Source of the DNA: Acidobacteriota bacterium
Lineage (GTDB): Bacteria; Acidobacteriota; UBA6911
Length of the DNA stretch: 64,000 nucleotides
Assembly (NCBI GenBank): GCA_963664705.1
Contig: OY761556.1
Coordinates: forward strand, 2,560,001-2,624,000
Direction: 5' to 3'
Position 1 is the stretch's first letter. Every line of letters starts with the position of its first letter. Of the stretch, positions 1-64,000 are shown one piece after another. A program made the position numbers and the translations under genes. The notes under the pieces were generated by a model. It saw only the letters and a program-made list of their open reading frames with translations. It had not been told where the DNA came from and made no database searches.

Positions 1-881
1 GCAAGCGTTCTCGTCAACGACATCAGTCGGGACAATGTCGCGGCCGAGCCCGCCGGCACCGGCATAAATCTCATCCATGTGAATGATCGGCTCAACACAG
101 CAACGGTACCCGCGGTTGCAAGGAGGTTCCTTGCGATCACCCGCCCCCAGTTCAGCAATAATGAACTGCCCTCCGTGATCCGTTGAATGAGGCTAATCTT
201 CCTGGCAAGAGAGCTGTCTGAGCCCTGCGGAATGGAAAGGCTTCGCCGGTAGGAGCTCAGCCTGCCCAGCAGCGCGGTTCCGAAAGTTGACACCGGCAGC
301 GACTTCAGAAACTTCCGCAGCAATCCGAGCGATATGCCGGGCGAGTGCGCGATTGTGAGCGATCTCGTGTACTGGGTGGCGATTGCCTCAACGCCGACGC
401 GGAGGAGTTGCTCGTAGGCGTTTGTCGTCCATCCGGCCGTGTCGATGGTAGCTGGGAGACCATTACTGAAATACGTGTTGTTGGCAAGCGACTGCTGCCA
501 TATCTGGTTTGGCGTGCGGTGACGAACGAAGTTGGAGAATGCTCCGTGCCCGGCGTAGGCCAGCTGATAGCTGACGCCTCCGACCAGGTTTACCGGATTG
601 GGTGTAATGGCCTCTTCGCCGAAATGCCCGATCCAGTCGGCGGCGATGTTGGTAACAGGCACGGCGGCAGTGCCCTGACAGACCAGGGTGGTCCCGCTGT
701 AAACGGCGACGCGGATCGACGGCACCTGGTAAATGCTTTTGCATGTGTAGTAGCTGAGTTCCCGGACCCGCATGTTCCCACTGCCGGGGCAGACGTAGGC
801 GGTCGAACCGCTGTGCCACGCCTGGTCATTTCCGCATTCGGCGGTAGTGGTGTAGCTGCCGGTCACGCCAAAGTACTGCAC
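1..881 (-). CDS. Putative virion structural protein, 3'-truncated by window edge
   Basis: Manually translated open frame from GTG at 881 (MQYFGVTGSYTTTAECGNDQAW...) to the edge without a stop; follows tail genes; absent from the ORF track because it has no stop. Confidence 0.6.
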   Translation of the reverse strand, partial: MQYFGVTGSYTTTAECGNDQAWHSGSTAYVCPGSGNMRVRELSYYTCKSIYQVPSIRVAVYSGTTLVCQGTAAVPVTNIAADWIGHFGEEAITPNPVNLVGGVSYQLAYAGHGAFSNFVRHRTPNQIWQQSLANNTYFSNGLPATIDTAGWTTNAYEQLLRVGVEAIATQYTRSLTIAHSPGISLGLLRKFLKSLPVSTFGTALLGRLSSYRRSLSIPQGSDSSLARKISLIQRITEGSSLLLNWGRVIARNLLATAGTVAVLSRSFTWMRFMPVPAGSAATLSRLMSLTRTL

Positions 882-882
882 G

Positions 883-1074
883 TTAGATCACCTTTTCCGA
901 CGACTGCAAATCGGGAATCAGATAATCGTCCTTTGTCATGTCGGCCCGCTTCATGGTGTTCTTCTGAGTGGTGGTCAGGCCATTGAAGAAAGCCTTGAGA
1001 AGATCGTATGCCGCATCCCTCTTGGCGGCCGTGTCGAATGTTGCTGTCGCGATAACTCTGTACTCTGCCTGCAT
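883..1074 (-). CDS. Small hypothetical phage protein
   Basis: 63-aa ORF with AAGGAG SD, packed tightly between neighbours. Confidence 0.7.
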   Translation of the reverse strand: MQAEYRVIATATFDTAAKRDAAYDLLKAFFNGLTTTQKNTMKRADMTKDDYLIPDLQSSEKVI

Positions 1075-1083
1075 CGCTTCTCC

Positions 1084-1479
1084 TTAGGTGAACTGAATCT
1101 GGAATGTGAACTGGATGGAGTCGCCGACATTCAGCGCCACCCCGGCGAAGTCGCCCTTGATGAATCCGTTGCCCGCGCTCGAGGCATCGAAACAGCCGGC
1201 ATTGGTGATGGTCTTGCCGGCACCGGCGCAGGTGAGGGTCCCGACGACGCGGTATGCGTCGTTCGTTGCGCTGACGGTCTGCTGCGAGGTCGTGCCGGCA
1301 ACCCGGGCCTCGGAGGCCTCGGTGAACAGCGTCGTGTCGCCGGCCGCCGCCGTCCCGGCGCCCGTGCCCCACGCGACATAGGCGGGCTCCGTTCCTCCCC
1401 CTTTCAGCCGGCTGGTGATGATCGCGCGGCCGGTGTTGAGCAGCACGGTCGCGCCGAAAACAAAAGCGCAAAGAATCAT
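1084..1479 (-). CDS. Phage minor tail/virion structural protein (Gly/Thr-rich beta protein)
   Basis: YVAWGTGAG..DTTLFTE..ITNAGCFDASSAGN..GDSIQFTFQIQFT pattern typical of small tail-associated proteins; ATG overlaps upstream stop (ATGA). Confidence 0.7.
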   Translation of the reverse strand: MILCAFVFGATVLLNTGRAIITSRLKGGGTEPAYVAWGTGAGTAAAGDTTLFTEASEARVAGTTSQQTVSATNDAYRVVGTLTCAGAGKTITNAGCFDASSAGNGFIKGDFAGVALNVGDSIQFTFQIQFT

Positions 1480-1655
1480 TGAAAGCATTTCCGCTCCTTT
1501 ATCCATCTGTGGATGTTCCAGGCAATCCGCCTGAACGGGTTATTGTGGTAGTAGGAAACAACGCCCCGGTTCTCTTTCCGGCCGTCCTTGCGGATGACGA
1601 CCATCGAGATCGAGGCCTCTTTAACGGGCAATGTTCTGTTGAACTGCATTCCCAT
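1476..1655 (-). CDS. Small phage protein (59 aa, below ORF track cut-off)
   Basis: MGMQFNRTLPVKEASISMVVIRKDGRKENRGVVSYYHNNPFRRIAW...; AAGGAG SD upstream, ATGA coupling to the next gene. Confidence 0.65.
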   Translation of the reverse strand: MGMQFNRTLPVKEASISMVVIRKDGRKENRGVVSYYHNNPFRRIAWNIHRWIKERKCFQ

Positions 1656-1670
1656 GTATGGGCTCTCTCC

Positions 1671-4600
1671 TTAAGTCCAGTATCCGGCCACCACGAGCTG
1701 AAACGTGCTCCAGGCTCCGGCCTTGTATTGAATCCGCCTGTTTTCGTCGCAGGCGACCATGAGTTTTCCCCAGTTGTTGTCATAGTTGCGCGCGGCAAAG
1801 GTTACGCGGTCGCTGATTACCTCGTTGGTTCGGCCGTATTTTCGGACAATGAAGTAGGCGCCGGCATAGGGCGTGCAGACGTAATTCAGCAGGATCATCC
1901 GGTACCCCGCGGGCACGATGCCCGACAGATCCAGGGTCTGATAGTTTCCGTTGACGACAAGGTCTCCGCCGATGCCGTCGACGTAGGTCCAGTCCCATGC
2001 CGTGACGTCGCCCCTTACGGAGCTGACGGTGCCTTCGGAGATGTGCCCGATCTGAATCGACCCGGTGCGGATCTTGTCGGCCACGATTTCACCAGCCTGA
2101 ATTTTGTCGGCAGTGATGGCGCCCGCCGATATCTTCTCGGCGGTAATCGCACCCGCCGCGATGTTGTTTGCCTGTATGCATCCTGCCGCAAGTTGGGCCG
2201 TGTCGACGGCTCCCGCCGCGATCTTCCCGGCAATAACGGCGTTGGCCTTGATCTGGTTTGCATCCACGGCATCGGCCGCGATCTTGCCCGCGATCACGGA
2301 GTTTGCCGCAAGTTGGATCGATGAGATCTGACCGGCGGCGATGTTTCCGGCCTGGATTGTGCCGGCGGCTATCTGGGTGCCGGTGATCGAACCTGATGCA
2401 ATCTGGGCGGCCGTGATCGTATTGGCCGCGATCTCGTTGGCAGTCACGGCGCCCGCTGCCAGCTTGGGAGTCGATACGGCGCCGTCGGCTATGTTGGTCT
2501 GGGTGATTTGCGTGGTGAGCTTGGCCGCCGAGATGCCTGCGAGCTGGTAGTCCTGCAGCTGGCCGGTGACTTTCGATGCCGCGATGGCCGCGATCTGGGA
2601 ATCGGAGAGCGATCCATAGATGACACTGGCGTCCACGACCGACCCGGTGCTCCATTGCTGCAGGCAGTAGCCGGTGTTATTGATGGCCACGATGAGCTTG
2701 TTCGAACTGAGATCGAGCAGGTTCGACGAAGTGAAGGCGGCCGGCGTGTTCGGGCTCCAATAGATATATTTGAGGTTCGTGTTGCCGTTGGCGATCGAAT
2801 ACTCTTCGTTCTGATACTGCACTTTGATATTCGTCCATGAAACATATCCAAAGGAGGGCGAGTTATTGGAGAAGGCGCCCGCAGTTACCGCAAAGAGAGT
2901 GCTGTTCAGCACTTTCTTTCTGAAATCCGTATTGAGGTCCGCATCATTGATCCCGTTCAGGCTGACCGGGCCGGCTGCGTCGGACCAGTATCCCAGGCCG
3001 AAAGCGTTCGAACCTCTCACCCGCACGTAATACTGTTCGCATTCGAGCCCGGTGATGACTTTCCGGAAGTGAGACGAAGCGGGCAGCGCCGCCGGGTCGA
3101 GCAGTTTCGTCGGGACGCTGACGGCAAGTCGAACCTGTTCCCAGGAAGGCACGACGATCTCGTAATTGAGACCGGAGCCTCCGAGTTTCAGCTGGCTGTC
3201 GATTGTTATCTGCGAATGAGAATCGACGCTTACGATCACTCCGGTCGATCTCATGTGGTGCTGGTCGGCGGGCCCGTCGTACACCCAGAGCGTGCGCCCG
3301 GCCCAGGCGGGGATGAAGGGCCCGGACGGGTCGGTGAAGACATAAGATCCCTTTTCGCACTGTCCGGATGTCCCCAGGTGCAGTTGACTGTCCGAGGGCA
3401 TGGGAAGGACACCGTCGATCTGGTAGTCATATCCGAAGAGCGTTGCTTTATTAGCGGCGGGAGCGTCCCACTGGAGGACAAGCTGGTTGCCGGGTACGGA
3501 TGGATCTGACGCCTGGGCCACGAGCGAGACATTGAGAGGTGCGCTTGGTACGTCCGTGTCCGATGTCTCGACATCCCCTTCATCCTTGACCGTCACGGTG
3601 TCACTCCACGGACCCCAGCCCACGCAATTCTGGGTTCGCGCGCGTCCGTAAAAGGTCACGATTTCAGTCGTCATGTAGGTATCATTGAAGGGAGACGGTC
3701 CGGTCTGGCGATAAGCCAAGGAAGCAAACTCGGGATCCCGCGCGATTTCGATCTCGGTGGCTTTTGCGGTCACGGCATTCAATTGCGGTCTGCTGGCCCC
3801 GATGGTCAGTCGGCTCATTCCGTTGGCGTCGCGGGTGATGACGATGCCAAGGGAAGGAGCGCCGGGCACATTGGAATCGGACTGGCCCGTCGGTTCCGGA
3901 ATGGTTTTCGGCGCATAGGGAGTGGCGAGCGGTCCCAATTCGGCAACAGGCGCCTGCGTGCACGAGATCAACATGGTGATCAACCCCGATGCGTCTACTG
4001 AATACGAAAGACTGTCGATGATGAACTCGGCATCGATCGCAAGGCCGTAATCGGCAAGGGATGCAACGACTCTTATCCGATCGCCGATGTCCCGCTGCCT
4101 TACTTCGTCGAGATGGTTGTCGTTATAATCGCCTTTGACGTCGAAGGTCAGCCGCGGACGAAGATCCTTGAATACCGAGATGATGTAATCGCAATAGGTT
4201 TTCCCGTCGGGGAGATACGTCAGCCATGGACTGGGATACGGATACTCGCGTTTTCTGTATTTGGCCTGGCTTGCCGCGTCCTCGGAACTGACCGGAATCG
4301 GATCCCCTTCGACGATTGCCACGCCTCGTGCGCGCAGAACAACCAGGTGTGCCGGCTGGGGATTGGAGTTGGTGAAGGCGACTGTCAATCGTGAGCCTTT
4401 AGACGTCTTCGTCGCGGAAACATCATGGGTGATATCCAGACCGGTTCTGTCGGCTTTTGTATTGGCTTCGTAGTCAACCATTCCCCAGGAATCGACGGCG
4501 ATGTAATTGCCGGGACTGGAGGCGGTAGGGTAGCCGATATCGATGGTGAGCGATCCATTGCCAGGAACAATCGGCGGTACGCCTCCCTGATTTCCCGGGA

Positions 4601-5393
4601 CATCCGCGATGGTGACGAGAACGATTTCTTCTGAAACGTTGAAGGTGTGGATCTCGCTCGAAATGGTATTGAAGACGCCGAGGAGCGGGTTCTCCTGGCG
4701 CAGGTTCCACATCCGCAAGTCACCGCTGCCGTAGACAGCCTGGGGAATATTGCGCGGAGCCATGAACGGATTCGCTCTGTTCTCATAGCACAGGAATCCG
4801 TTTTTTGCCTCGCGCAGCCTTCCGAACTCAGCCGACTGCAGCTCGCGCATTACCTGGATCCGCGACGATCCGGGGCGAGCCCACCACTTGGATATTGTCG
4901 TCAGCCCGGCCTGGATGGATCTTTCCGTCTCTGAATACCCGTCCGCATCAAGCGAAGCGGAAATTGCCGCGCCTGTGTCTATGTTTTCCTGCAGGGGAAC
5001 GGAAACAGTCCCTTCGTTGAATTGGGCCAGCGCTCCATAGGCGACAAGCTCCGCCGTGTTGAGTCTGGCTCCCGGCGCAAACCCGACTGTCGGGACGATT
5101 GATTCCAGGAATCCCTGGAACATCGTGGTCGTGATTCCGCCCGAGGTCATCGTGATCCGCACCCGGATATTGGGAAGGATCCTGCCGTAGAGAGGTCCGG
5201 CTGCATTGAAACTGGAAAAAATGGAAGACGAGTTGTCGAGCGTGAGGGAAGCCGTGCCGGCGCTGTCGTATTCGTGCGAGGCGTTTCTGCCGAGTCGCCA
5301 CGAGGCCGACATCACGTACGCCGTGACGTCGGACCTCGCGTGATCAAACAGCCTGTTGTTGTTCCAGTCGAGATAGTAGTGAAGTTTCGCCAT
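1671..5393 (-). CDS. Tail tip/central fibre protein with FN3-like domains and 10-aa repeat shaft
   Basis: 1240 aa directly after TMP; FN3-like motifs (PSAPLNVSL..LQWDAP..YYVRVRGSNAFGLGYWS); IAAGAITAEK-type repeats. Confidence 0.8.
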   Translation of the reverse strand: MAKLHYYLDWNNNRLFDHARSDVTAYVMSASWRLGRNASHEYDSAGTASLTLDNSSSIFSSFNAAGPLYGRILPNIRVRITMTSGGITTTMFQGFLESIVPTVGFAPGARLNTAELVAYGALAQFNEGTVSVPLQENIDTGAAISASLDADGYSETERSIQAGLTTISKWWARPGSSRIQVMRELQSAEFGRLREAKNGFLCYENRANPFMAPRNIPQAVYGSGDLRMWNLRQENPLLGVFNTISSEIHTFNVSEEIVLVTIADVPGNQGGVPPIVPGNGSLTIDIGYPTASSPGNYIAVDSWGMVDYEANTKADRTGLDITHDVSATKTSKGSRLTVAFTNSNPQPAHLVVLRARGVAIVEGDPIPVSSEDAASQAKYRKREYPYPSPWLTYLPDGKTYCDYIISVFKDLRPRLTFDVKGDYNDNHLDEVRQRDIGDRIRVVASLADYGLAIDAEFIIDSLSYSVDASGLITMLISCTQAPVAELGPLATPYAPKTIPEPTGQSDSNVPGAPSLGIVITRDANGMSRLTIGASRPQLNAVTAKATEIEIARDPEFASLAYRQTGPSPFNDTYMTTEIVTFYGRARTQNCVGWGPWSDTVTVKDEGDVETSDTDVPSAPLNVSLVAQASDPSVPGNQLVLQWDAPAANKATLFGYDYQIDGVLPMPSDSQLHLGTSGQCEKGSYVFTDPSGPFIPAWAGRTLWVYDGPADQHHMRSTGVIVSVDSHSQITIDSQLKLGGSGLNYEIVVPSWEQVRLAVSVPTKLLDPAALPASSHFRKVITGLECEQYYVRVRGSNAFGLGYWSDAAGPVSLNGINDADLNTDFRKKVLNSTLFAVTAGAFSNNSPSFGYVSWTNIKVQYQNEEYSIANGNTNLKYIYWSPNTPAAFTSSNLLDLSSNKLIVAINNTGYCLQQWSTGSVVDASVIYGSLSDSQIAAIAASKVTGQLQDYQLAGISAAKLTTQITQTNIADGAVSTPKLAAGAVTANEIAANTITAAQIASGSITGTQIAAGTIQAGNIAAGQISSIQLAANSVIAGKIAADAVDANQIKANAVIAGKIAAGAVDTAQLAAGCIQANNIAAGAITAEKISAGAITADKIQAGEIVADKIRTGSIQIGHISEGTVSSVRGDVTAWDWTYVDGIGGDLVVNGNYQTLDLSGIVPAGYRMILLNYVCTPYAGAYFIVRKYGRTNEVISDRVTFAARNYDNNWGKLMVACDENRRIQYKAGAWSTFQLVVAGYWT
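2043..2492 (-). repeat. 15 tandem degenerate 30-nt (10-aa) coding repeats in tail fibre
   Basis: IADGAVSTPK/LAAGAVTANE/IAANTITAAQ/.../IRTGSIQIGH counted from the translation. Confidence 0.85.
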
Positions 5394-5398
5394 TCAGA

Positions 5399-8300
5399 TC
5401 AAGCCCATTGAGGATCGTTGCGTCTCTGCAGGTCGAGGCCTGCCAGCCTTACCTGTTCAACAAAGTTTTGGAAACCATAGATAGTGCAGTTCACCAGTTG
5501 CACGATAGGCCGGCTGCTCTGGCCGTTCCTCAGTAGATTTCGTGTCTGCTCGGGATCGAGCACGGCTTCCTGGTCGTGAACGGCGATCAGGCCGCCTGTC
5601 GACGCATGGGGAATGCTGTCGAGGTATGCCTGGTACATATTCCGCAGGTCCGCTTCAGAGAATCCGGTCGCCGCGAGGCTTGGGTTCTGCTGCATCATCC
5701 AGTTCTTCCACTCGGCGAAACTCATGGGACCGGTTTCCGCAGGCACGTTTGATGCGTCCGACGCTGGCTTCGTGGCCGCGTCGCCTTGTTCGGCTGTTGC
5801 CAGGATCAGTTTGTCCAGTTCTGCGATCAGTGAGGTCTTCGCATCTCCGATCGCGTCAGTGATGTTGTTGCTGACGATCGTGAACTGCGATTCGACGGCC
5901 TCCGTCAAAGTGGTGATCTTGTCAGAGGTTTCCTGCTGTACCGTTCCGATGTAATCCAGCGCATCCTTCACTGCCGCTTGATATGCCTCATCCATTGCCG
6001 CCTTTGTCGTATCGAGGAGGCCTTGGGTGATGGTATTGAATCCCTGGTCGTATCGTTCGACCGCGGTTTTCCCTTCGTCTCCTCCGTACGCCAGTAGGGC
6101 CTTCCGCAGCTCGGGCGTCAGTTTGGTGAATGGAGTCGCCATCTTGTCCCAGTTCTGCTCCATGTCGATCAGTGGGGACAAGCCTTCAAACTTCGATGGG
6201 TCGAGCCCTGCTGCGCTGAGCGCCGAGATGACGTTGGCATTCCACTGGCCCGACAGCAGCGCCTTGATCGGATCCAGTTCCGGCGCCAGGTTCTTCAGAC
6301 CGGATTGCAGATTGTTGATGAAATTCAGGGACTCGTGCAAGCCTGGCAGCCGCGCCGCGGCGTCGAGTGTCTGCAGGTCTCCGCCGAAATCCTGGAACAT
6401 TTGACGCAGTCCGGGAAGGACTTCGCCGGTCTCCCGGAAGTGTGTGACCATGTCATTAAAGTCATTGTTAACCTTGGTCAGTTCCGAGACCTTTTCGAAA
6501 TCGCTGATATCCCCGCCGAGTTTTGCTACCTGTTCCCGCAGTTCGTCTGTGATCTCCCCCGTCTCGAGGAATGTTTGGTACATCGTTTTAACGGGTGGAA
6601 TGCTTTCCATTACGGACTTTCTCAAGTCGTTCAGATCGACGATCAGCTGCTCATACGGCTTCAGCGTATTCGCTTCGATCTCCAGACTTTTCGAGATGTC
6701 CTCGCCGATGTTCTGCATGCCGGACATCTTGCTGTCTTCCCAAGCCTTGTTCAGCGCCGACCAATCGCCTGTCAGCCGGCCGATATCAAATGCTCCCCGG
6801 AAATTGAAATTCCCCCATGAGGTCCCTACTTTCTCCAGGGATTTCAGGAAGGCCTCGGTTTTCCCTTGTGCCTGTGCGGCCTCCCAGCCGACGTTCTTCA
6901 GAAAGTCCGGGCTCGACTCGATGTTCTTCCTGTTCGGATAGGCCATCGATTCTGAGATGCCCTTCGAATTCAGGTAGTTTTTCAGCTCGTCTTCGGAAAC
7001 ATTGATTCCGCCGAAGTCCCGCGCGGCCTCCATCGATCCGGCTTCATAGGAGTTCTTTCCCATAGCCAGCTTTGCGAGCCTGGTGCCGAGTCCCGCTATC
7101 GCGCCGATAGCCGCACCGATAGGTCCGCCGAGCGCGAAGCCGGTCAGGGCTCCTCCGCCGATTCCCTCTGCCCATCCGCCGATGCCTTTCCGGCTAAGGC
7201 TGTCCATGAACATAGACATGCCGCCGCCCATCATCAGGCCGCCCATTGCTCCGCCGACACCTTTGCCATTGATTCCACCGGTGCCGGATCCGAGGAAGCC
7301 GGGGTCTCCCTCGCTCCCGAAGAATCCGCCGCTCCCTCCGCCGAAGAAATTACCGAAATCCACTCCTTTCCCGCCGGCTCCGAAGAGGCTTGCGAAGCTC
7401 ATTTTCCCTGTGGGGACAGTCGTCTTGCCGCCTTGCAGGGAGGCCGTGTAATCCATCAGGAAGGACCCGCCGGTGCCCATAGCATACGTCGAGCCGGGCG
7501 CCCATGTTCCCGTGCCATTTCCCACCTGGGGCGTGGTCGTTGGGAAGATGGGAGGTGTTGTGAAGACTCCGCCGGCGCCGGCCGATCCGCCCATTCCGAG
7601 CAGCTGGCCGAATCCGCCTTTAAATCCGGTGATGATCGATTGGACGAGGTCCAGAAACATTTGCTTCAGACTATTCATGAAAACGCTCTTGAACCAGTTG
7701 AGCAGGCTCTGGAATTTGTCTTTGCCGTTCGAGGTCAGGATGTCGAAGATTTGGCCGGCGCCGTCCCGCACCTGGTCAATCATCTTCTGGTACGCTTCCT
7801 GATGTACTCGCAGTACATCAGTGGAGAACACCTGCCCGGCCCGTTCCAGTTCCGCGCGTTCCTTTTCGCCGAGTTTTTCCAGGTCGCCTTCAGCCGCTTG
7901 CCTGAGAGGATCGTCCTCGCCGAGTTTGTTCAGCTTCGTCTGCAGTTCAGTGCGGATCTGCTCGTATTTGACGCGGATTTCTTCCGCGTTGATCATGTAA
8001 TCGATGTGGGCCTTTTCGAGCGTCATCTGCTGGCGATCCGCCTCGTTCATCGGAATCGTGGCTTGCAGGATTTCGCGCTGCGATTTCAGTTCGTCCAGGC
8101 GATTCGTGGAAATCTCTTTCGTCAGCCTGGCTTCGACTTCGTTGTAGGTCTTGACCCGGTCGAGCATCTCCTTATCAAACTTCTTCACGTAAGCGTCTAT
8201 CTCGCTCTGGCTCGGAACAAGCGCTGCGTGGCCCTTTGTATCGATGCTTTCCTGGATCTTCGCAATATCGTGGTTCAGGTCCTTGAGTTTTTTCTGCGCC

Positions 8301-9730
8301 TCTTCGGCGTCTTTCCACTGTTTCTCGTGAAGTGCATTGAAATCATTTGTTTCTTTGATCAGCTCCTTCGTCGAGGCGATCTGTTGCGCAAGGGACAGGA
8401 CCTTTTTTGAATCGTATTCGTAGAGAGAGTTCTGCTTTTTCTTTTCCTCGGTGAACTGCTTCTCAAGATCATAGAGCTGCATCGTAAGTCCGAGCAGCTG
8501 CTGCGTTGTTCCCGTTGCTATGGCGTCAGCCTTTGCAATCTCTTTCGATCTTTCGCCGATAGTGTCTCTTGGTGTTTCTTTCCCGAATACGCCATACGAG
8601 AACGTCCATTCCTTGCCGTGGCCGACGGACCCAGTCCAGTCCTTTTGAGACGCTTCCATCTCATCATAGGACTCAGTGATTGCTTCGACCGCCTTCATGA
8701 AAGCCAGGGTCGCTTCGCCTGCGTATTCCTTTGCTTTCAACTTCACCGCTTCCCAGGCACGTCCGTGTTTATCGATCTGCTCGTCGAGGCCCATCAGGAC
8801 CAGCATCTGCGGTCCCTTCATGATGGCATTGCTTTTCTCGATCTCCGCGACCATGTCGGCGAATGACTCCTTGTCATTCAGGACAATAGGTAAGAGATCA
8901 AGCAGCCGCCGACCGAGTTCGCCTGTGGCCTTCTGCGCGCGTTCCGCCGGGTCAGAGATTGCAGCGTAATGCTTCCGGAGTTCCTCCAGATAATAAATGG
9001 CATCGGCGCCGGCTTTTGGCGTGACGCCTGCCCGCAGCAGCGCTTCGGAGAACGGACCGCCTTCGCTTCCGAGTTGCGCATTCAGTTTTTCAATCGTACC
9101 GGTGAGATCACCGAGGCCCTTTTCCTTCCCGGCTCGCTGCAAGGCCTGGACGCGCTCCACGGTCATGCCGGTTGCATAGGAAAGATTTATGATCTGCTCG
9201 GCGGCATCCGCTGCTTCAGCGGCAAAATCGTAGATCGCTGCGCCGGCGGCAATGACTCCAGTGGCAACGGCGCCGACACCGACAGCGGTAGGTCCAAGGA
9301 GGCCGAGGAAGGAAGTCACGCCAGCCTTTGCGGACTCCAGTGGATGCGCGGCAAAGTCACCGACAGCTTTGCCGATTTCCGCGAAACTGACTTTGCTCGC
9401 GAGGGAGGCCTTGTTCATCTCCTGGAGGGATCGCACCATTGGATCAATGGTCTGGCCATTCCGCTTTGCCGCATCCGCAGCACGGTTGATCTCATCGGAC
9501 ATTACTTTCCAGATGTCCGCATTCGATTTCCCGGCTGCGGTCAGGAGCTGGATCTGCTCAGAGAGCTTCTTTGTGGGGTTGAGCGTCTCGTCAAACTTCG
9601 CGATGATGCTCTGGCCTGCCCGCGTCATCTTCAGGCCGGCTTCCTCCGTGTTCTTGATCGCCTGCTGGAGGGCGAGGTTCAACCTAGAGGTGTCGCCATC
9701 AATCTCAAAAAATAAACGTCCGATTGGCAT
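5399..9730 (-). CDS. Tail tape measure protein
   Basis: 1443 aa, helical/coiled-coil, N-terminal IGRLFFEIDGDTS motif, Gly-rich hydrophobic segments, downstream of TAC. Confidence 0.92.
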   Translation of the reverse strand: MPIGRLFFEIDGDTSRLNLALQQAIKNTEEAGLKMTRAGQSIIAKFDETLNPTKKLSEQIQLLTAAGKSNADIWKVMSDEINRAADAAKRNGQTIDPMVRSLQEMNKASLASKVSFAEIGKAVGDFAAHPLESAKAGVTSFLGLLGPTAVGVGAVATGVIAAGAAIYDFAAEAADAAEQIINLSYATGMTVERVQALQRAGKEKGLGDLTGTIEKLNAQLGSEGGPFSEALLRAGVTPKAGADAIYYLEELRKHYAAISDPAERAQKATGELGRRLLDLLPIVLNDKESFADMVAEIEKSNAIMKGPQMLVLMGLDEQIDKHGRAWEAVKLKAKEYAGEATLAFMKAVEAITESYDEMEASQKDWTGSVGHGKEWTFSYGVFGKETPRDTIGERSKEIAKADAIATGTTQQLLGLTMQLYDLEKQFTEEKKKQNSLYEYDSKKVLSLAQQIASTKELIKETNDFNALHEKQWKDAEEAQKKLKDLNHDIAKIQESIDTKGHAALVPSQSEIDAYVKKFDKEMLDRVKTYNEVEARLTKEISTNRLDELKSQREILQATIPMNEADRQQMTLEKAHIDYMINAEEIRVKYEQIRTELQTKLNKLGEDDPLRQAAEGDLEKLGEKERAELERAGQVFSTDVLRVHQEAYQKMIDQVRDGAGQIFDILTSNGKDKFQSLLNWFKSVFMNSLKQMFLDLVQSIITGFKGGFGQLLGMGGSAGAGGVFTTPPIFPTTTPQVGNGTGTWAPGSTYAMGTGGSFLMDYTASLQGGKTTVPTGKMSFASLFGAGGKGVDFGNFFGGGSGGFFGSEGDPGFLGSGTGGINGKGVGGAMGGLMMGGGMSMFMDSLSRKGIGGWAEGIGGGALTGFALGGPIGAAIGAIAGLGTRLAKLAMGKNSYEAGSMEAARDFGGINVSEDELKNYLNSKGISESMAYPNRKNIESSPDFLKNVGWEAAQAQGKTEAFLKSLEKVGTSWGNFNFRGAFDIGRLTGDWSALNKAWEDSKMSGMQNIGEDISKSLEIEANTLKPYEQLIVDLNDLRKSVMESIPPVKTMYQTFLETGEITDELREQVAKLGGDISDFEKVSELTKVNNDFNDMVTHFRETGEVLPGLRQMFQDFGGDLQTLDAAARLPGLHESLNFINNLQSGLKNLAPELDPIKALLSGQWNANVISALSAAGLDPSKFEGLSPLIDMEQNWDKMATPFTKLTPELRKALLAYGGDEGKTAVERYDQGFNTITQGLLDTTKAAMDEAYQAAVKDALDYIGTVQQETSDKITTLTEAVESQFTIVSNNITDAIGDAKTSLIAELDKLILATAEQGDAATKPASDASNVPAETGPMSFAEWKNWMMQQNPSLAATGFSEADLRNMYQAYLDSIPHASTGGLIAVHDQEAVLDPEQTRNLLRNGQSSRPIVQLVNCTIYGFQNFVEQVRLAGLDLQRRNDPQWA

Positions 9731-9809
9731 CTAAACGGTACCGGTGATCGTATGGGATATATGAGAATTCATTTGGGATAATGCAAACAGACAAATGCGG
9801 AGAAGCCTT

Positions 9810-10088
9810 ATGAACAATCTATATATAAAGACATGTTTGACGGCAATCGTATTGCTTTTGGCGACTATCGTGCTGAAGCCCATATTGTCACCAACTGTCG
9901 CTGAAGCACAGTCACCCGCGAATGGGATACAGATCAGTGCGCAGGGGAATGGCGGATTTCTTCTCTATGACAACACTACCGGCCGTCTATGGTCTTATGA
10001 CTTATTCAGAGGAAACGTTGGCTATTGGGGTCGCATAGCATTGCCCGGCAAGCCCCTGGTGAAAAACCTCCCGGCGGAAAGACAATAA
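9810..10088 (+). CDS. Moron: small secreted/membrane-anchored hypothetical protein
   Basis: Opposite strand within tail operon; GGAG SD; signal-like N-terminus ending AEA-Q. Confidence 0.75.
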   Translation: MNNLYIKTCLTAIVLLLATIVLKPILSPTVAEAQSPANGIQISAQGNGGFLLYDNTTGRLWSYDLFRGNVGYWGRIALPGKPLVKNLPAERQ

Positions 10089-10180
10089 CCGTTCTCAGCA
10101 ATCCTGATCGTCTCCTGCAGGAATAATTGGCTGCGGCGCCGTCGTTTTTATAAAAAAGACGCATGATCGGCATCGCTATT

Positions 10181-10720
10181 TTACTTGTTGAGTCCCTGCT
10201 CGATCGTCTGCTCGAATGCGGCCTTTCCCGCTTCGAAGGCGGCATTCTCGAATGAGGACGGTTTGGGGAACCACTTGTGAGGCTCGATCCTGTGAGTCCC
10301 TTCGGTTTTTCCGCTTTGGCTATGGGTCATTCCGCCGAGCCTGTTTTGGCGGGCTTGCCGTTTTTGACGGCCTTTGCTCCAGTTCCAGCCCATCTCCAAA
10401 AAATAGGAGTAATACGCTTCCTTCTTTGAAGGGCCGATCAGCACTCGTCTGACGGCCTTCTGGATCCCTGTAGTGGTCAGGCCTTTCGCTTTGGCCAGCA
10501 CCTTGATGATGTGTGCCTTGAGGTTCCCGCTCGGATGCTGCGGGAGCGATTTGAAGTTCTGCCTGGGCTCGCTTACAGGGGCGGCTGCTTCGATCGCATC
10601 CTTCACGACCTGGGCAGCCGCGTCCTGCGCCGCTTCCAGGGCTTCAGCGAGAACCACCTCGGCAATATGCCGAGTGTTCCGCTTCAGCTCCTCCATTCCG
10701 GATAATTTAACGCCGGCCAT
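10181..10720 (-). CDS. HK97 gp10-like neck/tail-completion protein
   Basis: VKLSGMEEL..AAAPV..SGNLK..AYYSYFLEMG..PHKWF pattern. Confidence 0.8.
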   Translation of the reverse strand: MAGVKLSGMEELKRNTRHIAEVVLAEALEAAQDAAAQVVKDAIEAAAPVSEPRQNFKSLPQHPSGNLKAHIIKVLAKAKGLTTTGIQKAVRRVLIGPSKKEAYYSYFLEMGWNWSKGRQKRQARQNRLGGMTHSQSGKTEGTHRIEPHKWFPKPSSFENAAFEAGKAAFEQTIEQGLNK

Positions 10721-10721
10721 G

Positions 10722-11296
10722 TCACCCTTTCCTCAGACTCTGAACTTCGGTAAAGACGCGCATAACCTGCATCTGCTTTTGCCAGCTGCTTCCGGATGAC
10801 GATCCGCCGGAGGCCCCCTGCGCCTTGAAATATGCCAGCCACTCGACATATTCCCGGTAGGGCATAAAGGCCTCCATTTCCGTCACGCTTCTCCAGCCGA
10901 GTTTCTCGGCTATTGCGAATCTTGTCCTTCGCTCTGGCCGCTCAAGTTTTTTTCCAGTTCCTCCCGGGACTTTTCGGTCAGGCCGGAATACTTGAGGATG
11001 GCGTCCTGCAGCCGCAGGAATGCGCTCGCCGTCTTGCCCATCAGGGTTTCGGCGTCCTTCTCATCGAACATGGGAAGGCCGTCCGCATCACACACGGCCC
11101 AGCGAATCAGCTGCAGGGTAACGTGTTTCATTCGGACGACGACCGAGCCTCTGTCGAACTTGGCCCCCATGTCCGCCAGGGTCGCCTGCTCCTGGAGGGT
11201 GATGGGGCGGACAAACACGGAGCCGCCCCACTCGGGAACTTCGATCTCTTTCAGCTGTGGTTTGCTGTTAAGAATGCTGTCTTTACTGAGTTGCAT
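10722..11296 (-). CDS. Tail assembly chaperone, -1 frameshifted long form (gpGT-like)
   Basis: The -1 frame after the slippery site is open for 74 codons (LERPERRTRFAIAEKLGWRSVTEMEAFMPYREYVEWLAYF...) to TGA at 10722, just before the gp10 ATG. Confidence 0.8.
10910..11296 (-). CDS. Tail assembly chaperone (gpG-like)
   Basis: EIEVPEWGGSVFVRPIT..VCDADGLPMF motif; follows tail tube gene. Confidence 0.88.
   Translation of the reverse strand: MQLSKDSILNSKPQLKEIEVPEWGGSVFVRPITLQEQATLADMGAKFDRGSVVVRMKHVTLQLIRWAVCDADGLPMFDEKDAETLMGKTASAFLRLQDAILKYSGLTEKSREELEKNLSGQSEGQDSQ
10946..10952 (-). other. Programmed -1 ribosomal frameshift heptamer A AAA AAC
   Basis: Minus strand CTG GAA AAA AAC TTG near end of TAC; X XXY YYZ form. 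Confidence 0.8.
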
Positions 11297-11299
11297 TGA

Positions 11300-11740
11300 T
11301 TAGCTCCAGACAACCGGTCCGGTGACTCTCAGGGTCACGTTCAGTTCCAGCGCCGACGCGATAGGAGACGTGGGCTGGATGTTCGCGACGAATGCCGCAA
11401 ACTTCGCCTTGGTCGCTCCGGAATCCGGGAAGAGAAGTTCAAAGTTCCGCAGGGTCTGGTCCTCATAGTCCTTCAAGAGGCCCTTTGTTTCGAAGCCCTG
11501 CGTGGTGTCGTCGGGGAGGAAGTTGCATTTGAACGTGACATCCCCGGACGATTTGAACGTGGGTTTGTATTCGCGATAGCCTCCGTCTGATTGCTGGTGG
11601 GTGAACTCAGCGAACTCCGTCGTGAGTCCCGGTCCATTGATGTCTTTGACTTCGGCGATCGCAGTGAACACCTCGGGTTCCGCGCCATCGCCGATTTTGA
11701 GAAGCGTTCCTCTGCCGATCACGCCTTCAGATGCGGTCAT
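11300..11740 (-). CDS. Major tail tube protein (lambda gpV-like)
   Basis: GTLLKIGDGAEPEVFTAIAEVKDINGPG..EFTH..SGDVTFKCNF..TLRVTGPVVW; ATG at 11740 with AAAGGA SD. Confidence 0.9.
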   Translation of the reverse strand: MTASEGVIGRGTLLKIGDGAEPEVFTAIAEVKDINGPGLTTEFAEFTHQQSDGGYREYKPTFKSSGDVTFKCNFLPDDTTQGFETKGLLKDYEDQTLRNFELLFPDSGATKAKFAAFVANIQPTSPIASALELNVTLRVTGPVVWS

Positions 11741-11757
11741 GATGGTTCCTTTCTCTG

Positions 11758-11957
11758 ATCGGGCACTCCCCGAGAGTGCTGCCCGATAAAACAACGGCGC
11801 GGAAACGGCGTCGGGATTCGCCGCTTTTCGGGCTCGAGTACCCTATCCGCGCCGGTACGGTGCCGGGACTTCCCGGACCATGTCGCAGGCCTCCGGGTTT
11901 GGCTGCGCCTCGACCAGGCGTAAACGCAACCGCGCTCCGGCTTGGTTCCCCGGAGGA
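11758..11957 (-). ncRNA. Putative structured cis-acting RNA with two multi-stem domains upstream of tail tube gene
   Basis: Nested stems on the minus strand: CCUCCGGG/CCCGGAGG, GGUUGCG/CGCAGCC (contains U-G), CGGCGCGGA/UCCGCGCCG enclosing a three-way junction, AUCGGGCA/UGCCCGAU. Confidence 0.55.
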
Positions 11958-11969
11958 AAATGCTGTGTT

Positions 11970-12305
11970 CTAGATTGTCCTGCTGAGGGTCTCCTGAGCG
12001 TTGATCAGGAGCCAGTCACCGAACTGCTCGGGAGGGGCGGTGATAACGAGCCGCGTCCCGCCCCATATGATTTGCTGGAAGGGGGTCACTCCCCTGCGAT
12101 ACCGGATCCACACCCGATAGTCCTGGGAGAAAGCTTCGATTTTCTGTGTCTGCGTGACCTGCTGCCCGCCCCCGGCATCGATCTTTGCCGCAACCCCGGA
12201 GCAGAAGGTCGAGATGATCTTCCCTGCTCCGTTCAAGCTGTACGGCGGGACGACATTCACGATGTCTATCCGCTCGGTGAGTTCCCCGATTTTGGGAGTA
12301 ATCAT
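11970..12305 (-). CDS. Head closure (head-tail joining, SPP1 gp16-like) protein
   Basis: IGELTERIDI..YRVWIRYRRGVT pattern; position after connector. Confidence 0.85.
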   Translation of the reverse strand: MITPKIGELTERIDIVNVVPPYSLNGAGKIISTFCSGVAAKIDAGGGQQVTQTQKIEAFSQDYRVWIRYRRGVTPFQQIIWGGTRLVITAPPEQFGDWLLINAQETLSRTI

Positions 12306-13225
12306 ACGGTCACGATCCGTTCCTTATCGAGGATGCTCTTCACGCGGTGCCACACGGCTGGGCTTATCGCCTCGTCTCCCCGGTTGGTGTATAGATCAGC
12401 GACCATCATGAGGATAGCCGTCTTGATCTCATCCGGAACATCGGCCGCAAGCCCGTAGCCTGCGGTGAATCTGATTTGGACCGCATTCAGCCCGTCGTAT
12501 GTAGCCGGCCAGGATTGTCCTGACGCGAGGCAGATCCGCCCGGGCCAGCCAGCCGCGTCAACCTCATAGCAATTCGTGGACAGCGTCTGGATGTTCCCAG
12601 CCGAATCCTTAAATTTGATGAACTCGACAGCCCGGAGCGGCGGAAATGGGAACTCGATCGCTCTCATGCATCCGGAAAAACCGTCCATGAAAAGATCGTA
12701 GGTGCGGGTGACGTACGATCTCTCCTGATATTGCTCGCAATCCTTTCGCGCTGTCCGGATCAGTCTGGCAATGGTTTTATCTTCCGGATCCGTCGGCGCA
12801 TTGGTCAGGATCGACAACCCGAACTGACATGGGGCTCCAGCCACTACCGACGCACCCCGCACATACTTTTTCGTCCCCTCGTAGACCAGCTTGCAAGTCG
12901 TGCTGCCGCTGGCCGCTGTCACCCTTTCGAAGGATCCGGCATCTTCGTACTCGGCGTCCTCGTCAGTGTCGCTCTCCTGGATCCGGGCCTCTATGAATCC
13001 TCCCTCGCCGCATCCGGCCACCTGGAGCACGGCAACGATATCCGACGCCGCCGATATATCCACTGCATTTCCCTTCAGTTCACCGATATCGTGAGATCCG
13101 GGAAGTATGGTCGCATCCACCCCGATGCTGTCGCCGAAGGACTGCGAGTCGAGCTTCAGATGCATCTTCGCCTCTGCGAGCGTCACCGGCTCGACCGCAG
13201 GACCAAGGAAAATATTCAATGCCAT
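12302..13225 (-). CDS. Head-tail connector (HK97 gp6-like) with a ~115-aa inserted domain
   Basis: EPVTLAEAKMHLKLD..[insert]..EDKTIARLIRTAR..VQIRFTAGYG..VPDEIKTAILMMVADLYTNR. Confidence 0.88.
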   Translation of the reverse strand: MALNIFLGPAVEPVTLAEAKMHLKLDSQSFGDSIGVDATILPGSHDIGELKGNAVDISAASDIVAVLQVAGCGEGGFIEARIQESDTDEDAEYEDAGSFERVTAASGSTTCKLVYEGTKKYVRGASVVAGAPCQFGLSILTNAPTDPEDKTIARLIRTARKDCEQYQERSYVTRTYDLFMDGFSGCMRAIEFPFPPLRAVEFIKFKDSAGNIQTLSTNCYEVDAAGWPGRICLASGQSWPATYDGLNAVQIRFTAGYGLAADVPDEIKTAILMMVADLYTNRGDEAISPAVWHRVKSILDKERIVTV

Positions 13226-13302
13226 GGCATATTTCCAATAAACTCCTTGATGGAGCGCTGTAGGGACCGGGATTTCTCCAGGCCCCCTGGTGTGGAAGCG
13301 AA

Positions 13303-13767
13303 CTAGACAAGCGGAGAACTCATCTGGTCCTGCACGTGAGTGTGTTTTTCCACCAGCGCGAGGATCCCAGCCAGCACGGGCGAATCGGTCTCTTCAACCG
13401 CTTTCAGCCTGCAATAGGCATATCCCTGCTGCGCCAGGTATGCCGGATCGACTTCCACGATATCGATTCGGCCGGAACCTGCAGTCATCGTGTACCCGGT
13501 ATCCGGAGCTTGCGTCAGGGCCCCTTCAACATCGTCGTCAGCGATTTCCTTATATCTGAACGGAATCGCCTTGGACGCCGTTGGGGTTACGTCCTTGCAT
13601 GCCTCCACCGTGATGGTGGATTTCCCGGTGACTCCGACCCCGCGCTGCAGGATGAAGATCACCTTCCCTCCGTCGCAGCGCACCACATCTGAGTAAATGG
13701 TTCCGGCCAGGGCATCGGCAACAGGAGCCAGCCCCTGAACAGCCCTGAAATGCGTTGAGAAATTCAT
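13303..13767 (-). CDS. Putative capsid decoration/cement protein
   Basis: 154-aa beta-rich ORF immediately after MCP. Confidence 0.55.
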   Translation of the reverse strand: MNFSTHFRAVQGLAPVADALAGTIYSDVVRCDGGKVIFILQRGVGVTGKSTITVEACKDVTPTASKAIPFRYKEIADDDVEGALTQAPDTGYTMTAGSGRIDIVEVDPAYLAQQGYAYCRLKAVEETDSPVLAGILALVEKHTHVQDQMSSPLV

Positions 13768-13800
13768 TTCGACTCTCCTTTGGAAAATAATGTTTCAGGA

Positions 13801-15090
13801 TTAGCGCGCGGCCAGCGTCACGAAAGGCGACAGCGTGAGACCCTTCTTCGGGGTCAGCGGCGCGGTCCACCACGGTTTGCCGTCGTTCCGGAGGAAGAAG
13901 CGGAAGGCTCTTTCAGCCGAGAGAAACCTGACATGGATGCTCTCATCCTGCCGCATCTGCTGGTACGTCCCTTCCAGGAACTCGCTCCACTGAGCGAGAA
14001 CAAGGTCTCCCTGGTCGCCGATAGCAGAGCAGTGTTCGGTGAAGTAGAGCGGACGGCCCACGAGCAGATCGACACCGCCAGGACCGGCACCGGGCTTGAA
14101 GTACTCGACCGGCTGGCCTCCGGTAGTTCCGACCAGCTGATACATGCCGGAGAGCTGCGGCCGGCAGGTGTGGTTGGCATGCCACACGGCGCCGGAATAG
14201 CGCCAGCAGCGGGCGATCATCTTGTCGATGTTCTCTTTGAGGATGGTATCCGCGGCCTGGCCGCCTTCTTTCGCCACGACGATCAGAGAGCCGTTCCCCG
14301 CATTCAGAATGCCAAGGAACTCCCCGGCGCCCGTGCCGTTGAGCCGCTCCTCCATGAGATGGGCCCCGAACTCGTCGCCGAATCCCGCGCTCAGCATGGC
14401 GATGAAGGACTCGGGAGAATCCGTCAGGACGTTCTCGGTCGCAAAGGTCAGGCCAAAGAGGTCGTTGACCACGAGCCGCACCTGCTCGAATTTCATGCGG
14501 GACGAACTCGCGTCGACGGTTTCCGGCTTGCGCGTGACGGTCAGTCCGCCGCTCACGCTGGTCGCATGGTTCTTGTCCACACGGGCGTTGAAGGCAACGG
14601 TAGGCGCATTCATGGGAATGTTACGCACCATCCCGGAAACGGGATCGGCCTCGGGCGAAATGGTCAGAATCCCGGGAGCCACCGCCGAAGGGATGAGATA
14701 TCCACCGTAAGGATCGGATCCGGCCTGCTGCTCGTCGGATCCCTGGGTAGCACGGAACCGCTTCAGCCTGGCATCCTCGACCTGAGTCCGCGCCGAGAGC
14801 ATGACCGCGTTGAGAAAATCCCGATGGTCCTTAAAACCACCCTTCGGATCATCTTCGACGTTGTCTTTGCCGACCACGACTTTGGTGACTGCCGGAAGAT
14901 TGCGCTCCTCTTCCATCTGCTCCTCGCAGAGTGTGATCAGTTCGTCGTTTCTCGCGCGCGAAGCGCGAAGTTTCTCGATTTTCAATTTGTCGGCTTCAGT
15001 GAGTCCCACTGCGGGATCAACCCCGGCGAGAATCTGATCTATCTGATTTTTGATCATCTGCCGCCGCTGCTTGAGTTCCTTAATATTCAT
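13801..15090 (-). CDS. HK97-fold major capsid protein with N-terminal coiled-coil scaffold (delta) domain
   Basis: YGGYLIP, NGTGAGEFLGILN, AFRFFLRNDGKPW motifs. Confidence 0.95.
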   Translation of the reverse strand: MNIKELKQRRQMIKNQIDQILAGVDPAVGLTEADKLKIEKLRASRARNDELITLCEEQMEEERNLPAVTKVVVGKDNVEDDPKGGFKDHRDFLNAVMLSARTQVEDARLKRFRATQGSDEQQAGSDPYGGYLIPSAVAPGILTISPEADPVSGMVRNIPMNAPTVAFNARVDKNHATSVSGGLTVTRKPETVDASSSRMKFEQVRLVVNDLFGLTFATENVLTDSPESFIAMLSAGFGDEFGAHLMEERLNGTGAGEFLGILNAGNGSLIVVAKEGGQAADTILKENIDKMIARCWRYSGAVWHANHTCRPQLSGMYQLVGTTGGQPVEYFKPGAGPGGVDLLVGRPLYFTEHCSAIGDQGDLVLAQWSEFLEGTYQQMRQDESIHVRFLSAERAFRFFLRNDGKPWWTAPLTPKKGLTLSPFVTLAAR

Positions 15091-15102
15091 TCTTTGGTCT
15101 CC

Positions 15103-15133
15103 AAATAAAAAAGCCCGCCGGTTGAGGCGAGCT
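15103..15133 (-). terminator. Intrinsic terminator-like hairpin directly upstream of the MCP ribosome-binding site
   Basis: Minus strand AGCUCGCC-UCAACC-GGCGGGCU followed by UUUUUAUUU, then GGAG SD. Confidence 0.65.
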
Positions 15134-15210
15134 GATTGTTTGATCCGATTCTTTTATTTTTTACGCATTCATAATCAGAGCGACGACAAGCTCAGATTTG
15201 GAGAAGGCGC

Positions 15211-15816
15211 ATGCTTGGAAAACTTGTTTCTTTATCTGCCATCCTTGTTCTTTTCGCTGCCGGCACAGTCCAGGCCCAAACACAATCGGACCTGCCACGA
15301 TGTGAAGTTGGCGCCTACTTCACATCCCTCCATCTGCCGGATATCCAGGAATGGCCCGGCGGATTCGGAGGAAGATTCGGATACAACCTTTTCGAATATG
15401 TCGCGCTCGAGGGCGAATTCAACTACTTCCCGGCCCATAGTCCGAAAACAATTGGATCCGGTCCTTCATTCCCCCCTCAATCAGCAGTCGAATGGTTCGG
15501 AGAATCACAGGCACTGTTTGGCATTAAATCAGGAATTCGCATTGACCGATTCGGATTCTTTGGAAAAGCAAAGCCTGGATTCATTCACATGACAGACCGG
15601 CAAAACCTCCAGCTTCTCAACAATCAAAACAGAACCCGTTTCGCTCTCGAATTGGGCGGAGTGTTTGAATACTATCTCAGCCGTTCGATTGTGCTTCGCG
15701 TGGACATGGGCGAAACAATGGTAGATTTCGGCGGCTACAAACCGATCGGCGATTATCAGCCCCGGACTCACAACTGGGGATTCCAAGCCGGCGGCGGACT
15801 CGTCTTCCGGTTTTAG
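15211..15816 (+). CDS. Moron: outer membrane beta-barrel protein (8-stranded OmpA-TM/Ail-like)
   Basis: Signal peptide (VQA-Q), amphipathic strands, C-terminal BAM signal GGGLVFRF; opposite strand between protease and MCP. Confidence 0.85.
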   Translation: MLGKLVSLSAILVLFAAGTVQAQTQSDLPRCEVGAYFTSLHLPDIQEWPGGFGGRFGYNLFEYVALEGEFNYFPAHSPKTIGSGPSFPPQSAVEWFGESQALFGIKSGIRIDRFGFFGKAKPGFIHMTDRQNLQLLNNQNRTRFALELGGVFEYYLSRSIVLRVDMGETMVDFGGYKPIGDYQPRTHNWGFQAGGGLVFRF

Positions 15817-16712
15817 AGCTCAAACTCATTCTTGATACTTTCAATCTGGAGTTGTGCCGCTTTTCCGGAAGATTTTGTCCCCGATAGCCTCGTGAGGACC
15901 TGTTCGAAGGTTGAGATCTTGTCTGACATCCCCGACGAGACTGCCTCCTCCGCCCCGAACACCCGGCCTTTTCCAAAATCGCTCCGGACCTTTGCGTCGC
16001 TTACTCCGCGGTATTTCGCGACGGCCTTCGTGAACATGCCGTAATACCGGTCGACACCTCGCTGGATCTCGGCCGCCGCCTCATCCGACAGAGGCTCGTA
16101 CTGATTCCCTTCGATCTTGTATTCCCCTGCATGGATAAGCGTTGGCTTGAGTCCTTCGCTCTCCAGCCATTTCGACATATCGAGATGCTCGGCGAAAACG
16201 CCGATGGATCCTGCTTCCCCGCTCGGGGTTATATGAAATTCGGAAGCCGCGCTCGCAATCCAATAGGCCGCGCTTGCCGCCAAACTGTTTGCGATCGCAA
16301 CGATGGGCTTTCTGCCGCGCAGTTCGTAAATCTCCTTCGCGAGTTCAGGCACTCCGTATACCGTCCCTCCGGGCGAGTCGATATCCAGCAGTATCGAGGA
16401 CACAGCCGGGTCCGCCACCGCTGCCTTAATGTCCTTCATCACGCGTTCCGTCGAGGTTCCGCCCGGACCGGAGATCTCGTCCATCAGGCTCATTCTCTGC
16501 GCGATGACGCCATACACGGGAATGATCGCCACGGCGGTCCCTTTCGTTTCGCGCTTGTCCACGCGCGCGCCGATCCTATCGGCCACTTCTTCCTGAGTCA
16601 GCATGCCGCCGCCCGATTTGAATCGGAGTAAATCGCGGATGTCCCGCCACTTGCCTTCCTGGATCGCCCAATGCTGGCCGCTGAACGCAGTCACGATTCG
16701 CAGATATCTCAT
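15813..16712 (-). CDS. S49-family prohead protease
   Basis: ILLDIDSPGG, AASAAYWIAS, GSIGV, AGEYK motifs. Confidence 0.93.
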   Translation of the reverse strand: MRYLRIVTAFSGQHWAIQEGKWRDIRDLLRFKSGGGMLTQEEVADRIGARVDKRETKGTAVAIIPVYGVIAQRMSLMDEISGPGGTSTERVMKDIKAAVADPAVSSILLDIDSPGGTVYGVPELAKEIYELRGRKPIVAIANSLAASAAYWIASAASEFHITPSGEAGSIGVFAEHLDMSKWLESEGLKPTLIHAGEYKIEGNQYEPLSDEAAAEIQRGVDRYYGMFTKAVAKYRGVSDAKVRSDFGKGRVFGAEEAVSSGMSDKISTFEQVLTRLSGTKSSGKAAQLQIESIKNEFEL

Positions 16713-16724
16713 GGTGTCCTCAAA

Positions 16725-18227
16725 TTAAGCGGCGAGGGTCAGCAGCCTCTCGGCATGCTCAATCTCCCACCCGCAGATAAGATCGTTGATGCTCCCGGCT
16801 GCCTTCAGCTCGTTCAGCGAGCAGTCGCAATAGCGATCCACTTTCTCCCTCGGCAGCCGCAATGTTTCGCAGAGGCTCTCCCGATAGCCGCGATAAAACT
16901 CTTCCGCCCATTCGATCAGTTCCCTGCCCTCAAATTTTGCGGAGGCCTTCCTGAACTCAATGAGTTCCCTGTTCGCAAGCTTCAGGCTCTCCAGACGAAG
17001 AATTCTCGCAGCCCTTTGAATGTCCGGGCTTCCGGAGGTCGTCATATTGAGAGGCTGCAGGAACCGGTCGCCGCCTTCCCTTGCATTCAGGTTCTCGAAT
17101 GCCCTCGCCTCGTTCGGCGAGAGAATGCCCGCATTGATCCCAACAGCGTATGCGTTATACCGGGAGGCAAGGTCGCCGCGCAGCAGCGAGTCAACCAGGA
17201 ACTCCGCGAAATAGGTCTCCTTCCCCTCGCCGTTCAACGCAAAGATCAGGTCGCGGTAGATCGCCTGCTCCCAGCGCACGAGCCGGGACATGAGCGCGTC
17301 TGTTACATACTCGAGTGCCTGATGTTCGATGTTCGAGAACGTCGCCCGATCCAGGTCTCCGATCTTATGAGGCGGCACCCGGAAGATCGCCGCGATCTCC
17401 GCGCGGTTCAGCTTCCGCAATTCGAGGAATTGGGCATCCTGCATCGTCATGCTCATTTCCTTCCACTGCATTCCCTCTTCAAGGATCATGAAGCCGCCTG
17501 CTTTCCCGGTACCCTGGAATTTTTTGGAGATCGTCTCGCGAAGGTTCTGCTTTGCTTCCTTGCCAAGAGTGTTCGGATGAAGGAACACCCCACTCAGCCG
17601 GATCCCATTCTTAAAAGAAGAAGCCTGAAACTGCTGTGCAGACAACCCCAATCCGATCGTCTCTGAGTGCAGGCCGATTGTCGACAGTCCTGTGAGTCCG
17701 TTCAGCGAAAATCCGCGGAGATGAAATATCTGGTCCTGAGTAAGCTTCTCGGGCACCAGGTCCCTTTCCCGCCTGACCTCGTACATCATTGTTCCGTTAG
17801 TATTCCGATAGACGTTCATCATGCTGTCGGAGTCGATCGGCTCCAGCCTTTCGACGGGTCCGCGGTCGCCGACGATCCTCGCGTATGCGTTTCCCTTCAG
17901 CTCCAGTTGCGCCTGCATCAGCTGCCGGAACTCAAATGACGTCTGCCATCCGTTCGGCTCTGTCTTCAGCAGGTTGTAGAGGGGATGTTCCGTCGCCCTT
18001 TCCTTCCCGCCGTCAGGCATCCTTCGGTAGAGGATCAGCGGCAGTTTCGCCACATCCTCGCTCAGCAGGCGCACGCAGTCATAAACGGCGGAATTGCGCA
18101 TCGCCGCCTCGGAGCTGGTACCGCTACCGAGCATATAGGTGAAACCGCTCTGCGGGTCCGTGTACCAGAAATCATTCGTCGGATCCGGCGCCGAACTCGC
18201 CCGGATCATCCTTCCTATCAGCGTCAT
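16725..18227 (-). CDS. HK97-family portal protein
   Basis: AVYDCVRLLSEDVAKLP, QIFHLRG, DAQFLE, IFRVPPHKIG, ATFSNIE, SPNEARAFENL. Confidence 0.97.
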   Translation of the reverse strand: MTLIGRMIRASSAPDPTNDFWYTDPQSGFTYMLGSGTSSEAAMRNSAVYDCVRLLSEDVAKLPLILYRRMPDGGKERATEHPLYNLLKTEPNGWQTSFEFRQLMQAQLELKGNAYARIVGDRGPVERLEPIDSDSMMNVYRNTNGTMMYEVRRERDLVPEKLTQDQIFHLRGFSLNGLTGLSTIGLHSETIGLGLSAQQFQASSFKNGIRLSGVFLHPNTLGKEAKQNLRETISKKFQGTGKAGGFMILEEGMQWKEMSMTMQDAQFLELRKLNRAEIAAIFRVPPHKIGDLDRATFSNIEHQALEYVTDALMSRLVRWEQAIYRDLIFALNGEGKETYFAEFLVDSLLRGDLASRYNAYAVGINAGILSPNEARAFENLNAREGGDRFLQPLNMTTSGSPDIQRAARILRLESLKLANRELIEFRKASAKFEGRELIEWAEEFYRGYRESLCETLRLPREKVDRYCDCSLNELKAAGSINDLICGWEIEHAERLLTLAA

Positions 18228-18412
18228 CGCTTGTCCTCAGGTTGCGCCAGTGTCTTCAGCGTGCCCACGGCATAAGGAATCCCGCAGCAGACGCCGAGGA
18301 AGATCAATGTCGCCGGCGGGTAAATTTCGTGCAGGCCGCACGCTATCAGCGCGACCGATGCGAGGCCCAGCAACTCGGCCGCAAGCTGGAACGGATTAAA
18401 ACGCTTCTTCAT
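18224..18412 (-). CDS. Small two-helix membrane protein between terL and portal
   Basis: Hydrophobic 62-aa ORF overlapping both neighbours. Confidence 0.6.
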   Translation of the reverse strand: MKKRFNPFQLAAELLGLASVALIACGLHEIYPPATLIFLGVCCGIPYAVGTLKTLAQPEDKR

Positions 18413-20063
18413 AAAGATCCTCGTCCGTGATAACTCCACGGTTGTCGTAGATTGAGCCCTTGTACTCCGGGGTCACGACAAGTCGCGCGATCGCATTGAT
18501 CATTGCCTGGATGCCATCTATGCGCCTCGAGGTCTTCCTCCTGTCTGGCTTCGACGGCTTCACGTTGTCCTGCTCGTCCTGCCTGACCGAGAAATTGTCG
18601 GCCATCCAGTTCAGGACGGGATTGTCGTTGTGCCGCAATTTGTGGTCGAGAATGAGCCGCAGCATCTCCTTGGTAGGAGCAGTCATCGACGCGTATCCCT
18701 GACCAAGTGGGACCATCATGAGTCCGTCATCCGTTAGGTTCTGGATGATCTGGGTTGCATTCCATCGGTCGTATCCGATCTCTTGGATGTCGTAAATCTT
18801 CGCGAGGTCATTCACGGTTTTCCGGATGAACTTGTAGTCCACCTGATTTCCCGGCGTCGTGTGGATCAATCCTTGAGTCGCCCAGAGATCGTACGTGACC
18901 TTGTCCCTCCTGGACCTCAGATGCAGCTCGTGCTCTGGCAGCCAGAAATGCGGGATCAGCAGGACCTCCCCGTCAACGGGGAACGCCAGCACAAGTGCGG
19001 TGATGTCCTGCGTGGCCGATAAATCCAGCCCAGCCAGGCAGATTCGTCCGACAAGGCTCGAAAGGCTAAAGGGCGCACCGCAGAGTCTCCACTGATCCAT
19101 CGGTATGTAGCGGATCTCCTGGCCCACCCACTGGTTCAGCCTCAGCCGGCGGAAAGAGTTCTGCTGGGAGGGATTGTTCTGCGCCTGCAGGAACTCCTCC
19201 CGGATTTTGTCAATCTGGAGATGATGGCCGAGCGATGGATTCGCTTTGTACCATCCGGTCGCCGGCGCCACACTCACGATCTCTGTAATCGTCTTCCGTC
19301 GGTCCTTCGGGTCCGGCTTTTTCCTCGGCTCGAATTGTTCGGGCTGCCCTTCGTATGTCCAGTCCTCCTTGTCGTCGAGCCCGTAAATCACGGGGTAATA
19401 GCTCGGGTCCTGCAGGATGCCTTCGCGTACCTGGCGGGCATAGTCGTGCTGTTGTTCGCAGATTGGGCTCTCTCCTGTGATCCCGGCTGTGGTAATGGCA
19501 AACAGCAGAGGTTGCGACCTGGTGGCCATCCCGTACTTGAGCACGTCCCACAGATCCGAATTCCTTTGCCTGTGTAGCTCGTCGAAGACGGCGATGTGCG
19601 GATTGATCCCGTCCTGCGTGCCTGCATCGGCCGATATCGCGCGCAGGAAGCTGTTCGGGTCCCCGCGCTTCATGATCGTCTTCGTCGAATCGATGATCCG
19701 GCACATGGCATTCAGTTTGGGATTGTTCCGGACCATCTGTGCTGCAACCTTGAATCCGATCGAGGCCTGGTCGCGCGAGGCGGCTGCGAAGTAGACCTCG
19801 GCGCCTGGCTCGTCGTCGAGAAGTAATCCGATCAGCGAAATGCCGGCCGCCAGTTCGGTTTTCCCGTTCTTCTTTGGGATCTCGACATAGGCTGTTGTGT
19901 ACTGGCGCAGGCCGTTGCTACGGACTGTGCCGAAGACGTCGGAGACAACCTTGATCTGCCAATCGAGCAGCTCAAAATATTTTCGTGCGTAGATGCCCTT
20001 CGTATGGGTGAGCATCCGCTCAAAAAAGCGAATGGCAATCGTTGCCTTTTGTTCATCGAACAC
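18396..20063 (-). CDS. terL: Terminase large subunit
   Basis: Walker A IPKKNGKTE, Walker B VFDELH, ITTAG coupling motif, GLDLS and RIDG nuclease motifs; likely GTG start at 20063 right after the terS stop. Confidence 0.97.
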   Translation of the reverse strand: MFDEQKATIAIRFFERMLTHTKGIYARKYFELLDWQIKVVSDVFGTVRSNGLRQYTTAYVEIPKKNGKTELAAGISLIGLLLDDEPGAEVYFAAASRDQASIGFKVAAQMVRNNPKLNAMCRIIDSTKTIMKRGDPNSFLRAISADAGTQDGINPHIAVFDELHRQRNSDLWDVLKYGMATRSQPLLFAITTAGITGESPICEQQHDYARQVREGILQDPSYYPVIYGLDDKEDWTYEGQPEQFEPRKKPDPKDRRKTITEIVSVAPATGWYKANPSLGHHLQIDKIREEFLQAQNNPSQQNSFRRLRLNQWVGQEIRYIPMDQWRLCGAPFSLSSLVGRICLAGLDLSATQDITALVLAFPVDGEVLLIPHFWLPEHELHLRSRRDKVTYDLWATQGLIHTTPGNQVDYKFIRKTVNDLAKIYDIQEIGYDRWNATQIIQNLTDDGLMMVPLGQGYASMTAPTKEMLRLILDHKLRHNDNPVLNWMADNFSVRQDEQDNVKPSKPDRRKTSRRIDGIQAMINAIARLVVTPEYKGSIYDNRGVITDEDLYEEAF

Positions 20064-20065
20064 GA

Positions 20066-20542
20066 TCAGCCAAGCAACTCTTCGCGAAGGGAAGGCCCTT
20101 GCGGCTTGTCTGTTTTGATGCGCGTCCTCGAAGTTGGGTCGAGGCCCAGGAAGGCGCCGTACTTCACGACGTCTGCCATCGAGCGATTGGCAATTCCAAG
20201 CCAGGGGTTCTGGATCCAGTTTCCCTTTTCCGTCATGATCACTTCCGGATCCTGGTTGCCTCCCGCGGCCAGCTCGTTCAGTTTGTGCTTTGCCTTCACC
20301 CAGATTCCCCAGGCGTGGCAGTAGCCGGCCATGTTTCCGCGGTCCGAGGTGGCCAGAGTTCCCATTGCCCGAAGCTCCTCGACCAGCCACTTCCAACATT
20401 TCCGTTCTTCGCCGCGCAGTTCCCTCGGGCATGGAGGCGCGTCGCTCTTTGGTACCGGCTCATTCTCCGCGTGGATTGTCCGGTGCTCCCGGTTTCCTTC
20501 GATCAGACGGAGAGGTGTCGGTTTCGGCTTGCGGCCTTTCAT
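20066..20542 (-). CDS. terS: Terminase small subunit, P27 family
   Basis: GRKPKPTPLRLIEGN, QNPWLGIAN, LGLDPTSRTRI. Confidence 0.95.
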   Translation of the reverse strand: MKGRKPKPTPLRLIEGNREHRTIHAENEPVPKSDAPPCPRELRGEERKCWKWLVEELRAMGTLATSDRGNMAGYCHAWGIWVKAKHKLNELAAGGNQDPEVIMTEKGNWIQNPWLGIANRSMADVVKYGAFLGLDPTSRTRIKTDKPQGPSLREELLG

Positions 20543-20922
20543 TTACCTCCGCCCATCATCGCGCCCAGTTTGCGTTCCTTCTCGATTTTGGCTTGGCGGA
20601 GTCTATGTCGCTCTTCGAGGCCTGCCAGGTCGGCCGCGATCGCCAGGCATGTCTTGAAATCGTTCAGGCTGAAGCTCTTTTGATAGAGGTGTTTCCTCAT
20701 TCGCACGTGGTACGCGAAGGCCTTCTCCTCGTCCACGCCGGCGTCGGTCACCCAGCGCTCCACCATCTGCGCGTAGGCTGCGTTGATCTCATCCGCAGTC
20801 GGCGCCGCCAGGCCGCTTGCCTGGAATTGGCGCGCCAGTTCCATCTCGATGATCGCTCTGGTGGCTCCCTTCAGGAGGGCGCTCTCGATCATTCCCTCGA
20901 GCTCCTGCTCACTTGTTGGCAT
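20539..20922 (-). CDS. Hypothetical helical phage protein
   Basis: 127-aa ORF overlapping both neighbours. Confidence 0.7.
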   Translation of the reverse strand: MPTSEQELEGMIESALLKGATRAIIEMELARQFQASGLAAPTADEINAAYAQMVERWVTDAGVDEEKAFAYHVRMRKHLYQKSFSLNDFKTCLAIAADLAGLEERHRLRQAKIEKERKLGAMMGGGK

Positions 20923-21529
20923 TGATCAGTAGCTCCTCGAACCAGCCCTTATAAAAGTCGTATAGCTCCCGGCTCGGCGTGATGGTCGTCTGCTCAGTCC
21001 GGGGATTCGTTGTGAAATTGGCTGATCCCTCGGCCACCGCCCAGAATTGTTTCGCATGGTTCTCCACCAGGAGCAGCTTGCAGTGGTTCTTAAACATCCG
21101 CATCCGGCCGCCGTGCTTGGCGACAACCTTCAGCAGGGTGGCGTAGACGGAGGTCTCTCTTTTGGCGAAGTACTCTCCGGTGAAAAACGTTATTTTCTTT
21201 ATCAGTCCGTCTTGCAGGTACCGGTCCAGCAGCTCACAGTCCTGACGGCTCATGGTCCAGGTGCTTCCGTAGAAGTCATCGAAGGGTCCGTGCCGCTCGA
21301 TCAGCATCGTCAAAAACGACACCGCGTCCACGTCTCCTGCGGAGATGAAGTGGTACGAGTGTCCGGCCTGAAGCTCCGGGAAAACGTTCCGGAGGTTCTT
21401 CTCTCTGGAGACTCGCAGCATTTCCATCTTTGCGATGTGGATTGCTTGCGCCGCGGTCGGCGGAACGTCATCGATCTGGTCATCGACGGCCGCCTCCAGG
21501 AACAAGTCGTTCGTGTCAAAGAATCCCAT
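20909..21529 (-). CDS. Phospholipase D-superfamily (single HxK) nuclease-like protein
   Basis: NHCKLLLV...EGSANFTTNPRTE matches the HxK...GSxN...E PLD/Nuc signature. Confidence 0.75.
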   Translation of the reverse strand: MGFFDTNDLFLEAAVDDQIDDVPPTAAQAIHIAKMEMLRVSREKNLRNVFPELQAGHSYHFISAGDVDAVSFLTMLIERHGPFDDFYGSTWTMSRQDCELLDRYLQDGLIKKITFFTGEYFAKRETSVYATLLKVVAKHGGRMRMFKNHCKLLLVENHAKQFWAVAEGSANFTTNPRTEQTTITPSRELYDFYKGWFEELLINANK

Positions 21530-21533
21530 CAGT

Positions 21534-22865
21534 TTACCTGGTCCGCTCGATCCGGATCTCATGGAACGTCCGGCCGTCATCTTCCAGTCTGGCTGCCTGG
21601 CCTGTGAAGTTCTGCCACCGGGTGATGATCACGTCGATATACTTCGGGTCCAACTCCATGCTGTGGCAGATCCGGTTTGCGCGCTCGCTCGCGATCAGCG
21701 TCGACCCAGATCCCCCAAACAGGTCGAGGACTATGTCCTCAGCCTTGCTGCTGTTCATCAGGGCGAAGCTAATCAGCTCAACCGGCTTCTGCGTCGGATG
21801 GACGTATTCGGCCACAGGGTCTCGCTTCATCGTCCAGACGGTCGACTTGCCTTCGGCCTCCAAGCGCTTCATTCGCTTTGCCCAGTTCAGGAGTTCCTGC
21901 TCCGTTTTCTGGAAATCCCACACGGTTGCCCTGGTGCGGTCTCCGTAAAAATGCGTGCTCTGCTTCTTTTTGCCGGCGTAGAAGAACGGCTCATGTTTCC
22001 ATCGGTAATCGCCCCACCCCAAGGCCGCCATGGGTTTGTTCCAGATGAGCTGGTTCTTGATCTCGAAATCGTTCACCTGGAGGGCGTTCTCGAACTCCTT
22101 CTGGGTCCGGCTCGCATGAAAGACGTACATGCCGGCGCCAGCCTTGGTGGCCTCGGCATAGCTTTTGAAGGCTGCAGTCAGGAATTTCTGAAATTCTAGA
22201 ACTTCGAGATTGTCGTTCTCGATTTTGTTGCTGGTCTTCTTTCCCCGTCCCTCGTAATTGATGTTATAGGGCGGGTCCGTGAAGACCATATCTGCCTTCT
22301 GCCCATCCATCAGGCGCGCGACATCGTCTCCGCTGGTAGCGTCCCCGCAAACAAGCCTATGCCGGCTGAGCAGCCACAGATCACCGGCCTGACTGGCTGC
22401 CTTTTCCGGCACCGGCGGAACTTCGTCCGGGTCCGTATTGCCGGCCGTTTCAACGGTGGAAAACAGGCCGCTCAGCTCGTCGCGGTCGAAGCCGATCAGG
22501 TCGATATTGTATCCGCTGTCGCGGAGGTCCATCAGCTCAAGGGTCAGCAGCTTTTCGTCCCAGCCGGCGTTCAAAGCCAGCTTGTTATCGGCCAAAATAT
22601 AGGCTTTTACCTGCGATTCTGAGAGGTTTTCGAGGGTTATGCAGGGCACTTCTGCCCATCCCAGTTTTCTGGCTGCCAGCACTCGTGCGTGGCCGGCGAC
22701 GAGTCCCTTTTTGCTATCGATCAGAACGGGGTTGGTCCAGCCGAACTCCTTTAATGACGTGATGATCTGGTTGATCTGGGCTTCCGAATGCGTACGCGCA
22801 TTGCGTGCATATGGAACCAGCTCCTCAATCGGTACCATTCGCACTTGGCGAGTGACGTCTGGCAT
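21534..22865 (-). CDS. ParB-N domain fused to N6/N4 DNA methyltransferase (beta class)
   Basis: PYARNARTH..AGHAR ParB domain; DPPY, HPTQKP, DLFGGSGST motifs. Confidence 0.95.
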   Translation of the reverse strand: MPDVTRQVRMVPIEELVPYARNARTHSEAQINQIITSLKEFGWTNPVLIDSKKGLVAGHARVLAARKLGWAEVPCITLENLSESQVKAYILADNKLALNAGWDEKLLTLELMDLRDSGYNIDLIGFDRDELSGLFSTVETAGNTDPDEVPPVPEKAASQAGDLWLLSRHRLVCGDATSGDDVARLMDGQKADMVFTDPPYNINYEGRGKKTSNKIENDNLEVLEFQKFLTAAFKSYAEATKAGAGMYVFHASRTQKEFENALQVNDFEIKNQLIWNKPMAALGWGDYRWKHEPFFYAGKKKQSTHFYGDRTRATVWDFQKTEQELLNWAKRMKRLEAEGKSTVWTMKRDPVAEYVHPTQKPVELISFALMNSSKAEDIVLDLFGGSGSTLIASERANRICHSMELDPKYIDVIITRWQNFTGQAARLEDDGRTFHEIRIERTR

Positions 22866-22879
22866 AAAATGACCCCACT

Positions 22880-22962
22880 TCTAAAAAAGCGAAAGTTTAC
22901 GGGAGGGTGTGCGCCCGGTCTCGGCACCTTTTCTCGTAGAGATTTGACCCGCCCCTACCCCT
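22880..22962 (-). other. Probable cos packaging region
   Basis: Non-coding GGGGCGGGTCAAATCTCT...GACCGGGCGCACACCC downstream of the HNH gene, the layout typical of 3'-overhang HK97-like phages. Confidence 0.6.
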
Positions 22963-22983
22963 GCTGAGTCGATTCTATTTTCG

Positions 22984-23163
22984 TTACGCTTCCCGCTCGC
23001 TATTCAGCAGGTCTACCTTGACGTTCTTTCCGAACTCCGGACAATCCATAATGTGATTGCTGACCGGGATCTGCAGCCGTTTTCGGCAATACGGACAGAT
23101 CGCTATGCATGGGGAGAATCTCTTGAGAGAGTCTCTAAGCCACGACCTCAAACTTCTCCTCAT
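22984..23163 (-). CDS. Small C2HC zinc-finger protein (59 aa)
   Basis: Manual translation MRRSLRSW..CPYCRKRLQIPVSNHIMDCPEF..; GAGGAG upstream. Confidence 0.5.
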   Translation of the reverse strand: MRRSLRSWLRDSLKRFSPCIAICPYCRKRLQIPVSNHIMDCPEFGKNVKVDLLNSEREA

Positions 23164-23229
23164 ATGGTTTCGTCAATGCTCCTCGAGTGCTAACCCAAAT
23201 TTAACTAACGCTTCGGGACCGCGCTGGTG

Positions 23230-23421
23230 TTACATGGTTCTCCTCATTGCCTGCAGCTCAGCGTTCTCACGCCTGAGTTCCTCTATGTTCTCAATCAGCC
23301 GGTCAATGATCCGGCCCTGCGTTTCCTCAAACTTAGTGAAGGGTTTGCCGCATGCGTTGCAGTGGTAGATCGACATCAGCTCGATTACCTTCTTGGATTT
23401 GCAGTGTGGGCAGGTTGCCAT
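23230..23421 (-). CDS. Small zinc-ribbon/coiled-coil protein
   Basis: MATCPHCKSK..CNACGK; GGAGGA SD. Confidence 0.65.
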   Translation of the reverse strand: MATCPHCKSKKVIELMSIYHCNACGKPFTKFEETQGRIIDRLIENIEELRRENAELQAMRRTM

Positions 23422-23753
23422 CTGCCGTCCTCCGTCGCAGTCTTGCGCGAATGGCATGGTTTGCACAGCGACTGCCAGTTGCTCAGATCCCAGAACAGCT
23501 TCATGTCGCCCTTGTGCGGGATGATGTGATCGACCTCTGCCGCGAGTGCGTTGCACCCGACACACCAGGGATGCTCGATCAGCCAATCATCCGATGCCTC
23601 GCGCCATTTCTGTCCGTAGCCACGATGCGCGGAGGATCCCCTTTTCTGCTCATACTCGCGTGTAACCTTTTTCCGATGCCCTGCGCATCTGGATTTGTCG
23701 CTGAGTTTCCCGCAGCCGGGATATGTGCACGGATAAGGATGCTTCCAGGGCAT
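23385..23753 (-). CDS. Packaging-associated HNH endonuclease (HK97 gp74-like)
   Basis: HPWCVGC..VDHIIPHKGD..NWQSLCKPCHSRKT. Confidence 0.93.
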   Translation of the reverse strand: MPWKHPYPCTYPGCGKLSDKSRCAGHRKKVTREYEQKRGSSAHRGYGQKWREASDDWLIEHPWCVGCNALAAEVDHIIPHKGDMKLFWDLSNWQSLCKPCHSRKTATEDGRWQPAHTANPRR

Positions 23754-23972
23754 TCAACTTGCTAGTGCACGCATGAGCGCGTCATGGAAGTGACCCCATG
23801 TCCATCTCGGATCCGAGTGGTAGATCCGTGCGACTCTCTTGTCACTCAGCAGTATGTCTCGGTTAAGGAATACAGGAACTGCCATTCGGTACGGCTTGCC
23901 TGCCTGCACCGAATAGAATGGATGCTTCTTGTCTTCAAGATAAGCACGGCGGATGTCGATCTCGCTGCTCAT
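23754..23972 (-). CDS. Hypothetical phage protein
   Basis: 72-aa ORF coupled (ATGA) to upstream gene. Confidence 0.6.
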   Translation of the reverse strand: MSSEIDIRRAYLEDKKHPFYSVQAGKPYRMAVPVFLNRDILLSDKRVARIYHSDPRWTWGHFHDALMRALAS

Positions 23973-24325
23973 GCTGACACTCCGTATTCAGCGGCCATCT
24001 TTGTGATCGATTCGCGGATCGCCGGCAGGTTTGGTTTCATGACCTTCAATGGCCGCTGCCGCAATGCCTCGAACCTCTCCTCGCCAAGCTGCCGCCGCTT
24101 CCATTCAGCGTGGATCAGAGGATGAGTATCGAGATACTGATGGCACCTGGCGCACATCACTTCACAGTTCTCAGGATCGAATCGCGTCGACTTCAGACGC
24201 CGGCTGTGGAAATGCGAGCACTGCAATTCGAGGAATGAGAATCGCCCACCGCAATAGACGCATCTCGAGTGCGCCTGACCTCGGACCAGGCGCGAGAACA
24301 TCCCGTCGAGACCGTGGATATTCAT
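23969..24325 (-). CDS. NinG/Rap-like HNH-fold recombination endonuclease
   Basis: LDGMFSRLVR..CVYCG..LQCSHFHSR..TRFDPENC..CARCH. Confidence 0.8.
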   Translation of the reverse strand: MNIHGLDGMFSRLVRGQAHSRCVYCGGRFSFLELQCSHFHSRRLKSTRFDPENCEVMCARCHQYLDTHPLIHAEWKRRQLGEERFEALRQRPLKVMKPNLPAIRESITKMAAEYGVSA

Positions 24326-24666
24326 GCAGTCCTGCTGCTCTTCACTTCGCCCACGATCTGTCCCGCACGGACTTTGCTCAGCCGGATGTCTTCGATCTCA
24401 GCCGCCTTTCCCTGGCATTGACGACAGCAGCACAAACACCATCGAGGCCCAGACAGATCCTTGCCGAGCAGGTGCCGAAGCCCTTCCGTGATCGCATCGT
24501 TCTCAGGATCGAGGAACTCATAGATGCGCTCCGACAGGAGGTTCTTGTTCTTCTTCAGCAGCCCGAGCTTGCGCAGAGTCATGAAAACGCTCAAAGGCAC
24601 GCGTATCTCGTGGCCATCGGGAGTCAGGAGCGGATGGCCCCATTCCAATGCAGTTGCTTGTGTCAC
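24322..24666 (-). CDS. Hypothetical phage protein
   Basis: 114-aa ORF overlapping ninG-like start (ATGA). Confidence 0.55.
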   Translation of the reverse strand: MTQATALEWGHPLLTPDGHEIRVPLSVFMTLRKLGLLKKNKNLLSERIYEFLDPENDAITEGLRHLLGKDLSGPRWCLCCCRQCQGKAAEIEDIRLSKVRAGQIVGEVKSSRTA

Positions 24667-24940
24667 TGGTATCCCTGTTCCAGGTAGGGTGATATTGGTT
24701 GGTTGCAGCGGATAACGCTGCCTGTGGTTACTTCACTGTTCCCGTCATTTCCCCGATAAGGACCGGCATCCTCGGCAGAACGCCGATCCGCATTGAGGAG
24801 AAATCCGAATAGCATGAGAAAGCACTACAAATACATAAGACTCATCTAGTAGGCATCGGGTCAAGGCAATTGGATGTTGCTGGTGTGATTCTGTGAATTT
24901 GCTGAAGTTTATTGTGTTTTATTACATAGAGGAGACTCCG

Positions 24941-25180
24941 ATGACTATTCGAGAAGACTTACTCAAATTGGATCAGAATCTGAAATCGCACATAGATGCG
25001 ATGCAAGAGGTGCGCGCAAACATCGCGAAGACGCTCTCGCCGATCGACCAGAAACCGCCGCGGCCGCTCGCTGCGGCCATGAAGAATCCCGCTGCCATCA
25101 AGCCTGCCCCGAACGGTGATAATCGGGTCCGCATTAAAGCTCTTCTGGGGAGAATAACAAACCGATGCATGGCGCTGTGA
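24941..25180 (+). CDS. Small hypothetical protein on opposite strand
   Basis: Strong SD GAGGAG before ATG, AT-rich upstream region, coiled-coil N-terminus. Confidence 0.55.
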   Translation: MTIREDLLKLDQNLKSHIDAMQEVRANIAKTLSPIDQKPPRPLAAAMKNPAAIKPAPNGDNRVRIKALLGRITNRCMAL

Positions 25181-25584
25181 TCGCCATCCGGCTGAATCTC
25201 ACGCGGACCGCCATAGCCCACCATATCCACCGGCACAGGAAAGAGCTCAAGCTGGCCGGAAGCGGAACTGCTTTTAATGGGCACTCGTGAAATCAGCGGG
25301 GAAGTAGTGGCTATGCTGGAAAGAGAGCCGGTTCGGAGGAGTAATCCGGCCCTCAACTCCTACATTCCAGTTGGATCCGCTTATTTTTGCGGATTATTAC
25401 GTCCATAAGCGTAGGCATTCCAGCTTTGCGCATCATCAATAGTGGCACCGGTATCGGCCGGGTCCACGGAAAGGAATCTTCCTTGTGGTGAAGAAAAGTA
25501 TCTCGCACCGAAGAAGTCCAAGCCTGTTTCGGCATCCCGTTCTTTGCCGGAAATTGCTGACGCAATAAACCGGAAAGGATTGTA

Positions 25585-26040
25585 CTACTTATGCTTAGCC
25601 GAGAATTCTTTGACGTTCAGTACCTTTTGAAGAATAAATTGATTTTTCCACAAATCCGACGCTAGTTTTTTATCTCCAATTGTCTTTTTCCCGTTCTTTA
25701 GTTGGTAAATTGAGTCAAATTTTCCTCGAAGTGTCACGCCAATTTTGACATTCTCACCCGATAGTAAACGCAGAGACCACAACTCATATTTCTGATATTC
25801 CGCATCTCTTTCCAGAGTAAATGCAGGTTTGGGTTCAGCCTTTTCCGGACTCAATAGCGGTATACAGTGCTTATATTTTTCATCGCATATGCTCATTCCG
25901 TGATATTCATGAAGGAGGAAGCCTTGAACCGTCACAATTCTATGTGAAAACTCATATGGATTACTTACCAATTGCACGACAGAACGTGTGTTTTCGATAA
26001 TCTGACCAGTTAGCTGGCATAACAAAATAATCCAGAGCAT
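25585..26040 (-). CDS. Putative Rhs immunity protein (short hydrophobic N-terminus)
   Basis: Low-GC 151-aa ORF 23 bp downstream of the Rhs stop, strong GGAGGAGG SD. Confidence 0.65.
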   Translation of the reverse strand: MLWIILLCQLTGQIIENTRSVVQLVSNPYEFSHRIVTVQGFLLHEYHGMSICDEKYKHCIPLLSPEKAEPKPAFTLERDAEYQKYELWSLRLLSGENVKIGVTLRGKFDSIYQLKNGKKTIGDKKLASDLWKNQFILQKVLNVKEFSAKHK

Positions 26041-26063
26041 TCCTCCTCCATTCTGATTTTATG

Positions 26064-29000
26064 CTACCTTCCCGAGCCATAAGTCTCCACGGCTCTCTTT
26101 GTATTTTGGTCCACCGACTTCATTCGCTCTCCTTCAGCATACGCCTTTGCTTTTGGTATGTTCTTGTCAACTTGAAGCCATGACGGATTCCACAGACCAT
26201 ACATCGAAAGTCTATTGAAAGCTTTGTTAACATACGATTGAGTATCAAATCCGGTATGTTCATAAGCGTATATTTGCTTGTCAGACATATATTTAGGACC
26301 ATAGCGTCTGTCGGCAATATGAGCCCCTTCATGCGCCACGATGGCTGCATTTTCAACACTCGGATCAATAGGCTTTCCAGCCATCCTTTGTGATCGCGTG
26401 CCTGTTTTGATTGCGTCAATATCGAATCTGACTGTAACTATTCCTGGTCCGCCAGTAACTCCTGCATACCCTCTTGGCACAGTCCCAAATTCGACAATAA
26501 CTCCATTAAAATCGTTTTCCTTTCCATACGTATCTAGAACTTTCTTTATGGAGTTATATTCATCGGAGCCTTCTTTCAGTTTGTTCAATGCGGTTTCCAT
26601 CTCCGCTAACTGCGTTCTGAACCATGTCTGATTTGCTTGGCATTGGCTATCGGTTATCTCGCAACCAACCGCAAAATTGAACAAACCATCAGGATCGGTA
26701 AAGGTAAAGGGAGCATTAAACGCATAGCTGTATCGATTCCATGATTGAGGATTGTTGGGATGCCCACTATTCAGCAAAGGGTCAGGACCTAGGAACCTGC
26801 CCTGGACCCCTGAGAAGTACCTAGCCCCGAAGTAATCCAACCCCGTTTCGGCGTCCCGTTCTTTGCCAGTAAATTTCTGCGGTTCCCGGCTGGTGATCTG
26901 CACGTCAGGGTTCGACAAATAGCAGTTCACTTGACTTCTCGTATTATCCGCCGAGCTTATCATTCGTCCAAAAGGCAGATAATCATTGCACTCCAGCGGG
27001 GTTCCCGTATCCGACGTGACTGCCCGGACGCTGCCCAATATATCTGATGTCAACCATGTCGCACCAGTGCTTGTCGGAGCCTGAGTGGAGTTTTCGGCTG
27101 CCAGCCGGCCCAGAGCATCATATAGGTAATATGTGTAGATCGTCGAACCGCCGTATGTCCAGGTCTTCTTGATTCGACGTCCTTCTCCATCGTAAGCGAT
27201 GGAACCGGATCCTGGACCTGAGATGCTTATGTTTCGATTTTCCGCATCGTATCCAAGCGTAAAGGACCCATACTGGGTTTGATTTCCTGAGGAATCATAG
27301 CCCCCCGGAATATTGAGGCGATTTGTCGAAGTAATGTAATTGTTGAGGCTTGCCGGTTCTCGCGAATCGGAATGCGCCAGGTTTACGGTCGTCACCGCCT
27401 GGTTGCCCCATCGATCATAGCTGAATGTCTGAGACCATGCTCCCATTTCGCTTGCAGTTGCCAATCGATCAAGCGGATCATAGGTAAATTCCTGGTAGTA
27501 GCTGTATGCCAAATTACGGGTTGTTCTTTGGTTTTGCAAATTTCCGTTGTTTTGCGTGGCATGATAATTATAGTCCAACCTCAGCCGTTCCTCTCCGCCC
27601 AGCGTCGTACCCAAACGGTAATAAGTCGTTTCTCCCGGTGTGTGGTACTCGCGTGTATCATAGAGGCCATTGCCCAATCGCATTCGTGCTATCCGTCCGT
27701 CAGGCGCATACGTTGAAAACGGAAAGTCAGCAATCACGGTCATATCCGTGTACGTCCTTGCGGAGCTGTAAACCTTACTATTTCGCCCCATGTTCTCAAC
27801 ATCATAATTCACGGTGCGTCCCGAAGGATAGGTAATGTCTTTTAATCCGCCATTAACGTACCAATGATAACCGAACGTAAACTTCCCATACCCGTTAATC
27901 GTCTGGCTGCTGCTCAAGACATTCCCAAATTCGTCATAGCTATCATATGCCATTGATGCCACATTCGAACTGATTGACTTTAGCCGGCCTACATTTGGAG
28001 AAACTGATGATCCTGCCAGATAATAACTATACGTAACATTTGGCGTGGTTGGATTATCGCTGTAGGTTTTGCTGACAATCCGATGCAACGGATCATAGGC
28101 AAATGTTGTCACTATATTTCGGGCGTCAGTCCGTGTCTGAAGGTCTCCACTGTCGAGATAGGCATAGGATGCGCTGCCGCTCTCCGGATTCGATGTCGAA
28201 CGCAAACGGCTTAAGGAACTGTAATTGAAGGTCCTGGAAGGCTGCGTTCCTTGAGTGACCTGAGTCAAGTTATCCAGGGGGTCATAAAAATAAGTCGTGC
28301 TGTAATTCAGGCCGGGGCTTGGGTCCTCCACTACCTCCAGCATTCGCCCCAGACCATCGTGCCGCTGCTTGCGTACTTTTAGCGCGGGATCGGTAACGGT
28401 TGTCCACTCAGCGTCATAGGCCTTTGTTGTCACGCCTGTGCGGGTGGTGGGATTGGTTTGCTCACAATTGGCAGGTTCGCTGCTCCCTTTGAAAATCCCA
28501 ACCTTTGATACGCGGCCAAGCAGATCGTATTGCGTGCATGTCCATTCCAATGTCGGATCATTAAGCGTTCGATAGGGAGTGCTGGTGATTACCCGGCGAC
28601 CGCCCTGGGCATACAAATCGTGTGTAGTCGTATAAATATAGTTCGGGACACCATTGACCGTCTTTTCCAATTTCCGAACCATATTTGCCCGGCCCACCTG
28701 ATCATAATTCGTAATGGTTTGTGATACCTGATCCGCATTCGTCCGCAAATCGCTTATGCCCATAACGGAGCGATCAGCGTCATTATAGATTGAAGATGTT
28801 TGTCTCAGGAGGTTCCACGTGCCGGAAACAGACTTCTTATCGGCAGTGGTCAGCTGCCGCCCTACGTTATCGTAGGTATAGAAAGTCCCCATGCCATTAT
28901 CCAGATCCTTCTTGGATGCAAGTGCTACCCCTACCGACAGAATGTTGTTGGATTGATCACGAATCATCCAGTCGTATTCCCAGGAGCGATGCACACTATT

Positions 29001-31148
29001 TGGATCGCCTTGATCCACCCGTGTTACATAAAAACCACTGTTATAGGTAATGTCGGTACGCACCTCAGGGTCATTGATATTTGTCACATCTCCGATTCTC
29101 GTCACATTGCCGTATGAATCATACGTCCGTGACAACACCTGCGCGTTGGAACCCGACAGCAGTCCAAGCCCAGGCAATCCGGGTGATTTGACGCTGTCCC
29201 ATCGTGCCTCAGCCGTAACATTTCCATTTGTATAGGCGTTTCCACCCTTTGCTGGATCATACGAATACTCGGTCGCAGCGTAGGGAATAAGCCCTTCCGC
29301 ATCCGAAGAAACCTTCCTGCGTTTAAGAGCATTCAAACGCCGCGCAGACAACTGCGCCCATATATTTGGATTGTGCGCATGCCAGTACCCATTGGCATCA
29401 TCAGGTTGTGAAAGCGTTACATAATAATCATAAAACGTTTTTCGTCTTATGATTCCCCCCGATTCGTCGGGATAATCGGTCCAGTCGTGTTCTGTTTTGG
29501 TAAGCAAATTTCCATTTTTGTCATAGGTGTAATCGACTACTGCGGTCTTCGCAGGCGTTCCCAAAGAATTTCCCACAGTCGTCGCCTCGCGATACACATA
29601 CGGATTATTAAGAATTGAATATGATCCATAAACGCTATTCTGCGCCCATTGCCGCTTTTGAACCGAACCGCTGGGTCCCTCCACCCAATTCACGAGTCCG
29701 CTGGTCCAATAGGGCGTATAATTTTTTGTGTCAAAATGACTGGTCGTTTCCCCGCCGTCAGGTGCAGTGACTTTTGTGCTCGTTAATGTATATAGAAAAG
29801 TCCACGTATCAATTGTCCCATCGTGCGTAATCTGCTTTTGCGAGACACTATTATCATTTGCTATGCAATCAGCATCCCAACTATTGAGACAGGATGCAGG
29901 CTGTTCCAGCCGGTATGAGTACCCATATTGCGAGCCTGTCGGCATGCGCATATAGTTGAGCAAGCCCCATCCATTATCGCCATCACTGTAACCGAATTTG
30001 TAGCTGTTCCAGACCGATGGCTCCTGGCCAAGAGTGACAGGTGATGCCAGTGGCAATTGAATATATTTTACTGTCCAGAACCCGCCACCATACGCCAACG
30101 TCCGATCATAGGGAGGGGGAGCCGTAGGAGCGTACGTATATCTGCGGTTCAATGATCCATACTGAATTGAATTCCAGTCAACGGCCGTCGTAATCGATCC
30201 ATTTGGTCCCGGAGCGCTTATGGTATCCCGTAGCCAAGTGTCGGTGCTGGTATTCGCATCGGTAACATTGTAGCTGATCCTGATCTCGTGTCCGCCGTCA
30301 TCCTGAATGGATGTATAGGGATCGCAACCGTCTGGCCAACTGTGGCAATAATTGCTGATCCTGATCCTGTTATTTTTCGAATCATAGGAATCTACGGTTC
30401 CGTTAACCGGAGAAACAACAACACGCCGGCCATCCGGGTAATACACATACCAGTCCTTCTCCCGCCAAGCCGTTGTCCCATCAGCGTAGATTTCAACTTT
30501 AAGGTAACTCCCATCTGTCGTGTAATACGTAAGCCAGCCGGTCACGACCTGCGGAGGAGTCTGGTAAGGGCACGTAATGTCTTTGCCTGCAGGATTAATT
30601 GGGATAAAACCATTGGTCGATGTGTACCCCCCGTAGGTCTCATAGCCTCTCAAATAGAGGATATGCATGCTGCCATCAGGCAACAACACCCTCATTCGAA
30701 CCAATCCTCTCCCTCCATACTGGCAGCCGGTGGCTTCCTGCATTTCATCTTCCAACCAGTAATTATTGGCATTGTATGTCCATCCACCGCTTAAGGTAAT
30801 TGGAGCAACCACTTTGACAGGAACATCAACGTATCTTTGGTTTAATGTATCCCACATGCGTTCTACGGCAGCATGGACATCATTAATGTGCGAATCATAT
30901 TGAAGATTCAGGTCGAATCCTATCCCTCCCCTCCCCCGTGGTATTGACGCGAGCGGGATCTGAAGATTCAATTTGCCGCTGACCGTATCGATATTGTCAA
31001 CCGGGCTGCTGAGTTGATCAGCAGTGGGCATAAATCCGCGGGGCGGCTTCGTATCGACGTTATATAAATCCTGGGCAGTTGCCAATGGCAGGAAACCAAT
31101 GATAAGCATAAGGACGAACAACGTGCTGAATCTTGATCGGCTGAACAT
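26064..31148 (-). CDS. Rhs/YD-repeat polymorphic toxin with Sec signal peptide and C-terminal HExxH domain
   Basis: YD repeats; core KFTGKERDAETGLDYFGARY..NRYSYAFNAPFTFTDPDGL; 205-aa tail with VAHEGAH; N-terminus MFSRSRFSTLFVLMLIIGFLPLATA; AGGAGG SD before 31148. Confidence 0.95.
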   Translation of the reverse strand: MFSRSRFSTLFVLMLIIGFLPLATAQDLYNVDTKPPRGFMPTADQLSSPVDNIDTVSGKLNLQIPLASIPRGRGGIGFDLNLQYDSHINDVHAAVERMWDTLNQRYVDVPVKVVAPITLSGGWTYNANNYWLEDEMQEATGCQYGGRGLVRMRVLLPDGSMHILYLRGYETYGGYTSTNGFIPINPAGKDITCPYQTPPQVVTGWLTYYTTDGSYLKVEIYADGTTAWREKDWYVYYPDGRRVVVSPVNGTVDSYDSKNNRIRISNYCHSWPDGCDPYTSIQDDGGHEIRISYNVTDANTSTDTWLRDTISAPGPNGSITTAVDWNSIQYGSLNRRYTYAPTAPPPYDRTLAYGGGFWTVKYIQLPLASPVTLGQEPSVWNSYKFGYSDGDNGWGLLNYMRMPTGSQYGYSYRLEQPASCLNSWDADCIANDNSVSQKQITHDGTIDTWTFLYTLTSTKVTAPDGGETTSHFDTKNYTPYWTSGLVNWVEGPSGSVQKRQWAQNSVYGSYSILNNPYVYREATTVGNSLGTPAKTAVVDYTYDKNGNLLTKTEHDWTDYPDESGGIIRRKTFYDYYVTLSQPDDANGYWHAHNPNIWAQLSARRLNALKRRKVSSDAEGLIPYAATEYSYDPAKGGNAYTNGNVTAEARWDSVKSPGLPGLGLLSGSNAQVLSRTYDSYGNVTRIGDVTNINDPEVRTDITYNSGFYVTRVDQGDPNSVHRSWEYDWMIRDQSNNILSVGVALASKKDLDNGMGTFYTYDNVGRQLTTADKKSVSGTWNLLRQTSSIYNDADRSVMGISDLRTNADQVSQTITNYDQVGRANMVRKLEKTVNGVPNYIYTTTHDLYAQGGRRVITSTPYRTLNDPTLEWTCTQYDLLGRVSKVGIFKGSSEPANCEQTNPTTRTGVTTKAYDAEWTTVTDPALKVRKQRHDGLGRMLEVVEDPSPGLNYSTTYFYDPLDNLTQVTQGTQPSRTFNYSSLSRLRSTSNPESGSASYAYLDSGDLQTRTDARNIVTTFAYDPLHRIVSKTYSDNPTTPNVTYSYYLAGSSVSPNVGRLKSISSNVASMAYDSYDEFGNVLSSSQTINGYGKFTFGYHWYVNGGLKDITYPSGRTVNYDVENMGRNSKVYSSARTYTDMTVIADFPFSTYAPDGRIARMRLGNGLYDTREYHTPGETTYYRLGTTLGGEERLRLDYNYHATQNNGNLQNQRTTRNLAYSYYQEFTYDPLDRLATASEMGAWSQTFSYDRWGNQAVTTVNLAHSDSREPASLNNYITSTNRLNIPGGYDSSGNQTQYGSFTLGYDAENRNISISGPGSGSIAYDGEGRRIKKTWTYGGSTIYTYYLYDALGRLAAENSTQAPTSTGATWLTSDILGSVRAVTSDTGTPLECNDYLPFGRMISSADNTRSQVNCYLSNPDVQITSREPQKFTGKERDAETGLDYFGARYFSGVQGRFLGPDPLLNSGHPNNPQSWNRYSYAFNAPFTFTDPDGLFNFAVGCEITDSQCQANQTWFRTQLAEMETALNKLKEGSDEYNSIKKVLDTYGKENDFNGVIVEFGTVPRGYAGVTGGPGIVTVRFDIDAIKTGTRSQRMAGKPIDPSVENAAIVAHEGAHIADRRYGPKYMSDKQIYAYEHTGFDTQSYVNKAFNRLSMYGLWNPSWLQVDKNIPKAKAYAEGERMKSVDQNTKRAVETYGSGR

Positions 31149-31170
31149 TGTCACTCTCCTCCTCACTCGT

Positions 31171-31941
31171 CTAGAATTGGCTTGCGTCCAAGGCAGGCAC
31201 ATTCTCAATTGCTGTCACTGTAAATGAATAAACCAGTTTCCCACCCTCGTAATGCTCAATCACGGCCGGATATGCAGATCCGTCTATGCTTCCCCACATT
31301 GAAAACCGAGTCTCTATCTTTACAGGCGGCTTAACGCTTCGGTCATAATATTGGGTCCGCTGCAGGTATCCCGTTTTTGAATCATAGTAATAGGTTTTTG
31401 TTCTAATCGTTTTGTCCTGACGGCTTCGAACAGGAATAGTCACTTCAAAAAGGTCATAGCGCGGCCCCTTGTAGTCCAGCACAAGTGCAGGATCGGGCCC
31501 AAAACCCCGACCGATTATTCGGACTGCTGCCGATTCTTGTATCGATTCCAGCATTCCTTCCGGAAAGTCCATGACAAACGTTTCCAGTAATGCCTCATCG
31601 CTTTGGCGGGAGGTTATCCCCTTCACATCTTTGCCATTGAAGGAGATCGCTGTCCCTTGTCCCTTAAAACCTTCCAGTCGGACCAGTCCTGGCAATTGGT
31701 AGATCACCCGAGTCGCCGTCGCCTTGCCATCAGCATCTGTAAACTCGCCGATATAGATCGTCGTTTCCTTGCCGGAAGTTTTCACCCGGTCTCCCAGCGC
31801 TCCCATCTGCAATGCAAATACACTGGGTATATTGGAATAATACTTCCCCGTATTCGTATTATTTTGTTCCGAATTCACAAAAGGGCAAAACATGGTCGTG
31901 ATGAAAAGAGCAGCTAGCCAGAATCGATTCTTCATCTCCAT
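31171..31941 (-). CDS. Secreted protein, LolA-like/lipoprotein-sorting-type fold predicted
   Basis: Signal peptide; C-terminal YYYDSKTGYLQR..FSMWGSIDGSAYP motif. Confidence 0.6.
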   Translation of the reverse strand: MEMKNRFWLAALFITTMFCPFVNSEQNNTNTGKYYSNIPSVFALQMGALGDRVKTSGKETTIYIGEFTDADGKATATRVIYQLPGLVRLEGFKGQGTAISFNGKDVKGITSRQSDEALLETFVMDFPEGMLESIQESAAVRIIGRGFGPDPALVLDYKGPRYDLFEVTIPVRSRQDKTIRTKTYYYDSKTGYLQRTQYYDRSVKPPVKIETRFSMWGSIDGSAYPAVIEHYEGGKLVYSFTVTAIENVPALDASQF

Positions 31942-31975
31942 TACCTCACCTCTGATATGTATTGATTGTTTGTGA

Positions 31976-32758
31976 TTACGGAACAAACAGCGAATTCGAT
32001 AAGCCCACGTTGTATTCGACCGATGTGAAGTTCATTTCCTCGATTTTGATCAATCCCTGATACACCTCAATCCTGAACGGCATCATCACGCCATTAACGC
32101 TCCGGTAATCAGAAAACAAATAGCTGGCAATAAGCGGATACTTCTGGTCGCCAAAAAGCATTGTGTAAAATCCGCCGGTGTCAAATTCGAGACGGGTGAT
32201 CAGCGATGTTGAATTATCGATATGATAACGCGTGATCTGTCCGGCCTCGTTGGTCGACTCGATGACGCGACTTAGCGAGCTTTCAGTGGCTGAATCGTGC
32301 GGCGCGGGACCCAGATCGCGAAGCGCATATTTTTCTGCATTGGCGAACAGGCTTGAAGAAGATCGGGTCGTTTGGCTTTCAATGAGGAATTTCACACTTC
32401 CGACGGCAGGAGCCGAAAAAGGCCCGGATGTTTGCCAATTCCTCTTTCCGTCAGATCCGATTCGGACAACAGTTTCATTTGCCTCCCTGCCGGTCACGAC
32501 ACGCTGGACCATTTTGTTGTCTTTGACGGTCAGCGTGAAATCCGCAGGCCCGCCCACCATGCCGGTGATTGTGATTTTGCCGCTGCCTACCCAGTCGGCA
32601 ATTGTCATTTTTCCCAATCCCTGGCCATGGGCCTGAGCAGCCTGATCAACTAATTTGATTGTCGAGCCTTGTTGGGCGTATACCTCACAAACGGCGAGAG
32701 TGCATAGCAACCCTACAGCCATTAGATTCAGCACCGAGCCTTTTATCTTCCCCACCAT
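31976..32758 (-). CDS. Secreted protein, LolA-like fold predicted (apparent paralog of neighbour)
   Basis: Signal peptide (VYA-Q); AAQAHG.., YHIDNSTSLITR..FSDYRSVNGVMMPFRIE motif. Confidence 0.65.
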   Translation of the reverse strand: MVGKIKGSVLNLMAVGLLCTLAVCEVYAQQGSTIKLVDQAAQAHGQGLGKMTIADWVGSGKITITGMVGGPADFTLTVKDNKMVQRVVTGREANETVVRIGSDGKRNWQTSGPFSAPAVGSVKFLIESQTTRSSSSLFANAEKYALRDLGPAPHDSATESSLSRVIESTNEAGQITRYHIDNSTSLITRLEFDTGGFYTMLFGDQKYPLIASYLFSDYRSVNGVMMPFRIEVYQGLIKIEEMNFTSVEYNVGLSNSLFVP

Positions 32759-32774
32759 TTTTTCTCCCCTCACG

Positions 32775-34049
32775 TTAGCGGCAAGCGTAGACAACTTCGT
32801 TGGTATAAAAATACGCCCAGGCGGAATCATCAATAGAATCAAGTTGATTTCTAACCCTGACAATGACCCACGTTCCGGGATATGTACTGCAGTCCGCATA
32901 GCTCGGGTATTGCCCCCAAGCATTTAGCGCTAATGGATATTCATAGCCGCCCCCCGGGGGGGTTGGATTGTTTATGAGGGCATAAACAGCTTGAGATTGT
33001 TCATTGCCCATTGTGAAGGTTTGCCAAGCCGGCAATTGCAACGGATTGGGCGAGTCCGTCGCACTTGTGGGTTTTGGCGGCCTTTCCAGAAAAGTCGGCT
33101 GCGGAGACAAATAAACCCAATCGTCTCGCATTGTGTTTTTAATTGCGATAAACACGCTCGTCCCAGGAGTATCCGACTGGACTAACTGCCGGAACATCTG
33201 TCCGCCCGCATTCATTTGACCCAGAGTCGTCTGATAGGAAGACGACGATCCTGCCAGAGGATAAAATGTGGCCCATACATCTATGGACATGTTGGCGCCG
33301 TTGCCTACGGTCACCGTAAATGAATCATTGCCGGCAAATCCGCTATTCGGACTGAAAGTCATGGACGTGGGTTGCGGGTAGCTGAACTGGTATACAAACA
33401 GCGATTGACCCGCAATTATAGGAAAACCATACCGGTCTCCGCCACGATTGCCGCCCACAGTGTATCCGACAGTCCCATTTCCATTCCCTGCACCAGGAGG
33501 AGTTATCGTAATCCACGAATTCCCGCCATTGGATGCCGTCCAACTGCATCCAGCCGTAGCATAAACATTGAAGGTTCCGCTCCCACCGCCGACTCCAATG
33601 TATGCGTATGTTGGCGATATGCTGAAGGAACAGCCGGAGTCCTGACTGACTGTAAATGTCTGCCCGCCAATTGTAATCGTCCCATTTCTCGCCGGGCCGG
33701 TATTTTGGGTAACCGCATAAACTACCGTACCATTGCCGGAGCCATTTGAACCGGAGGTGACCGTGAGCCATGAAGTATTGTTACTCACTGCAGTCCAGCC
33801 ACAACCCGCAGGCGCCGTGACAGTGACGCTACTACTTCCGCTGCCCGAGCCGATATTTGCAGCTGTCGGACTGATCTGATAGCTGCAAGTAACCTGTTGC
33901 GTTTCCAACGCAATCACCTGCTGGCCCATATAGACGTAGTCCTTCATCGTTTGTGTTTGGCTCCGGGCATGAGCGGACAGAAGCAAAATACTTATGCATG
34001 AGATTATTCCAACATGCAGCTTGATCGCCCTACAATGCCGTCTCTGCAT
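32775..34049 (-). CDS. Secreted BACON-domain protein
   Basis: Two repeats CSYQISP..GCGWTAVSNNTSWLTVT..GNGTVVY..RNGTITIGGQTFTVSQ; signal peptide. Confidence 0.85.
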   Translation of the reverse strand: MQRRHCRAIKLHVGIISCISILLLSAHARSQTQTMKDYVYMGQQVIALETQQVTCSYQISPTAANIGSGSGSSSVTVTAPAGCGWTAVSNNTSWLTVTSGSNGSGNGTVVYAVTQNTGPARNGTITIGGQTFTVSQDSGCSFSISPTYAYIGVGGGSGTFNVYATAGCSWTASNGGNSWITITPPGAGNGNGTVGYTVGGNRGGDRYGFPIIAGQSLFVYQFSYPQPTSMTFSPNSGFAGNDSFTVTVGNGANMSIDVWATFYPLAGSSSSYQTTLGQMNAGGQMFRQLVQSDTPGTSVFIAIKNTMRDDWVYLSPQPTFLERPPKPTSATDSPNPLQLPAWQTFTMGNEQSQAVYALINNPTPPGGGYEYPLALNAWGQYPSYADCSTYPGTWVIVRVRNQLDSIDDSAWAYFYTNEVVYACR

Positions 34050-34263
34050 TGCACACCTCACGAATTTCTTGTATTTGGAATTTGACTGCAACCACCCATT
34101 TCCCCGCCAGCTTCGCTTGTGCCGTCATTGAGGGATGCTCTCTTTTTTTGGATTTTCTATGACCGCGAGAATAAGTAGATTCTGCTTGAATGACAACGAC
34201 GAAAAGGATTGATTTTGGATCTAGATCCTTTCTCCACATTTTCGATATCATATATCATATTTC

Positions 34264-34872
34264 CTATACGTTGATATCCGGCTTGATCCCCGATGCCTTG
34301 TATTTTTCCAAATGAGAGCGCTTTCGCAATCCAAGCTTCCTCAATATCTGATGAACGTGGGTTTTCACCGTACTTATACTGATATTGAGGTTCTGTGCAA
34401 TTTCTTTGTTTGCTTGATTTTCCGAGATCAGGCAAGCGATCTGTCGTTCTCTGTTCGTGAGCAATGCATCTTCAGATTCCGCTCCTTTCTTCCCTTCCTC
34501 TTCAGAGCAGATTCCGGCCATCGCGGTTTGTATTTGAGTCGAATTCGATTGGGAAAATTCGGCCGAAACGCTACGCGCAATTGGCGCATTGCGCGAATTG
34601 CGCCAATTGCGCGTAGAACCTTCGGAGATATATCGCTTCACAGCAGGAAGATAAACCTGGTACTTTTTGCCAGTCCGGATCGCCAGAGCAAAGCGCTTTT
34701 TTATCCATAGCTGGAGCGTTCTGCGGCGAATTCCGAGAATATCGGCAGCTAAGGCGGTTGAAGCAAATAGAAGTTTCCTCTGATCCGGTTCAAGAGACAG
34801 ATAAAGATTCTGCAATTCCTGCGTATTTTTCGGATGTAATTCTCTGTTGAATGGAATGATGCGGGCTGTCAC
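34264..34872 (-). CDS. Transcriptional regulator: Xis/MerR-like HTH fused to C-terminal LuxR HTH
   Basis: STALAADILGIRRRTLQLWIK plus LTNRERQIACLI..NKEIAQNLNISISTVKTHVHQILRKLG; GTG start after GGAGG. Confidence 0.8.
   Translation of the reverse strand: MTARIIPFNRELHPKNTQELQNLYLSLEPDQRKLLFASTALAADILGIRRRTLQLWIKKRFALAIRTGKKYQVYLPAVKRYISEGSTRNWRNSRNAPIARSVSAEFSQSNSTQIQTAMAGICSEEEGKKGAESEDALLTNRERQIACLISENQANKEIAQNLNISISTVKTHVHQILRKLGLRKRSHLEKYKASGIKPDINV
34571..34616. repeat. 18-bp perfect inverted repeat built from 9-bp GCGCAATT-like units
   Basis: CTACGCGCAATTGGCGCA-N10-TGCGCCAATTGCGCGTAG. Confidence 0.9.
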
Positions 34873-35257
34873 GATGTAAACCTCCATGCAGAATGATCCT
34901 GCCACAGCGGTTTTTTGAGTACTGAGGGATTCTTTTACCAAGAACGCAAAATGGAGGAATTCGCCTACCAGAAAATAGACAAATATTCATTTTTCTCAAT
35001 TTCCAGTTGGCTCACGAATTTGCGCAGCCGTTTCGGAGGTTCCGATTTGATGGAGGTCTTTGTCCAGCAGCTTGCAGGAAAATTTATAGAAATGCAGCTG
35101 CACCCGTGAGCCAGAAGATGTATTGCCAGTTGTATGAAATCAGGCAAGGGGCGGCGGGCGCATGCCACGAGGTGGCAAAATAGACGCGGGTTTCCGGCAG
35201 GCATTGCCGTTCAGATCGACAAGTAATCTGCCTTCAGAAGCCGGCACCGATCCCTGC

Positions 35258-35467
35258 TTACGGCAATCGCTTATGCAGTTCTACCACGATTCGCTCGATT
35301 TCATGTCGCGCGATGCGTTTATGCCCGCCGGGAAGGATTATATGGCTGATGCGCCCCCTTTTTATCCAGCCATAAATCGTTCTTGAAGACTTTAACCCCA
35401 GAATCCTTGCAACCTCGTCCACTCGAAAAAGCTCTTTCTTGGGAAGGTCAATTGCAGCTGACGTCAT
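35258..35467 (-). CDS. Excisionase-family (HTH_17) DNA-binding protein
   Basis: LFRVDEVARILGLKSSRTIYGWIKRG..LPGGHKRIARHEIE. Confidence 0.85.
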   Translation of the reverse strand: MTSAAIDLPKKELFRVDEVARILGLKSSRTIYGWIKRGRISHIILPGGHKRIARHEIERIVVELHKRLP

Positions 35468-35509
35468 TTTGCTCCCTCGAATTTTTCCGTGATTATCTGT
35501 CATGTCAGT

Positions 35510-35801
35510 TCAGTCCCGCCCTCGGAATTTCACCATCAGGTCATCTGCGCCGAAGATCCTAATTGTGTTATTGCCGCCGCGGAGCGCTAAACACCAGTCC
35601 TTAAAGGACATCCATGGCGGGCAGAAGGCCTTGATGAACTTGTCTTCTTCCCTTCTTCAGATCAGCTAACAGCGCCGGTACGCAATTGGGACAGACGGCC
35701 TTCGAGCCGAACAGGAAACCGCCCGAGTCGGTCCTGTTTGTAAAGTCCGCCGAGCACCAGTCACATATCACCTGGTTGCCGATGTCTATCGTCTCAATCA
35801 T
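35510..35801 (-). pseudogene. Frameshifted CxxC zinc-binding phage protein
   Basis: CDWC..CPNC frame stops at 35601; an alternate frame from ~35650 (EEDKFIKAFCPPWMSFKDWCLALRGGNNTIRIFG..) fills the gap to 35510. Confidence 0.5.
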
Positions 35802-36446
35802 TCACTTCTTCTCCTCAAGGTCAGGCATGGACATCTTCTCCGTCAGCAGCTTGACGCTCGCATCCATCTCCGGCAATTCCTCAACTTTCGGGATTGGGAG
35901 CGCCTTCACGCTGCCGTCCTCCGCAATGAATTTCGTGGGCGGCACAAAGCCGAGATATCCGCAGCTCCTGTTCGCAGTCTCGTGAATCCCCGGCAAGCGC
36001 TCGTGCATTTCCATCCCACGCGCACTGTAGAGGTCGTAAAGCTTCTCGAACTCCTTCTGAGTCCATGGGGCCTCCGAATCCATCTGGCCGGACAGCCAAA
36101 CCCAACCGCCCATGTCTTTGATCACCCGGTTGATCGTGCCATCCGCAAACTGCACGCTATCGTAGGTGTTGTATTTCACGAGAGTCCGCTGTACCTCTGC
36201 CCACGCTATTTGTCCGGTTTTCTTCGGTTGGCAGGCATGCCGCCTGATGTCTGCCGGTTTCGGCATATAGCTGCCGGCCACCGGATCCTTTAGGTGCATC
36301 TGCAATCCCTTTTCAACCTGGCTCAGTTCCAGATCTCTCAAGGCAAGCCAATACAGATCGATAACTGGCTTGCTGATTTCTTTCTCGTAGATCAGGCCGA
36401 TTCCGAGAATTCGGGTCCCGAACTCAGTCTTCTGGCTGTCCTTCAT
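35802..36446 (-). CDS. Phage replication partner (helicase loader/inhibitor-like N-terminus, DUF6475-like C-terminus)
   Basis: LYWLALRDLEL..YMPKPADI..AWAEV..YDSVQFAD..VIKDMGGWV; downstream of initiator. Confidence 0.75.
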   Translation of the reverse strand: MKDSQKTEFGTRILGIGLIYEKEISKPVIDLYWLALRDLELSQVEKGLQMHLKDPVAGSYMPKPADIRRHACQPKKTGQIAWAEVQRTLVKYNTYDSVQFADGTINRVIKDMGGWVWLSGQMDSEAPWTQKEFEKLYDLYSARGMEMHERLPGIHETANRSCGYLGFVPPTKFIAEDGSVKALPIPKVEELPEMDASVKLLTEKMSMPDLEEKK

Positions 36447-37248
36447 GCGCGTGCTGCTCCTCCACTAATTGCTGGTAGACCGCCCGGGCATTTGCCTCTC
36501 TCTGCTGTGCCGGGGTCAGCCTCTGCCCGGGAAGGGGCTTCCCCCCGCTCGGCGGCGCAGGTTTCGGCGGCGGATCGTCTTCCCACCTCCGCTGATTGAG
36601 CCAGGTAGCCGGGTGAGGGATTTTGCTCTTGTCTTGCCACTGCTCGGATTCGCACGCAAGCTTGAGCCACGCGATCATCGTGGAAACCAGCCGCGCATCC
36701 GGGCGGACTTTCATGAACACCTTCCATGCGTTCTGCTTCGCCTCCTTGCGCGGGTATGCCTCCCAGAAAAGGGAAAACATTTCCTCCGATTTCTCCTTTC
36801 CCACGGGCTCCCCTTCATTTTCAGAATTACAATCAGAGTTAGAGTCAAATAAAGAGTTACATACTGAGGGGTTGCGACATTGCGGTGACGACTCCGTTAC
36901 GTCAGGTCCATCCCGATAACGTCGCTGTCGCCTTCTGTTGCATTCACGCTGTTTAGCTTCCCTCTGCATGCGTCTGTTGATCAGCGTTATGCGATCTTCG
37001 CGGATCAACACGATTGCAGTTCCGGTGGTTTTGAGGTCATGGACAGAGGCCATGAGGGAGGGTCCGTCGCAGCGCAGGAGACGCGTCAGTTGCTCAATCG
37101 TCCCCGCGATGACGCCGGATCGTCCGTCTTCATGCATGACGGCTATCGCATCAGCCCAGATACCACGGGTTGCGGGTTGGCACATCGACAGCTTTGGGTC
37201 CTTCAACCAATCGCCGGTGTTGAACTGCATCCAGAAGAGCTTGGTCAT
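36424..37248 (-). CDS. Phage replication initiator (YdaU/DUF1376-like N-terminus)
   Basis: WMQFNTGDWLKD..RGIW; C-terminal FWEAYPRKEAK..IPHPATWLNQRRWED. Confidence 0.85.
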   Translation of the reverse strand: MTKLFWMQFNTGDWLKDPKLSMCQPATRGIWADAIAVMHEDGRSGVIAGTIEQLTRLLRCDGPSLMASVHDLKTTGTAIVLIREDRITLINRRMQREAKQRECNRRRQRRYRDGPDVTESSPQCRNPSVCNSLFDSNSDCNSENEGEPVGKEKSEEMFSLFWEAYPRKEAKQNAWKVFMKVRPDARLVSTMIAWLKLACESEQWQDKSKIPHPATWLNQRRWEDDPPPKPAPPSGGKPLPGQRLTPAQQREANARAVYQQLVEEQHAHEGQPED

Positions 37249-37670
37249 TTCATGCTTCCTGGAATGTGTCTGCTTAAATTGGTGAGCAGGTACGAAAATG
37301 ATTCGGAAATGTCGTAAAAGGTATGGTCATAATCCCCGTCGGGGAAACATTCGCTCATCAAATCGTCGGCGGAATCGATCATGGCTTTGGCTTTTTTGAG
37401 CCTAGCTATTCCCTCGGAAATAACGGCTACACGATAGGCCGCCGGATCGTGGTCTGATTTACCTGACAGGAACTTGTGGCATCCCTCGCATAGTCCGAGG
37501 AGGTCTTCCAGCCTCTCATGTCCGATGCGTTCGTAGGTCAGATGGTGCGTCACATCATGGGCGCCGACCTTGCACCGTTCGCATATATTTTCCGAACGCC
37601 GTCTGACTTGCTCTTTCAATACGGCCCATTCCCGGCTTGCCAGGTACTTCTGATAGTCCATCCTATCCAC
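37245..37670 (-). CDS. HNH endonuclease-like protein
   Basis: YQKYLASREW..CERC..HHLTYERIGHERLEDLLGLCEGCH. Confidence 0.85.
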   Translation of the reverse strand: MDRMDYQKYLASREWAVLKEQVRRRSENICERCKVGAHDVTHHLTYERIGHERLEDLLGLCEGCHKFLSGKSDHDPAAYRVAVISEGIARLKKAKAMIDSADDLMSECFPDGDYDHTFYDISESFSYLLTNLSRHIPGSMK

Positions 37671-37814
37671 TAAAAGATTCCCCCTATTCCTCTATTTAGT
37701 GCCGCATTAGACAGAAACCATGAGGTTTGCCATCGTATCCGGCTGCTACCTTTTGGTCCGCCTACTGTCTCTCTGAGCAACTGCCGATAGCGGCCCGGTG
37801 CCTTTTGCCGCAAG

Positions 37815-37888
37815 CGGGTCAGTCACAGGTCGACTGTGGTAATACTGTGGGGACCCTATCGGTTCCCTGCGGGGTCAGCCGGGGTCAG
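37815..37888 (+). repeat. GGGTCAG direct repeats, candidate integrase arm-type sites
   Basis: CGGGTCAG at 37815 and tandem CGGGGTCAG at 37870 and 37880, ~110-180 bp inside the att core. Confidence 0.45.
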
Positions 37889-37996
37889 GCGAGGCCACCC
37901 ACATTCGGCCTAATCTATTGTTTTATTAGTATTTACGCGGAAATACAGAAATGAGTTGCAAATGCGGAAATGCTGGTTTTGGCGGGGGGAAACAAA

Positions 37997-38054
37997 CTCG
38001 AAATCGAGTTAGGGACCAAAAGTCTCTACGTGGGTTCGAATCCCACCCTCTCCG
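37997..38054 (+). pseudogene. 3' half of tRNA-Ser(CGA): prophage attachment site (attR-like)
   Basis: CTCGAAA anticodon loop, TCGAG, long variable arm, GTGGGTTCGAATCCCAC T-arm, CCTCTCCG acceptor; 5' half absent. Confidence 0.9.
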
Positions 38055-38106
38055 CTCTCCAATCTTTTGCTGCAGATTTTGTACCCGTTGATGCTCTTGT
38101 AAGCTT

Positions 38107-39072
38107 TCATTCCGCAAAAACGCTGGCAGATCCGGACATGACCTGCGCTGCGGCGCCCCCAGCCGATATGCTGGATCCTACCGTTGCAACCGGTTTTGTT
38201 CCCTTATTGAGCTTGATCGTCGGGGCTTTGATCTCCATTACACCGGATGCCGCAAACTGGCCGACAGCCGCTTCTATGCTCGTGACACTGTCTGATTTAA
38301 GGCTGAGGCTCGCGCTCTGTATCGAGGCGGCCGCACTGCTGCGCATCCTCAGATTCACGCCTGAGGTCAGCTCCAAATCCGAACCTCCCTTGATCTTTGT
38401 TGCAGCGCCCGCGTTCACCGTCAGATTTTTCGCGGCACTGATTTCAACATCCATTCCTGAAATTTTTATTACCTGGGAAAGCATGGCAACCTGCTGCTGT
38501 GTCTGGTTCAGCTTCTGCTCCAGCGCTTTGATCTGTGCCTGCAGGTCACTAATCGGCTCCGAACTGCCGACGGCTTCAGTTTTGGCTTCGGTTTTGAAGA
38601 CGTTCGTCGGGAGGGCTATGTTTCGTGACAATCCCGTTTTCTCAACAACAGTGAGCCATATCAGACCATTCCCCTTTTCAGCCTGAGCCCAGTACTCCTT
38701 GCCGTTCTTTACAATTTTCCCGTTCACGAACCGCCTATTGTCCATGAAGAGAATCGTGCCCCCAAGGTCCTTGATGGCGCTCTCATAATTGCGCGTCATA
38801 GCGAGGCCGCTTGTCTCTCTTGCGCGATCCTCCGCTCTGTAGGTCAGCCTGGTGCAGCGCCCTTCAATATACAACTTCTCCCTCTTGCCGGTCTCCAAAT
38901 TGAAAGCGTCAAGGTCCTTGGTATCACAGGCTGAAATGCTGTATCCCGGCATCCGGACCGGGAACAGTGGATGGTCCACGCATTCCCTTCTGTCAGGCAG
39001 TGCGGCACACACAAAGCCGAGGGCGGCTAGAAATACAGCAACCAGGACTATAACGCTTTTAATATCTTTCAC
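38107..39072 (-). CDS. Secreted protein: OmpA-associated N-terminal domain, coiled coil and gp5/VgrG-like beta-helix C-terminus
   Basis: Signal peptide; CVDHPLF..RMPGY..RNYE..GG domain; DLQAQIKALEQKL; 7-8-aa beta repeats; KPVATVGS..GSASVF end. Confidence 0.65.
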   Translation of the reverse strand: MKDIKSVIVLVAVFLAALGFVCAALPDRRECVDHPLFPVRMPGYSISACDTKDLDAFNLETGKREKLYIEGRCTRLTYRAEDRARETSGLAMTRNYESAIKDLGGTILFMDNRRFVNGKIVKNGKEYWAQAEKGNGLIWLTVVEKTGLSRNIALPTNVFKTEAKTEAVGSSEPISDLQAQIKALEQKLNQTQQQVAMLSQVIKISGMDVEISAAKNLTVNAGAATKIKGGSDLELTSGVNLRMRSSAAASIQSASLSLKSDSVTSIEAAVGQFAASGVMEIKAPTIKLNKGTKPVATVGSSISAGGAAAQVMSGSASVFAE

Positions 39073-39111
39073 TGGAACATCCTTTCACAAGTTGAGAAGA
39101 TGAGCGCGGAA

Positions 39112-39220
39112 ACCCCGAAGGCAGATCGTAGCCAGGGTTCGCTTTGCTCACGCCCGGAAAGATACAGCGGCCGGAGAGCCCTGAACGGGAGAAAGATTTC
39201 TTTCACTCCTTCAGGGGCTC
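39112..39220. repeat. Degenerate REP-like palindromic element
   Basis: GAGCCCTGAAcGGGAGAAAGA-TT-TCTTTCACTCCTTCAGGGGCTC hairpin plus TAGCCAGGGTTCGCTTTGCTCAC. Confidence 0.5.
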
Positions 39221-39632
39221 ATTACATGCTGATCGTCCCCTTTGACAGTGCAAATATATAATAAATATCATTTACACAGACTTGGCCTTGATAATCCCTC
39301 ATTTTGCCCCACATTTTTCTCAAAGCAGATGGCTACGTTTTAGCCGCCCCGTAATATCCAATAGGTTTTAAAAATGGCAAGGCTTGCCAGCATTTAAACT
39401 CAGTACTCGTTTCTGCATGGAAACCGGCCTCGACAATATTTACTCAAGACAGCGTAGAGACAACCCCCGGGTGCATTCCGGACTGAAGGCTATCGGGCCA
39501 GATTTCACCCTGCAGACAGGCCAGAGATGCGCCAGCAATGGCCGAAATCCCACAAAACTGTGCTAGACTGACCCGAATTTATCTCATCCCGCTTGAGGCA
39601 AATTCGTCAATCCACTAAAGAGGAATGAAGTC

Positions 39633-40328
39633 ATGGATGAATCGAAAATGAGTACTAACAAAGAAAAGAAAGTTTTGCGACGCGATTTTTTGACAGGCAG
39701 CGGAACTGTACTGGCTGCAGGGGCGTTAGCTGTTTGCGCAACAGAGTCCGTCTCAACAGTACTGGCAAAGGAAACGATAGAACCCTCCAAAGGCTATATT
39801 GTCTACGACAGCCGGCTTTGCTTCGGCTGCCAGAGCTGCATGTATGCCTGCTCCATGACACACGACGGCGAAGGAAATCCTTCACTTTCGAGAATACAAA
39901 TCATCCGGGATGCTCCTTCGTTTACAAAATATCCGAATGATATTGTTATGTCTCTCTGCCGTCAGTGCCTTTCACCGCTTTGCGTAGAAAACTGCCCCAC
40001 CGGCGCCTGTCATGTGGATGCGGCGCACGGTAATGTCCGAAGAATCGATCAGGACAAATGTATCGGCTGCACGCGCTGCATCCAATTTTGTCCGCAAAGA
40101 CCGCATCGGACGGTATGGAACCCGATTAAAAATAAATCCAGCAAATGCGATCTTTGCACGGATGCTCCCTACTGGAGCAACAAGGGCGGCTTCGAAGGAA
40201 AACAGGCATGCGTTGAAATCTGCCCGGCTAAAGCACTGAAGCTGGTGAACACGCCGCCTTCCCAAACCGATGTCTCCGGCTACGATGTGAATCTGGCCCC
40301 AGCCCCCAAACCGGCGAGAGGAGTATAG
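39633..40328 (+). CDS. Tat-signal 4Fe-4S ferredoxin-like subunit (YdhY/DmsB-like)
   Basis: LRRDFL twin-arginine motif; four Cys clusters CFGCQSC, CRQC, CIGCTRC, CDLC. Confidence 0.9.
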   Translation: MDESKMSTNKEKKVLRRDFLTGSGTVLAAGALAVCATESVSTVLAKETIEPSKGYIVYDSRLCFGCQSCMYACSMTHDGEGNPSLSRIQIIRDAPSFTKYPNDIVMSLCRQCLSPLCVENCPTGACHVDAAHGNVRRIDQDKCIGCTRCIQFCPQRPHRTVWNPIKNKSSKCDLCTDAPYWSNKGGFEGKQACVEICPAKALKLVNTPPSQTDVSGYDVNLAPAPKPARGV

Positions 40329-40333
40329 AATTT

Positions 40334-42409
40334 ATGGCAAATGGATATGCGGGAAAGATTCTCAGCATCAATTTAACAAAAAAGACCGTTACAACTCTCG
40401 ATACGGAGAAATACAAGGAATTTGGCGGCGGGATTGGTATCGCTTCCGCCATCTTCTGGGATCTCGCGGTTGCTCCCGGCGACTGGGATCTCAAAGACGC
40501 CTATGATCCCCGGAATGTCATTTCGCTGATGTCCGGCCCGCTGGCAGGCACCGGCATTCCCGGCGCGGGCAGGACCAGCATCAGCGCCGTTTCGCCGGAA
40601 ACTTTTCCCATTCACCAATTCGCACGAACCAGCATGGGCGGCAGATTCGCCACCATGCTCAAACAGGCAGGTTGGGATGGAGTTGTTGTTCAGGGGAAAT
40701 CCGATCGGCCGGTCTGGATCAATATCATCAACGACAAAGTTGTCATCGAAGATGCCCAAAAACTCTGGGGACTCAATACCTATGAGGCCCAGGCCCAGAT
40801 AACAGCCATGGTAGGAGGCAGAACGCGTTTCGGGGATGAGTGGCATCAGATCGAGAAACAATATACGACAGCCCGACCCCAGATCGTCTGCATCGGACCG
40901 ATCGGCGAGACCAAGGCGAAAATAGCAGCATTGATTCACGGCAGCGGCGTCAGTGCACGCATAGGCGGATTCGGAGGGGTTTTCGGTGCGAAAAACCTGA
41001 AAGCGATCAGCGTCATCGGCACGGGCGGCGTGAAAGCGGCAGATCCCAAAGGCGTTGTCGACACGCGACTCTGGCATTTCAATGCTTTTCCGAAACCTCT
41101 TCACAATGATCCAGGCAACGCATCCTGTATGCCATGCCTGCGATGCGACCGCAGACGCAATTCGTATCATGGCGGCGAGACCATGTGCGTCGACCAGCAC
41201 TGGTTCAACGGCCAGGGCGATGCCAATGAGGACAGAGCCGCTGAAATGCTGATGAAATATGGGCTCAGCGGATGGGGTGGCCATTTTGACGGCATGAAAA
41301 TATTCGTGGCCGACGTACCGGGCGCTCCTGCATTTTTCAAAGGAAAGGTCCCGGTGGAACCTGGGATGGGTTGGTATCTCAAGTACCTTTATGATCAAGG
41401 CATCCTTGGCACCGGCAAGAAAATCGATTCGTATCCTTTGCATATGGACCAGTACGACACCTTGAGCTTCCGGGAGGCTTTCCTCGACTGCATCGCCCGA
41501 CGAGTCGGAATTGGGGACGTGCTTGCCGAAGGATTGCTGGAAGCGGCCGAAAAATGGGGGCGGCTCGATGTAGATTTGAACAATGGCGCACTTCGCCTGC
41601 CGGCCTGGGGCGCCGTTTATCACTGGACGCTGCCCGGAGTTGAGTGGTCCTACAATTATCTGCTGGGAACCGGGGATCCGGCATGGCACGGATTCTTCGC
41701 ACTTGGCAAAAATATGGGCGGCGGTCCGGGAGCCCTCGGCGAACCCGCAGGAACTTACAGCGTCGAACGGCTGCTGGAAATAATGTCCGCGAAAACCATT
41801 CCCTTTACCAACGATCCCATGATGTTTAACTACGCATGGAAGGGAGAGGATGCCAGGAAAACCGGCATCTATTCAGAACATAAAGCTAAAGAGGTTGCAT
41901 GGACGCGCCATTTCGCCTCGTTCTGGAACGAATCCATGGCATTCTGCGAAATGCTGTTGCCGGTGTTCATCAATGTAGATCGCAAAGACAATTGGGGCCC
42001 GAGTCCCGATGTCGAATTGCGCTATTACCAGGCTGTGACCGGGAACAAAATTCCTTTCGAAGAGACAATGGCAATCGGAAAGAAGTTGTGGACGCTCGAG
42101 CGCGCTATTCGCGTAATGGGAGGAAGAAACCGGGAGAACGAAAAATTCGCTCCGTTCATGTACAAACCTGGAGCCTGTGCCATGAATTTCCAGGGCGGTG
42201 TTCCGGTTTATGAAAACGGGAAGTGGAGCTGGCAGGATAACCTCGACATGTATCTGGATGATGCCGGGGTCGAACTTTTCAAAACCCGATATTACAAGCT
42301 GGAAGGATGGGATGAAAAGAACGGCTGGCCAACCCGCAACACCCTGGAAGGAATGGGCCTCAAACACGTTGCCGACGGCATGGCAGCCAAAGGCAAGCTT
42401 GGGGCATAA
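40334..42409 (+). CDS. Aldehyde:ferredoxin oxidoreductase family (W/Mo-bis-pterin) catalytic subunit
   Basis: GYAGKILSINLT, GGRFATMLKQAGWDG, GAKNLKAI, YYKLEGWD..GWPT. Confidence 0.93.
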   Translation: MANGYAGKILSINLTKKTVTTLDTEKYKEFGGGIGIASAIFWDLAVAPGDWDLKDAYDPRNVISLMSGPLAGTGIPGAGRTSISAVSPETFPIHQFARTSMGGRFATMLKQAGWDGVVVQGKSDRPVWINIINDKVVIEDAQKLWGLNTYEAQAQITAMVGGRTRFGDEWHQIEKQYTTARPQIVCIGPIGETKAKIAALIHGSGVSARIGGFGGVFGAKNLKAISVIGTGGVKAADPKGVVDTRLWHFNAFPKPLHNDPGNASCMPCLRCDRRRNSYHGGETMCVDQHWFNGQGDANEDRAAEMLMKYGLSGWGGHFDGMKIFVADVPGAPAFFKGKVPVEPGMGWYLKYLYDQGILGTGKKIDSYPLHMDQYDTLSFREAFLDCIARRVGIGDVLAEGLLEAAEKWGRLDVDLNNGALRLPAWGAVYHWTLPGVEWSYNYLLGTGDPAWHGFFALGKNMGGGPGALGEPAGTYSVERLLEIMSAKTIPFTNDPMMFNYAWKGEDARKTGIYSEHKAKEVAWTRHFASFWNESMAFCEMLLPVFINVDRKDNWGPSPDVELRYYQAVTGNKIPFEETMAIGKKLWTLERAIRVMGGRNRENEKFAPFMYKPGACAMNFQGGVPVYENGKWSWQDNLDMYLDDAGVELFKTRYYKLEGWDEKNGWPTRNTLEGMGLKHVADGMAAKGKLGA

Positions 42410-42828
42410 CTGCAGTCGCTGCTAAAGTAACCAGGGATGATCTCTTCCATGAAAGATCATCCCTGGTATAACCCTTCAATTTATCTATTCGATCGGTGTG
42501 TTTGCTCTTTTGAGAATCGGTTTTGTAGGAATATCGGGTACGGGAGCTTCCTCTGGAGGCTTTTCATCGCCCGTTTTGTTCTCCAGCAACAACTTCACAT
42601 CTGCCTGCCCTTCCGTCCCATCCGATAAAATGAAATAGGCATTCCCTTTTTCAAGAGGCATTTGATACTCCACCGCAGTGTTGAGTAATAAACAGTTTTT
42701 ATTTGTTATTTTTTATCTCTTTTTACATTATAAGGTTTCCTTCAAGAACAATGTGAAGGCCCTAAATGCCACCGAATGGAGTGGTAAATGCCATCTCCTT
42801 TATTTCAACAAGAATAGAGAAGAACCCA

Positions 42829-45684
42829 ATGAAACTTACAAGATTGAGCCTGACGATCAACGGAATTGAAAGATTTGTTGTCTGCGATCCTGAAAAGGAC
42901 AACCTGGCAGAAGTTTTACGCCGCATGGGCCTCACAGGCGTGAAGGTTGGCTGTGGTACCGGCGTTTGCGGTGCCTGCTCAGTAATTCTCAATGGAAAGG
43001 TGGTACGTGCCTGCTCCAGAAAAATGAAGACGGTTGCGGAGTTTAGCGAAATCACCACAATTGAAGGCATCGGCACTCCGAAAAATCTTCACCCGCTGCA
43101 GCAGGCCTGGATCACATATGGTGGAGTGCAGTGCGGGTTCTGTTCCCCAGGGTTCATCGTCTCCGCCTATCAACTATTAGCTGAAAATAGTACTCCGACG
43201 CGTGAAGAGGTCCGGGACTGGTTCCAAAAGCATCGGAATATCTGCCGCTGTACAGGATATAAACCTCTGGTTGATTCCGTCATGGAAGCCGCCAAGGTTA
43301 TGCGCGGTGAAGCGACAATACAGGACATTACCTATGATTTTGCCGGAGAAAAAGACATCTATGGGTCCCGACATCCCAGACCCTCCGCTCTTGCAAAGGT
43401 GACCGGCCTTGCAGATTACGGCAATGATGTTGAGCAGCAGATGCCTGAAGGCGTCGCGCACATTGCGGTGGTTCTGGCCGATGTTCATCACGCCAAAATC
43501 ATCAGTATTGACAGCAGCGAAGCAGAGAAAATGCCGGGCGTTATCAAAGTCATCACCGCCAAGGATGTAAAAGGCACCAATAGCATGCCAGTTCAAGGCC
43601 ATGTCATTCGTCAAAAAGGCCATGGTGTCCGGGAGTTCCCTGTTATCGCCGGCAAGAAGGTCCTGAGACGAGGCGATGTTATGGCACTGGTAGCGGCTGA
43701 TACCAGAGAGCATGCCCGGGCGGCTGCCAAAAAGGTCAATAAGAACTTTGAAATCCTGCCTTCGTACATGACTTTCCCTGAGGCTGTAATGCCCAATGCA
43801 ATTCAGCTACATGAAACCATACCCAACTTTTATCTTGAACAACCTTGCCTTAAAGGCCGGGATACAGCCGAAGTTTTCGAAGAAGCAGCCTATGTGGCCG
43901 AAGGAAGCTTTCATTCACAGCATCAACCGCATCTTCCTATAGAACCGGATGTCTGCCAGGCATACTGGGGTGTCGACGGGATGCTTACGATTCAATCCAA
44001 GTGTCAGAATCTGTCGGAAAACGCCGAAGGCATCGCCTTGGCATGCGGTATTCCCAAAGAAAACATTCGGATGCTGCTGAATTGCGTCGGGGGGTCTTTC
44101 GGATACTCCATCGCCTCCAACGTTCATGCGCTTGTTGCAGTGGCTGCCATGGAATTGGATATGCCCGTCAGCCTGAGCCTCAGTTATGACGAACACAACC
44201 ATACGACCGGCAAGAGATCGGCTACGTTCACTAATGGTCGTATAGGATGTGACAAGGACGGGAAAATCATTGCGGCCGAATACGACATTGCTTTAGATCA
44301 TGGCGCGTACGCACTCGTACCCATTTTCAATAATCTGGTTTCGGTTGGATTCCACGGTTACAACATCCCCAACTTCAAGGCGCTTGCGCGCGGCGGTTCC
44401 ACGAATCACGCATTTAATACCGCCTATCGCGGCTTTGGTGGCCCCCAAGTCTACACCGCTACCGAAGCCCTTATCGACATGGCTGCCGAAAAAGCAGGAA
44501 TGGATCCCTGGGAGTTCCGGTACAAGAACGCAGCCAGGACGGGCGATCTAACGATTAACAGCCGTCCGTATCACGATTACCTCTATCCGAAGCTGCTAGA
44601 ATTGGCAAAGCCCACATATGACAAATACAAGGCTGAGGCCGAAGCAGCAAAAAAGGAAGGCCGACACGTAGGCGTCGGCATGAGCATGGGCAGTTTCGTT
44701 ATTACCATTGGAGTATGGGACCATGCGGAGGTGGCGTTAGAACTCAATCCCGACGGAACGGTCACACATTACAATACCTGGCAGGATATGGGGCAAGGAG
44801 GTGATATCGGCACTCTGACCCATACGGTCAAGGCGCTTGGGCCTTTGGGCATCCGTGCCGAGCAGGTGCGCCTGGTCATGAACGACAGCAAAAAATGTCC
44901 CGATACTCTCCTTTCGGCCGCAAGCCGCTCACACTATATGGCGGGCAACGCCACGCTTGATGCGGCAAGACAGCTGCTGGATGCAATGCGCAAAAAGAAC
45001 GGTGCGTACCGCACTTATGCCGAAATGACCGCCGAGGGTATTCCCACAAAATATGTAGGTCACTACGACCAGCATAACATCGGACTGGCGCAGGATCTCG
45101 ATCCCGATACCGGCGAAGGTGAAAAGGTGCCAGCCCACATGTATGGGCTCAATCTCGCCTTGGTCGAAGTCGATGTCAAAACTGGAAAATCAAAGGTTTT
45201 AAGGTTCACTTTTGCAGGCGACGTGGGCGTTATCGGCAATAGGCTTTCCGTTGAGGGGCAGGCATACGGTGGCATATCCCATTCCATCGGGTTTGCACTG
45301 ATGGAAGACTACGATGCACAGGACAAGCATGGCAATATGGTCAGCTGCGGGATCCCCTCCATAGACGTAATCCCCGACGATATGCAGCTGATCTTCACAG
45401 AAACACCTCGACCAGCCGGGCCGCACGGATCCTGCGGTTGCTCCGAAGTCTTCCAATGCTGCAACCACATGGCGGTCATCAATGCCATTAATCATGCTTG
45501 CGGTGTTCGAATTTATGCGCTGCCGGCAACACCGGAAAAAATCAAAGCCGGTTGGGAAGCGAAGCAACGCGGAGAGGATCTGACTCCGCCCAAATATTTC
45601 CTCGGAAACGAACTCGAGGAAGAGCTGGAGATTATTAAGGCCCAACCTCTGAGCCAGAGGAAAACACCTGGGGCAGTCCAATAG
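42829..45684 (+). CDS. Molybdopterin aldehyde oxidoreductase, xanthine oxidase family (Mop-like 2Fe-2S + Mo fusion)
   Basis: GCGTGVCGAC, QCGFC, CRCTGY, AYRGFG, VEGQAYGG; ATG at 42829. Confidence 0.95.
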   Translation: MKLTRLSLTINGIERFVVCDPEKDNLAEVLRRMGLTGVKVGCGTGVCGACSVILNGKVVRACSRKMKTVAEFSEITTIEGIGTPKNLHPLQQAWITYGGVQCGFCSPGFIVSAYQLLAENSTPTREEVRDWFQKHRNICRCTGYKPLVDSVMEAAKVMRGEATIQDITYDFAGEKDIYGSRHPRPSALAKVTGLADYGNDVEQQMPEGVAHIAVVLADVHHAKIISIDSSEAEKMPGVIKVITAKDVKGTNSMPVQGHVIRQKGHGVREFPVIAGKKVLRRGDVMALVAADTREHARAAAKKVNKNFEILPSYMTFPEAVMPNAIQLHETIPNFYLEQPCLKGRDTAEVFEEAAYVAEGSFHSQHQPHLPIEPDVCQAYWGVDGMLTIQSKCQNLSENAEGIALACGIPKENIRMLLNCVGGSFGYSIASNVHALVAVAAMELDMPVSLSLSYDEHNHTTGKRSATFTNGRIGCDKDGKIIAAEYDIALDHGAYALVPIFNNLVSVGFHGYNIPNFKALARGGSTNHAFNTAYRGFGGPQVYTATEALIDMAAEKAGMDPWEFRYKNAARTGDLTINSRPYHDYLYPKLLELAKPTYDKYKAEAEAAKKEGRHVGVGMSMGSFVITIGVWDHAEVALELNPDGTVTHYNTWQDMGQGGDIGTLTHTVKALGPLGIRAEQVRLVMNDSKKCPDTLLSAASRSHYMAGNATLDAARQLLDAMRKKNGAYRTYAEMTAEGIPTKYVGHYDQHNIGLAQDLDPDTGEGEKVPAHMYGLNLALVEVDVKTGKSKVLRFTFAGDVGVIGNRLSVEGQAYGGISHSIGFALMEDYDAQDKHGNMVSCGIPSIDVIPDDMQLIFTETPRPAGPHGSCGCSEVFQCCNHMAVINAINHACGVRIYALPATPEKIKAGWEAKQRGEDLTPPKYFLGNELEEELEIIKAQPLSQRKTPGAVQ

Positions 45685-45704
45685 CTTCGACGTAATTGCA
45701 GCTT

Positions 45705-45741
45705 AGCAATCAGCCGAACGGATGACGTTCGGCTGATTGCT
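45705..45741 (+). terminator. 16-bp perfect hairpin after the oxidoreductase gene (no U tract)
   Basis: AGCAATCAGCCGAACG-GATGA-CGTTCGGCTGATTGCT. Confidence 0.5.
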
Positions 45742-45761
45742 GGCTTGAGGAATGAAACAGG

Positions 45762-46187
45762 GTGAAAAATTTGGCTCCCATCCCAATCAAAGCGGATAAA
45801 GAGTTCGTCGACTTTCTCAATGCCGTACGACTGAAAGAAGTGGAAATCGTCGAGGCAATCCAGGTGACGGTAGACTCTGCTGATTCAGGCGAAGCGTACC
45901 TGCGGAATCTGACCGCAACCATTGAGCTATTCCCTACAGCTCCTCAAAAAGCACGGGCAGTCATTTTTAGACTGCAGGCCCTCTCCTTGATGATGGAAAG
46001 AAACGAACTGAGGAACTGGATGCTGCCCGGCAGCTCATCATTTACCAAAGCGGGACAACGAGCCGTGATCGCAGCATTGACACATCATCCCCTTTCTTTG
46101 ATAAATGGCGAAATTACATTCGAAAAGGAATCATTCCTTCAAAGGATTCTTCTCGCTGCGGAATACGAAGGAAAGGTAACGAGCTAG
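45762..46187 (+). CDS. Hypothetical protein
   Basis: 141-aa ORF, GAGGA upstream. Confidence 0.6.
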   Translation: MKNLAPIPIKADKEFVDFLNAVRLKEVEIVEAIQVTVDSADSGEAYLRNLTATIELFPTAPQKARAVIFRLQALSLMMERNELRNWMLPGSSSFTKAGQRAVIAALTHHPLSLINGEITFEKESFLQRILLAAEYEGKVTS

Positions 46188-46283
46188 GTTTATTATATTG
46201 CATGGTTCAGCGGGTTAGCCAGATACAAGGCAGGCTGTCTGAAACAGAGACAAACTTTGGTGCATTTGTTCAGGAGTTCATCT

Positions 46284-47435
46284 ATGTCCGGATGGAATAA
46301 GCTGATATTTACTCTCTCCTTATCTGTTTTCGCGATCGTTGTCGGAACCATTTCTTATGCTGCCTATAGAGGGCATGCGGATGACAGCGATATCGACGCT
46401 GTTTTAAGTGCGTATCCTGATCTTAAAGGCACAGCGATTGACTCCTGCGCTACCTGCCACAAAAGCGGAAAAGTGGAGGACGTCCCGGGAACGCTTCGAC
46501 AGGAAGGTCACTGCGGGTACTGCCATGCAACGCATGTAAGAAAAAACCTGCCGGCTAAGGAAACACTGAATCGTTATGGAGCCGATTATCTTGCCGCCGG
46601 CCGGGGAATCAAAGCCGTTCGCGCTATCTCGGCAAAAGATTCAGATAAGGACGGCTTTTCAAATGAAGCCGAATTCCTGAAAGGAACCAACCCGGGCGAA
46701 GATCAAAGCAATCCATCGACTGCAATAGCACCGAACAAAATGTTTTCATCCCCTGAACTCAGGACGCTATTGCCGACCTTGAGTGAAACTGTTTTTTTGA
46801 ATACCTCGCAAAACAAACAGGGCGATTTCTACAACGAATATCGTGGCATGAAAGTTTACGAATTGCTGCAAGCAGTTGGCATTTCTCACGCGGCTGAGAG
46901 CGTAGACTTTATCTCACTGGACGGATTCGAAGGCAGCTTTACCATCAAAGAATTGAAGGCAAAGTGGCCGCAGGGCAAGCCGGTTCTGGGTCTCGACAAA
47001 AAAACGATAGGCCCATGCGGATGGGTGAGCTACAACGTCCCCGGTCTCAATGAGAAAGCAGCGCTTCCTTCGGTACAGGTGATGCTCGCCTATGAAGAGA
47101 ATGGGAAGGAAATCGAAAGGGGCAAATTGGATCCCGCAACAGGTCGTATAATCGGTACCGGTCCTTTGCGGCTGGTTGTGCCGCAGTTCAAGATTTCTCC
47201 TCCGGATCTGCCGAAGTATGCAGAACAATCATGCCGGGAAAGAGTGCCCCAGGAATATCGATTTACTGAAGACTACGATCACAACGGTGGCAGGAGCTCA
47301 TTTTCTATTATTGCGGTGAGAATTAACCCTCTGCCAAAAGGAACGAGAGATTTCGACTGGCATAAAATCAGAGAGGAGTTAATTTCAGGAGAAAAAATAG
47401 TCTTTTTCGGAGCGTTGTCACCAAAGATCCGATAA
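46284..47435 (+). CDS. Exported diheme c-type cytochrome fused to a sulfite-oxidase-like domain (GEGP-motif-like, here GTGP)
   Basis: Signal peptide; CATCH and CGYCH; MLAYEENG..GTGPLRLVVP; AGGAG SD. Confidence 0.75.
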   Translation: MSGWNKLIFTLSLSVFAIVVGTISYAAYRGHADDSDIDAVLSAYPDLKGTAIDSCATCHKSGKVEDVPGTLRQEGHCGYCHATHVRKNLPAKETLNRYGADYLAAGRGIKAVRAISAKDSDKDGFSNEAEFLKGTNPGEDQSNPSTAIAPNKMFSSPELRTLLPTLSETVFLNTSQNKQGDFYNEYRGMKVYELLQAVGISHAAESVDFISLDGFEGSFTIKELKAKWPQGKPVLGLDKKTIGPCGWVSYNVPGLNEKAALPSVQVMLAYEENGKEIERGKLDPATGRIIGTGPLRLVVPQFKISPPDLPKYAEQSCRERVPQEYRFTEDYDHNGGRSSFSIIAVRINPLPKGTRDFDWHKIREELISGEKIVFFGALSPKIR

Positions 47436-48147
47436 AAATTCGTGCATGACCTTGCATGTCTCATGCATTTCGCAGCCCCCCATTTGGGCTATGTGCGATC
47501 TGAGATCTTCGGAGTTGAGCGATTGAAATAGAGCGCTGCTACGCGATTAAGGCCCAGCGCTCTCTCATTTCCATCAAAGCCTTCGAGTTGGCGACCTTGA
47601 AGCTGCCGGTTCCTACAATGGCGATTGCCTTGAATTTTTGGGATCCAAATTCTCCTCCGAATCCGCCCTAGCCGGCCGCAGTTCCTCCACCATGCTGCAA
47701 CGACGCAATTCTGCTCAATTTCTCACCGGCCTGGCTCGTCGTGACAATCGCGGGCCTGCGCAGGGTGTACTCCTTCCCTTCCGGGTACCCAAGCCTGGCC
47801 GTCAGGTTGCCGCCGGGGGATTCCGCGTCCGGATCGTCGAGAGCGATCATCGGGATCCACCGGAATCGGCAAAACCCAATAAGCCGACAATAAAGTCAAA
47901 GCGTGAAACTGGCAGGGAACGACTTTCGATCTAACGACTGCCTCTGGCGATGTCGATAAGAAAAGAAAACGCACGGCTTGATTGATGACGAGCAAGGACC
48001 AGTTGCAGCAGGGTTTAACATGTAATGCTGTCCACTTGGATCGGGCTGTCTTTTTGGATTGAGAGATTTTTGTGCTGATGTGCAGGGGCTGGTTTCGTAT
48101 CTCCGGCACAAAGAGTCTGCAATTCTAGATTGCATTAGGGGCCGAAT

Positions 48148-51100
48148 ATGCGATTCAAGTGTGCACTGTACTCCCGCAATAGGAATGTTCTACTTATTTC
48201 CCTAGGACGCATAATTCTAGGCTTGAGTGTGTTGGCGGCAATCTACCCGACTCCAGCATATTCCGCGTTTCTAAAGGACCTTCCGATTACCCTAAAACAG
48301 CCAAACGGAGAGCTGGTTCGAGCATTTGTAACCGGCGATGAAAACTGCAATTTCATCCACGACGAAGAAGGATATGTCGCCGTCCGCGATCCGGGCAGCC
48401 GATTCTGGGTTTATGGTCAGCAGGCGGGAGGCCGCATTCGGCCATCCACCCACATCCTGGGTCGAGGCAAGCCGGATCTGCCCCCAATATCCCGCGCAAC
48501 AATATTAAGCCTGCAAAAACCGGCTCTTTCTCGGAGTGACCTGCGTTCCGCACGGGCGGGCTCTAAAACCCGTGGGCCTATGGCCGTCGATTCTCTGAAT
48601 GCATCCAGTGTTTCCAGCGACGGCCCTTGGACGCCGAGTCTCGGAACCGTCAACAATATTGCTATTTTCGTCCGCTTTGCCGACGACCCGGAGTTTACGG
48701 CACCGCTTTCGTCCTATGCGGCATTGTTTAATGCTTCCGGGGATAGCGATGTTTCCTTATATAATTATTATAAAGAGGCTTCCTACAATCAGCTGTCGGT
48801 TGCCACTTCATTTTATCCCAACTCAGCAGGGACCATTGTCTCGTATCGGGATATGAACCCCCGAGCCTACTATCAGGCTTACGATGTACGCTCTAATCCT
48901 CTCGGGTATGCGGATGGCTCGGAATATCTGCAGCGGGAACGGGCCCTCCTGGATAGAGCCGTGAACGCAATCAGTGACCAGGTCCCGAATTCGCTCGAAA
49001 TCGACGGCAATGGAGATGGTTTCATCGATCACATCTGCCTCATTTATCAAGGGCACCCGGACGGCTGGGCATCCATGCTTTGGCCGCACCAGGCATTCGC
49101 GAATGCATCCTCGGCAGCCAGGATTCAGGGCAAACAAATCCGCTCCTACAATGTGCAGATCGATGCAATGCTGCTTCCAGACTGGGTCGGAGTTCTATGC
49201 CACGAATTCTTCCACTCCCTGGGAGCTCCGGACCTTTATAACTACTCCTTGCAGGCACCCGGCGCAGTTGGCAATTGGTTTGACAGCGTCGGTGAATGGG
49301 ACCTCATGGCATCCGACGGTAAAGTGCCGCAACACATGGGTGCCTATATGAAGTACCGCTACGGAAAATGGATCCCGCAATTGCCGGCGATTTCCCAGGA
49401 CGGCTTATATGCCCTTCGTCCCCTGACCGATAACGTTAATAATGCCTATCGCATTGCATCACCCTACTCGAGCACGGAATGGTTCGTGTTGGAATACCGG
49501 AAGAAATCCGGAGTTTTCGAGCAGTCCCTGCCTGGAGAAGGACTATTGGTTTATCGCATCAACACCTCCTATTATGGAGATGCTTCCGGCCCCCCAGATG
49601 AAGTGTATCTTTATCGTCCGGGTGGGACTCTATATACCAACGGTTTTCTGGGATATGCTCCCTACAGTTCAAATTCGGGCCGCACGGAATTGTCGGACTT
49701 GACAGAACCATCGTCGTTCCTTTCCGCCGGTGGGTCCGGCGGTCTTCTCCTGACCTCGGTCGGCAGCCCAGGGGAACAAATTTCCTTTAGGATTGCCATC
49801 GGGCAGGCATTGCATAGGGTCTCGGCTCCGTCCATCACCGACGGGCCGATTCAGGGAAAATCAAGCACATCCTATTCATTCACATCCTCGGCGGCCGTTG
49901 ATTCTAAAGGCTGCACGATGCAATACCGTTTCTTTTGGGATGATGGTACGTTCTCGGATTGGGCCCAGGATCTGACCGTCAGACACTCCTTCTTCGGTGC
50001 GCGATCATACAAAATCCGGGTTCAAGCTCGCTGCGCATCCTCGCCGGACAGCTATTCCCCTTGGTCGGCTCCCTATCTGGTGACCATGGACTTTGAGACT
50101 CCTTCGCAGTTTTACATGAAACAACGCGTCCCGGCACCCACGGACTCGAGAATGATGATCTACAGTATGGCAACAGGGGATTTGGATGCAGACGGCAAAC
50201 AGGAACTCGTTGTCATGTACGCTTACCTTCCCACCAATTATGCCAAGGACCGGATTCAGGATCTGGTGATCTACAGGTGGGTGGATGGGAAGCTTCAGAA
50301 GATATGGAATCGCGCAGGATCCTCTCTGAATTATCCCGAAGGATGGTACATAAAGGTTGCGGACATCGACGGCGACGGGCGTGCTGAAATCATCAAGAAC
50401 GGAGAAATGATCAAATACTCTATGGGGGAGTATATTCCTATCCCCGCCCCTGATCTTGATCTTCCGGTTGCCGTTGGAGATGCCAACAACGATGGGATGC
50501 CTGAAGTAATATCCTTTGACGGTTTCCTGTATCAATACAATGCTGGGGCATGGAAAACCGCGGGACATTTTGATGTAGGGGGCGCCTCCACGGTGATGGC
50601 CCTGGGGGACACGGATGGAGATGGCAAAAATGAAATCGTCGTTTCCACAGGCAACGGCTTCAACACGGGAACCATTACGGTTCTTCGCGCGACTTCGGGG
50701 GGGAATTTCTCCGTGGTCTGGCAGAAGTCAAACTACATGTCGGGCGCGACCGATATCAAGATTGCCGATTGGGATTCGGATGGCAAGAATGAGATTATTC
50801 TTGCCTATGGCCAGGATTCCTCGGTCCATGTCTTGAAATATGCAAACTCAGCCTATTCGGAGATCTGGTCGCATATCTTCAATGCCTATTCCGGAATGGG
50901 ATGGGTGCCGACCCTGGCCCTCGGCAGGTTCAATCCGGCGACAACCGGACTCGATTTAGCGATCGGACTGGGCGGACATTGTCAACAGCCGGCCGAAGGA
51001 AGTGGCGTGTATCTTGAAAATGTAGGGATGCTTTTTCACGATTCCGATACGAGCTATGGCGTGGGAAGCATTATCCTGATGGATATCGACCAGGATGGCC

Positions 51101-52584
51101 AAAACGAGCTTATCGCGGGTTCGACGGACAGTTATATCTACATCCTATCGGCTTACCATACTCCAACGACTCCAACATCGATCGCTGCTTTGGGGGCATC
51201 AACATTTTCAACCCGCGGGCCCAGCGGCGATCTCGTCGACGGATATTCTACTGTCACGCTGAACACGGGACACGTTCCATACGGAACCGCAGTATTCAGC
51301 CTCGTGCAAAATGGATTTATTGTCAGCGAGGCCGGAGTCCCAGCTTCTCCGCCGACTCTCGCAGCCCGCATTTTTGTCGATGCACGGACCAATTTGACGC
51401 CGGGTGCCAATACAGACGTCTCGAGCGTTTCGACCGGATTGGCTGCAGTAAATGCCGGCGTATTCACTGCAAACATGTCGCTGAAACTCCGGGACAGCAA
51501 TGGCTCATTGTTGTCGGAAGGCGTTGTCAGGTTGGATGCAGGGCAACAGATAGCCAAATTCCTCGATCAATTGACTCCTGGTTTTGTACTCCCTGCAGGC
51601 TTCGCGGAAAACGGTTCTGGTTCACTCGAAATTACCAGCGATCAGCCGGTGTCGTTCCTTGCGCTCCGGCTTACCGTGAACCAGCGAGGGGAGTTATTGC
51701 TGACGACCACGCCTGTTGCCGATCTTTCCCGTACGTCCACAACTGGTTCAATGGCATTTCCTCAAATCGCCGTTGGCGGAGGATATCAGACCACTCTCCT
51801 CCTGCTGAACACCTCCGATGAGATAGAGGCGGGAAAACTGAAGTTTTTTAGCGATAAGGGTACGCCATTCGCCCTGCGTTTCATTGACATGAATGTCGCC
51901 GATACCACCTATGCCTATACCATTCCGGCCGGAGGCTTTTTGAGGCTTATAGCGGATCCTGCAGATTCGGAAGTTCGAAGCGGCTGGGCGCAGTTGGTTC
52001 CTGATGCCGGGAAATCTACTCCCGCCGGGGCGGCGGTCTTCAGTCTGACTTCAAATGGGATTCTGGTCACAGAAGCAGCAGTCCCCGCCGCATCGGCGAC
52101 ACAACATGTGCGGATCTTTGTCGACAAATCCGACAGCCACGATACAGGGGTGGCGATTGCAAATCCCGGTGATGTTGCAAACCGTGTTACTGCAACGGCC
52201 TATCAAATGGACGGGATTACCCCTGCAGGGACAGGAGCGATCCCCCTTGATTTGGCTGCTTTGGGTCACGACGCACGCTTTGCCGGTGAGCTTGTCGCAG
52301 GATTGCCAAATGGATTTACGGGAATATTGGATTTGACCGGAACTTTCCCCTTCAGTGCGACCACATTGCGATCTTTGACAAATGGTCGGGGAGATTTTCT
52401 GTTGACCACATTCCCTATTGCCGATATCAATCAGCCTGCACCCAATCCGATCCTGTTCCCGCAGATTGCGGCCGGTGGCGGCTATCAAACCCAGATCATC
52501 TTGCTGGGTAGCGGCGGCGGCACTTCAACAATCACGTTGAGATACTTTGGAAGCGGTGGATCCCCAATTTCTGTTTCGCCCTAA
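48148..52584 (+). CDS. Secreted M6-family (immune inhibitor A-like) metalloprotease with PKD-like, FG-GAP and duplicated C-terminal domains
   Basis: TLKQPNG..GDE propeptide; WPH; HEFFHSLGAPDLY; GDLDADGKQEL-type repeats; two FPQIAxGGGYQT modules. Confidence 0.9.
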   Translation: MRFKCALYSRNRNVLLISLGRIILGLSVLAAIYPTPAYSAFLKDLPITLKQPNGELVRAFVTGDENCNFIHDEEGYVAVRDPGSRFWVYGQQAGGRIRPSTHILGRGKPDLPPISRATILSLQKPALSRSDLRSARAGSKTRGPMAVDSLNASSVSSDGPWTPSLGTVNNIAIFVRFADDPEFTAPLSSYAALFNASGDSDVSLYNYYKEASYNQLSVATSFYPNSAGTIVSYRDMNPRAYYQAYDVRSNPLGYADGSEYLQRERALLDRAVNAISDQVPNSLEIDGNGDGFIDHICLIYQGHPDGWASMLWPHQAFANASSAARIQGKQIRSYNVQIDAMLLPDWVGVLCHEFFHSLGAPDLYNYSLQAPGAVGNWFDSVGEWDLMASDGKVPQHMGAYMKYRYGKWIPQLPAISQDGLYALRPLTDNVNNAYRIASPYSSTEWFVLEYRKKSGVFEQSLPGEGLLVYRINTSYYGDASGPPDEVYLYRPGGTLYTNGFLGYAPYSSNSGRTELSDLTEPSSFLSAGGSGGLLLTSVGSPGEQISFRIAIGQALHRVSAPSITDGPIQGKSSTSYSFTSSAAVDSKGCTMQYRFFWDDGTFSDWAQDLTVRHSFFGARSYKIRVQARCASSPDSYSPWSAPYLVTMDFETPSQFYMKQRVPAPTDSRMMIYSMATGDLDADGKQELVVMYAYLPTNYAKDRIQDLVIYRWVDGKLQKIWNRAGSSLNYPEGWYIKVADIDGDGRAEIIKNGEMIKYSMGEYIPIPAPDLDLPVAVGDANNDGMPEVISFDGFLYQYNAGAWKTAGHFDVGGASTVMALGDTDGDGKNEIVVSTGNGFNTGTITVLRATSGGNFSVVWQKSNYMSGATDIKIADWDSDGKNEIILAYGQDSSVHVLKYANSAYSEIWSHIFNAYSGMGWVPTLALGRFNPATTGLDLAIGLGGHCQQPAEGSGVYLENVGMLFHDSDTSYGVGSIILMDIDQDGQNELIAGSTDSYIYILSAYHTPTTPTSIAALGASTFSTRGPSGDLVDGYSTVTLNTGHVPYGTAVFSLVQNGFIVSEAGVPASPPTLAARIFVDARTNLTPGANTDVSSVSTGLAAVNAGVFTANMSLKLRDSNGSLLSEGVVRLDAGQQIAKFLDQLTPGFVLPAGFAENGSGSLEITSDQPVSFLALRLTVNQRGELLLTTTPVADLSRTSTTGSMAFPQIAVGGGYQTTLLLLNTSDEIEAGKLKFFSDKGTPFALRFIDMNVADTTYAYTIPAGGFLRLIADPADSEVRSGWAQLVPDAGKSTPAGAAVFSLTSNGILVTEAAVPAASATQHVRIFVDKSDSHDTGVAIANPGDVANRVTATAYQMDGITPAGTGAIPLDLAALGHDARFAGELVAGLPNGFTGILDLTGTFPFSATTLRSLTNGRGDFLLTTFPIADINQPAPNPILFPQIAAGGGYQTQIILLGSGGGTSTITLRYFGSGGSPISVSP

Positions 52585-52785
52585 CGGTGATCTGACTGCA
52601 TTCGGAAGAATTCCATTCACGACAGCGGATAAGAACTCCATAGGTGGCGGCATCCGGCGAAACAACTGTTGGTATCAGCCCTTCCCCCAAGTTATTCGCC
52701 CTGTCATATTAATATCCTGTAACGAGCACCTGGTTTCATTTGGTTGCGGATTATTGGGCCGGGCGGCACGAAGCCGCGACTTCAA

Positions 52786-52829
52786 AAATGCATTATAGTT
52801 GCATTCTAAATGCATTATACTTGCATTTT
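52786..52829. promoter_or_regulatory. Tandem 22-bp palindromic operator-like repeats upstream of the GRE operon
   Basis: AAATGCATTATAGTTGCATTCT followed by AAATGCATTATACTTGCATTTT; each is AATGCA-N7-TGCATT. Confidence 0.7.
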
Positions 52830-52942
52830 ATTTAGCCGATGATCTTGATAAATCAGGAAAGTGCGGCCAGGCAACATGATCCTATTGGATCCAGAACTAT
52901 TTGCATTTAATGCTTCAGCTCTATTATCGACACTGTGAATCA

Positions 52943-53863
52943 ATGAGCGATTCGGACCATGGGATGATATTCAACATCCAAGGCTACTCCACCCATGATG
53001 GCCCCGGCATTCGCACTTCCGTATTCCTGAAAGGATGTCCACTCCGTTGCCGCTGGTGTCAGAATCCGGAATCACATTCTTTCTATCCCGAATTCCTTTT
53101 TGTTGAGGAAAAGTGCACCGGATGCGGAGGGTGTATACCGGTCTGCCCGGAAAAGGCAATCCACCTGCACGCGAAAGCGTCTCGAACCGACCGCCGGCTG
53201 TGCAGAGGCACAGGATTGTGCGTGGATGCCTGTCCCAACGAAGCAAGAGCTGTGATCGGACGCCTGGCAACCGTGGAGGATGTCTTCCAAGCTATCGCTG
53301 CAGATGCGTTGTTCTATCAGGAGTCTGGCGGCGGAGTGACGTTGACCGGAGGAGAACCTCTGGCGCAACCCCAGTTCGCGGCCCGTATTCTGAGTAAATG
53401 CCGGGATGCCGGGTTTCAAACGGCGCTGGACACCTGCGGATATGCAGACTGGGCAACCGCCCGGGAAGTCCTGCGCCACGTAAACCTCGTACTGTTCGAT
53501 TTCAAGCATATGAATCCCGAACTGCATATGCGATATACAGGGGTATCCAATGCGCTGATTTTGCAGAATGCAGAAAATATCCATCACGAGATGTCGATAC
53601 CGATGCGAGCCCGCATAACACTCGTTCCCGGTTTTAACGATTCTCCTGAAAATCTCGAAGCAACGGCCAAGTTTATCGCCGACAAACTCTCGAACTCCAT
53701 TCCTGTTCACTTGCTTCCCTACCATCGGTTTGGAGAAGCAAAGTGGGAGAGGTTGGACAGGAAGAGTGAAACTGCATCCATCGAGATTCCTGGTGAACGG
53801 CAGTTGGCGGAATGCTGCCGGATTTTTGAATCTTTCGGTCTGGCCACCATCATTGGCGGTTGA
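52943..53863 (+). CDS. Glycyl-radical enzyme activating radical SAM protein with 2x4Fe-4S insert
   Basis: HDGPGIRTSVFLKGCPLRCRWCQNPE, CTGCGGC, GGVTLTGGEP, LLPYH. Confidence 0.95.
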   Translation: MSDSDHGMIFNIQGYSTHDGPGIRTSVFLKGCPLRCRWCQNPESHSFYPEFLFVEEKCTGCGGCIPVCPEKAIHLHAKASRTDRRLCRGTGLCVDACPNEARAVIGRLATVEDVFQAIAADALFYQESGGGVTLTGGEPLAQPQFAARILSKCRDAGFQTALDTCGYADWATAREVLRHVNLVLFDFKHMNPELHMRYTGVSNALILQNAENIHHEMSIPMRARITLVPGFNDSPENLEATAKFIADKLSNSIPVHLLPYHRFGEAKWERLDRKSETASIEIPGERQLAECCRIFESFGLATIIGG

Positions 53864-53933
53864 TTGTACCCGGGGCTGGTCTGCTAAGCGCGACCTTACT
53901 TTTTAGGAATGTGATTTCGGATTGGGGGCTGTT

Positions 53934-56324
53934 ATGGCAACACCGCTAGACAAAATTTGCAGGAGAGGGTTTCCTCTGTGTATCGAGAAGGCGCGCCTGA
54001 TTACGGAATCCTTTCAGAAAACTGAAGGCGAACCATCCATCCTGAGACATGCCATCGCTTTCTCCCATATGTTGGATAACATGCCGGCTTTGATCGACAA
54101 AGACGAACTCTTCGTCGGAGAAGGAGCCAGCAAACCCTGGGGAGCAGAACTGGACCCCTTTCTGGGCGTATGGCGGGAAGAGGAAATCAAGGCTGCTGCC
54201 GAAGAAGGGATTATTTCCATCGACGAGATGGACTGGCCGTTGTTCAGGGAATTGGGCAAGTACTGGGAGACCCGATGCTCGGAATATGCTCAATCGAAAC
54301 TATTTGATGAAAGAATATTCAGGTACCTTCAGCTTGGCATCACCCTTCCGCCGATGAAGAGAAAAGACGAATTCAGAGGAGCCTATGCCGGAAACGGCCT
54401 TTGCCTATCCTTTGCATTCACCGATTGCTATGCAGACTTCTCCCGATGGATGAACGGATTGAATCCACTCATTCTGGAAGCAGAGGAAGAGCTGGGGAAT
54501 CTGCGCTATTTCAATCTGGAAGACGTGGAAAAGAAGCTGTTTTTGGAAGCAGCCATAATGGTTCTTAAGGCCGTTATCCGATTGGCTCATAGATATGCCG
54601 AGGCTGCCGAAGCGCTGGCGGAAAACGAAAATGATGCCCAGCGGAAGGCAGAGTTAAGAAATATCGCGGAAGCATGCCGCTGGACTCCTGCCAATCGGCC
54701 GAAAAGCTTTTATCAAGCCATGCAATCGCTTTGGTTCAATCAAATCCTGTCCGCTCCCACTTCAACCTATAACCTGGGCAGATTCGATCAGTACATGTAT
54801 CCGTTTTATAAAAAGGATATCGAAGAGGGCAGGATCAATGATGATGAGGTCCTGACCCTGCTTTGCGAATTGCGGATCAAATGCATGAAGCCCGAGAATA
54901 TCAAGCTTTCGAGCGCAAAGCGGTCGCAGCATGCAGGTTTCGCCAAATGGCGGAACCTGACTATCGGAGGGGTAACAGCCGATGGCAAAGACGCCAGCAA
55001 TGAACTGACCTATCTGATTCTGGAGGCAGCCAACCGGCTCAGAACAGCCCATCACACCATAACTTTGAGAGTTCACGAAAAGACTCCTGAAGATTTGCTC
55101 ATCAAAGCACTGGAGGTGGTCAAAACAGGCATCGGCATGCCGGCACTAGCTCTGGACAAGTCTTTTCTCGATTACCTGACTTCCGGAGGAATCCCGCTGG
55201 AAGATGCCCGAAATTACCATTTGGCAGGGTGTGTGGATCCCGCCATTCCGGGCAAAGCAAGCTTCCTGGCCGGCAGTTTTTTTGTGGCGCCCAAAGTAAT
55301 GGAGATCTTTTTGAACAACGGATTGGATCCGCGGACAGGCATGGACGCGTATTCAGCGAAGTCTGCAGTTGAGGAGATGAATTCGTTCGAAGAATTTTAT
55401 CGCGAATTTTTGCAGGCGCTGTCGTATTTCATCAGTCTGTGGCACGAACACAGTTTCCTGAGCGGTCATCCTAAAGGTTATTATGACGCAGTTGAAATTC
55501 TGGAGACAGTCCTGGTCCATGATGGGATCAAAGTAGGGAAACCACTTTCGCGCAGGAAGCCCGTTCCGCCCTATGACTTCAGGGCGGCAATGGTGCCTGT
55601 CGGAGTGATTAATGTTGCGGATTCGCTCGCGGCTATCAGGAAGTTGGTCTTCGACGAAAAGAAAATATCCTTACATGTCCTAAAATTGGCGATGGCTGCC
55701 AATTGGGAAGGATATGAACATATTCGAAAAATGTGCCTGGAAACTCCCAAATATGGAAACGATATCGACTATGTTGATTCCATAGCAAGAGACCTCTATA
55801 GATTTCTACTGGACGAGGAAGCCAAATATTTTGCTTTCGGGCGTCCCGAACATGCAAAAATCCGAGGGATTGGCGGCGCATCGATCTCATCCATGTTTGC
55901 GGGCGGCACCATTGTCGGGGCGACTCCCGACGGAAGATATGCCGGCACAACCTTGGCCGATGGGACTGCATCTCCTGCCCAAGGGAAAGACACTCATGGC
56001 CCCACGGCAGCGCTCAGGAGTGCGGCAAAAATCGATCAGGCTTCGTGTGCTTCAACGCTACTGAATATGAAGCTACACCCCTCGTCTTTATCTAACCGCG
56101 AAGACCTGAAAAAACTGGGCAGCCTCGTCAAGACCTATTCTCGTATGGGCGGCAAATGGATTCAGTTCAATGTTGTCGGGAATAAGGAATTGCTCGAAGC
56201 TCAAAAATATCCTGCCAGATATCGCGACCTGATTGTAAGGGTCGCCGGATACAGTGCCTATTTTGTGGACCTGAATAAAGGCGTCCAGGATGATGTAATC
56301 CGACGAATGGAGGTTAGTATCTAA
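53934..56324 (+). CDS. Glycyl radical enzyme (PFL2/eliminase-like), substrate unknown
   Basis: GRFDQYMYPFY, GCVDP Cys loop, PKYGND, ATPDGR, LIVRVAGYSAYF. Confidence 0.95.
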   Translation: MATPLDKICRRGFPLCIEKARLITESFQKTEGEPSILRHAIAFSHMLDNMPALIDKDELFVGEGASKPWGAELDPFLGVWREEEIKAAAEEGIISIDEMDWPLFRELGKYWETRCSEYAQSKLFDERIFRYLQLGITLPPMKRKDEFRGAYAGNGLCLSFAFTDCYADFSRWMNGLNPLILEAEEELGNLRYFNLEDVEKKLFLEAAIMVLKAVIRLAHRYAEAAEALAENENDAQRKAELRNIAEACRWTPANRPKSFYQAMQSLWFNQILSAPTSTYNLGRFDQYMYPFYKKDIEEGRINDDEVLTLLCELRIKCMKPENIKLSSAKRSQHAGFAKWRNLTIGGVTADGKDASNELTYLILEAANRLRTAHHTITLRVHEKTPEDLLIKALEVVKTGIGMPALALDKSFLDYLTSGGIPLEDARNYHLAGCVDPAIPGKASFLAGSFFVAPKVMEIFLNNGLDPRTGMDAYSAKSAVEEMNSFEEFYREFLQALSYFISLWHEHSFLSGHPKGYYDAVEILETVLVHDGIKVGKPLSRRKPVPPYDFRAAMVPVGVINVADSLAAIRKLVFDEKKISLHVLKLAMAANWEGYEHIRKMCLETPKYGNDIDYVDSIARDLYRFLLDEEAKYFAFGRPEHAKIRGIGGASISSMFAGGTIVGATPDGRYAGTTLADGTASPAQGKDTHGPTAALRSAAKIDQASCASTLLNMKLHPSSLSNREDLKKLGSLVKTYSRMGGKWIQFNVVGNKELLEAQKYPARYRDLIVRVAGYSAYFVDLNKGVQDDVIRRMEVSI

Positions 56325-56398
56325 ATCCACGGTCCTTTCCCGCGAATAGCCTGTGAGCACATCGCATATTTGCGAAAAAAGACACCCGGGTTTCCTCG

Positions 56399-57472
56399 CT
56401 ATATCTCCTTTTCTTCTGCATCAGCCATTGCCGGTCTGGAGACTATCCTGACCCTATGCTTCTCCAGTTGAGGTCCCCATGAAAGAACCGCAATCGCAAC
56501 AACAAGCAGCGCCACTCCCGTCAGCTCTGCGCCGGTTGGCCGCGGAAGCCAATACTTCCATGCAAGAATATAGGTGGCCATAACTCCGCCAATAACGCTT
56601 GCAGAGCGTTCCAGCGGCACACAGAAAGTGTTTTCCCGCTTATCAAGCAAGATGAAGGCGCCGAAAACTCCCACGGCAGCCGTCATACATCCCAGCGGAA
56701 GCAGGTACCACGCGGCCGCCTGCCCCCATAGATCTGTAAACCCCCATCGAAGCTGGAGGTATGAATTGCCGTTTCCTGTCAAAACCAGTATTCCAAGGAC
56801 AAGCAAAGCTGCCGGGTATGCAACCATCTGTTCTTCCACAAAATAGCGTTTCTGGGCGGCAGCATCCGGTGACTTTGAGCTCCGGGTCATTACCAAAAGC
56901 CGTACGAAGTACCCGAGTGTATACAGAATAATGGCAAAGACGCAGAGCGCCGGCATGCGCAGTCCGCCGCGCTGATGAATGGTAAGTACCAGTGCAACCG
57001 CAACAAGCAGTACCGCAATCCAGGAATACCAGTGCACCTTCCGCCCACAGATCTTGTCCACAAGAGGAGCTATCAGCAGAACGTCGCCGCGCATAATTAA
57101 TTGTATAAACGGGATGCTGACTCCGGGGAAAGTCAATGAAAGGGGAACTGTTATCAATATTAGCGCCGAACCCAGGCCGGCCATGGCAGTCCAGCGGGTG
57201 GGAACAGGCAGATCCATGCCGAACATCCGTGCCTGGTGCGTAGACTTCCACCATCCGGTAGCGGTAAAAAAGGCATAGATCAGGATGCATACAACAATGT
57301 TGGTGCCGGGCAGAATCTCGAGCCCAGTCAGGGGCCGGTTCATGCCTGCGGGAGCAATGTTGGTAATACCCCTGGTGAGAGCTATCGATGGGATCCAACA
57401 TGCAAGGTAGCCAAGGACGAGCGCCCAGAGATGTCCCCTTTTTTCATTCACGCTATTTCCCCCAGACTCCAT
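56399..57472 (-). CDS. Polytopic membrane protein (DMT/EamA-like, ~10 TM)
   Basis: About ten hydrophobic segments; divergent from the sucrose cluster. Confidence 0.75.
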   Translation of the reverse strand: MESGGNSVNEKRGHLWALVLGYLACWIPSIALTRGITNIAPAGMNRPLTGLEILPGTNIVVCILIYAFFTATGWWKSTHQARMFGMDLPVPTRWTAMAGLGSALILITVPLSLTFPGVSIPFIQLIMRGDVLLIAPLVDKICGRKVHWYSWIAVLLVAVALVLTIHQRGGLRMPALCVFAIILYTLGYFVRLLVMTRSSKSPDAAAQKRYFVEEQMVAYPAALLVLGILVLTGNGNSYLQLRWGFTDLWGQAAAWYLLPLGCMTAAVGVFGAFILLDKRENTFCVPLERSASVIGGVMATYILAWKYWLPRPTGAELTGVALLVVAIAVLSWGPQLEKHRVRIVSRPAMADAEEKEI

Positions 57473-57651
57473 TTTGTGGAATCAGGATAAAGGTCGTATC
57501 GATCAACATTTTCACTGAATGAGCCAAGCCTTCACTTTCGAGGAATGGCAGCAACAACAGTATGCAGCCGTTTCGATAGGATGCAACTATATGCATTGCC
57601 TGGACCTCCTCGGTTCAATACGGAATCTCATATCATTTTGCACATTGTCAA

Positions 57652-57681
57652 GAAATATGTCACATATGTGTGACATATTTC
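57652..57681. promoter_or_regulatory. Perfect 13-bp-arm palindrome beside a leftward TTGACA
   Basis: GAAATATGTCACA-TATG-TGTGACATATTTC. Confidence 0.8.
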
Positions 57682-57832
57682 CTGTTCTTGCAAGTGGTTC
57701 ATCAAAGAACGCTGCGTCGCGCCCTAACCGCTTTACCAATAGCAGTAAATAATCGTGGTTGAGAGAACGTATTCGATGCTATTTGATTATCGTATCCAGG
57801 CAATCGGTGAACGGCCAATTCGGACCAAATGC

Positions 57833-57886
57833 TGTCACATATCTGTGCCATATCTATTGACAATGCGTGAACAGGTTGGATAGTTT
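57833..57886 (+). promoter_or_regulatory. Second operator copy plus sigma70-like promoter for the sucrose phosphorylase operon
   Basis: TGTCACATATCTGTGCCA-N6-TTGACA-N18-TAGTTT. Confidence 0.7.
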
Positions 57887-57949
57887 GGCAGTTCGGCGAT
57901 TGCAGCCTTAAAGTAATTATTTATCCGATAAAGCGAACTAGAAATAACC

Positions 57950-59410
57950 ATGAAAAACCAGGCTCAGCTCATTACATATGTCGACCGTCTTTCCGCTGGA
58001 GGATTCGGCCAGCTTAATTCGTTATTGACGGGGCCCATGAACGGGCTTTTCGGAGGTGCTCATCTTTTGCCTTTTTTTGCTCCCATTGATGGTGCCGACG
58101 CCGGATTCGATCCTGTTGACCACACACAGCCCGATGCACGCTTAGGCACATGGGAAGATGTCAGGGCCCTGGGTAACACGGTTGACCTCATCGCTGATCT
58201 GATCGTGAACCACGTCTCCTCCTCATCACCGCAGTTCCTCGATTTTTTGGAAAAAGGAGCAAACTCAGAGTTTGCAGGCATGTTTCTTACTTTCCACCGG
58301 GTCTTCCCTCAGGGCGCATGCGAGTCGGATATTTTGGGCATTTATCGCCCTCGTCCTACGCTGCCATTCAGTCCGGTAACACTATCTTCCGGAGACAAAA
58401 AGCTGGTGTGGACCACGTTTAACCCGCAGCAGGTAGATATTGACGTCCGGCACCCGCAGGCGGAAGCCTATCTCGATTCCATTCTCCGGCAGTTTCACAC
58501 GGCTGGTATAAAGATGATCCGCCTCGATGCCGTTGGGTATGCAATCAAGAAAGCGGGCACCAGCTGTTTCATGATTCCGGAAACCTTTGACTTTATTTCC
58601 GAGCTGACCGCAAAAGCTCGCGCACGGGAAATAGAGGTGCTGGTCGAAATTCACAGCCACTACTTAAAGCAGATCGAGATTGCGCGCCAGGTGGACTGGG
58701 TGTATGACTTTGCGCTTCCCCCACTCGTATTGCACGCGCTTTATACAGCCGATCCCCATCCGCTTGCCCGATGGCTGGCCATCAGTCCGCGCAATGCCGT
58801 GACCGTTTTGGACACGCATGATGGTATCGGCGTGATCGATGTCGGAGCAGATGCCGCCGGCAACGCGGGACTTCTTTCGCCGGCGGAAATAGACAATCTG
58901 GTGGAAACCATCCATCAGCGAAGTCTGGGCCAAAGCAAGCAGGCAACTGGAGCCGCTGCCAATAACCTGGATCTCTATCAGGTCAATTGCACTTTTCTGG
59001 ATGCTCTTGGAGGGAGAGACCCCGACTATCTGATTGCCCGCGCTCTGCAGTTTTTTGCGCCGGGAATTCCTCAGGTCTATTACGTCGGGCTGCTGGGAGG
59101 AAGGAATGACATGGAACTCCTCGGCCGGACCGGCGTAGGACGAGACATTAACCGTCATTACTACACCGGTGCGGAGGTTGAAACCGCACTTGGTCGTCCC
59201 CTGATACAGAAGCTGATCGAGCTGATCCGGCTTCGGAATATGCATCCGGCCTTTGGAGGAGAATTCTGCGTAGAGGTTCCGGCCGAACATCAAATGCAGA
59301 TCCGGTGGAAACTACGGGAGGAATGGATTGAGTTACATACGGACCTGTCGGTTCCTTGCGCATCCATCACAGGCACAGGCATCCAATCACTAACTATTTC
59401 GGCAGAGTAG
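57950..59410 (+). CDS. gtfA: Sucrose phosphorylase (GH13_18)
   Basis: MKNQAQLITYVDRL, RLDAVGYA, LVEIHS, VLDTHDGIG, loop NLDLYQVNCT, GRDINRHYY. Confidence 0.93.
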   Translation: MKNQAQLITYVDRLSAGGFGQLNSLLTGPMNGLFGGAHLLPFFAPIDGADAGFDPVDHTQPDARLGTWEDVRALGNTVDLIADLIVNHVSSSSPQFLDFLEKGANSEFAGMFLTFHRVFPQGACESDILGIYRPRPTLPFSPVTLSSGDKKLVWTTFNPQQVDIDVRHPQAEAYLDSILRQFHTAGIKMIRLDAVGYAIKKAGTSCFMIPETFDFISELTAKARAREIEVLVEIHSHYLKQIEIARQVDWVYDFALPPLVLHALYTADPHPLARWLAISPRNAVTVLDTHDGIGVIDVGADAAGNAGLLSPAEIDNLVETIHQRSLGQSKQATGAAANNLDLYQVNCTFLDALGGRDPDYLIARALQFFAPGIPQVYYVGLLGGRNDMELLGRTGVGRDINRHYYTGAEVETALGRPLIQKLIELIRLRNMHPAFGGEFCVEVPAEHQMQIRWKLREEWIELHTDLSVPCASITGTGIQSLTISAE

Positions 59411-59417
59411 GAATCCC

Positions 59418-60671
59418 ATGGACATACCGGCGGCGCCAACCCGGAATTTGGCAGCAATCAAATGTCTTACATTTTTAATGTTCATGATGTTTGCCATGAC
59501 AACCGATTCGGTCGGAACCATCATCCCTGAGGTCATAAAAGAATTTCGCTTGAGCATGGTGGCGGCAGGAGCTTTTCACTACGCCCCAATGATTGCGATC
59601 GCAATTGCGGGCATTTTTCTCGGCTACCTGGCGGATAGGCTTGGACGCAAGAAAACCATTATCCTGGGACTCGTTCTGTTCGCGCTGAATTCATATCTGT
59701 TTGCCGTGGGAAATTCCTTCGCATTCTTCCTCACCCTTCTCGTGATCTCGGGTGCATCGATCGGAATTTTCAAAACGGGAGCTCTGGCGCTTGTTGGGGA
59801 TATCTCTCAATCTACTTCGGAACACACCACCACCATGAATACCGTGGAAGGATTCTTCGGAGTGGGGGCAATCATCGGGCCCGCCATCGTTGCAAAACTT
59901 TTGGCGTCAGGCTTTTCATGGAAATGGCTGTATGTGATAGCGGGAAGCATATGCATGCTGCTCATCCTGACAGCGCTGCTGGTGAAATATCCGAAGACTG
60001 TGAAGTCCATGGAGGAGCCGATAGATCTGAAGCGGACGATGCGAATGATGAAGAACCCATACGCATTGGGTTTCTCGCTCGGCATTTTTCTCTATGTCAC
60101 GGCAGAGTGCGCGGTCTACGTTTGGATGCCGACACTTCTGATCGGATATTCAGGATCGTTTGCCTTCATGGCAACGTATGCTCTGTCCGCATTCTTTATT
60201 TTGCGGGCCATCGGTCGGTTTCTTGGATCGTGGGTGCTTACGCGCTTCAACTGGACAGCGGTTATGGCTCTTTTCAGCCTGGCGATTCTAGCCTGTTTCG
60301 CAGGCGCCATTGTGGGAGGCCTTTCAATCGCCGTTTGGCTCATGCCCTTATCGGGGCTTTTCATGTCCATGATATACCCGACACTCAATTCGAAGGGCAT
60401 CAGCTGTTTTCCGAAAACGGAGCACGGCGCCGTTGCCGGGGTTATTTTATTTTTCACCTGCGCTGCGGCTGCCCTGGGGCCGTTGGCGATGGGAGCTGTA
60501 AGCGATGCTCTCGGTCATGCAAAGTATGGGTTCATCCTTGCCACTGGATTTGCGGCGCTTATGTTCGCAGGATTGCTGATCAACTGGATATACGACCCGG
60601 CCAAGGCGCGTTTAGCTGAATTGGAATCGAGCGAATACAGCGGGCAGCCGAAGATGGCCAGTCAGCAGTAA
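59418..60671 (+). CDS. MFS sugar transporter (FucP/TsgA-like)
   Basis: 12 TM pattern, GYLADRLGRKK motif A, SMIYPTL. Confidence 0.9.
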   Translation: MDIPAAPTRNLAAIKCLTFLMFMMFAMTTDSVGTIIPEVIKEFRLSMVAAGAFHYAPMIAIAIAGIFLGYLADRLGRKKTIILGLVLFALNSYLFAVGNSFAFFLTLLVISGASIGIFKTGALALVGDISQSTSEHTTTMNTVEGFFGVGAIIGPAIVAKLLASGFSWKWLYVIAGSICMLLILTALLVKYPKTVKSMEEPIDLKRTMRMMKNPYALGFSLGIFLYVTAECAVYVWMPTLLIGYSGSFAFMATYALSAFFILRAIGRFLGSWVLTRFNWTAVMALFSLAILACFAGAIVGGLSIAVWLMPLSGLFMSMIYPTLNSKGISCFPKTEHGAVAGVILFFTCAAAALGPLAMGAVSDALGHAKYGFILATGFAALMFAGLLINWIYDPAKARLAELESSEYSGQPKMASQQ

Positions 60672-60681
60672 CAGTTAAAGA

Positions 60682-62034
60682 ATGGAGTCTGAAATGGGAA
60701 TATCCCGGATTGTTATTCTGGCAGTTCTGTTTGCTTCACTTCCATCTGGAGCTTTTGCGCAATCCTCCTCCTTTTTCAAAGCCGGAGCAGCCAAACTGGA
60801 CATAACCCCGGCGCAATTGCCCAAAAATCTCGAAGGAATTCTCGATCACATATTTGCCCGGGCGATTGTAATCGATAACGGCAAAACCACCGCAGCCCTG
60901 GTCTCTGCGGATACCGGTATGCTCGGAGAACAGCTGTTCCAGACGGTATCGCAGAGAATGGAAAAGGAATTAGGAATTCCCGCTCAAAACCTGATCATGG
61001 GTCCGACCCACACCCATAGCGCGTTTGGGGCAACCGCCGAACAGATATTTGGTGTTATAAAGGCGGCCAAGGGGAAGCTTCAGCCTGCTCGTATCGGCTA
61101 TGGGACCGGTGTTTCCTACATCAATATCAACCGCAACATCATCGACCGCAAAACGAACAGATGGTGGGAAGGCCCCAACTATGATGGCCCATCTGACAAG
61201 ACCGTTGCAGTGATCAAGCTCGAAACCGCGGAAGGCGAGCCAATGGCGGTTTACTATAACTACGCCTGCCACGCCGTGGTTACCGGCAACACGGATCTGC
61301 TCAGCGGCGATTATCCCGGCGCAGCGTCCCGATATATCGAAGATTCCTTCGACGACAAAATCGTGGCGCTGTTTTCTGCAGGAGCACAGGGCGATCAGAA
61401 TCCGATTTTTTTCCAGCAGACATTTGACCTGAGGGATATACGCATCAAAGACTATGCAAAACGCGGCCAAGACATCAGCAATGCCATGCCTCCCGGAGGA
61501 CAGGGGTTGAATAAGCAGGATCCCACGGTCAGGAAACTGCTGGATCAACAGAAGCAGATGATCCTCACAATGGGTCAGATGCTCGGCGAAGAGGTAAAGC
61601 GGGTCATGCGCGAGATGGCTCCGATTCGAATGGCAACAGCCGGCAGAATATTTGCCGCTCAAAAAATGATCAACTTCCCGGGCCGCGACAGGATAGGCCA
61701 GGGACGCGCGGGCGTGGAAGGTCAATACAAAGACGGAGCCGATGTCAATCTCAGGCTAAGTCTTCTGATAATCGACAACATTGCGGTCGTGGGTTGTGAC
61801 GCGGAGATCTACAACATGATTGCCGTTAGATTTAAGCGGGAATCGCCCATAGGCCGATCCGTTTTTGTATCGATGGCGAATGGCAGCGGCAATTCCGGAT
61901 ACATCCCGGATGAATCGTCCTTTGGACAGCAGACTTTTGAGGTTCTGTCGTCGCGCTGCAAACCCGGTTACGCCGAAAGCGCCATTGTCAATGGCCTCCT
62001 GGATTTGATCGCGGGCGCCAGCCAAATTCAATGA
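60682..62034 (+). CDS. Secreted neutral/alkaline ceramidase N-terminal-domain-like hydrolase
   Basis: KAGAAKLDITP, DHIFARAIV, THTHSA, NYACHA, SGDYPG, GAQGDQNP. Confidence 0.8.
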   Translation: MESEMGISRIVILAVLFASLPSGAFAQSSSFFKAGAAKLDITPAQLPKNLEGILDHIFARAIVIDNGKTTAALVSADTGMLGEQLFQTVSQRMEKELGIPAQNLIMGPTHTHSAFGATAEQIFGVIKAAKGKLQPARIGYGTGVSYININRNIIDRKTNRWWEGPNYDGPSDKTVAVIKLETAEGEPMAVYYNYACHAVVTGNTDLLSGDYPGAASRYIEDSFDDKIVALFSAGAQGDQNPIFFQQTFDLRDIRIKDYAKRGQDISNAMPPGGQGLNKQDPTVRKLLDQQKQMILTMGQMLGEEVKRVMREMAPIRMATAGRIFAAQKMINFPGRDRIGQGRAGVEGQYKDGADVNLRLSLLIIDNIAVVGCDAEIYNMIAVRFKRESPIGRSVFVSMANGSGNSGYIPDESSFGQQTFEVLSSRCKPGYAESAIVNGLLDLIAGASQIQ

Positions 62035-62075
62035 AACGCAACATGTACGTGCCTTGTAGCTGATATGAGTTTGCG

Positions 62076-63056
62076 ATGGTGGTTGGAATGAATCCTCTGA
62101 TTTTCGCGGGAATTGGGGAAGTTCTCTTCGATGTTTTCGAGGATGGAACCGAAACCCTGGGCGGCGCCCCCCTGAACGTTGCTGTTCATGCGCATCAATT
62201 AGCCCATCAGCTTGGCATTGGGCATGGATGCATCGTAAGTTGCATAGACGCCGACGCTCGGGGATATAGGATTATTGACTCTCTTGACAGGATTGGAATA
62301 TCGACTCGCTATATCGGCAGGGATCGCTGCCACCCGACAGGATCCGTGTCGATTTTTATGAATAACGGAGAGCCTGGCTATCAAATTGAGTCGGGAGCAG
62401 CTTGGGACTACATAAAGCATGGCACCCCCCTCAGGCAATTGGCGGGTCAGTGCGCAGCCGTGTGTTTCGGAAGCCTGGCACAGCGGTCACCGGTATCCCG
62501 CGATACGATAAGAGCCTTTCTGCAGAATGCCCCGCAATCTATTCGCCTCTATGACGTCAATTTGAGAAAAAATACGCTGACGGGCGAATGCGGATATTCG
62601 CCGGAAATCATTGCTTACAGTTGTGCGGCAGCCACGATAATCAAAGCAAACCAGGCTGAATTATTCGAAGTTTTGGATCTATTGAAAATTTCGTGTCCCA
62701 TCGACCAGACTATTGACGGAATCCGCCGTGGCATGGAAGCGCTCCTGGCACGCTTCCCTGCTCAAGCCGTCGTTGTCACGCGAGGGGCCGAGGGTACCAT
62801 TGTCCTGACACGAGGCGGCGAATTTGATCTGAGCGCTCCGGCGACAACTGCGGCCACGCCTTACCCGGTGGGTGCCGGAGACGCCTGTTCGGCGGGCATC
62901 CTGTTTGGGACAGTCCTGGGTTGGAGTATCCATGCAACCATGGAACTAGCCAATCGAATGGGAGCCGATGTCGCGGCACATCCATCGGCCACGCCTCCGC
63001 TGTCAAACCCAACGCTCACTTATGCCCAAACAGAATTGTCCGATACTTATGGCTAG
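62076..63056 (+). CDS. PfkB-family carbohydrate kinase (fructokinase-like)
   Basis: GIGEVLFD..GGAPLNVAVH, YDVNLR, TRGAEG, VGAGDA. Confidence 0.9.
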   Translation: MVVGMNPLIFAGIGEVLFDVFEDGTETLGGAPLNVAVHAHQLAHQLGIGHGCIVSCIDADARGYRIIDSLDRIGISTRYIGRDRCHPTGSVSIFMNNGEPGYQIESGAAWDYIKHGTPLRQLAGQCAAVCFGSLAQRSPVSRDTIRAFLQNAPQSIRLYDVNLRKNTLTGECGYSPEIIAYSCAAATIIKANQAELFEVLDLLKISCPIDQTIDGIRRGMEALLARFPAQAVVVTRGAEGTIVLTRGGEFDLSAPATTAATPYPVGAGDACSAGILFGTVLGWSIHATMELANRMGADVAAHPSATPPLSNPTLTYAQTELSDTYG

Positions 63057-63442
63057 CTTCAATCTTTGTCACATATCCGTAGACGATATTGCGCTGCATT
63101 CCCCTTTTTTCTGCCCGCCACGAGGTATATGCGGCCTCTTGAACATCAGCGAGTAAACGCTTGCCTGGCTGCGCCTTGGCCTGCACAATAGCAATCCGCA
63201 ATGGCAGTTCCTCGATCTTATGCTTTTGCTATACTCCTGCATGACATACATGCTATATACATACGCGGAATCGAGCCAATTCTCCGATTCACAGATCAAT
63301 TGGATTTGGCATGCAACTATGCTTATCGGGTAATCGTTTACCGGAACGGTTCAGAATAATTCAAAGACTTAACCATGAATACCCTGCCAGCCGCTTCCGG
63401 ACCGTCCGTCGTACCAAACAAAACAGGGATGGAGTATATCCT

Positions 63443-64000
63443 ATGAGAAAACCCATCGCATTCTGGCTATTGGTATTTTTGGCATTCTCACTTACAGCCG
63501 CAACCACAAGCGGAAGGGATCAACAGACCATGTCCCCTACCATTTTCGGAAAACTTCAGGATGGCCGTGAAGTTCACAAATATACGCTGACCAATAAAGC
63601 CGGAGCTTCGGCCGAAATCATCGATTACGGAGCCATCCTTGTTTCTCTCCGCGTTCCAGACAGGCATGGCAAACTCGGAGATGTGGTTTTGGGCTATGAC
63701 AATGTTCAGGCATACGCGAACGGCACAGCCTATTTTGGCGCGATTGTTGGGCGATACGGAAATCGCATCGGGAAAGGCAAATTCAAGCTGGATGGGAAAG
63801 AGTATCAGCTAACCATTAACGATGGGGCCAATCACCTTCACGGCGGCAAAATAGGTTTCAGCAAAGTTTTGTGGGAAGTAAAATCCTTTGCAAATTCCAG
63901 CGAACCGTCACTCGCATTGCAGTATGTCAGCCGCGATGGTGAGGAGGGGTATCCCGGGACCGTGGTCCTGAAGGTGAAATATACTTTGACGGATAAGAAC
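63443..64000 (+). CDS. galM: Aldose 1-epimerase with signal peptide, 3'-truncated by window edge
   Basis: Manual translation: DVVLGYD..YFGAIVGRYGNRI..NHLHGG..DGEEGYPG. Confidence 0.92.
   Translation, partial: MRKPIAFWLLVFLAFSLTAATTSGRDQQTMSPTIFGKLQDGREVHKYTLTNKAGASAEIIDYGAILVSLRVPDRHGKLGDVVLGYDNVQAYANGTAYFGAIVGRYGNRIGKGKFKLDGKEYQLTINDGANHLHGGKIGFSKVLWEVKSFANSSEPSLALQYVSRDGEEGYPGTVVLKVKYTLTDKN

Follow-up and report, generated by a model that had tools for sequence, protein, structure and literature searches.

The window, by which we mean the whole stretch of 64,000 nt that was analysed, carries on its minus strand a gene (32775..34049) whose product of 424 aa, hereafter the partner, consists of a signal-like peptide, a short hairpin motif, two BACON repeats and two novel repeats of about 100 aa. 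The ORF begins at the ATG at 34049, and its first segment (33960..34049, minus strand) reads as a likely Sec signal peptide, with a basic start, a hydrophobic stretch and a small-residue site. Residues 36–49 (33903..33944, minus strand) translate as KDYVYMGQQVIALE; this motif starts some 5–7 residues past the signal-like stretch, as judged by eye from the sequence. The two BACON-type repeats (33384..33887, minus strand) are 50% identical to each other and are reported by Pfam as one stretch, with a match above the cut-off (PF13004, E = 8e-8). An earlier note on this DNA had described this same order of signal peptide, hairpin peptide and two BACON repeats, which is confirmed. The remainder (32778..33383, minus strand), which the note had listed as an unknown domain of about 200 aa, does lack a name, but is actually made of two repeats of about 100 aa, 32% identical (self-match, E = 1.5e-5) and with only a partial Big_9 match in Pfam. 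The same unnamed repeat is found in the partner of another locus (L191:10314-11939, E = 1e-35), which has its hairpin at the opposite end. Directly upstream of the partner gene lies a regulator that combines an excisionase-like HTH with a LuxR-type HTH (window 34264-34941).

Three regular expressions of the motif were run against the six frames of the genome. Two of them matched once, in the partner ORF, and the loosest matched in addition three Rhs genes and two unrelated ORFs; a profile search of the same genome likewise returned one motif only. Comparison with a full-length homolog (P0037) revealed that 13 of the 14 motif residues are kept, versus 11 of 30 in the signal region. Among the 120 matches listed in a homolog search with the whole partner, only the query and P0037 matched the motif expression, because proteins with BACON repeats swamp the results of such a search. 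The peptide is therefore real and not a chance match.

The Rhs cassette of the window

Downstream of the partner gene and on the same strand follow two accessory genes for secreted proteins, then an Rhs gene, a gene of 151 aa and an orphan core of 67 aa. The first accessory protein (31976..32758, minus strand) resembles “outer membrane lipoprotein-sorting” (LolA-like) clusters, with an Atlas feature score of 0.97 that is a lead only; it had no match in Pfam or NCBIfam and no homolog among the other partner-Rhs loci. The second (31171..31986, minus strand), the other LolA-like gene of the earlier note, has homologs in nine other partner-Rhs loci, and its true start is probably slightly downstream of the listed bound.

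The Rhs/YD protein itself (26064..31148, minus strand; PF05593, E = 9e-12, with PDB matches) has a signal-like N-terminus and a PxxxxDPxG self-cleavage motif (PFTFTDPDGL, including the DPDGL motif) ahead of a variable C-terminal tip. Pfam reported no PAAR or VgrG domain in it, and neither Pfam nor NCBIfam returned a match to NHL or FN domains; the TIGR03696 model has four matches in the genome. The tip (26067..26681, minus strand) had no NCBIfam match and contains an HExxH motif (HEGAH), which together with Atlas leads to SprT-like and Peptidase_M91 clusters (0.90–0.91) makes a metallopeptidase-like toxin domain likely. By its position directly after the Rhs gene, the 151-aa gene (25585..26040, minus strand) is a putative immunity gene, with a paralog elsewhere in the genome (E = 2e-19). 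The orphan Rhs core fragment (25384..25584, minus strand, 67 aa) was detected by phmmer (E = 2e-16).

The cassette is flanked by phage head and tail genes on one side and phage-like early genes on the other, between the packaging and early genes of a lambda-like prophage (window 1-37700), and its GC content is 48.6%, versus 57.1% in the late (head and tail) genes. The partner and its Rhs are thus likely to be prophage cargo. Two viral contigs (L210 and L211) likewise carry partners and an Rhs of the same type, lacking the hairpin discussed below. Elsewhere in the genome, two near-duplicate Rhs genes with different tips (G000:C1:2549860-2554704 and 3533537-3538321) each have the hairpin in cis and each follow a similar small secreted gene. 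The former lies about 5 kb to the left of the window, beside phage lysis-like genes; the latter is flanked by a Mg-chelatase-like gene, which we take to be of the comM type, and the same gene adjoins the cassette at four other loci (L194, L197, L198 and L200), so that this neighbourhood is possibly an insertion hotspot.

A motif family linked to Rhs genes

A degenerate DNA pattern of the motif matched in 13 of 401 genomes of the phylum, and its reversed control in none. All 16 non-self matches fell in ORFs of 65–474 aa, with a hydrophobic segment before the motif and varied domains after it. A scan of GTDB genomes yielded at least 120 motif loci, within an estimated total of about 310 stretches; by record title, 117 of the 120 loci listed were from Acidobacteriota. 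The three others were a chance match, a bin of Anaerolineae and a bin of Actinomycetota, the last with the motif on a contig that bears the name of an Acidobacteria scaffold. A metagenome scan gave two loci only. The family is almost only found in Acidobacteriota. Seven viral pattern matches, with scores under the PSSM threshold, were dropped, as was L127, a chance match within an unrelated-looking ORF. Three unpublished genomes (G201, G046 and G083) are counted in the genome-search tallies only.

The family consensus is K[ED]Y[IV]YxGx(R/K)xxAxE. The proteins that carry it are encoded by genes of their own, are mostly secreted, and differ widely in their passenger domains. When 67 selected rows were aligned, no change was seen at two tyrosines and at the alanine, and the flanks had no consensus. 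The motif, which P0037 also retains, is conserved among homologs, as the earlier note had proposed to check. No NCBIfam or Pfam family covers it. A hydrophobic segment precedes the motif by 4–53 residues in 94 of 101 partner ORFs examined. Among 35 partners picked for diversity, Pfam recognized FG-GAP, BACON, FN3, cohesin, PA14, LamG, PKD, F5/8, TIG, CARDB, LTD and Ig domains, and 16 of the 35 had no Pfam match at all. The position of the hairpin at the mature N-terminus, noted earlier, holds for the window partner and does not extend to the whole family: the hairpin is C-terminal in L191 and internal in L078 and L102.

To quantify the link with Rhs genes, 80 loci with flanks were inspected, of which four, with the motif inside a long or Rhs-type ORF, were set aside. 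A same-strand Rhs gene was present downstream of the partner in 60 of the 76 loci counted, a proportion that rose to 57 of 62 where at least 1 kb of downstream DNA was available and to 50 of 52 where there was 3 kb or more. The loci are related to one another, most of them coming from Pyrinomonadaceae, and these counts are not independent. The linkage that the earlier note had set as a test was therefore observed. The gap between the two genes reached at most 3.4 kb and was below 120 bp in 37 of the 60 cases, many partners abutting the Rhs with no gene between. The two misses among the 52 were L052, with no Rhs within 3.8 kb downstream, and L095, where an Rhs lies upstream on the opposite strand. 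A supposed case of a partner downstream of its Rhs (L210) was rejected: that partner precedes a further Rhs start.

Passengers and toxin tips vary independently of each other. By tip, the 39 partner-Rhs pairs compared formed 36 clusters, and by passenger 11; none of the 64 pairs with similar passengers shared a homologous tip, in agreement with the earlier suggestion that the modules are swappable independently of the toxin, and 11 of 43 pairs with similar shells had unrelated passengers.

The hairpin missing from partnered Rhs

The motif matches a cis hairpin of ordinary Rhs proteins, located immediately ahead of the DHLGS core. Inside Rhs ORFs (L028, L043, L089, L111 and L116) it forms the latter of a pair of hairpins, placed after the E-Y hairpin and before YHxDHLG. 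The window Rhs departs from the canonical single-chain shell, in which the GxR strand is separated from the DHLGS core by two hairpins: it has the first hairpin, a short linker and then the core, hence one hairpin only and a spacing of 44. The junction, ENSTQAPTSTGATWLTSD (27042..27095, minus strand), occupies the position where ordinary Rhs have the hairpin and is the presumed acceptor site. The Rhs stretch TYYLYDALGRLAAEN, with which the earlier note had compared the motif, turned out to be the hairpin that immediately precedes the place where the motif belongs; the true counterpart is the one that is missing.

The same absence was found in 41 of the 42 long Rhs with a readable junction at loci with the motif in trans, with an R-to-D spacing of 39–48. 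At the exception, L054, the neighbouring Rhs that keeps its hairpin is on the opposite strand, and the DNA downstream of the partner is cut by the contig end. Sampling was also performed in the reverse direction, by similarity to the Rhs core alone, which gave 16 loci with a hairpin-less Rhs. Nine of these had the motif in trans (L149, L191, L194, L196, L197, L198, L200, L210 and L211), including variants that the DNA pattern would miss and one C-terminal motif. Three without a partner (L148, L195 and L199) are at contig ends. Four more, with truncated or orphan pieces of Rhs (L190, L192, L193 and L209), had no motif in the region, and a profile search found no motif genome-wide in G014, G016 and G009; both observations count against completion in trans.

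Rhs that keep the hairpin behaved differently. No trans motif was found in 40 regions with long Rhs sampled with TIGR03696, drawn from the best 150 of 556 matches and having little downstream DNA, several being short upstream as well; the readable Rhs among them kept both hairpins or had domains inserted there. Hairpin-bearing loci of the A1 sample also gave none. Over 121 genomes of the class, the motif (E below 0.001) was present in nine, an inspected hairpin-less Rhs in 12, and both in seven. In one of the two genomes with the motif only, an Rhs start is at the edge of the fetched DNA, and in the other the partner is 180 bp from a contig end. The association gives a Fisher p of 4e-7, which is overstated because the genomes are kin. 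The two other Rhs of the window's own genome retain the hairpin, as do the solved chains 9pt5 and 8h8a, with both hairpins kept in 9pt5, and nine of the ten plasmid Rhs of other phyla that were readable, among 12 fetched from 59 records. A cyanobacterial Rhs from the Rippkaea orientalis plasmid pP880103 (L246) is likewise short before the core, which implies that shells may tolerate shortening.

Between the last strand and the core aspartate there is a link of 16–21 residues in 67 hairpin-less sequences, versus 12–15 in 13 cis sequences (the hairpin-less lengths being E-to-D counts plus one). A longer link is expected if it spans a gap, and would favour a gap over direct closure of the sheet, although this is only suggestive.

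Rhs with insertions at the same place give a hint of the origin of the partners. In two related Rhs (L174 and L176) the hairpin is followed by an insert of about 105 aa and then by the core. The L174 insert is homologous to the passengers of 12 partners (best E = 4e-18), so that the partner resembles a shell loop that was excised or recaptured. Other inserts are located past the hairpin (L166, L178 and L180), ahead of it (L171) or ahead of the first hairpin (L028 and L179), and those of L171, L178 and L180 matched no partner passenger. When 65 cores were placed in a tree by a quick method on 119 columns, five label changes were needed, of which strongly supported branches force only one, so that the tree leaves room for one or several origins and for either fission or re-fusion. 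Large domain insertions around the pre-core hairpin loops are frequent in Acidobacteriota Rhs (L165, L166, L171, L178, L179, L180 and L028). An unnamed domain of about 100 aa with repeated H-I-x-x-L-R-x-A-V elements and no Pfam match is present in the L174 Rhs (residues ~1460–1580) and in the partners of L021, L034, L042, L057, L069, L071 and L149.

A shell probably completed in trans

In Rhs shells, according to the accessible part of bioRxiv 2024.02.26.582050, hairpins pack one after another into a continuous sheet. One hairpin less therefore means a shorter sheet or a gap. On genomic grounds, the case for completion of the Rhs shell in trans is strong, and binding of the partner to the Rhs is predicted. 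We consider it probable that the peptide is the very hairpin that the neighbouring Rhs lacks, and that it inserts into the gap, completing the capsule and tethering the partner domains outside. The earlier note had proposed that the peptide clips onto the Rhs by strand addition; the genetic linkage to Rhs genes is borne out, and edge addition is recast as the filling of a specific deletion in the cognate Rhs. Both proteins would be exported to the periplasm by Sec, after which the partner hairpin would enter the two-strand gap of the shell. Passengers would then project outward at the very loops where inserts are seen in cis, and could serve in binding to the cell surface or to the target. It is a somewhat better than even guess that these loci encode a split Rhs system, whose capsule is finished by a 14-residue tag on a secreted protein, the tagged proteins acting as plug-in targeting or anchoring heads and possibly as a latch for toxin release. 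Three partners (L062, L084 and L200) are almost free of passenger and fit a targeting role poorly.

Insertion at the same site might serve chiefly another purpose, the hairpin being a folding aid or a plug that can be removed, by which the capsule is sealed or the release of toxin is gated, with passengers secondary. Several partners have merely 17–105 residues past the motif, and the hairpin site adjoins the core that, according to the accessible part of PMC8765631, seals one capsule end as the C-terminal conserved region. The exit of toxins from Rhs capsules is moreover described as unknown, with a side opening proposed for RhsP, in the part of bioRxiv 2024.02.26.582050 consulted. As the main function this seems unlikely to us, given that most partners have folded binding-type domains and that unsplit Rhs have such domains inserted in cis at these same loops; a plug is nevertheless compatible with completion in trans, the two not being exclusive.

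Less probable still, the Rhs would close its sheet by itself and the peptide would bind elsewhere, by addition to a free edge strand or to an accessory or export protein. YD hairpins do resemble each other, a secreted accessory gene is present in the window locus and nine others, and L246 suggests that shortening is tolerable, but such binding leaves unexplained the loss of exactly this hairpin, the longer linker and the close apposition of many partners to the Rhs. It is very improbable that the motif survives from a gene fission and no longer has any part in binding: the cis forms do show that fission or fusion happened, but the motif is conserved across classes between flanks without consensus, and is retained at N-terminal, internal and C-terminal positions in unrelated proteins.

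Rhs/YD shells have been described so far as continuous single-chain or end-to-end spirals. If completion in trans is true, the YD fold would gain a new assembly principle, in which another protein supplies an internal part of the shell. Targeting and payload would be encoded by separate genes, in a phylum that abounds in soil and whose competition mechanisms are little studied, and there would be a defined handle on how Rhs capsules are addressed and opened, the 14-mer being short enough for cheap testing by deletion or swap. The arrangement is undescribed in the full-text literature searched, including the accessible parts of PMC13018210, PMC3482391, PMC8765631 and bioRxiv 2024.02.26.582050 and 2024.12.19.629468; this applies to main texts, and neighbours of this kind may still be listed in the tables of PMC3482391 or PMC13018210.

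Bacterial teneurin-like proteins, also present in Acidobacteriota, are YD shells, often exported by Sec, whose adhesion domains vary and whose tips are polymorphic, as far as the accessible part of PMC13018210 describes them. They differ in that their adhesion domains are N-terminal and in cis, with FN-plug and NHL domains (PMC13018210, same part), and in that chain 9pt5, inspected here, keeps both hairpins. With the Rhs/YD polymorphic toxins (RhsA, RhsP, Tse5, TcC/YenC2) the window Rhs shares YD repeats, core, DPxG motif, variable tip, downstream small gene and orphan core; unlike them, it lacks one pre-core hairpin, encoded by another gene, and has a signal-like N-terminus. Chaperone-usher pili use donor-strand complementation, in which another secreted protein supplies a short segment that makes up for the missing part of a beta fold. 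The Rhs acceptor similarly lacks, at the sequence level, an element that the partner encodes. That element would, however, consist of two strands forming a hairpin within a YD spiral, where pili have a single strand within an Ig fold; no polymer is involved, the sequences are unrelated, and the likeness is an analogy only. The B-C shell of Tc toxins is built from two chains, a YD capsule made of more than one polypeptide. TcB and TcC, however, join end to end as large halves, whereas here a 14-residue piece would insert inside the sheet.
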